In this document: in pieces, positions 1 to 64,000 of the stretch
How positions within the stretch are numbered: the first letter of the stretch is position 1
Layout of the letters: every line of letters starts with the position of its first letter
Source: Okamejei kenojei
Taxonomy: Eukaryota
NCBI GenBank assembly: GCA_035221665.1
Contig: CM069168.1
Coordinates: forward strand, 17,174,001-17,238,000
Direction: 5' to 3'
Length of the DNA stretch: 64,000 nucleotides
Translations under genes and position numbers: made by a program
The notes under the pieces: generated by a model
Told to the model about the DNA's origin: nothing
Seen by the model: the letters and a program-made list of their open reading frames with translations, nothing else
The model's database searches: none

Positions 1-473
1 GGAAATATAGAAAATAGGTGCAGGAGGTGGCCATTCGGCCCTTTGAGCCAGCACCGCCATTCATTGTGATCATGGCTGATCGTCCACTATCAATAGCCCG
101 TGCCTGCCTTCCCCCATATCCCTTGACTCCACTAGCCCCTAGAGCTCTATCTAACTCTCTCTTAAATCCATCCAGTGATTTGGCCTCCACTGCCCTCTGT
201 GGCAGGGAATTCCATAAATTCACAACTCTCTGGGTCAAAAAGCTTTTTCTCACTTCAATCTTAAATGACCTCCTCTTTATTCTAGGAAGATTGTTTGTGT
301 CTTCCTTAGTGAAGACGGATTCAACTCATCTGCCATTTCCTTGTTCTCCATAATAAATTCACCCTATTCAGTCTTCAAGAGTCCAACTTTGGTCCTAACT
401 ATTTTTTTTCTCTTCACATACCGAAAGCTTTTACTATCCTCCTTTATATTCTTGGCTAGCTTACTTTCGTACC

Positions 474-575
474 CGTCGCCTATCTCCTTCGCTCCTTAGA
501 TGCTGCTGCACCCGCTGAGTTTCTCCAGCCTTTTGTGTAACCCTCGATTCTCCAGCATCTGCAGTTCCTCCTTTA
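474..575 (+). mobile_element. Penelope-derived 3' fragment inserted in CR1 with 13-bp TSD TTACTTTCGTACC
   Basis: TSD at 461-473 and 576-588; body matches the family linked to a PLE ORF at 56599. Confidence 0.75.
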
Positions 576-1055
576 TTACTTTCGTACCTCATCTCTTCTC
601 CCCATATTACCTTTTTAGTTATCTTCTGTTGCTCTTTAAACGTTACCCAATCCCCTGGCTTCCCACTCGTGTTTGCTATCTTATACTTCTCTTTTATTTT
701 TATACTGTCCCTGACTTTCCAGTCAACTTTGGCCAGCTCCTCCCTCATGGCTCCATAGTCCCCTTTGTTCAACTGTAATACTGACACCTCTGATTTTCCC
801 TTCTCCCTCTCAAATTGTAGATTAAAACTTATCATATTATGGTCACTACCTCCTAATGGCTCCTTGAGTTCCTTTAACAAATCCGGTTCATTACGCAACA
901 CTAAATCCAGAATTGCCTTCTCCCTGGTAGTCTCCAATACAAGCTGCTATAAGAATCCATCACGGAGGCACTCCACAAACTACTTTTCTTGGGGTCCAGT
1001 ACCAACCTGATTTTCCCAGTCTACCTGCATGTTGAAATCTCCCATAACAACCGTA

Positions 1056-1840
1056 GTATTCAAAATTATTTGAAAAAGTATATGCATGGATATCAAACTT
1101 TAACCCCAGATCTACTGGAGGGAGGAATGAATAGAAAGGCAGAATCAAACAATTTAATATCTTACTTATATTAATATTAGAAGAGACTGGGAACAAGAGT
1201 TACCGAACGATAGATGGAATAAAAAATCTAATGAAAAAAACATAAACTAATTCACATATTATTCGAAACAAGACTGAATAAAAATATTTTCCCCCATCTG
1301 CGACAAATATCTAACTCAAAATGCACTATGCACATTCCTTTGTCTCTTGTACAAAACTGTATACATTTTGGAATGAAATTTTTGGCCTGAATTGATTACC
1401 TTTGGATCAATATTAACTAACAATTCCAAGAAGCTGGTCTAATAACAGCATTATACTTAACTTTTGGAAAAACCGCACCTATGGTCTGAAACCTACATCT
1501 TGAAGAAATGAGATTCTCTTACTAGGCATTTCTTAAAGGTTTGGTCTCCGTTTATAAACTTTATACAAGCATATAACATAAAATTATATGGTTTAGAACT
1601 ACGGATCAAAAATATGAGATAGGTAGATCTCTCCTAATCTCTCTTTTCTTGTCTTTCTCTGTTTCTACTCGCTTGTCTATCTATTCCCACACTCTTTATT
1701 TCTTTTTTTTCTCACTGTTCTTTTATTATTGAACTAAAAGTATGAAGTTGTACAAGAATGAGAATATGTATTTATGTATTAGGTACTTAAGTACCAGGCT
1801 ACTGTACTTACTTCTAACAAAAATAAACAAACAAAAAAAT
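1056..1840 (+). mobile_element. L1/Tx1-clade LINE 3' fragment with A-rich tail
   Basis: Decayed ORF2 C-terminal CCHC-type region (CDK...HSFVSCTKLYTFWNEI), AT-rich 3'UTR, AATAAA plus A-tail. Confidence 0.6.
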
Positions 1841-2609
1841 ATATCCAGGCTACTATTTGGGGGCCTGTAGATGTCCCATTAGGGATGTTTACCCTTACAA
1901 TTCCTCAGTTCTATCCATACTGACTCTACATCTCCTGATTCTATGTCACCCCTCGCAAGGGACTGAATTTCATTCCTCACCAACAGAGCTACCCCACCCC
2001 CTCTGCCCACCTGCCTCTCTTTTTGATAGGACGTATACCCTTGAATATTCAGTTCCCAGCCCTGGTCCTCTTGCAGCCATGTCTCTGTAGTTCCCACAAC
2101 ATCATACTTGCCAATTTCTAACTGAGCCTCAAGCTCGTCCACTTTATTTCCTGAAGTTTGCGCATTAATATAGAACACTTTATCTTCGGTATTCTCCTCT
2201 CCTCTCACACCGGTGACTATTGGCCCTGACCTTACTCTCTTATCCCTTCTTGAACTTTCCTTCCCATTAATTCAGGAGTCTTGTGTAACTTTTCCTGTAC
2301 TTGCTTCCCCTTTAACTCCATCTTCATACTCCCAATTCACTCCACTACTCATGGGGAAACAGTCCGAAGTAGCGCCATCAAATTGCACTGTAGATGCACG
2401 TTCTTGTGGAAGGACTGAGTGAGGTTTAGACGACGTGGTGGGCATCCACTTGTCTGCAATAGCTGGTATAGCCATGTCTGCGGACAGAATCGAAAGCTTT
2501 TACGCCAATCTTTCTCCAAGTTTGAAACAAACTTCCACATGTGGAACAGCTGTTGAGGAACAACTTCCTGTGGCTCCGGAACAGATCATCGAGGCTCAAT
2601 CTCATCAGC

Positions 2610-3740
2610 CAGAAGAAAAACAGCTGGTGGAATTCAGCGGGTCAGGCAACATTTGTGGAGGGAATGGACAGATGATATTTTGGATCACGGCCCTTCAAGC
2701 CTCCATTCACCAGGTCAGTTAATGACGACAGCAGATAGCAGAGGTTGGTTGATGATCACCATGGACTGGAATAACACATGGTTGAAGATCCCAAAGGCCA
2801 GTCTTGCTCCACGTTCTGCGTGACCGCCCACATCTGGTGCTGGAGAAGCTGTTGAGGAACAAGCTGGTGGGATTTCTTGTGGCCCCGGTTCTCCTCCAGA
2901 TGGTGTGAAGGGGAAAACCTGAAACATCTGCGGACTGATGTGGTCACCAGCTGTTTGCAAGGAACTTTCCCTCTGAAGACTTGCAGCAAAATGTCACTGG
3001 GGTGGATGAGGAGTCAGAGCCAGACGAGTTTGACAAATTTCTTAAACGCCAGTGGATTCCGGTGTGGTCCCCACCAATGTGACTTAAAATCCGATGGTTC
3101 TACACAAATGGCACGAGTTCCTGACATTCATTTTATCTGTTTTAGTTAAGTTTACTTAAGTTTAGTTTAGTTTAGATTAATTTAATTTAGTTTAGTTTAT
3201 ATTGTCATGTGTACTGAGGTACAGTGAAAGGCTTTTGTTGTGTGCTATTGAATGTTGTGAGCCCTTCTTGGGGTTGCACAGGAGAATCCACAGCATTTAA
3301 GAAATTTGTCAAACTCGTCCAGCTCTGACTCATCATCTGCCCCACTGGCATTTTCCTGCAAGTCTTTGGAGGGAAAATTCCTCGCAAACAGCTGGCAACC
3401 ACATCAGTCGGCAGATGTTTCATGTTTTCCCCTTCACACCATCTGGAGGAGATCCAGGGCGACAAGAAATCCCACCAAGTTGTTCCTCAACAGCTTCTCC
3501 AGCGCCAGGTGTGGAAGGTCACAGAGAACTTGGAGCAAGATTGGCCTTTGGGATCTTCAAGATGTGTCATTCCAGCCCATGGTGACCATCAACCTCTGCT
3601 ACCTGCTGTGGTTAAAAACTGACCTGTTAAATGTAGACAAGAATGGAGTCTTGAAGGGTCACGATCCAAAACGTCGTCTGTCCATTCCCTCCACAGATGC
3701 TGCCAGACCCGCTGAGTTCCTCCAGCTGTTTCTCTTCTTA
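2610..3740. repeat. Inverted duplication: arms ~2610-3060 and ~3285-3740, spacer containing (TTTAG)n
   Basis: Arms align by eye as diverged reverse complements, e.g. TCTCCTCCAGATGGTGTGAAGGGGAAAAC and GACGAGTTTGACAAATTTCTTAAA in both. Confidence 0.9.
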
Positions 3741-4284
3741 CCGAGGAGATTGAAGCTCACCGATCTCCGACAAGATCTCGGTCTGGAAGCACATCTCGGT
3801 CGCGGTCTCTCACGCCATGGTCTTCAAGGCCGGTCACAGAACGGTCCAGGGGCGCTGGGTCTACTCGGAGCCAACCTGACCGAGATGTTTGTGTGTAGCT
3901 GGACTTGCGGGGACTTAGCGCCGGTGAGTGCGACCGCGAACACCATCAATGGAGCAGAATGACACAAGAAAGAGACTCCCCGCCCTCACCCCCCTTCATA
4001 CTCACCCCTCGCTCCTCCGGACAGGGCGGGTGGGAGGGAAGGAAGGACTGACCCCTGAGAGGATATTTTATTCAATTGGGGGAGAGGGGCGATGTCTTTG
4101 GTCTTGACCCTTGTTTGTGTCCGGAGCGCAGACCCGGTCCGGCCGGTGATGCCTCGCTGACCAGTGGGATGACCAGAACGATGGATTGTGTCTTGAAGGA
4201 TCCCTGGCGGGAGCGCGCCGCTGACCACTCGCGCTGGGGGCGCGCGTCGAGGTTCTTCTCCGGCCATCGCCCACGGACACTGCG

Positions 4285-4500
4285 GACGCTGCCTGGACAG
4301 CGCCGCCTTTTATAGACACCGCCATGTCCCGCCCCCCTCGATGACCATTGGACCTCGCTCCGGCCACGTCGTTGGGCCATGGGGTGGTCAGTCCATCCGA
4401 TTGGCGGAGACCGCTGTCCGTCTGCGCCAAACTTCAGCGCGCGATGGACAGCTCGTGCGAAGCGATTGTCCGCTCGCTCCGGCCACGAGCCCCGCGTGAC
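4285..4500 (-). promoter_or_regulatory. Pol II-type promoter in a CpG island: TATAAAA (4314-4308), YY1-like ACATGGCGG, GC box, two CCAAT boxes, GACGTGGC element
   Basis: Motifs read directly on the minus strand in canonical order; CpG-rich from about 3760 to 4540. Confidence 0.55.
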
Positions 4501-4549
4501 CCCCCCCCCCCCCCACCCACACACTGGCGCCAAGCCGGACACTGAGGGG

Positions 4550-5110
4550 AATGAGGGACACTTGAGGAAGATTTTATTGACCATTGGTCACTGAGGGAGT
4601 GAAGGACACTGAGGGTCAGTTGGTCACTGAGGGTCATTGAGGGAGCACCGGACACGGACCGAAGTTGAGGGACTGAGGGACACTTGAGTGGATGAGGGAC
4701 ATTGAGGGGATGAGGGACATTGATGGACCATTGAGGATGAGGGACATTGAGTGATGAGGGACATTGAGTGGATGAGGGACATTGAGGGGATGAGGGACAT
4801 TGAGTGATGAGGGACATTGAGGGGATGAGGACCATTGATGGACCATTGAGGAGATGAGGGACATTGAGTGATGAGGGATATTGAGGGGATGAGGGACATT
4901 GAGGGGATGAGGGAAATTGCGGAGATGAAGGACATTGAGGGGATCAGGGACCATTGAGGTGATGAGGGACCATTGAGGTGATGAGGGGATGAGGGACCGC
5001 TGCTGATTGAGTGTCTGGTGGATGCTGAGGGAATGAGGCGATGAGGGGCACAGAGGAACTGCGGGACAAGCGGTGCTGAGGGATTTAGGGACATTGAGGA
5101 GATGAGGGGC
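4550..5110. repeat. Minisatellite, ~18-bp unit TGAGGGGATGAGGGACAT
   Basis: More than 20 imperfect tandem copies. Confidence 0.9.
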
Positions 5111-5364
5111 CAATTCCCGAGGGTGACCCCTCGCACAAGGGAAGGTCCACTCTCCCAGGGGGCAACATGAGTTCAGGGAAAAAGGGAGATGTTGGTACTA
5201 CTGCGTATAACACTAGCAATATTGGTTTATCCCCAAAGAACCGCAGATGCCAGTTTACAAAACAAGACACAAAGTACTGGAGTAACACAGCCGGTCAATC
5301 TACAAAAAAAGTACAGAGTGAGAAGGAGTTGTTGCTCTGTCTGGTGGTGCAGATTTCTGTACCT

Positions 5365-5585
5365 TTCACCTCACAATTGTACCTGCATGCTTACTTTCAG
5401 TGTCTGATGAACAAGGACACCCAGATCTTGTTGTACATCCCCTTTTCCTAACTTGACACCATTCAGATAATAATCTGCCTTCCTGTTCTTGCCACCATAG
5501 TGGATAACTTCACATTTATCCACAGTAAACTGCATCTGCCCACTCACCCAACCTGTCCAAGTCACCCTGCATCCTAATAGCATCG
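5365..5585 (-). mobile_element. CR1 RT-region fragment
   Basis: QMQFTVDKCEVIHYG...DLGVLVHQTLK. Confidence 0.8.
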
Positions 5586-5884
5586 AGGACATTGGATATT
5601 CCTGTGATATGGTCCCTTCGGCTCATTGAGACTACACTGACCATTAATCTACCTCTGTTGAGGTAGTAGATGGGGGAATCAATGGCTGTTGGGCACTGGC
5701 ATAGAGGAGGAGGTGAGGTTTTGCTGGTGAGCCATGATCATGGTGAAGGACAGATACACTATAGGTTTGAGGGGCCGAATGGCCTTCTCCCATTTACCAG
5801 TGTTTTTGCAGCCAGAACCCTACTGCCACCCATTGGCCTGCTGTGGGATTGCGGGGAGCTGCTGGCCTTCACATTTGTAGACAG

Positions 5885-6120
5885 GAGGTACATGAACTGC
5901 AGATGCTGGCTTTAAAAAAAGACACAAAGTGCTGGAGGAACTCAGCAGGTCAGGCAGCATCTCTGGAGAAAAGGAGTAAGTGACGTTTCAGGTTGGAACC
6001 CTTCTTCGGACTTTTTGACCCGAAACATCACCTATCTCCAGAGATACTGCCTGACATGCTTAGTTACTCCTGCACTCTGTGTCTATGGTTTAACCTTGCA
6101 TCTGCAGTTCCTTCAGACAC
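5885..6120. mobile_element. Inverted pair of Penelope-derived 3' fragments
   Basis: Family sequence on - followed by the same family on +. Confidence 0.7.
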
Positions 6121-6616
6121 ACCATGTCTGGTGATTGCTTTGTGACTCAGGGCATGGAGGCAGAGGTGGAGACAAGAAGTGGAGAGCAGGAGGAGGCTGA
6201 GAGGTGATCTTATAGAGGTGTATATATTCATGAGAGGAATATATATGTAGAACAGGGGAATTCAAGAACTTGGGGTCGTGGGTTTAAGGTGAGAGGGGGA
6301 AAAGATTTACTAAGAACTTGAGGGGCAACTGTTTTCACACAGAGGGTGGTGGGTGAATGGATCGAGCTGCCAGAGGAGGCCAATTAAACAATTGAGAAAG
6401 GACTTGGTGGATCCTGTGGGGTGGTTTCCCCCACGGACTGGCTAAGGCATTTTGCAAGGTGCCTCAGACAGGCAGTATCTCTGGAGAGAAGGAATGACTG
6501 ATAGACACAAAAAGCTGGAGTGACTCAGTGGAATCTGAAGAAGGGTCATAACCCGAAACATCACCCATTCCTTCTCTCCAGAGAAGTTGATCGTCCCTCG
6601 CTGAGTTACTTCAGCA

Positions 6617-7370
6617 TTTCAGAATCAGAATCACAATCACACTTTATTTGCCAAGTATGTTTTGCAACATACGAGGAATTTCATTGGCCAGGTCAGTCAT
6701 ACAATTAAAAGTAACAGATCACTCAAAAACACATTTTAACATGAACATCCACCACAGTGACTCCTACACATTCCTCACTGTGATGGAAGGCGAAATAAAG
6801 TTCAAGGCCTTCCTTTTGTTCTTCCTCGGTCGGGGGCCTCGAGCCCCCATTGATGGGACGATCTTGACTTGTAGCCCGTGGCATTCTGGCCCTCCGCTTG
6901 AAGGCGTTCAGCTCCCGCATCGGGGGGGGGGGGGGGGGGGGGAGAATGTCAGCTCCCCCGCGGCGGGCGATCGAACCTTACGTCGGAGCTGGTGGAACCT
7001 TCTGCGGCGTTGGAGTTCCTGACTAGCCTCTCCCGAGACTGCGAGCTCTTGATGGTCAGTAAGTCTGCAGGCCACGGTGGGAGCGATCCCAGGCAAGGAA
7101 TCTGCTCTGATGTTAAGTCCGCGCTCCGCGGTGGGGCTCATGACAGTCCGAGGTGGCTTCCAGCTCCAGCGATGGTAGGCCGCAGAGCCTGGAGAATGTG
7201 ATCCGAAATTCAATCACATCTCCGGGAAGGTAAGAACTTGAAAAAACGTTTCCCCCGATCCCCCCCATCCCGAAGTACAATGAAAACAAACTCTTAACAA
7301 ACGCTAAAAATAACAAAAGGTGAAAAAACGAACGGACTGCCAGCAGGGCTGGCCATCTCCCCGCCGCCCC
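6617..7370 (-). mobile_element. Non-LTR retroposon (probably non-autonomous) ending in AATAAA plus (ATTCTG)n tail; second truncated copy at 51113-51460
   Basis: Near-identical ~190-nt 3' ends at the two loci; tandem-repeat tail typical of non-LTR elements. Confidence 0.65.
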
Positions 7371-7508
7371 TTTCGTGTCTATCTGCAGTTATGTCCTACA
7401 CTTATGGTGTCCTGCTGAGTCCCTCTTTGTTCTATCATATGTTCATAAGTTATAGGAGCAGAATTAGGCCATTTGGCCCATCAAGTCCACTCCATCATTC
7501 CACTAGGG

Positions 7509-7820
7509 CATGGGGTTCCCAACCTTATTCATCCCGTTTACCCTGGCAACTTTAACAGCACATCACAAAATTATTGAACTTATTAATGAACAACTGATGA
7601 TGAACAGGTAGACAAAAGTGCTGGAGAAACTCAGCAGGTGCAGCAGCATCTATGGAGCGAAGGAAATAGGCAACGTTTCGGGCCAAAACCCTTCTTCAGA
7701 ACAGATACCAGTATACCAGAACCAAACACAGTCAGTCAATGAGAAAAAAGATGTACAAATCCAGAATCAACAAATTTGCCCCCTGGATAGTTAAAATTTA
7801 CCCCAGGTTGGGAACCCTTG
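7509..7820. mobile_element. hAT-type MITE with 8-bp TSD CACTAGGG and a nested Penelope fragment (~7607-7700)
   Basis: TIRs CA(T)GGGGTTCCCAACCT / AGGTTGGGAACCCTTG; TSD at 7501-7508 and 7821-7828. Confidence 0.85.
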
Positions 7821-7859
7821 CACTAGGGGGAGAGATTGGGTAAGTGCAGTCTTTAGGTA

Positions 7860-9150
7860 GATATGTTACAAAACTTACCTTCAGTGGCGCTGCAGTTCTG
7901 TCACTGGCCGTGTGCGCGACTTTGGCGCCTTTGGGGGGGGGGGGGGGGGGGGTGGGTTAAAATGCGGTTTTCCCCTGCCTGCCAGAGTTATATTTTCTCT
8001 GGGTGCGAGCTTTTACTGAAGATTTGTTCCGACTGCCAGTCTGTGAATTTTTTTTTTAAACGCCCTACAATTTCAGCGCTGGAGTAAAATAAAAATTAGC
8101 TTCTAATGCCGTGAACGCCAACAACGGGGACAGATTTCACGTACAGGACAGGTAAAGGAAAGACGTTTATTTTACATATAAACGTGCTTTTAGGATGCCT
8201 TTAATCCAAATTTCATGTTGCGAAAAGGTGATTTAGGCCCCATACGAACCAGCAGTATTTCTCCTGCGATATGGGTTTTAAATTCACCGCAAATGTAACA
8301 TTCCAATCCATTGCATTCCACAAAATCTAACTCGCAAGATGATTAAAATGGCCATTAAATTACGGGAATTAAACACTAAATCCCTTCCATTTGGCCTATA
8401 TATTCATGACAATGAGATTTAAAAATCATGTTATATTGTGAATTCTTGTGTGAATGTTATTTGGACACTTAGGCTATTTAAAAATGTTAATATTTTCTTA
8501 AGAAATGGATAGATGTTTAGATCTAGTCATTGAATTTTGTAATTAGCTACAATTCAATTCAATTCAATTCAACTTTAATGTCATTGCACAGATACAAGTA
8601 TGGGTACAACGAAATGCAGATTAGTGACAGTACGAAGTGATAGCAATATATAGGTAAATACAGATAAATAAATACAGATGTGGAAATCTATCGGCGGGAC
8701 TCCGAGTTCAGTCAATGCGATGGTGTTATTATAGAAGCTACTCCTCATCCTGCTGGTGCGGGACCTGAGGCTCCAGCCGGGAATTAAACAATAAAACAAT
8801 TGGGTAACTAATTAATTCTATGCTTTAATTTCAGGTCATCCAAGTAAGATTGTTTCATATTTGTTTCAGAATGCTTCAATCTATAATAACTGACAATTTC
8901 TTTCAGTTCTCTTAATTTTTAAGGAAGTTATGGGCTTTTGACTGTCCTCGATCCCAGCTTTTGCGTTAAGTCAATGGAAAAGCAATAGGGAACAAGACGC
9001 TAATTTCCGAGTATGAAAATGGCCATAACCTTTTTTAATACTGAAGATATGAAAGTGAATTAGGTGTCAAATTAAACTTCTTTGTGTGTTTTATCTGATG
9101 GGATAAATTGCAGACGATTTTTTAAATTTCAAAATTTTGTAGCATTGCTA
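7860..9150. mobile_element. Probable non-autonomous DNA transposon with short TIRs; small nested retroposon fragment at ~8553-8775
   Basis: ATGTTACAAAA...TTTTGTAGCAT termini, AT-rich body. Confidence 0.4.
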
Positions 9151-9299
9151 GTGATATGGGCCCTTTGGCTCATTGAGACTACACTGACCATTAATCTACC
9201 TCTGTTGAGGTAGTAGGGGGAAATCAAGGGCTGTGGGGTAGAGGAGGGGGTACAGTATAGGTTTGAGGGGTGGAATGGCCTTTTCCCTTTTGTAACCTG

Positions 9300-9900
9300 G
9301 TTCACCGCCTCAGGTGTGTGAGCTGCGGCTGCAGCTGCGGGCAGGGGCCGCACGGTGGGGGTGTCGGCGGAGGGCGGCGATCGCTCCCCTCCAACGGGCG
9401 GGCGGGCGGCGTGAACGGCCCCGCTTGGCGCAGCGCACGCTCCTCGGTCTTGGCGGAGTCCTCCAGGGCGGCGGGACGCGGCGACCGCTCGGTGACGGCA
9501 GGTAGGCCGCGGCCGCGGTGTTGGCGCCGCAAAACGCCCGGAATCCACCCACTAAACCCGGGGCAGAGGGACGGCGGCAGACGGGGAGACGCTTTAGCGC
9601 GTGTGGGAGGGAGGCCGGACCCGGGCCCGGGCCCGCGCTGTGTTTTAGCCCCCACGCCGGCCAGCGAGGCCGCGCTTCCCGGCAGCCGCGCGGGAAAGGC
9701 CCCAGGCCTGGGCCTAGTCGTCGCGCTTCAGGCCTCGGGCCTCGAGTCCGGGCCAGGCCGCTCCCCAGCGCCATCGCGCCCGCTCCGCCAGCCCAGCCCG
9801 GCCCGGCCCGGCGGGGGCCGCCGCTTTATCGCTCTTTTTGGAGCTTTTATATTTTCCCCCCATTGTTATAAACCCCGCTCTTTCCCCGCCTCAAACCACC
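9300..9900 (+). promoter_or_regulatory. CpG island / CCAR2 promoter and non-coding first exon (candidate donor CAG|GTAGGC at 9502)
   Basis: Dense CpG and GC boxes about 2.5 kb upstream of the first coding exon. Confidence 0.65.
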
Positions 9901-9904
9901 AGTA

Positions 9905-10800
9905 ATATCCCTCTCCCTTTATTCCCCCTCTTCCTTTTAATCTCTCTCTTCCTTTTATTCCCCCTCTTAATTTTATTCCCCCTTTCTTCATTTTATTCCC
10001 CCTTTCTTCATTTTATTTCTTCATTTTATTCCCCCTTTCTTCCTTTTATTCCCCTTATTTTATTCCCCTTTTTCTTTTTATTCCCCCTTTCTTCCTTTTA
10101 TTCTTCCTTTTATTCTCCCTCTTCATTTTATTCCCCCTCTTCATTTTATTACCCCTCTTCATTTTATCCTCTCTCTTCCTTTTATTCCCCTTATGTTCCT
10201 TTTATTCCTCCTCTCTTTTATCCCCTTTCTTCCTTTTAGTCTCTCTCTTCCTTTTATTCCCTCTCCCACCATCTCTTTCTTTCCACCACTATATCTTATT
10301 TTATTCAATCTTTGCCAGTTTTTCTTTTTTTTACTTTCTTTTCCGCATTCTCAGTTTTTTTCCTCTTCACCACAGTCTAAATCTTATTTTAATCTCTTTA
10401 CCAGTCTTTCTTTATTTTTGAACCTCTGTCACACTTTCTCATTTTTATAACCTCTTTGCCAGTCTTTCTTATCTTTTAATCCCTTTACCAAAGTATTTCT
10501 TATTTTTTAATCTATTTGTCACAGTCTTTCTTATTTTTTAACCTCTTTACCACACTTTCTTATTTTTTTAACTCATTACCAAAGTCTTTCTTATTTTTTA
10601 ACCTCTTTACCACTCTTTCTTATTTTTTAACCTTACCACTATCTTTCTTATTTTTTTTAACCTTTTTGTCACAATATCTCATTTTCCCCCTCTCTGCCAC
10701 ATTCTCTCATTTTACTTCCTCTTTGCCACAGCCTTTTCCTCTTTCCCAGTCTTATTTCTCCCTCTTTCCTGCAGCTGCACCTCATTTTTTCACTTTTGTT
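9905..10800. repeat. Pyrimidine-rich low-complexity tandem repeats in CCAR2 intron 1
   Basis: (TTTTATTCCCCCTTTCTTCA)n-like, then (TTTAACCTCTTTACCACACTTTCTTATT)n-like. Confidence 0.85.
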
Positions 10801-12009
10801 GTTCTCTTATTTTTGTCCTCTTTAGACACTAACTGTGGCAAAGAGGGAAAATGAAAAAAAAACCTGGTGTATTTTGCCTTGGTCTCCAATTTTTCCTCCC
10901 TGCTATTTTATCCCTCTGTTACGGTATCTTTTCTTAATCACAGTTTTTCCAATCCCCCCCCCCCTCTATTTTTCTGTCTTTCACACTCATTATTTTTATT
11001 CTCTGCCACATTCATCTGAAACTTAATAATTATAACATGTGGAGAAAATTAGATTTTGCTTCAAAGATGGGTCCGGTTGTATTATCTCTCTCCATTTTCT
11101 CTGGTGCATTGAACCCTTTTCCCCCAGATGTGTTCATCTGAAGCAGTCACTTTTTTTCACAATAAAATCACCTTTCTCAAATACAATTCCTCCTATGTAT
11201 TATCTCTATCAGCAATCTCAAATACCTTTGATATTATTGCCTCGTTCCAAGTCTGCTACAATAACCCTTTTTTCAAAATTGAATTTATCCTTTTGTTTTC
11301 TGCCACACAAGAAATCTATCTTGGTTTGGTGGCAGGTGATGATTATTTAGAGATACAGCACCAGAAACAGGCCATTCAGCCCACCAAGTCCCCGTGCTTG
11401 TGTTGTGTTTTTACTGTCTTCTTTCTCTGAATGCCTTTTCTCAAATGGTTTCCACTTTTACCTGGATATCTATTTCCTGTTTTCTACCAGCTGAATACCC
11501 ACTTTGTTTCCCATGTGGCCTAAAGCTCTAATTCCTGATATCTTGCGAAAATAAAAAGTCTCTCCTCTGTCCATTTCTCAGCCTGGTTCTGATGGAAGTT
11601 CAGACAGTTTATTGTGGCCCCTTCAGCTTTACAAAAGTCCCTTTCATTCCTTTCAATAATGGGGTGTGTGTTTGGAACTCCTGAACTCATGTGGCTTCTG
11701 TCTGAGGGTAGCAGCCTTGCACCAGTGGCCAACAATGTTCCAAGCCGCCGCCTCCCTTTGGCATTGAGTATTACATGCTTCATTTGAGGTGCAGGATACG
11801 GTGGAGATACCAGGAACTGCAAGTGCAGGTTTTGCAAGTTCTAGGAGAAGAATTAGGCCATTCGGCCCTTGGAGCAAACTGCAATGCAGATTCTAACCTA
11901 CCATCGCTCTCTCTTGCCTTGTTTCTCAGGTGCATTTCAGCTGAGTTGGACGCTGCCTTCTGAGGGATAAAACATTCTTCTTGCCCGGTGAAGAGTGCAG
12001 ACAAGACCA

Positions 12010-12046
12010 ATGTGGGGCAATCAATTTCAGTCCGCGTCCAAGTCAG
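12010..12046 (+). CDS. CCAR2: CCAR2 first coding exon (MWGNQFQSASKS); exon probably starts at 11930 including 5'UTR
   Basis: Acceptor tttctcag|11930, ATG at 12010, donor G|GTGTGT; phase 1 matches the next exon. Confidence 0.7.
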
Positions 12047-15000
12047 GTGTGTATTTGATCTGCTATTGTATTAACTTGCAATTTTCATCAGTCAATAAAC
12101 ATTCACAGTGTCCTCATCACCATTTGTTCCTCAGTTTCAGTTTTCCCCGTACCCCTAGTTCAGAAGGTCTAGCAGCAGAATAAGGCCATTTGGCCCATCG
12201 AGTCTTCTCTGCCATTCAATCACGGGTGATCTATCTCTCCCTCTTAACCCCATTCTCCTGCATCCGCCCCATAACCCCTGACACCCGTACTGATCAAGAA
12301 TCTGTTAATCTCCACCTTAAAGATATCTATCGACTTGGTTGGATGTGTTATTAAATTCCACAGATTCACCACCCTCTAACTAAGAAATTCCTCCCCATCT
12401 CCTTCCCAAAGGTACATCCTTTTATTCTGAGGCTGTGCCCTCTGGCCCTAGCCTCTCCCACCTGTGGAAACATCCTCTCCACATCCACACTATCCAGGCC
12501 GTTCACTATTCAAGAGTTCCCCCTTTCCCTTCTGTCACTTTGGCCCCAAGTCAACGTATCCTGTTCCTGATCATCCTCCGCAGCACACCCATTCCCATAA
12601 GGGATGTGTCATGTGTGTTTCCTGTTCCTCTTGCCAATGCATCACTCCAGCTGGCATGTAGTTGACAAGCTCTGAAGCCCAGTAATCTGCAGTAACTAGT
12701 GTTTCGTGGATACTGGTTACTCAGTTAGTGTCGGGTGTTGGAAAGATCAGTTTCTGAAAAGCAGCGAATATAATCAAAGGCTTGTTCCAACCCGCACATC
12801 CCTCCTTGTCCCCGTTCCTGTCGGGCAGAAGATACAGAAGCTTGAAAGCATGCATCACCAGACTCGGTAACAGTTTCTTCCCATCCATTATCAGGCTGCT
12901 GAACGGTCCTTCCATAAGTTAGGGTGCTGTCCGGTTCACCTCCACCCCCATTGTTCTCCCTGTGACCTCGTGCGTTTTTCCCGGGTGCTTCGTATTCCTT
13001 CCACTCTCCACAGATGTACATGTTTGTAGATTAATTGGCTTCGGTAAAAAATTGTAAATTGGCCCTAGTGTGTGGGATTGTGCCAGTGTGCGGGGCGATC
13101 GCTGGTCGGCGTGGACTGAAGGGCTTGTTTCTGTGCTGTATCTGCAGACTAAAAACTACCAATGAACCTTTGATAGACACAAAAAGTTGGAGTAACTCAG
13201 CGGGTCAGGCAGCATCTCTGGAGAAAAGGAATGGGTCTGAAGAAGGGTCTCGACCCGAAACGTCACCTGTCCCTTTTCTCCAGAGATCCTGCCTGACCCG
13301 CAGAGTTACTCCCGCTTTTTGTGTCTATCCTCAGTTTAAACCAGCATCTGCAGTTCCTTCCTACCAATGAACCTGTGTTCTTTCTCTAGGCTCGCATGGA
13401 GGCCAGCAACAGTCGCTGCTTGGACCTGGGCCACCATCCATGCAGCAGGCATTGCTACAGGTAACGTCGCGGGCTGTACTGATCCAGTGTGGGGCCTCAC
13501 CGAGATTGTGCTGGTGTCTGGGCAGATGTTTCGGGGGGGTGGGGAGGGGGGGTAAATGGGGGTGCTGATAATTATCCCTTGTGGTTGTCACTTGTGTTAT
13601 TGCTGGTGGCGGCAGTCATTAGGTTGGAATACCAGCAGGGGGTCTTTACGCTGGGACAATTGGCTTGGACCAGTAATGTTGTTGCAGATTCCAGGGGTGG
13701 GCATAATACTGGCGTAGGATGTTACTGGAGCTAGGTTACCAGTGCGGCTTTACTTATGGTGGGAGTATCATTGCTGACTGTCAGCTGGAGAAAAATCGGC
13801 GGTGAGAGAATAATATTGGTGGGCAGTAACTTGATCGGAATAATATTAGAGGGGTAATCTAAGTTTAAGATAGACATAATAATGTGGCTTGTCGATGGAT
13901 GGGGTGATGAGGATCAGTTCCTGACGGAGAGGCTGAAATGTTGCCGCTTGGCATGGATGTGTTCGTGAGGGCTGTCGCTTGGTGGGGAATAATGTCACCT
14001 GCGTTCTCGTGTGGCAGGCGGATTAATGTCGGAGGGTCATGATACAGGGTGGTAGACAAAAATGCTGGAGAAACTCAGCGGGTGAGGCAGCATCTGTGGA
14101 GTGAAGGAAAAAGGCGACCCGAAACGTCTCCTTTTTCCTTCGCTCCACAGATGCTGCCTCACCCGCTGAGTTTCTCCAGCATTTTTGTGTGCCTTCGATT
14201 TTTCCAGCATCTGCAGTTTCTTCTTAAACATGTCACAGGGTGGTGTCAGTGTGTGGGGGTTGTCACTTGATGTGGAGAGTCAATGTGGGGATCGGGCCAG
14301 TCACTTGTCTGGATATAATTTCGATTAATGAGAGGGAAACGGAGTTAGGGAATACTGAATGAGGGTGTCGACGGGGCCAATATGGAGCAGTGACATTGTG
14401 TGTTTTTGATGCTTTCTGATCTAATTCATATTAAATATTGTCGAGCCAGCTCAGGATTTCTGAAGCTTAACAAGCTAAATTGCAATCCTGCTGCATATCC
14501 CTGGTTTTCTAGCACCCAGCTGCTCACATCGGAGCCAGATGACCTGGAGTAGAGTACGCATTTTGCATTAAAACATGAGGCGTTCCACATTTCCACACTC
14601 TGCCCATGGTTTGCAAATCAGTGATGTGCCCTTTCACTCTCAGGCTTTGTACTGGTTCCCGGTGGAGACACAGTCTTCGCATTTCAGAAGCCCAATCTCA
14701 GCATCAGACTCCCGACCCTCACCCGTCCCACCAACTTGGATCTGGAACCAGGGCAGGCCTGAGAGTGAGTCCAGGTGGTGCTTTGGTTCACTCTGGACTT
14801 GAATATCATTCTCATGTATTTTAAAATTAACTTTTCTCTTCAATAATTCATGGGCCATCTGGCACCTGCTCTGATTGCTGTGACAATTGTTCTGTTCTCT
14901 AACCACCTCACTTGCTTTTCTCTTTCAGCCTTCACTGCTGTTGAGGGTACGCACACAAGGTGTTGCAGGTTGCTTGTTTTCTCAATAAATGCCTAAGATG

Positions 15001-18000
15001 CCTTGTGATTTCCCTCTTTATGGTGTAGTCTCAGTCGGGCCAGAGCAGCATTGAGGCCCTGCTGTCCGATAGTTTTTAATGTACAAAGTATTTGTCTTGG
15101 CAGCTACTTTTCAAGTTGCTGGTCGTTGCATCAAAGCAAAATCACTCGGCACTCGAGTTGCTGCGCCATTCCCTTTCTCACCTCTACCTGTCTCCTCCAC
15201 CTATGCATCGCACCCATCCCATCTCTGCTGAACTCCTGACCCATGCTTCCTTTAGTTGCATCCAAACCACAGTTCTGTTGGAAGCTCGTCTAAAGCTCCA
15301 TTTCTTGCATAAAGTCTGCAATCGTCATCGTCGTCCCCTCCCCCCCCGTTCTTCTCCCCCTCCACCCCAACCTCTCCTCTTTACCTCTTGCTGCCCACCT
15401 ACACTGGCTCGTGATCTGGTGGGAATGAGCGGTGCCTTTGTCTTTGTCACCCCCTTCCCCATCCCTACAGCTCGCTCTAATTCTTGTGTTCCTCAAATTC
15501 TGGCCTCGCCATACCCGCCATCCGTCGCTTTCCACCAGTATCTCCAGCCATGTAGAGCCCCGGAACTCTATTCCTAAACCTAACAAATGTCTCTTCATTT
15601 AAGAAAATTCTGCTCTAACATGTTATGCAGTTTGCAAATGTTGTCTGACAGCAACCTTTGAAGGTTCTTGGGACACGTTGCTACATTAAAGGTGCTGTGT
15701 TAAAGCAAGTTGCTGCTGTGGGGAACTTGCATTGTCATAGCACACCCCCGATGGACGGCCAGTGTTATTATTACAACAGAAGAGGTTTAAGACAGGAAAT
15801 GTGGCAAACCATTTAGACACAGAAGAATGCTGCAAGTGACAAATTAGCTGATTAAATGGTCAATCTGTATGATGGATGAGTGCTGGCCAGGACACCAGAC
15901 AGCAGATGGAGCCATAGTTTTATGTCAACTTGCGTGTGGAAGAGTGCAGTGTGAGCTGTTCATTTACCTGGGCAGGCAGGGCTGCAATTACACAGGTCTT
16001 GCTCACTACTTGGTCTTCATTGATCATTGCTCTTTATCAGCTGATGGTAACCTTTTGTTCTACACTTCTTGGCGTAAATAATTGACAGCATTATTAGGGT
16101 GGTACTTTGAAGGGTGCGGGTGCCACCCATTCATTATAAACCGGATGAGAAACAGGAATGATCAGATTTGATTGGGAGTTCCCTTGCAGTTAAATGCCAG
16201 TCTGACGCTTGGCTGGCAAGCTTGTGAGCATAGTGCTTCTGCCCTGAGAAGGTATGCTGCTGGAGATTTGTTGTCCCTTTGAATGATAATGACACTGGTT
16301 CTGTTGCTATTGGCAGGACCACCAGCAGTCAGGCCAATCGCAGAAGCAGCGAGTGTTTACAGGAGTGGTCACAAGTCTCCACGACTACTATGGGTTCATT
16401 GACGAGGAAGTGTTGTTCCATTTGAAGTAAGTGGTGCTTGAACCAGTAGAGAGTGTAGTATTGGAAGCTCCTCTTAATGGATCCCTTATCTCCCCTCCCT
16501 CCCCTCCCCCCACGCTGTTTTGGCCACTGAGCCATTCAGATCCCACTTGCTCCAAGCTCGATTACAAGATTGTGTAATGGCTGACATTTGTGTCCTGCTT
16601 AACGGGAGAGTTTTGCTGCGAGATCCTGTCACTGATCTCTGGAAGAGCTTTGGACAGTTCCCACAGTCACCAGCCTGTCAGAATGTGCTGTTCATGCAAA
16701 CATGGGCACTTTCAAGAACTGCCAAAAGCTGTTGGGCAGTGAGTGGTCCCTGCATCTTGTGACTTCACCCTCCATGCCCTTCCGGCTGTGGTCCTCAGTG
16801 TTAATGGGGCATTGTGTCCAGTGGGATAGTTAGTGCCTCATAACTTTGCCCTGAGCGATCAGTCGCCCATGCCCACTTTGGGATGCCCCTATCTTTGGGA
16901 GTATTGTATGTTGCGCTGACAGCAGTGGGTGGTATGTGCAAGAGTTGTGATCTGTGCGTGTGTTTGTATTGCAGTGTGGTGAAGGGTCGGATGCCCCAGG
17001 TTGGGGAGCGAGTACTGGTGAAGGCGGTGTACAACTCTAGTCACTCAGTGCAATGGAGCGCACTGAAAGTCCAAGTGCAGCCCACTCAGGTACAGGCTTT
17101 AGTGCAGTGCCCAGGAACCATGACAGGCAGCTTAGAATACCGCATTCATCTCTTGCAGTTCAGTTTGTATAAAGCCTCCAATGTCCCTTTTGTGAAGGGA
17201 ATTTATGAGATTTAGACACCTCACCGCTACTAACCCTTCATTTTTCTCCCCATCCCAAAACTTAGGCTCTGTTTCCTTCAGCTGCTCCTCTCGAATCCCC
17301 TTTCTTTTTCACTCACCTCTAGATTCTTGAATGCCTCAGAACCGCATCCCTGTCCCTCCAAACTCTTTGTCCTTTTCTAAACACCATGTGCCTTTTGGTT
17401 TGTGGCCCCTCAGTGCTGGGTGGCAATGGCTAGTTGTACTTGTTGCATAGTATGATGCTGAGACTGGAACTGAAAGTAGATAGAGTAGTCGGCTGGTCAG
17501 CACACACTCGCTCATTGCTTCCTCCCAGGAGCTCCCGTCAGCCGTGCAGTTCGTGTGATACGAGGTTCTGTTCCCATCGATGCTCGTGGCTGTGCAGGGA
17601 TCCGCTGGAACTGGCGATGGAGGTCTCGCGGCAACACCAGGCACTCTTCATTAATGGCTCCTTTGCTTTGCAGGTTTGATTTGAGCTGAGGTGGTGTAAC
17701 ACAAGGACAATATGCTCTTCTCTACCCTGCCACATCCCACTGGAACCCAAAGCACAACACCCCCCGTTCCCCACCCCCCACTCCACCCCACCCATCTAAA
17801 CCCAAACAAGGTTTAAACCAGGGGTGTCAAAATACCGTCCCGCAGAGGGGTCCAATCCGGCCTGTGGGATGATTTGGGAGGGGGGGGGGGGGTATATTCA
17901 CGGCCATTTATTATGTATCTATGGCAATTGCTCTCTCTCGCCGTTGTCTGTGTCGCCTGCTGCCCCGTCCACCTCTCCGTGAACAGCCCGCGGTTGCCAA

Positions 18001-21000
18001 GGGGATGATTGCCACCGGCAACCACTGTCAAACAGATAAGATGGCAGAGCTGAGCTCCCCCTGGCCTCGGGCTGGATGGCTGACTGACATTCGCGTGTGC
18101 ACAACTGATCCGGCCCGCGTGAAGTTGCAATTTGCCCAATCCAGCCCGTGACTTAAAATTAGTTTTGACACCCCTGCTTTAAACGCAATAAGCCTCTGCT
18201 TGTCCTGTGTCTCTCACCCAGTGTAAATGGCTGAGGTTCCAGATGGCATTTGCCCCCAATACGTTTCTGAGTTTTCCGGAATCGTTTTTCCCCAGCAGAA
18301 GCCTCCCTCATGTTGACTCCTTGTGTTGTAATCATTTCTCATTGCAGAACCCATCGCACATGATGTCTGGGCAGAAGCAAGGCATCCTTGGAGCCAAGCC
18401 CCAGCCACAGCCTCTGCTCCAAGCGCCACGCATTCCCTCCCTGCTCTCTTCACAGCCACTGCTTTCTCAGCTTCCCCACAAACGTGAGTATCAACACTCG
18501 AGCACAACAGAAAAGTGCCTCAAGTACTCACCACTTGACACTGACAATAATCTCATCAACATCATCTCTTACTCATTAGTCCCATGCGGCAAATTGATCT
18601 CCACTCAGCTTCACTCCATTGGTCACCTCCCCATTTCACAGTCAGACTTTTGAAGTTTTTGTTCCCCTTGAAGTTTGCACAACTGGGGGCACATTGGGGC
18701 AGCGGGTAATGCTGTTGCTGTGGAGTTTGCGAGTTCTCTCTCTGACCGCGTGGCCTACCTTCCAATGCTCCAGTTCCCTCCCGCATCCCAAAGGCGTTCA
18801 GGTTTGTAGGTGGTTCGGCCTCTAAATTACCCCTCCTGTGCAGGGAGTGGATATGAAAGTGGGATAACTAGAGTGAATGGGGATCAATGGTTGGCAGGAA
18901 CTCAGTGGGCTGAACGACCTGTATCCATGCTGTATCCCTAAACCAAACTAAGCTCTAAAGGCCTGCACCCCTGTTTCCATTCATGAGAGATGGGGTCCTG
19001 CATTGCCAGGCAACTAGTGCTGCTGGAGGGACTGGACTTCAGAGGGAGCTGCACTGTAGGGTTGGTAGAACTATGTGAATGGTGAGATTGCATTGGGACA
19101 CTGCATCGCTGGATTGGAGCTGCTGCAGGAGCCACTCACTCTGAATGGATATCTTTTGATTGCGATATCCATTTTTATCATTAAATCAGCTTCACTCAAC
19201 TGATTATCTGGTCTGTGTCACTTTACTTCTCGTAGCAACTCGCTGTGTACAGCTTGGCTACTATATTCCCTTCATAAAAATAATGCCCGCAGCTTGCTCC
19301 TTCATTGGCTTCAAATTGTTATGAGATTTGTTGTGATCGCAAACGTGTTATACCAATGCAAATCTCTCTTCCAATGTATAAGAACAGATAATGTTTAACA
19401 CACCACAACCAGCCTTGGGTTAGTCTGTTTACCTTTCATATGGGTGAAAAGTTCTAATTGCTCATGTTCTTTTTCCATATCCCCTTCTACATAATCTAAT
19501 CTTGAATATTGGTAGTTTCACCCGCTCATCCTTAGTGGATTTCATAACCTCGCAGGTGTCTGTTGTGTCTACACATAAATTATGTACATATATGATTAAT
19601 GTACACCAGTTTTATTGATGTATGTCGCAATTGAAAACTGCTTGCTTCAATCCTTTGCCATACTTTCGTCAGTTTTAGCATTTCTATTGTGATTGGTACC
19701 AATTTTTCAATGCTGCCTTGATTATTTCCTTGGGCCAGACAAAATAGTTGTCACTCTAAAGCTTTATTATACCTAAACCTGTCCCCCACTCGCCCTCCTC
19801 AGGGCTGATGGCTCCCGCCAGACATTTGTATTATATTCTACACAATGCTGTAAATGTTGTGTGGTCCATACTTGTGGCTTCCAGCATTGTGCCACTGATC
19901 AGATTTGGTCACAGATGAAGTGCCAGGAAATGGTGTTGGTAAATATAATTGTGGTCATAGTTGCACACTTTAGAGTTTAGTCAAGGCGTGAAAACAGCCT
20001 CTTTGGCTCACCTCGTCCATGCCGACCAGCGATCGTTAGCGCTATTCTGCGCGCTAGGGACAATTTACAGCTAACAGAAGCCAATGAAACTACAAACCTG
20101 CACGTCTTTGTAGTGTGGGAGCTAACTGGAGCACCCAGAGATGGCCCACGCAGTCACAGGGACAACATCGAAACTTTTCTTCTCGGGTCTATCATGCTGT
20201 AAGGCAACAACTCTACCTCTGTGCCGCCTGGGTTCATGACTCTCTATAAATCATGTACAGCAAAAGCAGAAAGTGATAGAAACTGTTAGCAGACCAGTCA
20301 GCACCTGCGGAAAGAGAAACAAATTCCTAAAATCTCCTGTGCTTTCTGAGCATTAAGCCTGTTCCCATGTTTCTAGCTGCTTTTAGCATTTGCATTGCGA
20401 ATGCCAAACTCTGCCTGTTGAACTTCAGTCTTTTCTCATCTTGGCAGTGTACTGATCACTTTTAGCCCATGCGCAAAGACTAGGGTGGCATGCTAATCCA
20501 GGTCATACTTTCCACCATTTCACCTCAACCACAGAGCCCACATAACGATGTTTGGTTCAAACTAAAGTTATGGAAGAAAATAAGAGTTAGACCATTTCTG
20601 CATTTCTCGTGTTTTCCATGAGTGGTCTCTGCCCTCGTGCGGTCTGCATTGTGAAAGATTGTGCTTTTTTAACGACTTCTCTCTTTTTACCTCTTCTCTG
20701 TTATCTCTGCCCAACCTGACTCCTCCTGCCCTCTGTGTCCCTCTTCCCCACTCTCAAATCCCCACCTGACTCACCCCCCTCTACTCCACCTGGCTCCCTT
20801 CCCTCCCAACCCCTGTACCCCACCCATGCACACTCTCCGTTCCCTGTTGTCTCCCCACCCCTCGCCTTCCAGCTGGTTTGCTGCAGCCCCTGGTTCACTT
20901 GGGTCCCCATGGCCAGCTCGGTCGCAGGATGGACATGGGAATGCGGTCAATGGGCAGGAATGGCCGCATGGACATGGGTCGCAGAGGTGACAGAAGGTAA

Positions 21001-24000
21001 ATACACTCGCGTTCCTGCAAGTTTGAGAAACGTTTTTTTATCGCCAGGTTCAAAAGTTCACTAGTGATAGGACATAATTAGGCCATTTGACCCATCTAGT
21101 CTACTCCGCCATTTAATCTTGGCCAATCTATCTTTCCATCTTAACCCCATTCCCCTGCCTTCTCCCCATAACCCCTGGCACCCGTACTAATCATTTGGCG
21201 GTGGTGGTTGTTTTAGTTGGGGCTTTGGGGATCACATTCTTGGAAGTCCCAGCTCATGTAGGCTCAGTGCTGGCAGTGACCTCTCCTGCAGTGTGGGGCG
21301 AGGCAGTTGCGAGCCCCGTCTGATACCAGGGTCATGGCATCACCTAATGCAGTGACCAGTCTGGCTCTGAAAGTGAGCTCTCATTGTGCGTTGAGTATCA
21401 GTGCGAGTTCACTCTCCGTGTTGCAAGCCTGACTCTCTGGTCTGAGTGTGAGCTTTCAGCACGTCCGCAGGTTTTCGTGTTTCTTCTTTCTCGGTATAGA
21501 GGAAAATGTCTTCCAGCTTGGGCGTGGCGTACTCTTTTTCGGTTGTATTGGAGGCATTCCGCCTGATGTTGCTCGTGATCAAAGTTGCCGATTATCTCTC
21601 GATGTTTACCCCTTGTTTATTCCCCACACAGGGACAATTATAAGCGGATGGGCCAGGGCTCCCACAAAAGGTATCAGGATATGGCATCCGGGGAAGGGCC
21701 CGCCAAAAAGGCACGACATTACATTCCCTCCTACAATGTGCAGTACTCCCGCTTCTGCCTGGACAGGTACCGGGCCCTTTCAATGCTTACATGCTTGTTG
21801 TAACCTCTGTCTTTCTGTGTGAACCGTGCAGAATCAGCAGCCTGGTCGCTTCAGGCTCTGTACAGCTCGAGAGTGGTGGCTAAGATTGGCACCATGTCAC
21901 TCATGAGTATTTGTTGGTTACAGAGCACTGGGCTGGCTGTTGTTCACCTGAGTTGATGAGTGGTGTTGGCTGCCTGCTTGATTATTGAGGCATCAACGGA
22001 CTGCCGTGCCGTTTCTACTGCTCTTGTTTGCAAAGCTTAGTGACTTGAAATCCCAAATGTGCAATGAGACAGACTATTCACCACCTTCTTGCAGGGTAGT
22101 GAGACACATTGTCTGTGAATCGTTGTTGGGACAAGTTGGGCTATGAATTCTTGTCGGAGCCACGGGTTTGGGTGTGATTGCTTGGATGCTCGCTGGGTGA
22201 TGGATCGGATTGAATCACAGAGTAGTAGAATATGTCTGTGATTCCCATGGGGGGGGGGGGACAGGTGAGACTGGAACACTCACATGCACAGTGGAGGGAG
22301 GGGATACTCTAGGTCTGTGGCTCCCCACGTGAGGTTAATCCAGGTTGATCAATCCCATTTGTGGTCCCTCGCTATCTTGCTCTGGAGATTTGGAAAGAAG
22401 GCAAACCTGTACTGAGCTTTGTGTAAGAAAGAACTGCAGATGCTGAAAAATAGAAGGTAGACACAAAATGGTCAAGTAATTCAGTGGTTGAGGCAGCATC
22501 TCTGGAGAGTGACGTTTCGGGTCTCGGCCTGAAACGTCACCATTCCTTCTTTCCAGAGATGCTGCCTCACCCGCTGAGTTACTCCAGCATTTTGTGTCTA
22601 CCTGTACTGAGCTTGTCGGCTTAATGACCTGCACCTATATCTATTAAGTGCCATGGAAAGGACCAGTTGGCTGAGCAACACTGTCACCGGTCAATGGAGA
22701 ATGCCCTCAGTGACTTGCAGTATATTGACAGAATGGCTTTGGAGATCTGCGGTGATGGATTGTCTGTGTGGAGTGTCCTCTGTAGGTTCACGGTGATGGA
22801 ATGTGAGTGTCAAATTAAGTCAAGAGTCTTTTTGTCTGAAGAAGGGTCTCGACCCAAAACGTCACCCATTCCTTCTCTCTAGAGACACTGTCCCAGCGTT
22901 GTGTGTCTACCAAATAAACCAGCATCTGCAATTCCTTCCTACACAATAATATTTTTTTATTATCGTATGCCCTGAAACAGAACAACGAAATTCTCACTTG
23001 CAGCATCGTAACAGATTTGTGATCATTGTCCTATAACAACAAGTAAAGTTCGGTATATATATATTTTGTTTTAAAACAATAATAGTGCAAAAATAAAAAC
23101 AATGCCCCCAAGTCTAAGTAGTTTGGAGCTTATTTGGAGGTAGTAGTGTTTAATAGCCTGATGCTTGTAGGTCCACAGTGACAGATTGCCTGTGAACAGA
23201 CTTAATGTTAATGTGAACAGATTTCTTCTCGCCAGGGATGCTGCCTGTCCCTCTGAGTTACTCCAGCATTTTGTGTCTACCGCACATTAACAGATGGTCC
23301 TCTGCTTCTCCCTTTAGTGCTGCTTGTGATACCATTGAAGTGCAGCGGCGCTACCCGTGCCTCAACATCCCGGACACATTTTTCGATGGCAGGCTGGGCT
23401 GGGTGAATACATTCCCATTGACCGAACCTTTTCAGTTAGGCCAGAAGTCTGTTTTCCACGTGATGGAGAAAGGGCTGGAACCAACTGAGGAACAAGATGG
23501 TCAAATGGATCCTCCTGATGCTGACTCCACCTACAGTGCCAAGGTGAGCGGCAATGGGGGTTGTTTGGGATCAAACTGGTTTTGGAAGCAGTGCTATTTT
23601 TAAGGAACCTATCACTCTAATACTAACTCCATTGTTTCGATTTCATTAAGTCGGTACTAACCCATTCAACAGATTGAAGACTCAACATTTCAGATCATAG
23701 TGCGAGCCTAGATTTGGAAGTAAACTAATTATCTTTCACATTCGATAGTAGTGGACAGGGAGATATCCATTTACCAACTTCCATATGACATATGTAAAGT
23801 TCTGCAAAAGGAATTGTTAGTTAAAGTTAACATAACTGAAGATAAACTATTGATCTGGTTTAAGATTTGCCTGAACAGCAGTGGTTAGAAACAGGCAGGC
23901 AAAGTGTGACTGGAGGTGTCCAGAAAGTATGTTGGGCCATGGTTACCAGCTGTAACAAATAAATCACTGAGCTAATGGGACAGAAAGCCACGTGTTCATC

Positions 24001-27000
24001 TACCGATAACCATAGTTATGTCACGCTGAATGGTCAAAGTGACCAGGTGACATTTCCAGTGTTTAGTCATTTTGTCATGTGATATAGAAACATAGAAAAT
24101 AGGTGCAGGAGTAGGCCATTCTGCCCTTCAACCAGCACCGCCATTCAATTTGGTCATCCAAAATCAATACCCTGTTCTGGCTTTTCCCCCATAATCCCTT
24201 GATTCCCTCACCCCTAAGAGCTAAATCTAACTTCCTCTTGAAAACATCCAGTGAATTGGCCTCCACTGTCTTCAGTGGAAGACGATTGCACAGATTCACA
24301 TCTCTTTGGGTGAAGTGCTACGCTCCAGGGATTCCCAGCAATGAAAGCAAGTTTAACTATTCTGGTTAAATACCCTGGCCTTTGCCCTCGTATTTCAGTA
24401 GCAGAATAATGAATGTAATTTTCCCATCCATGTGCATGGTTCCCAAGTCGAGAAAACGCGGAAAAATTGCATTTAGGGCAACTGTGGCAATCTCACCATT
24501 CTGTTCCATGGACTTGCACGTGCAGTCCCATCTCTCTGCTCCCACACATTGAGAGGTACATTTACCCCCAGCAAATGAGCTTCAACATTTACAGAATGGC
24601 CTTGCATAAAATCACATCTTTTGCGGAGGACTTGAGATTAGGATCATTACAGGTTCCAGGATGAAGACAAGTTTTTTTTTGTTTATTGTCACATGTACTG
24701 AGGTACAGTGAAAAGCTTTTGTTGCGTGCTAACCAGCCAGCGGAAAGACAACACGTAATTATAATCGTGCCAAGCCAAGAGTTAAGAGAGTGTAACTGTG
24801 CTGACTGTGAGACAACAAAGTTCTTCCTGGCTGCAGCTTAACAGGCCTGTAAACTCAAGACACGTAGATAACACATAACAAACACAAATTCAATAAACTT
24901 GTTAGCACAGTTTGAAAGGTGAATGATCGAGTGCTGTGACTCCAGTGGATTGTGTCTTATGGAGATGTCACAGCTTGACTGCGGTTCTTTCACTGACATG
25001 TCCACTCTGCACTTCAGGTGATACTGCTGTCCTGTCCAGATCTCTTGGACCTGTACCGCCAAACCTGCACAATGGCTGAAGCACCCAAAGAGCGGGCCGA
25101 GCCGGCACAGCATGCCACAAAGCTGATTAAGGTAAGTTCCCGTGACGGGTCTTTGTAAAGCAGCTTCCCATTATTTCCCGCCATGGTACACGTCAGTTTG
25201 AACTTGATTGATTCCTTCATTGAGCCCGTGGTGACGCTGCAGTAAGCAATGAGAATCAAACCACAGACAACTCCAGCCGCCTTTCTCAACTCATTCCTTC
25301 CACTTGTGCCTAGCCCCGAACAGTTACCCTTCTCAATCATGATCGGGCACGGAGCTACCTCCACCCGCTTCTCCCCTCTCTCCACCCCCGCATTCTCCAC
25401 TTCCTACCTCCCATTCTCTCTTTCCCCCTTTCCTACCTCCCACACTACTAGAGACCACATCACCCCGATCCTGGCCTCTCGCCACTGTGCGGTTCCAAAT
25501 AAATTTCAAGATCCTCCTTGATGTCTACAAAGCCCTCAATGGGCTTTCCCCCACCTACATTAAAAGTCTGCTCGCCCACCACACCACCTCCAGGTCCCTC
25601 AGATCGGCCGACTTGGGGTTGCTGAATATCTTAGGCATAAGCTCAGGGGCGACCGAGCCTTTGCGGTTCCAGCTCCTAGACTGTGGAACAGCATCCCTCT
25701 TCCCATCAGAACTGCCCCCTCCATCGACTCCTTTAAGTCGAGACTAAAAACTCATCTCTACTTGCAAGCCTTTCTTGACGTCCTCTGAGCGAGGGCTATA
25801 TGTATGTAGTGATGTTTGTATTTAATCTATGAACCACTGCTGTTTGTTATACTATTCTTATACCAATGTAAAGCACTTTGGCCAACGAGAGTTGTTATTT
25901 AAATGTGCTATATAAATAAAAGTGACTTGACTTGACTAGAAACCCCTCCCACCCCGAACCCCCCTCGCTCATCTCCTCTGGTCTCTCATGTTCTTTTGTA
26001 CAGTTCTTGGTTGGGATGAAGGGGCAGGAGGAAGCGATGGCGATAGGGGGGAGTTGGTCTCCTTCTCTCGATGGTCCAGGCCCGGATAAGGACCCCAGGG
26101 TGCTGATCAAGACAGCCATTCGCACCACCAAGTTCCTGACTGGCATTGATTTGAGCGTCTGCACTCAATGGTGAGTCCCCCAATGCAGAGCGGGGTGGAT
26201 GAGCGTGGATGCATGTTGACTTGATGGGTGCACAAACGGAAGCTTGCTGGAGAAAGATGGTGGTTAGGGATGGGAACAGTGCGCCGTGTAAAACAGCAGG
26301 GGAGAGGTTAATCTTCTTTCCTGGCACCTGCAAGACCTCATTGTTAGTTGGCGTGCTCTGGCACAGGCTCTGGAAACTTGGACCAGGGAAGGGGTTCTCT
26401 GCAGGAACAGTGGCATGGGTTGAGGAGATGCACCAGTGAATGAGAAGGCATCTGTGGAGGCACAGTGAGCCTGGATGTCCTTTGCCCCCTGCCTGGCCTG
26501 GATCTGACGCAGGATAGCGTTGCGCAGGAGTGACGTGATGTTCAGAGCTACAGAGAGAGAGTCCGGCTCCACTATCTAGCTTGGTTACTTGGTGTATTGT
26601 TCCAAAGTGCCCGCGTTGCACGAACTGTACTTCTGGCTGCTGTAGTGTTGGTGCACGCTGAGCTCCCCCCACTTCTGGGGCACCAAGAAATATTACTCTT
26701 AAGGGGCCTATCCCAATTACGCAATTTTATATCTCCCAATTACGCGAAATTCTCAAAACGTTAAAAATCCAGCAGAAAAAGGTGCGACTCTCTGGGCGAC
26801 AACTCTATGGTCGTGAGTAGTCGCCCAAAGAGTCGTGCCTTTTTCTGGTCACCGCTGGATTTTCAAAAACATGTTGGAAATTTTCGGCGACCTGCGGCGA
26901 CCGGGTGCCTGGGGTCGCGTAAGTGGGACAGGCCCCTTAAGTGTCCCAGAACCCAGGAGCTTTCGTCACAACCCACCATGCAGGATCTCCCCATGTACGG

Positions 27001-30000
27001 TGAAATACTATTGCTAACCTGTTTGTTTCCGTTGGTTCAATGGATGCACTAATTGAGCCGTACACCTGAGCGTTGTGCCAGAAGGGGGGGATGTTTCGGG
27101 CAGGAGTACAGAGTGCTGCCATTGGTTGCCTTGTAGAGTTAGCCTGACGGGTGCTTCTGTGGGGTGGGTGGGGTGGATTTATACTTGGCCCTATGACTGG
27201 GGATGATTAATGAAGGTGAGGATCCTGGCCGAGAGGGCTTCTTTCTTCCCCCGTTGTCAACTCATGACAGAGTCTATGGAAGGGAAAAAATGACCAAGGG
27301 CTGGAGTAACTCACCAGGTCGCTGTATCTATGTAGAACATGGAAAGGCGACGTTTTGGGTTGAGCCCCTTTTTCAGACTGACCCAAAATGCCACCCGTTC
27401 ATGTTCTCCAGAGATGCTGTCAGACACACTGAGTTACTCCAGCACTGTGTGTCTTTTGGGTCCATCCTTGTATCCATCTCCGGGAGGTTGACTTGACCTG
27501 GACTTGAGGAGACCGGTCGGTGCTTGGAATGGGTGAATGGTGCCTCCTGCTTGTTCTCATCTCCTTTTGCAAAGCACCTTTTCCAATGGGGAATCTGGGA
27601 TTGCGACTCTGTGCGAGGGTCAGAATGTGTGTGGGGGGAGTAGGGGGTGCGGCGTGGTATTTGAGGTGTGCGGGTGGCGCGTATCGTTGGACTGTGAGCT
27701 TTGGCGTTGGTTTTGCGGTGCTGTGTGCTATTGTATCCAGTAACCCTCTTCCCTTGTGACAGGTTTCGCTTTGCTGAGATCCGCTACCTTCATCCTGGAG
27801 AGCTCCTTGAGGGGCGGCTGCTCCCAGCCCGTGTGGAGACTGTGGTTGTATTTCTGCCGGATGTTTGGCATTGCCTCCCTACTCGCTTGGAGTGGGACGC
27901 ACTGTCCCTGGGATACACGCAACAACTGACTGACAGGGAGCAGGCAGAGCACAAGGACACGGACCGAGATGAGGCATTGAATCTTTTTTTATTACTCCAT
28001 TCTCTTACACACACACACACACTATATACACGCGCACACACACACACACACACCTACATGCACACACCTATATACACACCTTCACACATACCTTCATTCA
28101 CACACACACACAGATACAAACTCTTTACCCCTCCACTGCCATAGCAAGAGTGACCGATAACTTTCAGTTCAAGTGAGCATTTGCCAAGATAGCATAACCA
28201 TGAGACTATAAAATGCTGTAGCAGGGAACTGCTGCAGAGCTGCTGGCACTCTTTATGTATGTGAACGGGACTCCACTAATACACTGCCACGTCACAATTC
28301 CTTAAACAGAGACGGGGTTTGGGTGGGGGGGGGACAGCAAAAGAGTCGGTGACTAGAATTGATAGTTTGGGGATTGGCCCACTGGTTGTTCAGGGTCTGT
28401 GGAGTTGTGGAGCTGGGTGTGGGAGACACCAGCTCGTTCCACAAACCCCCACTTAGCTCCCCTGAGCTTCCTCACTGGGGAATGGGTTGTGCGTCTGTAT
28501 ATCGACGCGGGTGATAATGACACATCAGCGTTTGCTCCTAGTGGGGGAATGAGATGTGCCTTTGGTTCCCCTGTCTGGTGACGAGACGGGTTAGTCTGTG
28601 GTCTCCCACAGTGAAGGACATGTTCGCTGGTGATTCCCTTGTGGGTAATAGAAACAAGTCAGCCTGTGCTCCCTCACTGGGTGGTGGGTCTGTGGTCTCC
28701 TCACTGGGTGATAGGATGTGGGTGGGTGGTGTTCTTTGTTAGGAGGTGAAATCTGCCTTTGTCATGGGCGCTACTGCTGCTGTGTATTAGAATGAAAGAG
28801 TATCCTGTGATACTTGTACCATGGAGTAAAAAGTTACCCCTGAGGTAGCTATGGTATTGGCTAATAGTAAGTTTTTTCCACGCTTAATCTCTCTCTTGAA
28901 CAAAACACAAAATGGCGGAAGACCTCAGCAGGTCAGGCAGGGAATAGATGGGGGTGACGTTTGCGGGTAGGTCCCTTCTGGAGATGATGAATTCCAGAAC
29001 AAGGGGTCACAGTTTAAGGATAAGGGGGAAGTCTTTTAGGACCGAGATGAGAAAAACATTTTTCACACAGAGAGTGGCAAATCTGTGGCATTCTCTGCCA
29101 CAGAAGGTAGTTGAGGCCAGTTCATTGGCTATATTTAAGAGGGAGTTAGTTGTGGCTAAAGGGATCAGGGGGTATGGGGAGAAGGTAGGAACAGGATACT
29201 GAGTTGGATGATCAGCCATGATCATATTGAATGGCGGTGCAGGCTCGAAGGGCCGAATGGCCTACTCCTGCACCTATTTTCTATATCTATGTTTGGCTTC
29301 ATCTCGCTAACTGGCATTGTGCCTGGGGTCACAATGATTAGGTAAGTGGGGAACTGAAGCTGGGAAACACAATCTCTGTTTATAGAAATGTGACGGGGCC
29401 ACACAGACCATGACCACACTGGTGACACATCAACACTTACACTCTGATTCTCTGACATCCTTTCACCCCAACTGAAACACTGTTTATGATGCATTGTTCC
29501 AGACAGTTTGCCGTTCCTTCCCCTGACGGGCTCACATGAACTCCCACGTGTTCCGTATTCTGGTGCTTCAGGGTGCCCTTGCCCTTTGTGTAGCTCACCC
29601 CTACTGCGGGTTTCCGTCCGATACTCGTGTCATTCCCATTCCCATATTTGACGAACCTATACCACAATGACAGCTCCCTCTAGGCGATTCCTGCCCCTCA
29701 CAGTGTGTCCTTTCAGGCCCGAGGTTTTAATGCTGGAGCAGCTATAGAATTAAATTGCATCTAGGCCTGTCCTTTAAAGCAGTCACAGCAAGAGCAGGCC
29801 TCCATCTTGTGGGTTGGTGATCTGTTACCGTCCTGGCATGGGGACCCTTGGATGGTCTAACTTCTGCTGGCTGAATCCATGTGTGTTTATCACTGGGTCG
29901 TGAAAAGCAGGCCCTATGGCCGTTTTGGGGCTCATTGATATACTTGTCGAGCTAAGACGGGCTGGTGTCATATTGATATCCAGAACTGCCAGTTCCGAAC

Positions 30001-33000
30001 ACTGGACATAACCCACAAAATGCTCTACCCCAAGACTACTATAACCCAACATTATCCAACGATAAAGCTTCGCACTTCCTACCCTCGCACAGCTCTGAAC
30101 CTCAGTGTTATATAGTAACAAGCCAATGTGACCAGTACCTTGTCCCAGTGTCATACAGTAATAGACCTGTTCCCACCATCACTTTGCACCAATGTTAAAC
30201 GATGTATAAGTAACACAGGCACTATTGCCAAGAATTGTCAGTGGGCAGACCTTTATCCATCTGTACTGAATCCATGTGACATCAGGTACCCCCATGTAGG
30301 GCTGTACAGCCATTACTGTATCTCAGTGTAAGGCAATGGTAAGTTTCTACCCATTAACAATCTGCCCAAGGAATTAGTCCAGAGCTAGCCATCATAATAT
30401 GCCCCACGTTAAATCTACTGTTTATCCTGGGTTCAGGCTCAGTCTGAAATTACTTGCTGCTCCGCATTAAATCCAATACTGAAAGAGACTTGTTAGGTGA
30501 GGAACCCCTGTAGTATAGCCTTGTTGAAACATTTCATGAAATGATCAGCACAGACCTGTGAAGTCTGTCGACTCTGTTCTCTTACCTCAAAACCTGGTGA
30601 CGTTGATGCTGTTGGCTGCCTCCTTGAAACAAACGGAGTTACCACCTACAGTCTCGCTGCTGCTGGCTGCGATCATGACCTGGTCTGGCTTGAACCAGCC
30701 CACGGGTTAATTAACTAATTTTACTGAAGTGTCCTCGTCTGTGTTCCTGCCTCCACACCAGGAATGTTTGTTCCGTTCAGAGGCAGGCGGGGCGTGGAGG
30801 ATTCAGCACCTGAATGGTCTTGGGAGCAATTGGCAACTTCTCTGTGTGGAGGCATCAGAGCGGGACATAGGCTAATGGCAGTCCATTGCAGCTGATAAAG
30901 CTTTGTGTTTAACCCATGAAACCGCGCTGGGAGTGCTTCATACCAGAGTCTAAAGAGTGCTTTAATCTGTGTAAGAAAAAACTGCGGATGCTGGTAAAAT
31001 CGAAGGTAGACACAAAATGCTGAAGTAACTCAGCGGGTGAAGCCCATTCCTTCTCTCCAGAGGCCCATTCCTTCTCTCCATGGATGCTGCCTCACCCGCT
31101 GAGTTACTCCAGCATTTTGTATCTACCTTCGCTTTAATCTGTATCTGGTTCCACTGAGTGTTTAACGGGACAGCGTAGTAAATATGTCCACCTTGTGTCC
31201 CAAGAATGACAAGGCTGTTTTTAGGGGCTTTTGCCTGTGCTTAGCCATGTTAGATCTGCTCTGGGAGTATTGAGTACAGTGTCAGAGGTGAACCAGATAT
31301 GGCTAACCAAGGAGCTTAAAGTCCAGTGTTAACAGAATACGATGGTGCAAGGATTAAGATATTTACCCCTTTTAATACCCCCCTTTAACTACATTGGATA
31401 GGAGGTACAGTAGATGTGGATTTTCAAATGGCAACCTACAAAGTGCTTAACAAAACACAAATGATAAAACATGGCTAGTGAAAGCTGCTGCAGAAAGGAC
31501 TGGGGATTCGTCTATGTGAGACAGAAATTAGTGGTAATCAGGAAAATCATTTCAATATTGGCTTTTAAAATTGAGGTGGTACTTGAATTCTGGAAGGCAT
31601 TTAATAAGGCAGATGGCCATGCTCTTTTTCCCAGGGTAGCACAGCTATAAGACATAGGTTTACGGTGAGGGCAGGGAAATTTAAAGGAAGTGGAACTAGC
31701 TGCCAAAGGGAGTGTTAGAGGTGGCTACGATTAGAGGGATACGGACCTAACGCAGGCAAATGGGGATGGCTCCTTTCGGCGACTTGGTCGGCATGGACGA
31801 GTTGGGCTGAAGGGCCTGTTTCCGTGCTGTACAACTGTCTAAATGGTAGGGTAATGAGACCAGGACAGAACAAGAACATGTGCTCAGAGGAGCTAGTGGG
31901 ACTCGGAAAATGACGTAGTTTAAAAAAATACACACAGAATTTCTTAGCTGAGACATAGACGAGAAAGGTGGTTATGTATAAAACTCAAGCCACAACTAGA
32001 TGGAGTTTCATCACCATGTTACAGGAAGGTTGTAAAAGTGCAAAATGGACCTTTAGAAAATTCAAAGGGATGTTGTCAGGGCTGGAGGATTTTACTCATG
32101 AGGAGAGTCTTGTTACACAGAGGTGGTTTTATTTGGAAACTGGCGGGAGATTTAACATCTGAAAGTATGTTTAAAATGTTATAAAGGTCTGGACCTATTT
32201 CCTGAAAGATTCTTGATGGTAGGGTGATAGAGTTAAGGGAGCGTGTTGAAAGATTAGCGGAGTTGAACTCCCTCTTTCACTGGATGGACAGTGGGATCTG
32301 CAACTCTGCCTGAAAAGGTGGTGGCGGCAGAAACCCTTGTTACATTTAACGAGAACCTGGGTCAGCATTTGAGGTGCTGCATCCTGTTGTGGGAGTGGGG
32401 TTAGGCTGGGCAGCTCTTACTGCCCTGGCATGGACACAAAGAGCCAAAGCTGGCTCCAGGGGTTGTGGAGGAGAGTCCAGGGAGCGGTGTGATCATTGGA
32501 TAAGGGGTGCAACTTTGTTCTGCTGCGCTGTGTGTCTCAGTGTGAACTGCGTGTTTCCTAACCTTCCCCTTTTTGTCCCTTTCATTGCCTCTTGCCTCCA
32601 TGTGTCCTCCCTCACAGGGGAGGAGGATGTGGGCTGGGGACACCTCACTGATTGTTCCAGACCGTTTCCTCCCGCCTGCTGTTAGTGGCACGGTGCAGGC
32701 CGCACGATGTAATGACAGACTGCCCATGGAGCCTGGATCGCGACGGCAGCTCGACTGACACTGCAGGTTGCTTGCTTTAACGTGACCCTATTTGTCCTCG
32801 CAGGCTGAAGAGAAGATGGAAGAGCAGGGAGAAGATGCACCCCCCACCCCCACCCAGTGGAGTAATTTGGATCTGAAGTCAATGAAAGTAAGAGCTGCTA
32901 TTTGTACCTGGCGAGACCTGCCTCATGGTCACTGCTCGCCTAAGTGTGTGTCTATAATACGCACCTTTCCGCTTAGTGTCCAGTTAGAATTCAGAATGGA

Positions 33001-36000
33001 GTTGAACAAGATTGCAAAAAAAACTACTGGAGCAACTCTGCTGGTTAAGCAGCATCTGTGGAGGAAACAGTTGACCTTTCATGTCAAGGCCCCTCCTCTG
33101 AACAGACTCCCTGGCTCCACGCACACACTCTCCATTGGAACCATAGCCCACTCTGACTCATTCATGTCTGGCCATCATTATACAGACTGTCTGAGGAATG
33201 AGGAAGGAGCAGAGGGTTGGGGTTTAGTCAGACAGCTGAAGCTCAGAACTGCACAGAATGCCAACTGTAAGACTCCACGATTCGCGGCTACTCAGTGGAA
33301 ACAACAGTAAGTCCAAAATGGATGAGTATCCCTGTTAAAACCAGGCCTGAGATAGAGCAGTGTGAGAAAGAACTGCAGATGCTGGATAAAATCAAAGGTA
33401 GACACTAGACCAAATGCTGGAGTAACTCAGCGGGCGAGACGCTAGAGTTTAGTTGGGGACGCTGTCTTCCCGCATATCCGTGCGTGCGCAGTTGGGGAAT
33501 TCCATCAAATTCTAGGTCATTTGGAATTCTATTTCAGGGGGAAAAAATTGTTGCGGTGTGGAAGCACTGGTGGAGTATGAGATTTACCGTGCTGTAAAAG
33601 GCAGTTAGCCCGGGTAAAATTGTTTAATCCTGCTCGATACAAAACCAAGCATATTAAGGCCATGGTGTGACGGGCTCCAATCTTTCCAGGTGGAAGATTT
33701 CCGCAGGGAGCTGAAAGCAAGGAATATGAACTGGAAAGGCACAAAGGCTCAGCTTGTGAGCCGACTGGAGAAGGAGCTGGAAGAGGAGACAGCTAAAGAA
33801 GAGATAGAGAAAGATGAATCTCCAACCAAGGAGGCAGAGTCGGTCGTGACTCCAGAGCCGAGTCCTGATGAGGAGCAGAAGCAGGTGAGACTTGGGCCAA
33901 TATACCCAACCATAGGCTGCAAATGGCACAAAACATGCGATTACTGAGGGAGCTGCAGCTGTCAAGTGGACGCGATGGGAAGGTGCAAGGCAGGGGATTC
34001 AACTCAAACCTGTGTGGATTATGGGAGACTGAGTTGAGGCACTGTCTTCCTAAGAGTTGAAACTGGGGATGTTTGGGTTTGTTTGAAGTTGGGTCAGATC
34101 AACCTGATTAAGATGGGATCCTGCCTTTATCGATGGAGACATGGAACAGAAAAACAGGATATTATGGTGAAGCTTTAAAAATTCCTGTTTGGACTCGGTA
34201 TCTAATGCAGAGAAGGCCTTGGGGGAGAGGGGGAGTGTTTCAGAGACAATGGCAAAATAGTCCAGAGATGAGACTAGTTTGCTCTGCCATTCAGTAACGG
34301 TGGCTGATCTGATGGGTAGCTCGTTTGCACATTCCTCCTGCCTCTCCTCAGTAACCTGAATCAGGCCTGTACCACTGGCTGCTGCTGTGCGGTGTTAAAC
34401 TGTTGTCTGTTGTGCTGTGCAGGATGCCGAGGGGAAGCAGCCTGAAGAAGCCCCTGCTGCACCCAAGGTGGAGCCTCGATGCCCCCTGCCAGCCGAGCCT
34501 GCGGTGATTGTGACCCCCAACGTCGCTGCCATGGGGGGCAACTTTGGATGTGCCGTGCTGTCGCTGAGTAACCTGAGGAGCTACCGCATTGATTCCAAGG
34601 GCCACTCCTTTGAGGTACTTGTTGGCAGATTGTCATCTTGCCTGCAACGTAACAGCTTTACAAATGTTATTTCCATGCCTTATGATGATGTTAGCGCCTA
34701 TATTGATCAGGTACTTAGAGAAGCAGCGTTGAAACAGGCCCACCCAGAACACACCAACCATCGTCTTCTGTGTTATCCCATTTCCTCAACCGGTCCTTAC
34801 GCACTAGAGCTACTGTACAATAGCTAATAATACACCAGGACACATTAACACACTAGTATAACATGTACAATAGGTCATAATACACACTAACATACTAGTA
34901 GAACCAGTACTTGCACACTTCTGTGGTTTCCCCGTTTCTCAATAGACAATAGGTGCAGGAGTAGGCCATTCGGCCCTTCGAACTATTCAATGTGATCATG
35001 GCTGATCATCCCCAATCAGTACCCCGTTCCTGCCTTCTCCCCATATCCCCTGACTACGCTATTTTTAAGAGCCCTATCTAGCTCTCTGTTGAAAGCATCC
35101 AGAGAACCGGCCTCCACCGCCCTCTGAGGCAGAGAATTTCACAGACTCACCACTCTCTGTGAGAAAAAGTGTTTCCTCCTCTCCGTTCTAAATGGCTTAC
35201 TCCTTATTCTTAAACTATGGCCCCTGGTTCTGGACTCCCCCAACATCGGGAACATGTTTCCTGCCTCTAGCATGTCCCAACCCTTAACAATCTTGTATGT
35301 TTCAATGAAATACTCTCGCATCCTTCTAAACTCCAGAGTGTACAAGCCCAGCCGCTCCATTCTCTCAGCATTACACACTAGATTGTACAATAGGTAATAA
35401 TGTACTAGTAGCCACTAATACACAGTAACATACTAGTAGAACCAGTCTTTGCGCACTAGTACGATAGGCAATTGTGCGCTGGCCACTTAAGCTAGAAAGC
35501 CGCATGTGTGTGGGATGTGGGAGAGACCCGGTGGCGGTGGGTGGTGTGAGTTAGTTTGGTGACGGGGTTCTGGTTTCCCCTCAGGTCCTGTGGCTGGCTG
35601 AGATTTTCAGTGAGATGCTGCAGAGAGACTTTGGTTACGCTATCTACAGTGCCCTGCTGGCCTACCCAGAGAAGAAACCAGAGGAGGTCCCAGAGAAGCC
35701 AAAGGCAGCCACTGGCAGTCAGGAGCAGGAGCAGGAACAAAAGGATCAGGACATGGAGCAAGAGGAGAAGCCGAAAGAAGCGAAGGGCGAGGGGGAGGAG
35801 ATGGAGAACGCGGAGTTGAAGGACACAGAGGAGGCGAAGGAGTCGAGCGATGCCCTGGCTAAAACCACAGCCATGGAGGAGGATGACAACTGGGAATGGG
35901 AGCTTACAAAGGTATGTCCCGTGGGGAAGGGGGAACCAGATGCTGGAGTGACTCTGGGGCAGGCAGCATCTCTGGAGAAAGGGAATAGGCGAGGTTTTGG

Positions 36001-39000
36001 GTCGAGACCCATCTTCAGAAACGATGATAGGACCCACCCTAACCATCGGCCACTGTCACTGGTCCGGGTGAATCCTAACATCCAGGGCTTGGCCCACAGC
36101 CACCCTTGCTTGGGCAAGTGTTTGGGCACTTTTTAAATGCTGTGTGTGACACTGAATCCAGCGCTCTCTGGCGATGTGTTCCAGGTGCTCGCCACTCCTG
36201 CACTCTGTGTCTACGTTTCCCCTTCCAGGAATGCTGCCTGAGAGCTGTGTATAATGCTGCTCTGAGCTGTGTATAATGCTGACGCAGTGAAGTTGGGCCG
36301 TGTTGAATTCTGTGCGTGCGTGTGTCTGCGTGTGGTACTGAAACATGTCTTCTCGTTACTGCTCACAGCCAGAAGAGGGAGAAAATAAAGAGAAGGAAAC
36401 CAAAGGAAAGGAAGCGGATGATGACAGCCTTCTCCAGATGGACGACGTTCTGTTCCTGGAAGACAACGAGGAGGATTTTGGTGAGAAATTATGTCCCCAG
36501 CCATCTCACTGCACACTGCAGTTTCTGTTGGACAATGTCCCCACCAAGGCAGCTACAGAGCAGTGTGTACTGTATATGGCTGCTCGTCCCAAACCTTGGG
36601 GAACTATTCGTCCTTACAGTGGCATAACATTGGAGAGGCGAGTCTGCAGGTGCGCATAACAAATGATGTGGGAGCTCAGCAGCTCAGGCAACATCTCTGC
36701 ACAACATGCATAGGCGAAGATTTGGATTGGGGCCCTTCTTTGGACCCTAAACCTCACCTCGCCCTGTTCTCCAGGGATGCTGCCTGAGCCGCCGAGTTAC
36801 TGGAGCACTCTCTATTCTACACAAGATTACAGCCTCTCTAGTTCCATGTGTCTACGTGTTTAAGTTGTCTAATTCTGACGTGTCCAATTTTGTTCTCCGC
36901 AGGTATCGCCAATGCTGGAGAGAAGAAGGCAACTGAGAAAAGCAATGAGGCTGAGAGTGCGTCTGCTAAAGAAACGGTGAGGATGTAGTGAGGGGCTGAC
37001 GTGGGAGAAATATGAGGTCTTATGCACCACGTCGCTGACCCTCGCTCAGAGTATGAGCAGCATCTGGCAAGCTATGTCAGATGGGGGGGTACAGGATCGG
37101 ATGGGTTACTGGCCTGGGTTTGGCCTTCAACGGGAGCACTGTGAAACTAGCCTAGAACTAGAGGTGTACTTGGACTCAGTGGTCCGGAAGCATCTTTAGA
37201 GAAAAGGGGTGACATTTTGGGTCAGGGCCATGCAGAAGAAGGGTCTCCGTCCTTCTCCAGAGATGCCGCCTGACCCGTTCACTTACTCCAGCACTTTGTG
37301 CTGATCTTTGGACAGGTGCGTGGATAGGAAAGGTTGAGAGGGAGATTGGCCAAGTGGGATTAGTGTAGATTGGGCATGTTGGTTGGTCAGAAGGGTCTGT
37401 TTCCTCTGCCAAAGTCAGCATGAGTTTGTAGGTTAATTGGCCGTCTGTAGTGCTGAGGGAGTGGATGACAAAGAGGGATAGTATAGAAATGGGTGGTCAA
37501 TGTGGGCTGCAGGGTTGTTTCCTTCAATGAATCAGCCAGGATAGGGGAGAGGTGTTATTGGGAGTAGGGGGGGGTGTTGCCATACTGGTCAGGACGACAG
37601 CAACAACTGTTTTTGGTCTCTACTAGCCGCCGGAGAGGGATGTCTCCCAGATGGTGACCCTGCGCAAGGATCTGCTGCTGGCCTTTGCTTACTTTGACCG
37701 CAATCTGTGCAGCTACCTGATGGAGAAGGACCTGGAGCTGATCCTCAGCACCGTGGGGCTACACATCACCAGAGCTCAGGTACGCTGGCTGGCTGGCTGA
37801 CTGCTGCTAGAGGCACAAAGTGGTGCTGGCTGCCCACTGGCCCCCCTGCCCATCACTGTGCCCACTGTCTCTCCCCTCGCCCATCACTGCCCGCTGCAAC
37901 ATCGCCCATCACTGCCCCGAAGCCCGTCACTGCCCGCTGGGGCAGGCTGGGTTCTGCTCTTGCTCTGGGTACTGAGTGTAGGGAGTGGATGAGAAAGTGG
38001 GATAACAGAGGTGGTCAATGGTCATTGCGGACTCGGTGGGCCGAAGGGCCTATTTCAACGTTGCATCTGTAAACTAAACTAAAGCTCCTTCGTTGCTGCT
38101 GTCAAACTGCTGAATGGACGGTACATAAACTAGAGGGACCACATCACCCCGATCCTGGCCTCTCTCCACTGGCTCCCTGCGCGGTTCCGAATTAATTTCA
38201 AGACCCTCCTCTTTGTCTACAATGCCCTCAATGGGCTTGCACCCACCTACATTAAAAGTCTTCTCACCCACTACACCACCCCAGGTCCCTCAGATCGGCC
38301 GACTTGGGGTTGCTGAATGTCCCGCAGTCTAGGCATAAGCTCAGGGGCGACCGCGCCTTTGTGGTCGCAGCTCCTAGACTGTGGAACAGCATCCCCCTCC
38401 CCATTAGAACTGCCTCCTCCATCGACTCCTTTAACCATATAACCATATAACAATTACAGCACAGAAACAGGCCCTCTAGGCCCTTCCAATCCGTGCCGAC
38501 CATTTGTTTTCCCCTAGTCCCATCTACCTGCTCCATTCCCTCCATACCCCTCCATTCCCTTCACGTCCATATACCTATCCACTCTACTTTTAATACCTAT
38601 CCACTTTACTTTTAAAGTCGTCTAAAAACGTATCTGTTCTCCCAAGCCTTCCTGACGTCCTCTGAGTGAGGGCTATTTGTATATATGTATGTAGCCTGCT
38701 TGTGTATACTACTCTTATAACAAATGTAAAGCACATTGGTCAACGAGAGTTGTTTTTTAAATGTGCTATATAAATTAATGTGACTTGACTTGTATTCCAC
38801 GATCTCCCACACACCTCGTTGCACAGCTTGCAATTTATTTGATCTGTACTTTCTCAGCCTCTGTAGCGTTGTAACGCTGTGACACTATTCAGTGTCATTC
38901 ACCCTCGAGTCTTTATCACTAAATTTCATTCACCCTCGACTAAATTTTCTTATGTTTTTTGGTAATTTTGGTCTTACTCTGCCATGTGTATAATTTTATA

Positions 39001-42000
39001 TATAATTTATTTTGTCACATGAGCAAAAAACATAAATTAACTAATTTCTTAAGTGTTTATTTTATTCAACTTTTTGAACATCTTAAAAATACGGAGTGAA
39101 AAAAAGTTTGATTACCACTGGAGTTGGAAAATCATTCTATTAGGATAATTAAAAAAAAAACATTCCAACATCTAAATGCAGGGCTTCGGCATTTAGTTAC
39201 TCTCGACCCGAAACATCACCCATTCCTCCTCTCCATGGATGCTGCCTCACCCGCTGAGTTACTCCTGCATTCTGTGTCCACCAGGCAGAGATTGTCACTG
39301 TCTCGGTGAACTAAACATGCGACACTAAATACAAGTTGTCTGTGTGTTTCAGATTAAACAACTGCTGGGGAAGGTGTGCTCCCAGAATATGTGTCTGTAC
39401 CGCACGCTGACCGACGGCTGGGAGGGAGACCTGGAGAAGATGGAGGACAAGAGCCTGGTGCCACCGGACATGGTGCTTGGTAAGTGTGGGATGGGGGGGG
39501 GGGGGGGGGGGGGCGGGTGCTGTGTGTGTGAGGGCCGGTGACGGGGGGGGGGGGGGGGGGGGGGGGGTGGACCGAGGGGGGGGGGGGGGGTCGCTGTAGA
39601 ACGGGAACCTTGGCTGCCCTTTCCCCGTGCATTGCATCCACTGGGACGCAGCAGTAGAGTTGCTGCCTTACAGCGCCAGAGACCAGGTTTCGATCCCGAC
39701 TACAGGCACTGTGCTGTCTGTACAGAGTTTGGACGTTCTCACCGTGACTGCGTGGGTTTTCCCCGTGAAATCCGGTTCCCCCCCACACTCCAAAGACGTA
39801 CAGGTTTGTAGGTTAATTGGCTTGGAATGAATGTGAAATTGTCCCTAGGGGGTGTAGGGTTGTATTAATGTGCAGGGATCGCTTGGTGGGCCGAAGGGCC
39901 TGTTCCCATGCTGTATCTCCAAACTAAACTAAACCACTGGTCATCCGCTGGGGTGGGACACACACACACACACACAAGCTGTGCTGTGATCCTTGAGGTT
40001 ACCGCGAGTCCATCGGAGATAACGGGCCAGCGGTTCAAAGGTCACCTCGTGGTCTATTTACAGCCTGATGTTCCCATTCCCAATACTATCCCACGCCGTC
40101 CCGCTGAGCTCCCTCCCTCACCTCTCGCTCCCCCGCGTCGCTGCTCTGCTCCCCTCCCCCTCCCTCGCGGTGTCTGTGTCCGTGCCGTGACGCTGCCCTC
40201 CTCCTGCAGGGAACCATCACCTGCTGCCCACAGCGGCGGTGGCAGCCGCGAGCAAGGCCCGCCTCCGGTCCGCCGACGGCAGTCTGGTCGAACACAACGG
40301 CAACATGGTCAACGTGGGCAACCTGATCCAGAAACTGGAGCGGGACGAGAGGAACCGCGCCGATATGGAGCACAAGCTGCACTCCATCGAGGCACAACTG
40401 AGTGGGTGTAGGGGGGGTGTGATAACGGGAGCTGGGGGGTGAAGGGGTTCATGTGGTAGCCCTGTGGGGGGGGGGGGGGGGGCGGTGCAGAATCGGGACA
40501 AAGGCTGGGGGTGGGCAGGGGTCGGTGAGAGGGTAGTGTGGTGAGGGGCATGGAGGGGGCGGGGTCCGGTGTGGTTTTGGAGTGCGGCCTGGCCGGGGTG
40601 GGCGGAGGGTGTCCGGCGTGGTTTGGAGTGCGGGCTGGCCGTGTGGGGGGGGGGGGGGTGTCCGGCGTGGTTTGGAGTGCGGGCTGGCCGGGTTGGGGGG
40701 GGGGGGTGTCTGCCGTGGTTTGGAGTGCGGGCTGGCCGGGTGGGGGTGGGGGGCGGTGTCTGGCGTGGTTTGGAGTGCGGGCTGGCCGTGTGGGGGGGGA
40801 GTGCTGAGGGCTGACTCCGTTTACTCTGCTCTCTCCCCTGCAGCTGAAGCAGTGGGGAAAGTTTCCTCCAATGACACGGTGAACAAGTCCCTGACCTGCA
40901 AGATCGAGGACATGCAGAAGCAGGTGACTGAGCTGGAGGATCGGGTCAAATCCGCCGAGAAGCTGAAGATCTTCTACGAGCTGCGGCTCCAGGATAACAC
41001 CAGGAACCTCAACTCCATGCTGGAGGAGATTCAGCGCATAATCAAGAAGGTACATTGTGGCGGTCCATGGTGCGTGCGTGTATGTGTGCGAGTGGCTATG
41101 CGTGTGGCTCTGAGTGTGTCTGTATCTGTGTGTGGTCTGGGGACTCTGCATCACCAGGTCTCTCTGACCAGGCATTTGTGTGGAGACTGCCCCTGGGGGT
41201 GGGGAGAGGTTCCTGGGGTGGGGGGGGGGGATGCGTCTGTGATGTGTGGGGAGTGGGTGGGTCTGTGGTGTCTAGATGTGGAGACTGGAGGGGGGAGAGG
41301 TGTGGGGGGGGTCTCTGATGTCTGGGCATGGAGACAGCCCCTGGGGTGGGGGGGGAGGGGCGTCTCTGATGTGTGGGTGGGGTCTCTGATGTCTGGGTGT
41401 GGGTGGGGTCTCTGATGTCTGGGTGGGGGGGGGGTGTGCGTCTGTGATGTCTGGGTGTGGGGGGGGTGTGCGTCTGTGATGTCTGGGTGGGGGGTGTGCG
41501 TCTGTGATGTCTGGGTGGGGGGTGTGTGCGTCTGGATGTCTGGGTGGGGGGGTGCGTCTGTGATGTCTGGGTGTGGGGGGGGGCTGTGCGTTTGTGATGT
41601 CTGGGTGTGTGGGGGGTGTGCGTCTGTGATGTGGGGGTGGGGGGTGTGCGTCTGTGATGTCTGGGTGTGGGGGGGTGTGCATCTGTGATGTGGGGGGGTG
41701 TGTGCGTCTGTGATGTGTGGGTGTCGGGGGGTTGCGTCTGTGATGTGTGGGGGGTGGTGTGCGTCTGTGATGTGTGGGGGTGGGGGGGGTGTGCGTCTGT
41801 GGTGTGTGGGGGTGGGGGGTGTGTGCGTCTGTGATGTGTGGGGGTGGGGGGGGGTGCGTCTGTGATGTGTGGGGGTGGGGGGGGGGTGTGCGTCTGTGAT
41901 GTGTGGGTGTCGGGGGGGTTGCGTCTGTGATGTGTGAGGGGGGGTGCGTCTGGGTGACTGCTATCTCGGCACAGAGGCAGCGTGACATGACCAGCGTGGG

Positions 42001-42064
42001 GTGTAACCAGTAAGTGTCCGTGCTTGTCTTGCAGAATAATGCTTTGACAGAGAAGGACAAGTGA
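12010..42064 (+). CDS. CCAR2: CCAR2/DBC1 (cell cycle and apoptosis regulator 2), complete spliced CDS, ~1045 aa
   Basis: Exons join in frame: 12010-12046, 13390-13460, 16317-16426, 16975-17089, 18348-18483, 20873-20996, 21632-21766, 23318-23543, 25018-25131, 26004-26170, 27763-27973, 32804-32887, 33690-33884, 34423-34614, 35585-35911, 36369-36480, 36903-36976, 37627-37779, 39353-39479, 40210-40401, 40844-41049, 42035-42064 (3138 nt). All introns are GT-AG except one GC donor at 27974. Domains: S1-like (KQRVFTGVVTSLHDYYG), NLS (GPAKKARH), Nudix-like DBC1 domain (GGSWSPSLDGPGPDKDPRVLIKTAIR), SAP, EF-hand (LLAFAYFDRNLCSYL), C-terminal coiled coil. Lacks the RS/RE-rich tract of CCAR1. Confidence 0.9.
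13170..13360 (+). mobile_element. Penelope-derived insertion with inverted 5' arm and 14-bp TSD CTACCAATGAACCT
   Basis: TSD at 13156-13169 and 13361-13374; arms 13172-13236 and 13265-13329 are reverse complements. Confidence 0.85.
13228..13273 (+). ncRNA. Minimal type I hammerhead ribozyme motif (PLE-type)
   Basis: GGGU-CUGAAGA-A-GGGUC(UC)GACCC-GAAAC-GUC^ACCU: conserved core, stem II and GUC cleavage triplet (predicted cut after 13264). Confidence 0.7.
13390..13460 (+). CDS. CCAR2: CCAR2 exon (GSHGGQQQSLLGPGPPSMQQALLQ)
   Basis: tttctctag acceptor, CAG|GTAACG donor; SLLGP motif as in the CCAR1/2 N-terminus. Confidence 0.8.
14050..14232. mobile_element. Palindromic Penelope-derived insertion (second subfamily)
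   Basis: Inverted arms around a truncated ribozyme remnant (ACCCGAAACGTC). Confidence 0.75.
16317..16426 (+). CDS. CCAR2: CCAR2 exon, S1-like domain N-half
   Basis: QKQRVFTGVVTSLHDYYGFIDEEVLFHL; donor AA|GTAAGT. Confidence 0.93.
16975..17089 (+). CDS. CCAR2: CCAR2 exon, S1-like domain C-half
   Basis: VVKGRMPQVGERVLVKAVYNSSHSVQWSALKVQ. Confidence 0.93.
17819..18176. mobile_element. hAT/Charlie-type MITE
   Basis: TIRs CAGGGGTGTCAAA / TTTGACACCCCTG; 8-bp TSD GTTTAAAC/CTTTAAAC. Confidence 0.85.
18348..18483 (+). CDS. CCAR2: CCAR2 exon
   Basis: GQKQGILGAKPQPQPLLQAPRIPSL; donor C|GTGAGT. Confidence 0.9.
18680..18950 (+). mobile_element. Diverged HE1-type SINE
   Basis: Similar to 39640-39932; TAAAC-type tail. 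Confidence 0.55.
20873..20996 (+). CDS. CCAR2: CCAR2 exon
   Basis: PGLLQPLVHLGPHGQLGRRMDMGMRSMGRNGR; phases 1 and 2 fit both neighbours. Confidence 0.85.
21632..21766 (+). CDS. CCAR2: CCAR2 exon with NLS
   Basis: GPAKKARHYIPSYNVQYSRFCLD. Confidence 0.9.
22420..22945. mobile_element. Penelope-derived fragments: palindromic copy 22420-22605 and + copy 22834-22945 whose hammerhead core has GAAA changed to AAAA
   Basis: Same family sequence as 13170-13360. Confidence 0.7.
23318..23543 (+). CDS. CCAR2: CCAR2 exon (leucine-zipper region)
   Basis: ACDTIEVQRRYPCLNIPDTFF...DADSTYSAK; donor AAG|GTGAGC. Confidence 0.93.
25018..25131 (+). CDS. CCAR2: CCAR2 exon
   Basis: VILLSCPDLLDLYRQTC...QHATKLIK; donor AAG|GTAAGT. 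Confidence 0.92.
25445..25935 (+). mobile_element. L2 LINE 3' fragment
   Basis: RDHITPILAS...FKILLDVYKALNGLSPTYI; tail AATAAAAGTGACTTGACTTGACT. Confidence 0.8.
26004..26170 (+). CDS. CCAR2: CCAR2 exon, Nudix-homology (DBC1) domain
   Basis: FLVGMKGQEEAMAIGGSWSPSLDG...TGIDLSVCTQW. Confidence 0.95.
26703..26936. mobile_element. MITE with GGGGCCT(G/A)TCCCA TIRs flanked by TTAA (PIF/Harbinger- or Kolobok-like)
   Basis: Terminal inverted repeats and TTAA on both sides; related copy at 63630-63875. Confidence 0.75.
27763..27973 (+). CDS. CCAR2: CCAR2 exon, end of Nudix-homology domain; 3' boundary at an inferred GC donor
   Basis: FRFAEIRYLHP...VETVVVFLPDVWHCLPTRLEWDAL; no GT between the conserved block and the in-frame stop at 28142. 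Confidence 0.85.
28990..29290 (+). mobile_element. CR1 3' fragment
   Basis: RTRGHSLRIRGKSFRTEMRKTFFTQRV plus 3' tail. Confidence 0.85.
30968..31132. mobile_element. Palindromic Penelope-derived insertion
   Basis: Family arms; flanking direct repeat GCTTTAATCTGTG. Confidence 0.7.
32804..32887 (+). CDS. CCAR2: CCAR2 exon, start of SAP domain
   Basis: PTPTQWSNLDLKSMK; donor AAA|GTAAGA. Confidence 0.88.
33690..33884 (+). CDS. CCAR2: CCAR2 exon, SAP domain
   Basis: VEDFRRELKARNMNWKGTKAQLVSRLEKEL. Confidence 0.9.
34423..34614 (+). CDS. CCAR2: CCAR2 exon
   Basis: LPAEPAVIVTPN...FGCAVLSLSNLRSYRIDSKGHSFE. Confidence 0.92.
34940..35372 (-). mobile_element. CR1 3' fragment
   Basis: AERMERLGLYTLEFRRMR...RTRGHSLR. 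Confidence 0.85.
35585..35911 (+). CDS. CCAR2: CCAR2 exon
   Basis: VLWLAEIFSEMLQRDFGYAIYSALLAYPEK followed by an acidic tract. Confidence 0.92.
36369..36480 (+). CDS. CCAR2: CCAR2 exon
   Basis: DDVLFLEDNEEDF; donor G|GTGAGA. Confidence 0.85.
36903..36976 (+). CDS. CCAR2: CCAR2 exon
   Basis: ttctccgcag acceptor, ACG|GTGAGG donor; restores phase 1 to 0. Confidence 0.8.
37627..37779 (+). CDS. CCAR2: CCAR2 exon, EF-hand
   Basis: KDLLLAFAYFDRNLCSYLMEKDLELILSTVGLHITRAQ. Confidence 0.94.
38130..38795 (+). mobile_element. L2 LINE 3' fragment with nested insertion (~38435-38600)
   Basis: Same family as 25445-25935; GTGACTTGACTTG tail. Confidence 0.75.
39353..39479 (+). CDS. CCAR2: CCAR2 exon
   Basis: IKQLLGKVCSQNMCLYRTLTD. 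Confidence 0.92.
39640..39932 (+). mobile_element. tRNA-derived SINE (HE1-type); related copies at ~12955-13150, 20000-20230(-), 47480-47670(-), 62215-62425(-)
   Basis: A-box-like GCAGCAGTAGAG, B-box-like GGTTTCGATCCC, conserved core, (TAAAC)n tail. Confidence 0.7.
40210..40401 (+). CDS. CCAR2: CCAR2 exon, start of coiled coil
   Basis: LVEHNGNMVNVGNLIQKLERDERNRADMEHKLHSIEAQL. Confidence 0.92.
40565..40800. repeat. G-rich intronic minisatellite (~46-bp unit containing GTGGTTTGGAGTGCGGGCTGGCCG)
   Basis: About 5 tandem copies. Confidence 0.85.
40844..41049 (+). CDS. CCAR2: CCAR2 exon, coiled coil
   Basis: VNKSLTCKIEDMQKQVTELEDRVKSAEK...EIQRIIKK. Confidence 0.9.
41225..41955. repeat. G-rich intronic minisatellite (GTGCGTCTGTGATGT(C/G)TGGG(G)n)
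   Basis: About 20 tandem copies. Confidence 0.9.
42035..42064 (+). CDS. CCAR2: CCAR2 last coding exon (NNALTEKDK*)
   Basis: cttgtcttgcag acceptor, TGA stop, ATTAAA about 100 nt downstream. Confidence 0.75.
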   Translation, partial: NNALTEKDK

Positions 42065-42162
42065 GGAGGTGCTGGCGATCGAGAGGAAGGAGAGTCCCTG
42101 ATAGAATCCACTCACCTCCCACCACATATAGTGACCTGCGTGACCCTTGCTTTCCTTATCTT

Positions 42163-42168
42163 ATTAAA
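42163..42168 (+). terminator. Probable CCAR2 poly(A) signal ATTAAA
   Basis: First canonical-variant hexamer after the stop, with GT/T-rich sequence downstream. Confidence 0.55.
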
Positions 42169-43074
42169 GTCCTAACCACCACCAAGTGTCCAACCTGCAA
42201 GTTTATCGAAGTGTGCTGTTTGATTTTTCCATCGGCCTGTGCAGGATGTACAATTGAGGAGCAGAGATGGATGTGTGTGTATTGGTGTACCTCTGCTCAG
42301 TGGGGCCAGCTCGCTCCCCAATCCTCTCCCCCCCTCCTGTTGTTAGTGCTCCTGTGAGCGAAGGCACCTCCAGGCCCTTCTCCAGCTCCAACAAGCCTCG
42401 TTCTTCCCCCCTCTCCGTTCTCAGTGCAGCATTCCTTGCACAGGCTAAAGTCCGGGTGTAGGGTCATTCGCAGGGTAAGTAAGCCCTGTCCCGTTTCTCC
42501 CCCGCATTGAGCTCTGTGGCAATGGATCCTCTCTCCCCCTCCCCTTTAGATGCCTTCCTTCTGGACCCTTGACCAAACCCCTTTCTGTCAGGATGTCACT
42601 GTTTACAGTATAAAGGTTCTTCACCATTTTTAAAACTTAACAGTGTCTCTCGTGTCTTTTATTGATGGTCGTGTTGTTGATGTTACGACTGAACCACTGA
42701 CAACAATGTAAGCACTCTTAGAATACAGTACAGCACGGGAACAGGCCCTTCAGCCCGCAAGGTCAGTACTAAACATGATGCCAAGACCAGCTCTTGTATA
42801 TCCCTCCATTCCCTGCACTAAAACCCCACTATCGTATCTGCCTCCACCCCCAGCCCTGCCTGCGCGTTCCAGGCAACCATCACCCTCTGTTTTTTAAACA
42901 AAAACTTGCCCCGCCCCACATCTCCTTTAAACATTGCCCCTCTCACTTTTAAAACTATGCCCTCTAATAGTTGACACTTCCACTCGGGGAGAAAAGGCCT
43001 GGGTACCTGAGCTATAGGGAGAGGTGAAAGGGCTAGGACTCTATTCCTTGGAGCGCAGGACGATGAGTGGGGAT

Positions 43075-45578
43075 AGAAACATAGAAATTAGGTTGCAGGA
43101 GTAGGCCATTCAGCCCTTCGAGCCTGCACCGCCATTCAATATGATCATGGCTGATCATCCAACTCAGTATCCCGTACCTTGCCTTACCCTCCCCTTAGCC
43201 ACAAGGGCCACATCCAACTCACTCTTAAATATAGCCAATGAACTGGCCTCAACTACCCTCTGTGCAGAGAGTTCCAGAGACTCACCACTCTCTGTGTGAA
43301 GAAGAAAGTCTTTCTCATCTCGGTCTTAAAGGATTTCCCCTATCCTTAAGCTGTGACCCCTTGTCCTGGACTTCCCCAACATCGGGAACAATCTTCCTGC
43401 ATCTAGCCTGTCCAACCCCTTAAGAATTTTGTAAGTTTCTATAAGATCCCCTCTTAATCTCCTAAATTCCAGAGAGTAAAACCGAGTCTATCCAGTCTTT
43501 CTTCATAAGACAGTCCTGACATCCAGGAATCAGTCTGGTGAACCTTCTCTGCACTCCCTCTATGGCAATATGTCCTTCCTCAGATTTGGAGAAAAACTGC
43601 ACACAATACTCCAGGTGTGGTCTCACCAAGACCCTGTACAACTGAAGTAGAACCTCCCTGCTCCTGTACTCAAATCCTTTTGCTATGAAAGCTAACATTA
43701 CCATTTGCTTTTTTCACTGCCTGCTGCACCTGCATGCCTACTTTCATGACTGGTGTACCATGACACCCAGGTCTCGCTGCATCTCCCCTTTTCCTAATCG
43801 GCCACCATTTAAATAATAGTCTGCTTTCTTTTTTGCCACCAAAGTGGATAACCTCACATTTATCCACATTATACTGCATCTGCCAAACATTTGCCCACTC
43901 ACCCAGCCTATCCAAGTCACTTGCAGTCTCCTAGCATCCTCCTCACAGCGAACACTGCCCCCCAGCTTAGTGTCATCCGCAAACTGGAGATATTGCCTTC
44001 AATTCCCTCATCCAGTCATTAATATATATTGTAATAGCTGGGGTCCCAGCACTGAGCCCTGCGGTACACCACTAGTTACTGCCTGCCATTGTGAAAAGGA
44101 CCCGTTTACTCCTACTCTTTGCTTCCTGTTTGCCAGCCAGTTCTCTATCCACATCAATACTGAACCCCTAATACCGTATGCTTTAAGTTTGTATACTAAT
44201 CTCTTATGTGGGACCTTGTCGAAAGCCTTCTGGAAGTCCAGATATACCACATTTCTCCCTTATCCACGCTATAGTTACATCCTCGAAAAATTCCACAAGA
44301 TTCGTCAGACATGATTTACCTTTTGTAAATCCATGCTGACTTTGTCCAATGATTTCACCTCTTTCCAAATGTGCTGCTATCCCATCTTTAATAACTGACT
44401 CTAGCAGTTTCCCCACTACGATGTTAGACTAACTGGTCTGTATTACCCGTTTTCTCTCTCCCTCCCTTCTTAAAAAGAGGGTTACATTTGCTACCCGCCA
44501 ATCCTCAGGAACTACTCCAGAATCTAAAGAGTTTTGAAGGATTATCACTAATGCATCCACTATTTCCTGAGCTACTTCCTTAAGTACTCTGGGATGCAGC
44601 CTATCTGGCCCTGGGGATTTATCGGCCTTTAATCTATTCAATTTACCCAACACCACTTCCCGACTGACCTGGATTTCACTCAATTCCTCCTTTGACCCAC
44701 AGTCCCCTGCTATTTCAGGCAGATTATTTATGTCTTCCTTAGTGAAGACGGAACCAAAGTAGTTATTTCAATTGGTCCGCCATATCCTTGTTCCCCATGA
44801 TCAACTCACCTGTTTCTGACTGCAAGGGACCTTTTGTTTTAACTAACCTCTTTCTCTTCACATATCTATAAATACTTTTGCAGTCAGTTTTTATGTTCCC
44901 TGCCAGTTTTTTCATAATCTATTTTTCCTTCCTAATTAAGCCTTTGTCCTCCTCTGCTGGTCTCTGAATTTCTCCCAGTCCTCTGGTATGCTGCTTTTTC
45001 TGGCTACTTTGTACGCATCATCCTTTGCTTATACTATCCCTGATTTCCCTTGTTATCCACGGATGCACTATCTTCCCCGATTTATTCTTTTGCCAAACTG
45101 GGATGAACAATTTTTGTAGTTCATCCATGCAGTCTTTAAATGTCTTCCATTGTTATCCACCGTCAACCCTTTTAGAATTAATTGCCAGTCAATCTTGGCC
45201 AATTCACGTCTCATACCCTCAAAGTTACCTTTCTTTAAGTTCAGAACCATTGTTTCTGAATTAACAATGTCACTCTCCATCCTAATGGAGAACTCAGGTC
45301 ACTCTGCCCAAGGGGGCTGGCTAATTACCCCTTCCTCATTACTCAAAACCCAGTCTAAAATAGCCTGCTCTCTCGTTGGTTCCTCTACATGTTGATTTAG
45401 ATAACTATCCCGCATACATTCCAAAAAATCCTCTTCCTCAGCACCCCTGCCAATTTGATTAACCCAATCTATATGTAGATTGAAGTCACCCATTATAACT
45501 GTTTTGCCTTTGTCGCAACGCATTTCTAATTTCCTGTTTGATACCATCCCCAACTTCTCTGCTACTGTTAGGTGGCCT
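43075..45578 (-). mobile_element. CR1 LINE, ~2.5 kb, 5'-truncated, frameshifted EN+RT
   Basis: VIMGDFN, YLDFQKAFDKVPH, GVPQGSVLGP motifs; 3' tail near 43075. Confidence 0.92.
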
Positions 45579-45904
45579 GTAATGGCTGTTGAATGCTTGA
45601 CTGCATCTGACCACAGGTGAATGTGGCATCTTATGGAGGTGCACAGAATTATGAGAGGAATAGATCAGATAAATGCAGTCTTTTACCCAGAGCAGGGGAA
45701 TCGAGAACCAGAGGACGTAGGTTTAAGGTGAGGGAGGGAAGATTTAATAGGAGCCTGAGGACTAATGTTTTTAAACAGGGTGGTGGGTGTGTGGAATGAG
45801 CTGCTGGAGGTGGTAGTTGATGCATGTGATATAATATTTAAGATGTTTGGACAGGTACAGATTTGGAGGGATATGGGCCAAGTGTGGGCGGGGGGGGGGG
45901 GGCT

Positions 45905-46150
45905 AGTGCAGATGGGGCTTGTTGGTCAGTGTGGGAAGGTGGGACTAGTGTAGATGGGGCTTGTTGGTCTGTGTGGGCAAGGGGGACTAGTGTAGATGGG
46001 GCTTGTTGGTCAGTGGGACTAGTGTAGATGGGGCTTGTTGGTCAGTGGGACTAGTGTAGAGGGGCTTGTTGGTCAGTGGGCAGGTGGGACTTGTTGGTCA
46101 GTGGGCAGGTGGGACTAATGTAGAGGGGCTTGTTGGTTAGTGTGGGCAGG
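45905..46150. repeat. Tandem repeat GGGACTAGTGTAGATGGGGCTTGTTGGTCAGT derived from a CR1-type 3' end
   Basis: About 7 copies following a CR1-like fragment at 45630-45900. Confidence 0.8.
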
Positions 46151-46884
46151 TCTGTAGCAGTCGAGACTTGCCTCCCTTGGTGCTACCCATGTATAAGTCA
46201 CATGGCTGCTCGAGATGAACTGCAACAAAGGGCGGGTCTTCAGTTGTCACGTGTACCGAGTTGTCACCTGTGGTCAGATGCAGTCAAGCATGTACCGAGG
46301 TACAGCCAAAAGCTTTTGTTGCGTGTGATCCAGCCTACGGAAAGACAATACATGATTATAATGGAGCTGTCCATAATGTACCGATTCAGGATGTAGGAAT
46401 AACGTTTAATGTAAGGTAAATTCTGGTCCAGCTAGTCAGATAGTAGTTCAGGACCACTCTCTGGTCTTGGTAAACGCTCTCTGCAAGGAGGTGGCTGTGT
46501 GTTATGGGCGAGGCAGCAGGCAGTGGTGTTGAGGCTACAGCAGTTGCATTAAATAATGCACAGACTACTCTTCCTATTGCCGACTCAACTGGTTGTTGGT
46601 GCTCTGGTGGCTGATGCGATAGTCTGCAGAGACTTGGATCTGCCCAGAGAGACGTGAGAACATCCAGTGTTTTCCTCTCTTCCCCTGTGCCTCGTGGACA
46701 GTCTGTACACCTTTGCCACATTCACCTGTGGTCAGATGCAGTCAAGCATTCAACAGCCATTACTGCATTAAACCTACCCTGGTCTATTTTCCTCGATTCC
46801 CCATTCCCATCAGCTGCCCCCTGTATTCTGCCACTCACCCACACACTGGAGATAAGTCACAGAAACTGATTTACTCACCAAAAC

Positions 46885-47470
46885 ACGTCCTGGTGAGACT
46901 GCACCTGGAGTATTGCGTGCTGTTTTGGTCTCCTAATTTGCGGAAGGACATTCTTGCTACTGAGGGAGTGCAACATAGGTTCACCAGGTTAATTCCCGGG
47001 ATGGTGGGACTGTCATGATGAAAGAATGGGTCACTGGAATCTAGAAGGATGAGAGGGAATTGTATAGAAACAAAATTCTTAAGGGATTGGACAGGCTAGA
47101 TGCAGGGGGTGGAAGATTGCAACCTTCACGTGGTCCGCCCTGTTTCGACTAATGCAATCAACTCGACGTGCACAAACGGAAGATCAAATAGAACAAGTTG
47201 TCCTACAACTTTAAGAATAAGGGGTAGGCCATTTAGGACTGAGGGAACGTTCGCCCAGAGAGTTGTGAATCTGTGGAATTCTCTGCCACAGAAGGCAGTG
47301 GAGGCCAATTCACTGAATGTTTTCAAGAGAGTTTGATTTAGCTCTTGGGGCTAATGGGATCAAGGAATATGCGGGAAAAGCAGGAACGGGGTACTTATTC
47401 TGGATGTTCAGCCATGATCATATTGAATGGCGGTGCGGGCTCGAAGGGCTGAATGGTCTACATCTACAAT
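46885..47470 (+). mobile_element. CR1 3' fragment with a short nested insertion (47105-47213)
   Basis: LVRLHLEYCVLFWSPNLRKDILA. Confidence 0.8.
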
Positions 47471-48329
47471 GTTTTCTGTCCATTGATCACCCGTTCACTT
47501 TGATTTATCCCACTCCCTGCACAAGAGGGGCAATCTACAGAAGCCAATTAACCTGCAGACCCGCATGTCTCTGGGATCTGGGAGGAACCTGGAGCACCCG
47601 GAGGGAACCTATGCGGCTGCAGGGAGAACGTGCAAACTCTGCACAGACAGCACCTGAGGTCAGGATCAAACGTCGCAGGAAAAACATGAAAACTCCAGAC
47701 CAGGATATAACCTGGGTCACTGACACAGCGTACACCACAGAGTTGTTTGGTACAAGGTCTTGGACAAAGGACTGTCCCAACAAATGTCCAGCTCACCCTA
47801 GTTCTGTGTATCCTACTTTCTCATCCACTCCCTACACAATAGGGGCAATTTAGAGGGACAATTAACCTACGAGCCCCTCAAATGTTTGAGAGAGAGAGAG
47901 CACTGCGCCCCCATTCCCAGCTCCCACTGTACCCCTGCTGGGCTCTCCGCCACCTTCAGTCAATCAAATGAAATGTGTAAGAAGGAACTGTAGATGCTGG
48001 TTTATGCCAAAGTTAGACACAGTCTGAAGAAGGGTCTCGACCCGAAACATCACCCTTTCCCTTTCTCCAGAGATACTGCCCGTCCCGCTGAATTACTCCA
48101 GCATTTTGTGTCTACCTGTCACTCAATCAGAGATGACCGATGTAGAACAGTACAACATGGGAACAGGCCCTTCAGCCCACAAGCTCTGTGCTGGAACATG
48201 ATGAGATAAAACTAATCTCGTCTCCATAACATTGTCAACAAGCAGCACCTATCATGTTCTCCACAGATGCTGCCTGACCCGCTGAGTTACTCCAGCACTC
48301 TGTGAAACGTCACCTATCCATGTTTTCCA

Positions 48330-48820
48330 CAGAGGGAGTACAGAGAAGGTTCACCAGGCTGATTCCTGGGATGGCTGGACTTCCATATGAAGAAAGACTG
48401 GATAGACTCGGCTTGTACTCGCTGGAATTTAGAAGATTGAGGGGGGATCTTATAGAGACTTACAAAATTCTTAAGGGGTTGGACAGGCTAGATGCAGGAA
48501 GATTGTTCCCGATGTTGGGGAAGTCCAGAACAAGGGGTCACAGTTTAAGGATAAGGACCGAGATGAGAAAAACATTTTTCACACAGGGAGTGGTGAATCT
48601 GTGGAATTCTCTGCCACAGAAGGTAGTTGAAGCCAGTTCATTGGCTATATTTAAGAGGGAGTTAGATGTGGCCCTTGTGGCTAAAGGGATCAGGGGGTAT
48701 GGAGAGAAGGCAGGTACAGGATACTGAGTTGGATGATCAGCCACGATCATATTGAATGGCGGTGCAGGCTTGAAGGGCTGAATGGCCTACTCCTGCACCT
48801 ATTTTCTATGTTTCTATGCC
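48330..48820 (+). mobile_element. CR1 3' fragment nested in a Penelope-derived repeat
   Basis: ORF 48302..48727; (TTCTATGT)n tail. Confidence 0.88.
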
Positions 48821-50179
48821 TGACCCGCTGAGTTACTCCAGCACTCTGTGTGTGTGTGTGTGTTTTAGCAGCAGGTTATACAGCATCAGCCACGGTTCCA
48901 GCGACACAACAGCTGGCAAACACATCGGACCCGAGTAATCTTGGTTACTGTGGCAACATATCCGTCCACACAGACCAACTGTGCAGGAAGGAACTGCATA
49001 TGCTGGTTTATGCCAAAGCTGGGGCACAAGATGCTGGAGTAACTCAGCGGGACAGGCAGCAACTCTGGGTTACGTTTCGGATTGAGATGTGATACTCGCA
49101 GAGTGATACAGCGTGGAAACAGGCCCAACTTGCCACACCAGCCAACATGTCCCAGCTACACTAGTCCCACCAGGCTGTGTTTGGCACATATTCCTCCACG
49201 GGGCCTGTTTCCACGCTTCATCACTCTAAGAATTAAACTAGAGCTATACGCTGCATTCCAGATGTTGCCTCACCATTGTCTTGTAAGAAAAAATTACATT
49301 GTTCACTTCATAATTACTTTCCGTTGTATCAACTATCTGAAAAGCAAAATGCTGCATTTGCTGATATTTTGGAGTTTGAATTGAATTACTCAGCAGGTCA
49401 GGCAGCAACTGTGGAGTGAGAAACCAAGCGACAGTTCTTCACTCTTCATCAAGTTAACCTCGTCACATTCAGACCATCCACCTGAAGCTCCAACTGTTGA
49501 ACGTTCCCAACAAAAATAGATGCAAAAAGCTGGAGAAGCTCAGCGTGGACAGGCAGCATCACTGGAGAGAAGGAATGGGTGACGTTTGGGGGTGGAGACC
49601 CTTCTTCAGACTGAGAGTCGGTGGGGGGGGGGGGGGGGGGAATGAGAGATGTAGACTGATGGTGTTTGACTCATGGACTGTGATGGTGAAATATTCATTG
49701 AGTCATTGATACTGGTGTTGGTTTATTACAATAAAGATATAAACATCCAAGGTCCACAATGAGGTTGATTGGAAGGTTGGGACCGCACCCTTCTTTACCG
49801 GGAGGCCGTTCAGTGGCGTGATCATTGTGAGGAAAGAGCTCTTCCTGAATCTGATGGTAGGTACATGCAAACTTTGTTGAACTGTATGAACTTTCAAACA
49901 GTATCCTCTGCCTGATGGGAGAGGGGAGAAGAGGGAACGACAAGAGGGTGTGAGTGGTTCTCAACTTTCTCGAGGCAGCGTGAAGTGTAGATGGAGTGGA
50001 TGGTGGGGAGTTTGGTCTGTGTGATGGGACGGCCACATTCACAACTCTCTAGAACTCCAAGTATATCCGAGCTTTGCCTCTCCCCACCATCCACTCCATT
50101 CCTTGTAGTTGCGGGTGATTTCAACTTGCCGAATATTTAGTTTAGTGATACAGCTCAAAAACAGTCCTAAACGGCCCAT

Positions 50180-50680
50180 CCTTTATTCTTAAACTATGAC
50201 CCCTAATTCTCGACCCCCCCCAACATGGGGAACATCCTTCCTGCATCTAGCCTGTCCAATCCCTTAAGAATTGTATATGTTTCTATAAGATCCCCTCTCA
50301 TCCTTCTAAATTCCAGTGAGTACAAGCCCACTTAACCCATTAATTCATCAGATGTCAGTCTTGCCATCCCTGGAATTAACCTGGTGAACCTACACTGCAC
50401 TCCCTCAAAAGCTAGAATGTCCTTCCTCAAATTAGCAGACCAAAACTGCATACAATACACCAGGGCCCTGTACAACTGCAGTAGGACCTCCTTGCTCCTA
50501 AACGAAAGCTAATGGCATGATGGCAATGAAGGCAAATATGAATGTTCATATTTAAAACCTTTTAGTTGTTGCATTTTACCACTTGTGGCAATGAAGACCA
50601 ACATGCCATGAGCTTTCTTCACTGCCTACTGTACCTGCATGCTTACTTTCAGTGACTGATGTACAAGGACACCCAGAACA
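50180..50680 (-). mobile_element. CR1 fragment
   Basis: Similar to the other CR1 3' ORF segments. Confidence 0.75.
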
Positions 50681-50779
50681 TCGGGTGTCGGGGTTGAACT
50701 GGTGACAGCACTCGCAGCCCTGACCCACAGGAGGCGGACATCAGCGGTGACGAGTGTGGCCTTCGGTTCACCAGGGGCG

Positions 50780-50990
50780 ATGACGGATCAGCCGGCTGTC
50801 GCCGAGCTTCTCAAGCCAAGAGCCCTCATCGTGTCGGTGGAGAAATTCAGGCCCCTCTCCGCCCTCGACAACAGGAGCGGGGCAGCGAGGGACGCGAAGG
50901 AACTCCACCGAATCCTCTACAAACTGGGCTTCCAGGTGGAGCTCAGCATCGATTTCACCGCCAGTGAGATCCTCCAGCTGTACAGGACTG
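50780..50990 (+). CDS. CASP17: Caspase coding exon 1 (short prodomain, p20 start)
   Basis: KPRALIVSVEKF...NRSGAARDAKELHRILYKLGFQV; donor G|GTGAGT. Confidence 0.88.
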
Positions 50991-53900
50991 GTGAGTGGAA
51001 CAGGTGTGGGGTGAGTGGGAGAAATGAGGATGCAGGGGGAACCAGCGGTCACAGTTCCAGAACAAGGGCTAGGCCAGAGAGTTGGTGAGGCCGGTAAAGT
51101 CCACTCACGGATAGTCAGAATCACAATCTCACTTTATTCGCCAAGTATGTTTTGCAACATACGAGGAGTTTCATTGGCCAGGTCGGTCATACAATTAAAA
51201 GCAACAGATCACTCAAAAACACATTTTAACATGAACATCCGCCACAGTGACTCCTACACATTCCTCACTGTGATGGAAGGCGAAATAAAGTTCGTCCTTC
51301 CCTTAGTTCTTCCTCGGTTGTGAGCCTTGACCCCCCGTTGACGGGACGATCTTGACTCCCGTAGCTGGCGGCGTTCGGGCCCTCTACGTCGAGGTGATCC
51401 GCTCCTGCATCGGGGGGGGATGTCAGCCCCCCCCCCCCCCCCCGCGCCGGGCGATCGAACCTCTTTGAAGTCCGAGGGTCTTCAAAGATGGAGATAGTAG
51501 TTCAGGACTGCTCTCTGGTTGTGGTTTACGGGAATGATCCCAGGGATGAGTGGGGTTAACCTATGATGAGCGTTTGTCGGCACTGGGCCTGTACTCGCTG
51601 GAGTTTAGAAGAATGAGGGGGGGGCCTCATTGAAACTTACCAAATAGTGAAAGGCCTGGATAGAGTTGATGTGGGGAGGATGTTTCCACTGGTGGGAGAG
51701 TCTAGGACTAGAGGTCGCAGCCTCAGAATTAGAGGAGGTTCCTTTAGGAAGGAGATGAGGAGGAATTAATTTTGTCAACAGAGGGTGGCGAATCTGTGGA
51801 ATCCATTGCCACAGAAGGCTGTAGAGGTCAAGTCATTGGATATTTTTAAGGCAGAGATAGATAGATTCTTGATTAGTACGGGTGTCAGGGGTTATGGGGA
51901 GAAGGCAGGTGAATGGGGTTAGTGGGGAGAGATCGATCAGTCATGATTGAATGGCGGAGTAGACTGGATGGGCCAAATGGCCTAATTCTGCTATTCACTT
52001 ATGACCTTCTGAAATATCAAGCGTTAGTTGGCACAGCTTTAAGATGAAAGGGGCAAAGTTTAGCGATGTGTGGGGCAAGTGTTTTTACACAGAGGGTGGT
52101 GGGTGCCTGGAAACCGCTGCCGGGGGTAGAGGTGGAGGCAGACACGATAGTGGTGTTTAAGACCTTTTGGATAGGCACGTGGATATGCAGGGGATGGAGG
52201 GATACGGGTCACGTACGGATAGGTAGAGTTGGTCTGGGCATCATGCTCAGCACAAACATTGTGGGCCGAACGGCCTGTTCCTGTGCCGTTCTATGTTCTA
52301 ATGAGGGGTTTACTTTTTGCCAGAGTCCGAGAGGAGACATGGAGCCTGCTTCCTCTCCGTCCTGTCCAGCCACGGGGAGGAGGGAGTGTTATATGGGGCG
52401 GACAGCAAGGCCGTGAGTCTCAGGGACATTTACTCCATGTTCAGAGCAGAGGCCTGCCCTTCACTGGCAGGGAAGCCAAAGATCTTCTTCATTCAGGTAA
52501 ATATTCCTGCGTACACAGGATCCGTCCGCATTTACCCCAGGTTGCAGGTTCGCAACCTGGGGTAAATTTCGCCGACCCAGGGGGTACATTTGTTGATTCT
52601 GGATTTGTACATATTTTTTCTCATTGACTGACTGTGTTTGGTTCTGGTACACCGGTGTCTGTTCATCATTAGTTGTTCAAAAATAAGTGAAATAACTTGT
52701 TATGTGCTATTAAAGTTGCCGGGGGGTAAACAGGACGAGAAAGGTGGGGAACCCCTGGTCCATGTGGACATATTGGGGGTTCAGTATTCATGTGGATAGA
52801 GAACTGGCTGGCAAACAGGAAGCAAAGAGTAGGAGTAAACGGGTCCTTTTCAGAATGGCAGGCAGTGAATAGTGGGGTACCGCAAGGCTCAGTGCTGGGA
52901 CCCCAGCTATTTACAATATATATTAATGATTTGGACGAGGGAATTGAATGCAACATCTCCAAGTTGGCGGATGACACTAAGCTGGGGGGCAGTGTTAGCT
53001 GTGAGGAGGATGCTAGGAGGCTTCAAGGTGACTTGGATAGGCTGGGTGAGTGGGCAAATGCATGGCAGATGCAGTATAATGTGGATAAATGTGAGGTTAT
53101 CCACTTTGGTGGCCAAAACAGGAAAGTAGACTATTATTCTGAATGGTGACGGATTAGGAAAAGGGGAGTTGCAACGAGACCTGGGTGTCATGGTACACCA
53201 GTCATTGAAAGTAGGCATGCAGGTCCAGCAGGCAGTGAAGAAAGCGAATGGTATGTTAGCATTCATAGCAAAAGGATTTAAGTACAGGAGCAGGGAGGTT
53301 CTACTGCAGTTGTACAGGGTCTTGGTGAGACCACACCTGGAGTATTGGTCTCCAAATCTGAGGAAAGACATTCTTGCCATAGAGGGAGTACAGAGAAGGT
53401 TCACCAGACTGATTCCTGGGATGTCAGGACTTTCATATGAGGAAAGATTGGATAGACTCGGCTTGTACTCGCTAGAATTTAGAAGATTGAGGGGGGATCT
53501 TATAGAAACTTACAAAATTATTAAGGGGTTGGACAGGCTAGATGCAGGAAGATTGTTCCCGATGTTGGGGAAGTCCAGAACAAGGGGTCACAGTTTAAGG
53601 ATAAGGGGGCAATTTTCAAAATTCCTCGTACGCAGCAGCTCTACCCGCTGCGCCACCGTGCCGCATCACCGGCTGTCGGTTGTGTTGCCACGCAGGCGTG
53701 CCGCGGGCCGGAGCTGGACGGAGGAGTCACCGTGGACATGGTGGAGACGGACAGCTGTGACCAGCCGACAGACTCCTTCTCCCACTACCTGGCGCTGCCC
53801 GACGATACAGCCGTCCACTTCTCCAGCTGCCCAGGTAGGTACAACCTGCACACCTGTACCCGCCTGCCCGGGGGGGAGGGGCACTGGGGCAAGGGATGAA

Positions 53901-55751
53901 GGGGCGGGGGTGGGGGTGGAGAAGAGAAGTGGGTGGGCGAATAAAAAACTGATGAATAAAACTGATTGATTGATTGGGAGGGGGAGGGGAGAGAAGGCGG
54001 GTGTGGGTGGGGAAGGAGAGAGGCGGGTGGGGGGAGGGGGGAGAGAGCGGGTGGGGGTGGGGGAGGGGAGAGGTGGGTGGGGGAGAGAGGCGTGGGGGAG
54101 AGGCGGGTGGGGGTGGGGAGGGAGAGAGGTTGGGGTGGGGAGGGGGGTGCGGGCACTGGGGCAAGGGGTGAGAGTGGGTGGGTGAGAGAGGTAGGCGAGG
54201 GAGGGGGGAGAGAGGTGGGTGGGGGATGGGGGTGAGGTTGGTGGGGGAGCGGGTAGAGAGAGGAGGAGGGGAGAGAGGTGTGGGTGGGAGAGGGGGGTAG
54301 GTGGGTCGGGGAGGGGGGATAGAGGTGGGTGGGGATGGAGGTGAGGTTGGTGGGGGATTCGGGTAGAGAGAGGTGGGTGGTTGAGGAGGGGAGAGAGGTT
54401 GGGAGAGGGGGGTAGAGGTGGGTTGGGGAGGGGGGATAGAGGTGGGGTGGGGGATGGGGTGAGGTTGGTGGGGGATCGGGTATAGAGAGAGGTGGGTGGT
54501 GAGAAGTGTTGGGGAGGGGGGGGGAGAGGTGAGGGGAGGGGGGATGGGTGGGTGGGGGGTCGGGTGAGGGGGGGAGAGAGTGAGAGTGTGTGGAGTGGGT
54601 GGGGGGTGGGGGTGCGGGTGAGGTTGGTGGGGGAGCGGTAGAGAGAGGTGGAGAGTGGGGTGGGGGGGAGGGTGGGTGGGTGGGGGGGGGGGGAGAGGTG
54701 GGTGAGTGGGGGTGGAGGGGAGGGAAGTCCGTAGTAAGAGATAGACAACCCGGAGAGAGTGGAGTGGGCCAAAGGGCCTGTTTCCGTGCTGTACGGTTCT
54801 ACGCCACGAGATGATGGGGGTGGTCGCTCCGTGGTCTCAACGCTGGCATCTGACGGACTCTTCCCACACTCCACTCTCTCTGGGTTGCCTTCCTCTTACT
54901 ATGGCCCCCCACCCTCCCTCCCTGTGTGTATGTGCCGGGACCACAGCCAGCTAGCTCCCCCCGCACCACCTCCAGAGTCCCCACACCGATCTGACTGTGT
55001 TGCAAATCTTGGCTAATATGATTATGATTGTGATCTTCAGGGAGATACCATGGTGTCTCCAATGTGGTGGATGGGAGGTCAGGACCACTCTCTAGTTGGT
55101 GGTGCGACGGTTCAGTTGCTTGATAACTGTCCCTGAATCTGGAGGTGTGTGCGTCCGTTTTCACACTTCTGTCCCTCTTGCCCGATGGGAGAAGGGAGAA
55201 GGGGGATTGGCCGGGGGTGAGACTGGTCCTTGATGATGCTGCTGGCCTTGCCGAGGTGTAGATGGAGTCAGTGTAAGGGGGGGGCGGGAGATTGCAACCT
55301 TCACGTGGCCCGCCCTGTTTCGACGAATGCAATCAACCTGGCGTGCACAATCAAGTAAGATCAAACAGAACAAGTTGTCCGACAACTTTAGGCCGTTCAC
55401 GCCACACGCAAGAGGCAGAAGAAGAAGTGGAAGGGAGGTTGGTTTGTGTGATGGTCTGGCCTGGAGTTTCACCCCAACCTCTCTGGATCTGATTCCATCC
55501 CCACAGATTATGGCTCCTTCCTGCACCCCTCTGGCTCGGCCTTCCTGCAGAGCCTGTGTGAGTTGCTGGAGGGGGAGCAGAGACACTGGGAGCTGCTGAG
55601 GATCATGACCCGTGTGAACGGCCTGGTCGCCCAGGGGTTTGAGGCTCGGGGCCGATACGCTGGCAAGAAGCAGATGCCCTGTTTCATCAGCAGACTGCGG
55701 CACGAGGTCTTTCCTTTCTCCGACAGGCTCTCGGCCGAGGCTGAACCCTGA
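50780..55751 (+). CDS. CASP17: Effector-type caspase, caspase-17-like, 255 aa, 4 coding exons
   Basis: Exons 50780-50990, 52324-52496, 53696-53834, 55507-55751 (768 nt, all GT-AG, in frame). Motifs RSGAARD, LSSHG, GKPKIFFIQACRG, linker VETD/S, p10 GSAFLQSLC...KKQMPC. The SWR-equivalent loop is SFL, as I recall for caspase-17. Confidence 0.85.
51530..52010 (+). mobile_element. CR1 3' fragment (different subfamily)
   Basis: LGLYSLEFRRMRGG...RTRGRSLR. Confidence 0.75.
52324..52496 (+). CDS. CASP17: Caspase coding exon 2 (catalytic His)
   Basis: CFLSVLSSHGEEGVLYGAD...CPSLAGKPKIFFIQ. Confidence 0.93.
52546..52759. mobile_element. Second, inverted copy of the 7509-7820 hAT MITE, without the Penelope insert
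   Basis: Shared internal sequence (CTCATTGACTGACTGTGTTTGGTTCTGGTA); terminus GGGGAACCCCTG. Confidence 0.7.
52770..53610 (+). mobile_element. CR1 RT fragment in caspase intron 2
   Basis: GVPQGSVLGPQLFTIYINDLD...LADDTKL. Confidence 0.9.
53696..53834 (+). CDS. CASP17: Caspase coding exon 3 (catalytic Cys, linker)
   Basis: ACRGPELDGGVTVDMVETDS...LPDDTAVHFSSCP. Confidence 0.92.
53975..54725. repeat. G-rich low-complexity repeat in caspase intron 3
   Basis: GGGGAGAGAGGTGGGTGG-type units. Confidence 0.85.
55507..55751 (+). CDS. CASP17: Caspase coding exon 4 (p10)
   Basis: DYGSFLHPSGSAFLQSLCELL...ELLRIMTRVN...KKQMPCFISRL. Confidence 0.92.
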
Positions 55752-55879
55752 ATCCACCTCAGCCCCCCAACACGTTAACTCTCCAACCCTCCCCCCACAC
55801 ACTCCCAACGCAGGCCTTTCGGCCCTTCACGTCCGTGCTGGTCAAACACGAGACACTCAATGTGCGGCAAGGAACTGCG

Positions 55880-56350
55880 TAGAAACATAGACAATAGGTG
55901 CGGGAGTAGAGGCCATTCGGCCCTTCGAGCCAGCACCGCCATTCAATGTGATCATGGCTGATCATCCCCAATCAGTTCCCCGTTCCTGCCTTCTCCCCAT
56001 ATCCCCGACTCCGCTATCTTTAAGAGCCCTATCTACCTCTCTCTTGAAAGCATCCAGAGAACCTGCCTCCACCGCCCTCTGAGGCAGAGATTTCCACAGA
56101 CTCACCACTCTCTGTGAGAAAAAGTGTTTCCTCGTCTCCGTTCTAAATGGCTTACTCCTTATTCTTAAACTGTGGCCCCTTGGTTCTGGACTCCCCCAAC
56201 ATCGGGAACATGTTTCCTGCCTCTAGCGTGTCCAAACCCTTAATAATCTTATATGTTTCAATAAGATTCCCTCTCATCCTTCTAAACCCCAGAGTGTACA
56301 AGCCCAGCCGCTCCATTCTCTCAGCATATGACAGTCCCGCCATCCCTGGT
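55880..56350 (-). mobile_element. CR1 3' fragment immediately after the caspase stop
   Basis: MAGLSYAERMERLGLYTL; tail. Confidence 0.88.
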
Positions 56351-56598
56351 ATGATGATCTAGTCCAGTAGATTGTTTGGTTGCTTACACAGAGAGGAAGC
56401 AGATCAAACTTTATTGCCTCCCATCAGTGAGGAATGTGGAATCCACTGTGGTGGATGTTTATGTTAACGTTGATGTGGTTGTGTGTCTAGTTGCTTTTTA
56501 CTTAGTATGGCTGTATGGTAACTCAAATTTCACTGTACCTTAACCACTATGCCTTAAATGGCACATATGACAATAAACTGACCTTGAAACCTTGTATC

Positions 56599-56840
56599 GC
56601 CAGCGGTGTGAACATTGACTTCTCTACCTTCAAGTAGCCCTTGCTTTCTCTCCCTCTCCATCCCCTCCCCCATCCCAGTTCTCCCACCAGTCTCACTGTC
56701 TCCGACTACATTTTATCTCTGTTCCGTCCACTCCCCTGACATGTCTGAAGAAGGGTCTCGACCCGAAATGTCACCCATTCCTTCTCTCCAGAGATGCAGC
56801 CTGTCCCGCTGAATTACTCCAGCATTTTGTGTCTATCTTA
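56599..56840 (+). mobile_element. Penelope-like retroelement 3' end: last ORF codons, 3'UTR and hammerhead motif (56745-56772)
   Basis: ASGVNIDFSTFK* resembles the P-x-G-[LM]-N C-terminus of PLE GIY-YIG endonucleases; followed by CUGAAGA...GAAAUGUC. Confidence 0.7.
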
Positions 56841-56879
56841 GGTTAAAACATTTTACCTGTTCCCATTTAAAGAATGTGA

Positions 56880-59300
56880 CATAGAAACATAGAAACATAG
56901 AAATTAGGTCCTGCACCACCATTCAATATGATCATGGCTGATCATCCAACTCAGTATCCTGTACCTGCCTTCTCTCCATACCCCCTGATCGATTTAGCCA
57001 CAAGGGCCACATCCAACTCCCTCTTAAATATAGCCAACGAACTGGCCTCAACTACCTTCTGTGGCAGAGAATTCCACAGATTCACCACTCTCTGTGTGAA
57101 AAACGATTTTCTCATCTCAGTCCTAAAAGACTTCCCCCTTATCCTTAAAATGTGACCCCTTGTCCTGGAGTTCCCCAACATCGGGAAACAATCTTCCTGC
57201 ATCTAGCCTGTCCAACCCTTAAGAAATTTTGTAAGTCTCTGTGAGATCCCCCCTCAATCTTCTAAATTTCCAGCGAGTACAAGCCGAGTCTATCCAGTCT
57301 TTCTTCATATGGAAGTCGTGCCATCCCAGGAATCAGTCTGGTGAACCTTCTCTGTACTCCCTCTATGGCAAGAATGTCTTTCCTCAGATTAGGAGACCAA
57401 ACTGTACGCAATACCCCAGGTGTGGCCTCACCAAGACCCTGTACAAACTACAGTAGAACCTCCCTGCTCTTGTACTCAACTCCTTTTGCTATGAATGCCA
57501 ACATACCATTCGCTTTCTTCACAGCCTGCTGCACCTGCATGCCTACTTTCAATTGATTGGTGTACCATGACACCCAGGTCTCGTTGCATCTCCCCTTTTT
57601 ATAATCGGTCACCATTCAAATAATAGTCTACTTTCTGTTTTTGGCCACCAAAGTGGATATAACTTCACATTTATCCACATTATTACTGCATCTGCCCATG
57701 TATTTGCCCACTCACCCAGTCTATCCAAGTCATCCTGCAGCCTCCTAGCATCCCTCCTCACAGCTAAACACTGCCCCCCAGCTTTGTGTCATCCGCAAAC
57801 TTCGAGATGTTGAGCATTTAATTCCCTCGTCCAAATCATTAATGTATATTGTAAATAGCTGGAGTCCCAGCACTGAGCCTTGCGGCACCCCCACTAGTCA
57901 CTGCCTGCCATCCTGTAAAAGGACCCGTTCACTCCTACTCTTTGCTTCCTGTCTGCCAGCCAGTTCTCTATCCACATCAATACTGAACCACCAATACCGT
58001 GTGCTTTAAGTTTGTATACCAATCTCTTGTGGGGACCTTGTTGAAAAGCCTTCTGAAAGTCCAGATATAACACATCCACTGCTTCTCCCTTATCCACTCT
58101 ACTAGTTACATCCTCAAAAAATTCAATAAGATTTGTCAGACATGATTTATCTTTCGTAAATCCATGCTGACTTTGTCCAATGATTTCACCACTTTCCAAA
58201 TGTGCTGCTATCCCATCTTTAATAACTGACTCTAGCAGTTTCCCCACTACCGATGTTAGACTAACTGGTCTGTAATTCCCCGTTTTCTCTCTCCCTCCCT
58301 TTTTAAAAAGTGGGGTTACATTAGCTAGGCATCACTAAGGCATCTGCTATTTCTGGGGCTACTTCCTTAAGTACCCTGGGATGCAGCCTATCTGGCCCTG
58401 GGGATTTATCGGCCTTTAATCCATTCAATTTACCTAACACCACTTTCCGGCTAGCTGGATTTCATTCAGTTCCTCCATCTGATTTGACCCGCGATCCCGT
58501 TATTTCCGGCAAATTATTTATGTCTTCTTCTAAGACAGAACCAAAGTAGTTATTCAGTTGGTCTGCCATGTCCTTGTTCCCCATGATCAATTCACCCGTT
58601 TCTGACTTCAAGGGACCTACATTTGTTTTCACTAATCTTTTTCGCTTCACATATCGATAAAAACTTTTGCAGTCAGTTTTTATGTTTCCTGCCAGTTTTC
58701 TTTCATACTCCATTTTCCCTTTCCTAATTAAGCCCCTTTGTCCTCCTCTGTTGGTCTCTGAATTTCTCCCAGTCCCCTGGTAGGCTGCTTTTTCTGGCTA
58801 ATTTGTACGCTTCATCTTTTGCTTTGATACTATCCCTGATTTCCCTTGTTATCCACGGATGCGCTACCTTCCATGATTTATTCTTTTGCCATTACTGGGA
58901 TGAACAATTGTTGTAGTTCATCCATGCAGTCTTTAAATGCCTTTTTCCATTGCATATCCACCGTCAACCCTTCAAGAATCAATTGCCAGTCCATCTTGGC
59001 CAATGCACACGTCTCATACCTCAAAGTTACCTTTCTTTAAGTTCAGGACCCGTGTTTCTGTTATTAACAATGTCACTCTCCATCCTAATGAAGAACTCAA
59101 CCATATTATGGTCACTCTTGCCCAAGGGGCCACGTACAACAAGGCTGCTAACTAACCCTTCCTCATTACTCAATACCCAGTCTAGAATAGCCTGCTCTCT
59201 CGTTGGTTCCTCTACATGTTGGTTTAGAAAACTATCCCGCATACATTCCAAGAAATCCTCTTCCTCAGCACCCCTGCCAATTTGATTCACCCAATCTATA
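56880..59300 (-). mobile_element. CR1 LINE, ~2.4 kb, 5'-truncated, frameshifted
   Basis: SQHGFTKDKSCLTNL, YLDFQKAF, LGKSDHNMV motifs. Confidence 0.92.
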
Positions 59301-59899
59301 TGCATATGTGTATCTATATGCATATGTGTATCTATCTGCATATGTGTATCTATCTGTATATGTGACATTACCATTCGTTCTGGAAAGGCTGGAAAATTAA
59401 ACTGCGATTCTCTGAAACTATCTCTGACGGTTCACAGCGTGCGGTGTAGTGGCAAAATAAAAAATACATTTGCATTGCCCCGTCATAAAGTGCGTTTGTG
59501 CACACTTATATGGTTTGTGAACTTGGCCCAGACATCTCGTTCAAACTTTCCCCCTCCCACCCTAGAGCTATGCCCTCTAGTCTTTGCCATTTCCACCCAT
59601 CTACTTTATCTACACCCCTCATGATTTTATAAACTTCTCTCAGGTCTCCCTTCAGTCTCCGACGTTCCTGAGAAAACCATCCAGGTTTGTCCGACCTCTC
59701 CCTGTAGCTGGAAACCTTCAATCCAGGTTGCGTTCCGGTAAACTTCCTCTGCACCCTCTCCAAAGCCTCCGCACCCTCCCATGATGGGATGGCCAGAACT
59801 GCACGCAATACTCCGAATGCCATTCGCTATTCCCATTCCCATCCTGGTGGATAACCCAGGATAAAAGATGCACAAGGCACAGACCGACGACATCACAGG

Positions 59900-59905
59900 T
59901 TTATT
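59900..59905 (-). terminator. Probable TGOLN2 poly(A) signal AATAAA
   Basis: tttatt on +, followed on - by a GU/U-rich element (TGTGATGTCGTCGGTCTGTG). Confidence 0.55.
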
Positions 59906-59964
59906 TAATTCCATTTGGAATGATTCCGTTTCAGGGGCGATGGCCATGGGAGAGTACATGCAAC

Positions 59965-60115
59965 ATGCGACATATAACACGTGGCATGTAACGCGCGACA
60001 CGCACCGTGTATCACGCGACATGTAACACGGGCCATGTATCACGCGACACGTAACACGCACCGTGTAACACGCCACACGTAACACGCACCGTGTAACACG
60101 CCGCACGTAACACGC
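59965..60115. repeat. CpG-rich short tandem repeat (ACACGCACCGTGTAACACG-like) in the inferred TGOLN2 3'UTR
   Basis: Visible tandem copies. Confidence 0.75.
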
Positions 60116-60404
60116 TCCAGCCCCAGGTCACAGACACCATTCCTTTGTAGCAAATTACCGACATTTCCAAACGCAAGTGCAAATCAAAGCGTGCAAGGGT
60201 AACGGGGTAGATGGGAGGGGGGGGGGTGTAGGGGCTGCGAATTTCCCAAGGAGGGGGCCATAGACTCTGTTTCCCCCACCCCAGCAGGGTTGGAATGACC
60301 GCAGTCAAAGATTCAGTGGTTTCGCCCTCGGGCCCAGAGCCCATCCCTCGTACACCCCCCGCCCATACTCTTACCCCCCCAAAATCACCCCCTTGTACCC
60401 CTCC

Positions 60405-60935
60405 TAAAGACATTTGAGGAAGGACATTCTTGCTATTGAGGGAGTGCAGCGTAGGTTCACCAGGTTAATTCCCGGGATGGCGGGACTGTCATATGCTGAG
60501 AGAATGGAGCAGCTGGGCTTGTACACTCTGGAATTTGGAAGGATGAGAGGGGATCTCATTGAAACATATAAGATTATTAAGGGATTGGACACGCTAGAGG
60601 CAGAAAACATGTTCCCAATGTTGGGGGTATCCAGAACCAGGGGCCACACACAGTTTAAGGTTAAGGGGTAGGCCATTTAGAACAGAGATGAGGACAAACC
60701 ATTTCACCCAGAGTTGTGAGTTTGTGAAATTCTCTGCCTCAGAAGGCAGTGGAGGCCAATTCTCTGGATGCTTTCAAGAGAGAGTTAGATAAAGCTCTTA
60801 AAGATAGCGGAGTCAAGGGATATGGGGAGAAGGCAGAAACGGGGTACTGATTGGGGATGATCAGCCATGATCACATTGAATGGCGGTGCTGGGTCGAAGG
60901 GCCGAACGGCCTACTCCTGCACCTATTGTCTATTG
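60405..60935 (+). mobile_element. CR1 3' fragment
   Basis: RKDILAIEGVQRRFTRLIPG; tail. Confidence 0.88.
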
Positions 60936-61263
60936 CCCCCCCCACCTCCATCACCCCCTTGTACCCCTCATCCCATCACTGCTCCCCCTCCCCATCATCC
61001 TAACATAACTCTCACCCCCCCTTCTCCCCTTCAATCACCCCTCACCCACCCTCTATGACCCATCACTCCCCCCCCCCCAGCGTTCCGTGAGCAGGCAGAT
61101 CAGACGCAGAGACCCTGGGTTTAGCAGGGATGTAGCGTGGTGCGGGGGAGCGGGGGGGGGAGGGGAGAGGGGTGATGGGTCATACAGGGTGGGTGAGGGG
61201 TGATTGAAGGGGTCCGATTCCAGCGAGGCGCAGCAGGCTCCACTTCACATCCACCGATCCACT

Positions 61264-61269
61264 TCACAT
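61264..61269 (-). CDS. TGOLN2: TGOLN2 last exon coding part (M-stop); 3'UTR runs to about 59880
   Basis: Acceptor tctctggttctttgcag|ATGTGA gives one residue then stop, as expected for TGOLN2. Confidence 0.65.
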   Translation of the reverse strand: M

Positions 61270-61429
61270 CTGCAAAGAACCAGAGAGATGCGGTTAGATC
61301 CAGACTGGGGCTGGGGTAAAATCGGCAACAGCCCCTCACCAGCGCGGACTGCACTCCCATCGAGACCCCGCCATTAATCCAGAGTGTCTGTCGTACAGAA
61401 CAATGAAACAGAGCAAAGCCTAAAACTTA

Positions 61430-61965
61430 CAACAACCCAAAAAATGTCCTTGATTATAATATAATAATTGGGAAAAAAATAAATATTAAAATTTTGGAAA
61501 AACCCAACAACCCTCACAATTAAAATGTGGATTATGGAGATGTCGGAGATCTTACACTTGGAAAAAAATTAGACTTATCTTAATTGACAAACCAGAATTA
61601 TTTGCTAAAATATAGTCTCCATTTATTGATTTTCTGAAAGGGTAAACTGGTCCAGCACGGAAACTTGACTGCATCTTGAATCCAGGATTGGATGAATAGT
61701 TACACTTTATAATCTACGGACCCATCTCCAAAATTGTATTATTGGTAATTTTTTTCTTCTCTCTCTCCCCCCTTCTTTCTATCTATATTAAAAAAATAAA
61801 CAAATAGAAGCTGTGTTAATATGTAATTGATAAACGAGGACCCCAGCTATTTTGATAGCTGGAATCCCAGCTATTAACAATATGTAACTGATAAACAAAT
61901 TGTGTTTGGACTAGAATATGTATATGCTTCTAATAAAAATATATATTTTTAAAATTAAAAAAAAG
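61430..61965 (+). mobile_element. L1/Tx1-clade 3' fragment with A-tail
   Basis: Decayed ORF2 end (ILKFWKNPT...MWIMEMSEILHLEK) similar in style to 1056-1840. Confidence 0.55.
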
Positions 61966-62598
61966 AACAGTGAAACACTGACTTACATCAGCACTGCAGG
62001 CCGATAAGCACAGTCAGTTATTTAGTTTATTGTGGGCCGAATGGCCCGTTTCTGTGCTGTACTGTTGTGTGTTCTATGTTCTATGTTCCTCTTTCCCCCT
62101 GAAATGTTTTGGCATTAGATGCATTTCTATCATATATCACCATCTTATGAATCAACTTTGAGAGCACCGCAACTCATTCAATAAAATTAAATCCTCCTTG
62201 CCTTTAAATCCTCCTTAGTTTAGTTTAGAGATACAGCGGAAACAGGCCCTCCGGCCCGCACCGACCAGCGATCCCCGCACACTAACTCTACCCTTCACAC
62301 ACTGGGGACAATTTACATTTATACCAAGCCAATTAACCTGCAAACCTGCTCGCCTGTTGAGTGCGGGAGGAAACCGAAGATCTGGGAGAAAACCCACGCA
62401 GGTCACGGGGAGAACGGACAAACTCTACTTATAATAAGAAAGAGAGGGGGGAGGGAGAGAGAGTAGTAGAGGGAGAGGGGGAAGGAGAGAGAGGGGAGAG
62501 CTCGAGGAGTACGACTCGGAGGGGGAGAGAGGGGGAGGACGAGAGTAGTAGAGAGTGAGAGAGGAGGGAGCGCAGAGGGAGAGGTTTGAGACACCAAC

Positions 62599-62682
62599 CT
62601 TCTGGTCCAGCTGCTGATAGTCGGTGGTCTTTGGCCGTCGAGAGGCCTTTGATCTCCGTCCCTCGACAACAACTGCAATAAT
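62599..62682 (-). CDS. TGOLN2: TGOLN2 (TGN38/TGN46) penultimate exon, cytoplasmic tail; gene continues beyond the window
   Basis: IIAVVVEGRRSKASRRPKTTDYQQLDQK versus human [28 protein letters not shown]; ctctgttacag acceptor and AAG|GTTGGT donor. Confidence 0.88.
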
Positions 62683-63629
62683 CTGTAACAGAGAGGGAGA
62701 GATAACTGGGAATCCACACCCTGCGCCCAGCGTGAACACCTCCCAGGTGATGGACACACGTTCCCTCTCCAGCCCCGACATGTACGCAGACTCACTAAAC
62801 ACCCGCGGTGAAACAGTGACCCCTTACCCCCGGCAACTTACTACCGCACGGCACACACATTGAATTTGTAAATCCTCCTTCTCTTCCCTGTCCCGCACCC
62901 GGGCATCCCATTCCCCCCTCCCTTTCCCCCTTCTCCAATCCCATTCCCCCCTCCCCTCCACATTCTCTTTTCCCCCATCCTTTAGAAGTTTGATAAAAGC
63001 ACACCTCCAGATTCAGGGACAGTTTCTTCCCAGCTGTTATCAGGCAACTGAACCATCCTATTAACACCCAGAGAGCAGTGCTGAACTACTAGCTACCTCT
63101 TTGGTGACCCTCGGACGAACGCTGACTTTCTCCAGCATTTTTGTCTGCCTCAGACTATCCTTGATCGGACTTTGCTGGCTTTACCTTGCACTAAACGTCA
63201 TTCCCTTAACATGTAAACGGACAGCACGAACAAAAGCTTTTCACTGTACCTCAGTACACGTGACAATACACTAAACCTTGCCCCTCACTCACTGAAGACA
63301 GACACAAAAATGCTGGAGCAACTCAGCGGGACAGGCAGCATCTCTGGAGAGAAGGAACGGGTGGCGTTTCTGGTCGAGACATCTTCTTCAGACTGAGAGT
63401 CAGGGGAGAGAGAGTTGGATAGAGGGGCTAGTGGAGTTAGGGGATATGGGGAGAAGGCAGGCACGGGTTATTGATAGCGGACGATCAGCCATGATCACAA
63501 TGAATGACGGTGCTGGCTCGAAGGGCCGAATGGCCTCCTCCTGCACATATTTTAATTGTTTCTATGAGAGGAAGACCAGAGACTATTCACGGAAGGGTAA
63601 AAGTGTCGTATGAAAGGATCAGATTAATT

Positions 63630-63875
63630 GGGCCTGTCCCACTCTGGCCATTTTCACCGGCGACTGCACCCGGGTCATTGACTGACGTGTCAGGTCACCG
63701 AGAAATTAGTAGCTTGCCGACGCGTATTGACCCGCGCGGTGGTTTTTTTCAAGTGTCGCCCCACATTTTTATTTGTCGCCGCTGGGTTTTGAATGTTCGA
63801 ATTCTTTTGGCGACACTGATATGACGACGGCATTCGCCGAAAATCTAAAAAATCGGCACAAAGTGGGACGGGCCC
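63630..63875. mobile_element. MITE related to 26703-26936
   Basis: TIRs GGGCCTGTCCCACT / AGTGGGACGGGCCC. Confidence 0.7.
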
Positions 63876-64000
63876 TTACACCACTCTTAGACCACGCATC
63901 CGCTCGATGAACGATCTCCTCTCATCGCTTGATTGTTAGCTGCAGGGGTTAGGAGCCACATAATCAGTAAACCACTAAATCAGGACAGTGATCGACTGCT

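What the first reader, a model, noticed from the sequence alone, without database searches (positions are those of the whole stretch)
13156..13390. Intact hammerhead ribozyme core capping a ~65-bp hairpin, sense-oriented, just upstream of a CCAR2 acceptor
Seen: CUGAAGA-A-GGGUCUCGACCC-GAAAC-GUC at 13237-13264. The inverted arm 13172-13236 pairs with 13265-13329 right up to the core, forming a very long stem I. A 14-bp TSD duplicates the branch-point region, and the exon starts about 125 nt after the predicted cut. Knowledge: Penelope-like elements carry minimal type I hammerheads whose helix III is a short palindrome (here ACGU) thought to need dimerisation. Inference: the inversion has built a better-formed ribozyme than the parent element has, positioned to cut CCAR2 pre-mRNA or affect 3' splice-site use.
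Basis: partly seen in the sequence, partly recalled or inferred. Interest (0 to 1): 0.7.

Follow-up and report, generated by a model that had tools for sequence, protein, structure and literature searches.

The report
Head-to-head Penelope stub in CCAR2 intron
This hairpin is an ordinary leftover of a very abundant jumping gene (a Penelope-like element) in an intron of a CCAR2-like gene, and its ribozyme motif is predicted to be an idle passenger that the long stem locks rather than activates.

Summary
The description is accurate: an intact minimal hammerhead core (13237-13264) closes a 65-bp, 89% complementary stem, is flanked by a 10-14-bp duplication, and lies 125 nt before an acceptor that RNA-like contigs of relatives use. 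It is the known head-to-head inverted-pLTR insertion of an endonuclease-bearing Penelope-like element. The exact core occurs 48,215 times in this genome, 71 of 360 sampled family loci are such hairpins, and 69 junctions have this same in-register join. The register follows a 2-nt GT match that is the parent's own helix I: in a subfamily without that match, joins move to other matches and show no peak at the cut site. Stem I is longer than the parent's (2 bp), but helix III still has no room to close. The dimer needs helix I between two molecules, so the long stem is predicted to block it. The arms and sister copies decay without compensation. No effect on splicing was seen, though none was tested directly. 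Earlier AI notes of this scan describe the same family many times. Verdict: real, ordinary, likely inactive.

The parts
13156..13169 (+). 5' copy of the target-site duplication (14 nt identical; 10-14 bp true duplication), followed by a 2-nt filler at 13170-13171
   Evidence: tail overlap of the first 4 nt
13172..13236 (-). inverted, tail-less pLTR arm, positions +64 to +1 relative to the cut site; its last 2 nt (GT) can equally belong to the sense copy
13235..13264 (+). start of the sense copy (GT, position -30) and the minimal type I hammerhead core 13237-13264: CUGAAGA, bulged A, 4-bp helix II, GAAA, ACGU palindrome, predicted cut after C13264
   Evidence: 48,215 exact copies
13265..13329 (+). 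sense pLTR arm, 3' strand of the 65-bp stem; carries private changes against the family majority (13269, 13271, 13288, 13313)
13330..13364 (+). Penelope 'tail' (about 30-35 nt), present on this arm only
   Evidence: outer ends +64 and about +100; PMC8557442 and PMC11167929 for the tail
13361..13374 (+). 3' copy of the duplication, -29..-16 from the acceptor; likely branch-point window (inferred from position)
13375..13389 (+). host polypyrimidine tract and AG acceptor of the intron 12047-13389
13390..13460 (+). 71-nt coding exon of the CCAR-family gene (likely CCAR2)
14051..14228 (.). second head-to-head stub of the same family in the next intron, 5' half of the core missing; nearest possible dimer partner

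Best explanation
This is a single old head-to-head insertion of two Penelope-like terminal-repeat ends, likely joined through a 2-nt match during integration, and its hammerhead motif is predicted to stay uncut and to be a likely neutral passenger in the intron. Shown: the anatomy (duplication, tail-less inverted arm, core, sense arm, tail, duplication), the family's abundance, the link of the core to an RT/GIY-YIG reading frame in longer copies, and use of the host acceptor in relatives. Inferred: two cDNAs, begun at the two internal start sites (+64 and about +98) on the two nicked target strands, were joined where the end of the longer one (at -30, just ahead of the core) matched GT at +2/+1 of the shorter one. 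That GT/AC match is the parent's own 2-bp helix I, so such a join restores the helix I register by itself. In RNA the stem folds on itself, helix III (A15.1-U16.1 around only C and G) cannot close in a monomer, and the dimer would need both 65-bp stems unzipped and swapped. The likely fate of the RNA is splicing and turnover as intronic double-stranded RNA.
For: Abundance: 48,215 exact cores; 360 loci in 864 kb, 71 of them hairpins, mostly with one tailed and one tail-less arm as here. Same join: 69 exact in-register junctions (two pairs are tandem neighbours) among 933 in the 15-gap class. Microhomology: another GT match 5 nt further in gives 32, a join 1 nt shorter with only a G match 19. 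In the subfamily whose cut site reads GC, the first 100 of 256 listed joins show 13 and 6 at two AG matches, 0 direct in-register joins at +1, 2 in-register by a G match, and 2-3 arms ending at +1 (counted by eye). PLE origin: longer copies continue upstream into an RT-like frame and a GIY-YIG match (E 4.6e-4). Decay: 7 arm mismatches, none compensatory, 3 within the first 7 bp of stem I; of 30 in-register sister loci, 4 keep the exact core and 14 the catalytic set. Energetics; the arm pairs with its own partner (60.5 expected pairs) and not with the neighbouring stub (0.0). Literature: no monomer cleavage and low dimer cleavage for a schistosome min-HHR (PMC4209133); no cleavage without protein and no RNA-seq ends at the cut for the anole element (PMC11167929); inverted pLTR + tail + TSD described (PMC3846280, PMC8557442).
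Against: The in-register join is the commonest single join in its class, about twice the GT control before correcting for the control's longer pattern. The element's tail is present at the orthologous site in 3 related DNA runs about 6% diverged, so the insert has been retained; its core there could not be read. The anole ribozyme cleaves with protein help (PMC11167929), and folding energies do not model proteins, loop-loop kissing or kinetics. No RNA from this species and no raw reads were available.
Confidence: 0.88

Rival explanations
1. One reading: the inversion supplies a full helix I and the motif cuts the CCAR2 pre-mRNA after 13264 (with protein help or a partner RNA), lowering or redirecting splicing at 13390.
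For: All conserved core positions are present and helix I and II are predicted in the right register; native copies have only 2 bp of helix I; the insert is sense-oriented and old enough to be shared with relatives; a PLE ribozyme can be protein-assisted (PMC11167929).
Against: Helix III cannot close in a monomer; the dimer needs intermolecular helix I and lies about 12 kcal/mol above the best (inactive) dimer; private changes have hit the core-proximal stem; in-register sisters decay; the acceptor is used in 4 of 4 RNA-like runs laid.
Confidence: 0.04
2. The hairpin acts as double-stranded RNA (editing or dsRNA-binding substrate) that modestly tunes the nearby acceptor, independent of catalysis.
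For: A 65-bp, 89% complementary stem lies 60 nt upstream of the AG; long intronic stems being editing substrates is general knowledge (recalled).
Against: The stem does not include the duplicated 14-mer, pyrimidine tract or AG; hairpins of this kind occur about once per 12 kb in the sample (71 in 864 kb), so proximity to some acceptor is expected. No data on editing.
Confidence: 0.08
3. The inverted arm stops at +1 because it was copied from a ribozyme-cleaved RNA, so the junction is a fossil of cleavage in vivo.
For: The arm ends exactly at the cut site; 69 in-register joins against 32 and 19 in two controls.
Against: The end is ambiguous by the 2-nt GT match; in the subfamily without that match there is no peak at +1; single copies show no peak at +1 (6 of 289 start at +1..+4, against 85 of 289 at -28..-33).
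Confidence: 0.1

Closest known systems
Inverted-pLTR insertions of endonuclease-bearing Penelope-like elements (PMC3846280, PMC8557442; passages read)
   Same: Head-to-head inverted 5'-truncated copy, 30-40-bp tail on one end only, short target duplication, microhomology at junctions.
   Different: Here the unit is reduced to the two ends with no reading frame, and the join falls in helix I register; I found no paper describing that register.
Minimal type I hammerheads of metazoan PLEs (Cervera and de la Pena 2014, PMC4209133; main text parts 1-2 of 4 read)
   Same: Conserved core, unpaired nucleotide between 9 and 10.1, G10.1-C11.1 pair, palindromic 15.2-16.2 with no loop 3; pairs of motifs on opposite strands were also noted there.
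   Different: Helix I is a 65-bp artefact of the inversion instead of 4-5 bp; helix II is 4 bp; no tandem partner.
Anolis Poseidon element PAc (Frangieh et al. 2024, PMC11167929; parts 1-2 of 4 read)
   Same: Two internal RT start sites that define the tail, both target strands extended, unprocessed RNA as template; matches the +64 / about +98 outer ends here.
   Different: That is an autonomous element tested in vitro; this is a dead stub. A Cys-rich linker before the GIY-YIG domain in the related subfamily points to Neptune rather than Poseidon (by eye, not tested by tree).
Conserved intronic hammerheads of amniotes (HH9/HH10, e.g. in RECK; recalled, search listing only)
   Same: Type I hammerhead in sense orientation in a host intron.
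   Different: Those are single-copy, conserved and have a closed helix III (recalled); this is one of tens of thousands of decaying copies with no closable helix III.

Membership tests
EN+ Penelope-like element terminal fragment | Core lies downstream of an RT + GIY-YIG reading frame in longer copies | tested here: met
   GIY-YIG E 4.6e-4 (20.9 bits, under the 22.6 cut-off); RT motifs seen by eye only, no Pfam or PDB hit. Shown for a sister subfamily; a copy with this locus's 3' type shares 542 nt upstream at 70%.
EN+ Penelope-like element terminal fragment | Optional 30-40-nt tail on one end | tested here: met
   Outer ends +64 and about +100 here; two clusters of 3' ends in 431 segments.
EN+ Penelope-like element terminal fragment | Adjacent inverted 5'-truncated copy, head to head, with target duplication | tested here: met
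EN+ Penelope-like element terminal fragment | Clade placement by RT phylogeny | not tested
   No tree built.
Minimal type I hammerhead (PLE type) | Conserved core C3 U4 G5 A6 N7 G8 A9 / G12 A13 A14 A15.1, U16.1, H17 | tested here: met
Minimal type I hammerhead (PLE type) | Bulge after A9, G10.1-C11.1, palindromic 15.2-16.2 | tested here: met
   against the features listed in PMC4209133.
Monomer-active (canonical) hammerhead | Closable helix III | tested here: not met
   Only C and G lie between A15.1 and U16.1; unpaired in the fold. No Rfam hammerhead match at gathering score or at E up to 10.
Dimer-active hammerhead | A partner motif able to exchange helix I strands | tested here: not met
   Own stem outcompetes the neighbour; swapped dimer is not favoured. 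Kissing and proteins not modelled.
Dimer-active hammerhead | Site-specific self-cleavage | not testable with these tools
   Needs a cleavage assay or raw RNA-end data.
Non-LTR retrozyme | Head-to-tail tandem units each with a hammerhead | tested here: not met
   Single head-to-head unit; criterion from bioRxiv 10.64898/2026.07.22.740005 (passages).
CCAR2 (host gene) | S1-like, DBC1, LAIKA domains; closer to CCAR2 than to CCAR1 | tested here: inconclusive
   Domains met; CCAR2 structure hit; the C15 paralogue was called CCAR1 from recall only.

The most novel reading that the evidence does not exclude
Because the parent's 2-bp helix I is itself the microhomology, head-to-head Penelope joins keep producing closed hammerheads with long, in-register stems (at least 69 here). 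With a protein chaperone, or by strand exchange with abundant Penelope transcripts, the copy in this intron cuts the CCAR2 pre-mRNA just ahead of the branch region and tunes its splicing: a host ribozyme born from a transposition by-product.
Probability: 0.04. Interest if true: 0.65.

Novelty: new member of a known kind. Interest (0 to 1): 0.13.

Why it matters
As a single locus it matters little. Two family-level points may help work on Penelope integration: joins of the inverted arm track 1-2-nt matches to the sense copy's first bases, not the ribozyme cut site, and about half of young copies with an intact core begin within 9 nt of it, which fits copying of uncut RNA to a fixed 5' end. If the insert did cleave, it would show a route from transposon debris to intronic host ribozymes.

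Tried and rejected
Rfam: no match at gathering score in the window; at E up to 10 only generic hairpin (microRNA-like) matches below threshold, rejected. PDB search with the RT-like frame gave nothing useful. Sequencing runs: no holder on record as RNA was listed; the runs used are guessed RNA from relatives and contigs only, so ends at the cut site, editing and expression levels could not be read. Contigs spanning the junction in relatives differ by 11-15% and are likely paralogous hairpins, so conservation of the core at the orthologous site is open. Only the 15 best of about 505 joints were shown, so cryptic use of the AG at 13174-13175 behind the duplicated 14-mer is neither seen nor excluded. 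Strand bias of intact cores in this gene: 2 sense against 3 antisense segments reaching the core's 5' edge, too few. The per-position decay spectrum mixes subfamilies and truncations, so it is only suggestive. Cleavage-derived arm end: weakened. Lunse et al. 2017 is not held; it is known here only through review passages (PMC6765202). Supplements of the papers were not opened; those of PMC4209133 may list cartilaginous-fish motifs. A look-up of earlier findings by sequence gave nothing.

Full report
1. Observation. The sequence shows the core at 13237-13264, between arms 13172-13236 and 13265-13329 that are 65 nt long and 89% complementary. The fold is far beyond chance (z -13.3, 0 of 200 shuffles). 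Stem I is predicted to reach the core and helix II has 4 bp; the ACGU segment stays unpaired. The 14-mer at 13156-13169 recurs at 13361-13374, 29 to 16 nt before the end of the AG, and the exon starts 125 nt after the predicted cut. The first four bases of the 14-mer also continue the family tail, so the duplication is 10-14 bp. Rfam finds no hammerhead.

2. Host gene. Exon translations match S1-like, DBC1, LAIKA and, weakly, SAP (4 families among 9 stretches given), and the S1-like stretch matches CCAR2 (8ez6). The genome has one other match, on C15 at 70%, which I take to be CCAR1 from recall. Contigs of 4 of 4 RNA-like runs laid (3 studies, related species, RNA status guessed) join 12046 to 13390 with GT..AG ends, so the insert lies in a 1343-nt intron and the acceptor works in relatives. 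In 3 of 3 DNA-like runs of other relatives a contig starts at 13339-13342, inside the element's tail, and runs through the exon at about 6% difference. The tail, and so likely the insert, is older than that split. Whether the species of the RNA runs carry it was not shown; they are closer (about 2% in intron contigs), so it is likely. That the animal is a skate or ray rests on recall and on earlier AI notes, not on a test.

3. What it is. The exact 28-nt core occurs 48,215 times in the 2.76-Gb genome. In 864 kb (80 stretches of 10 kb, 14 of them next to the window, plus the window) there are 431 segments forming 360 loci, 71 of them head-to-head hairpins, typically with one arm ending near +60-68 and the other near +95-100, as here (+64 and about +100). 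Longer copies run upstream into an RT-like frame followed by a GIY-YIG match (E 4.6e-4, below the curated cut-off; no Pfam or PDB hit for the RT part). Inverted 5'-truncated copy, one-sided tail and target duplication are the described insertion pattern of endonuclease-bearing Penelope-like elements (PMC3846280 and PMC8557442, passages), and the tail corresponds to two internal RT start sites (PMC11167929, parts 1-2).

4. Is the register special? The arm ends at the cut site and the sense copy starts at -30, sharing GT. In the class of joins with 0-14 nt between arm motif and core there are 933 matches; 69 have exactly this register, two pairs being tandem neighbours. A second GT match 5 nt further in has 32 with a pattern 5 places longer; a join 1 nt shorter has 19. 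In the subfamily whose cut site is followed by GC, 100 of 256 joins were listed: 13 and 6 fall on two AG matches, 3 on the inner GT match, 0 are direct joins at +1, 2 are in register through a G match and 2-3 arms end at +1 (by eye). Single copies show no peak at the cut (6 of 289 start at +1..+4) but a strong one just ahead of the core (85 of 289 at -28..-33, partly dependent on which upstream references I used). Among 60 exact-core matches labelled as the young subfamily, 33 start within 9 nt of the core, 1 at 10-99 nt and 26 at 100 nt or more, and all 15 hairpins start within 7 nt; about 5 of the 33 are mislabelled or duplicate (93 matches in all). So joins follow short matches to the first bases of the sense copy. 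Native copies have 2 contiguous helix I pairs (3 of 3), and those two bases are the GT match, so the register arises as a by-product (inference).

5. Would it cut? The limiting part is helix III: A15.1 and U16.1 enclose two bases. A schistosome motif of this type showed no cleavage as a monomer and low cleavage as a dimer (PMC4209133, parts 1-2); the anole motif cleaved only with protein, and no RNA-seq reads ended at its cut (PMC11167929); a review states the dimer requirement (PMC6765202, passages). In a double hammerhead the strand from 2.1 to 15.1 comes from one molecule and 16.1 to 1.1 from the other, so helix I is intermolecular (follows from the topology). Computed energies: monomer -112.5, two monomers -225.0, strand-swapped active dimer -223.3, best dimer -235.1 with helix II paired across molecules and no core. 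Reaching the active form needs two 65-bp stems opened. The nearest partner (14051-14228) lacks CUGAAGA and each hairpin keeps to itself (60.5 against 0.0 expected pairs). These models ignore proteins, kissing loops and kinetics.

6. Selection. The arms differ at 7 of 65 positions with no compensatory change, three of them within 7 bp of the core, mostly private changes against the family majority. Of 30 in-register loci fetched (30 of 69; 5' half of the core fixed by the pattern), 4 keep the exact core and 14 the catalytic set; G12 is changed in 7. In the unbiased sample 10 of 160 cores are exact and CpG positions, G12 included, change most (subfamilies mixed). Against my reading: the core here is still perfect and the insert is shared with relatives.

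7. Splicing. The stem ends 32 nt before the duplicated 14-mer and 60 nt before the AG; the downstream copy of the duplication preserves the host sequence. The acceptor is used in relatives. A subtle effect is untested.

8. Comparison and verdict. Works like, and by the tested features is, a solo inverted-pLTR stub of a Penelope-like element with a minimal type I hammerhead; it fails the tests for a monomer-active hammerhead and for a tandem retrozyme. Searches found no paper on the helix I register of such joins or on this fish family; supplements were not opened and Lunse et al. 2017 was not held. Earlier AI notes of this scan describe the same family and the 5' hot spot in this and other genomes; I reached both points before that look-up and count the notes as no support. 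Interest 0.13; chance of real cleavage with an effect on the host about 0.04.

Noticed in passing
window 13460-18348: RNA-like contigs of relatives show two routes: 13460 to 18348 directly, and through exons 16317-16426 and 16975-17089 that encode the S1-like domain. The skipping joint has the higher contig depth (704 against 278 in X1) and is the only one in X5; depth of contigs is a poor measure.
   Followed up: no
window 33618-33944: This CCAR2-like gene has a weak SAP domain match (E 1.5e-4, under the cut-off); by recall SAP is a CCAR1 feature in mammals, so it may be an ancestral state.
   Followed up: no
L008-L037, L178-L237 and the 864-kb sample: About half of young intact-core copies start within 9 nt of the core, at a CAGT/AGT that looks like either an initiator or a 3' splice site after a pyrimidine tract; may mark the element's RNA 5' end.
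   Followed up: partly
window 14051-14228: Second head-to-head stub, 94% complementary over 68 nt, with the 5' half of the core missing; with the first stub it brackets the 71-nt exon, but cross-pairing is not predicted.
   Followed up: yes
L184 (G000:C1:2018411-2018521): Three exact cores within 110 nt, two in tandem on one strand and one opposite; the tandem pair is a better candidate for dimer cleavage than this locus.
   Followed up: no
window 13156-13175: The upstream copy of the duplicated 14-mer is followed by a short pyrimidine run and an AG at 13174-13175, a possible weak cryptic acceptor; no joint to it among the 15 shown.
   Followed up: partly
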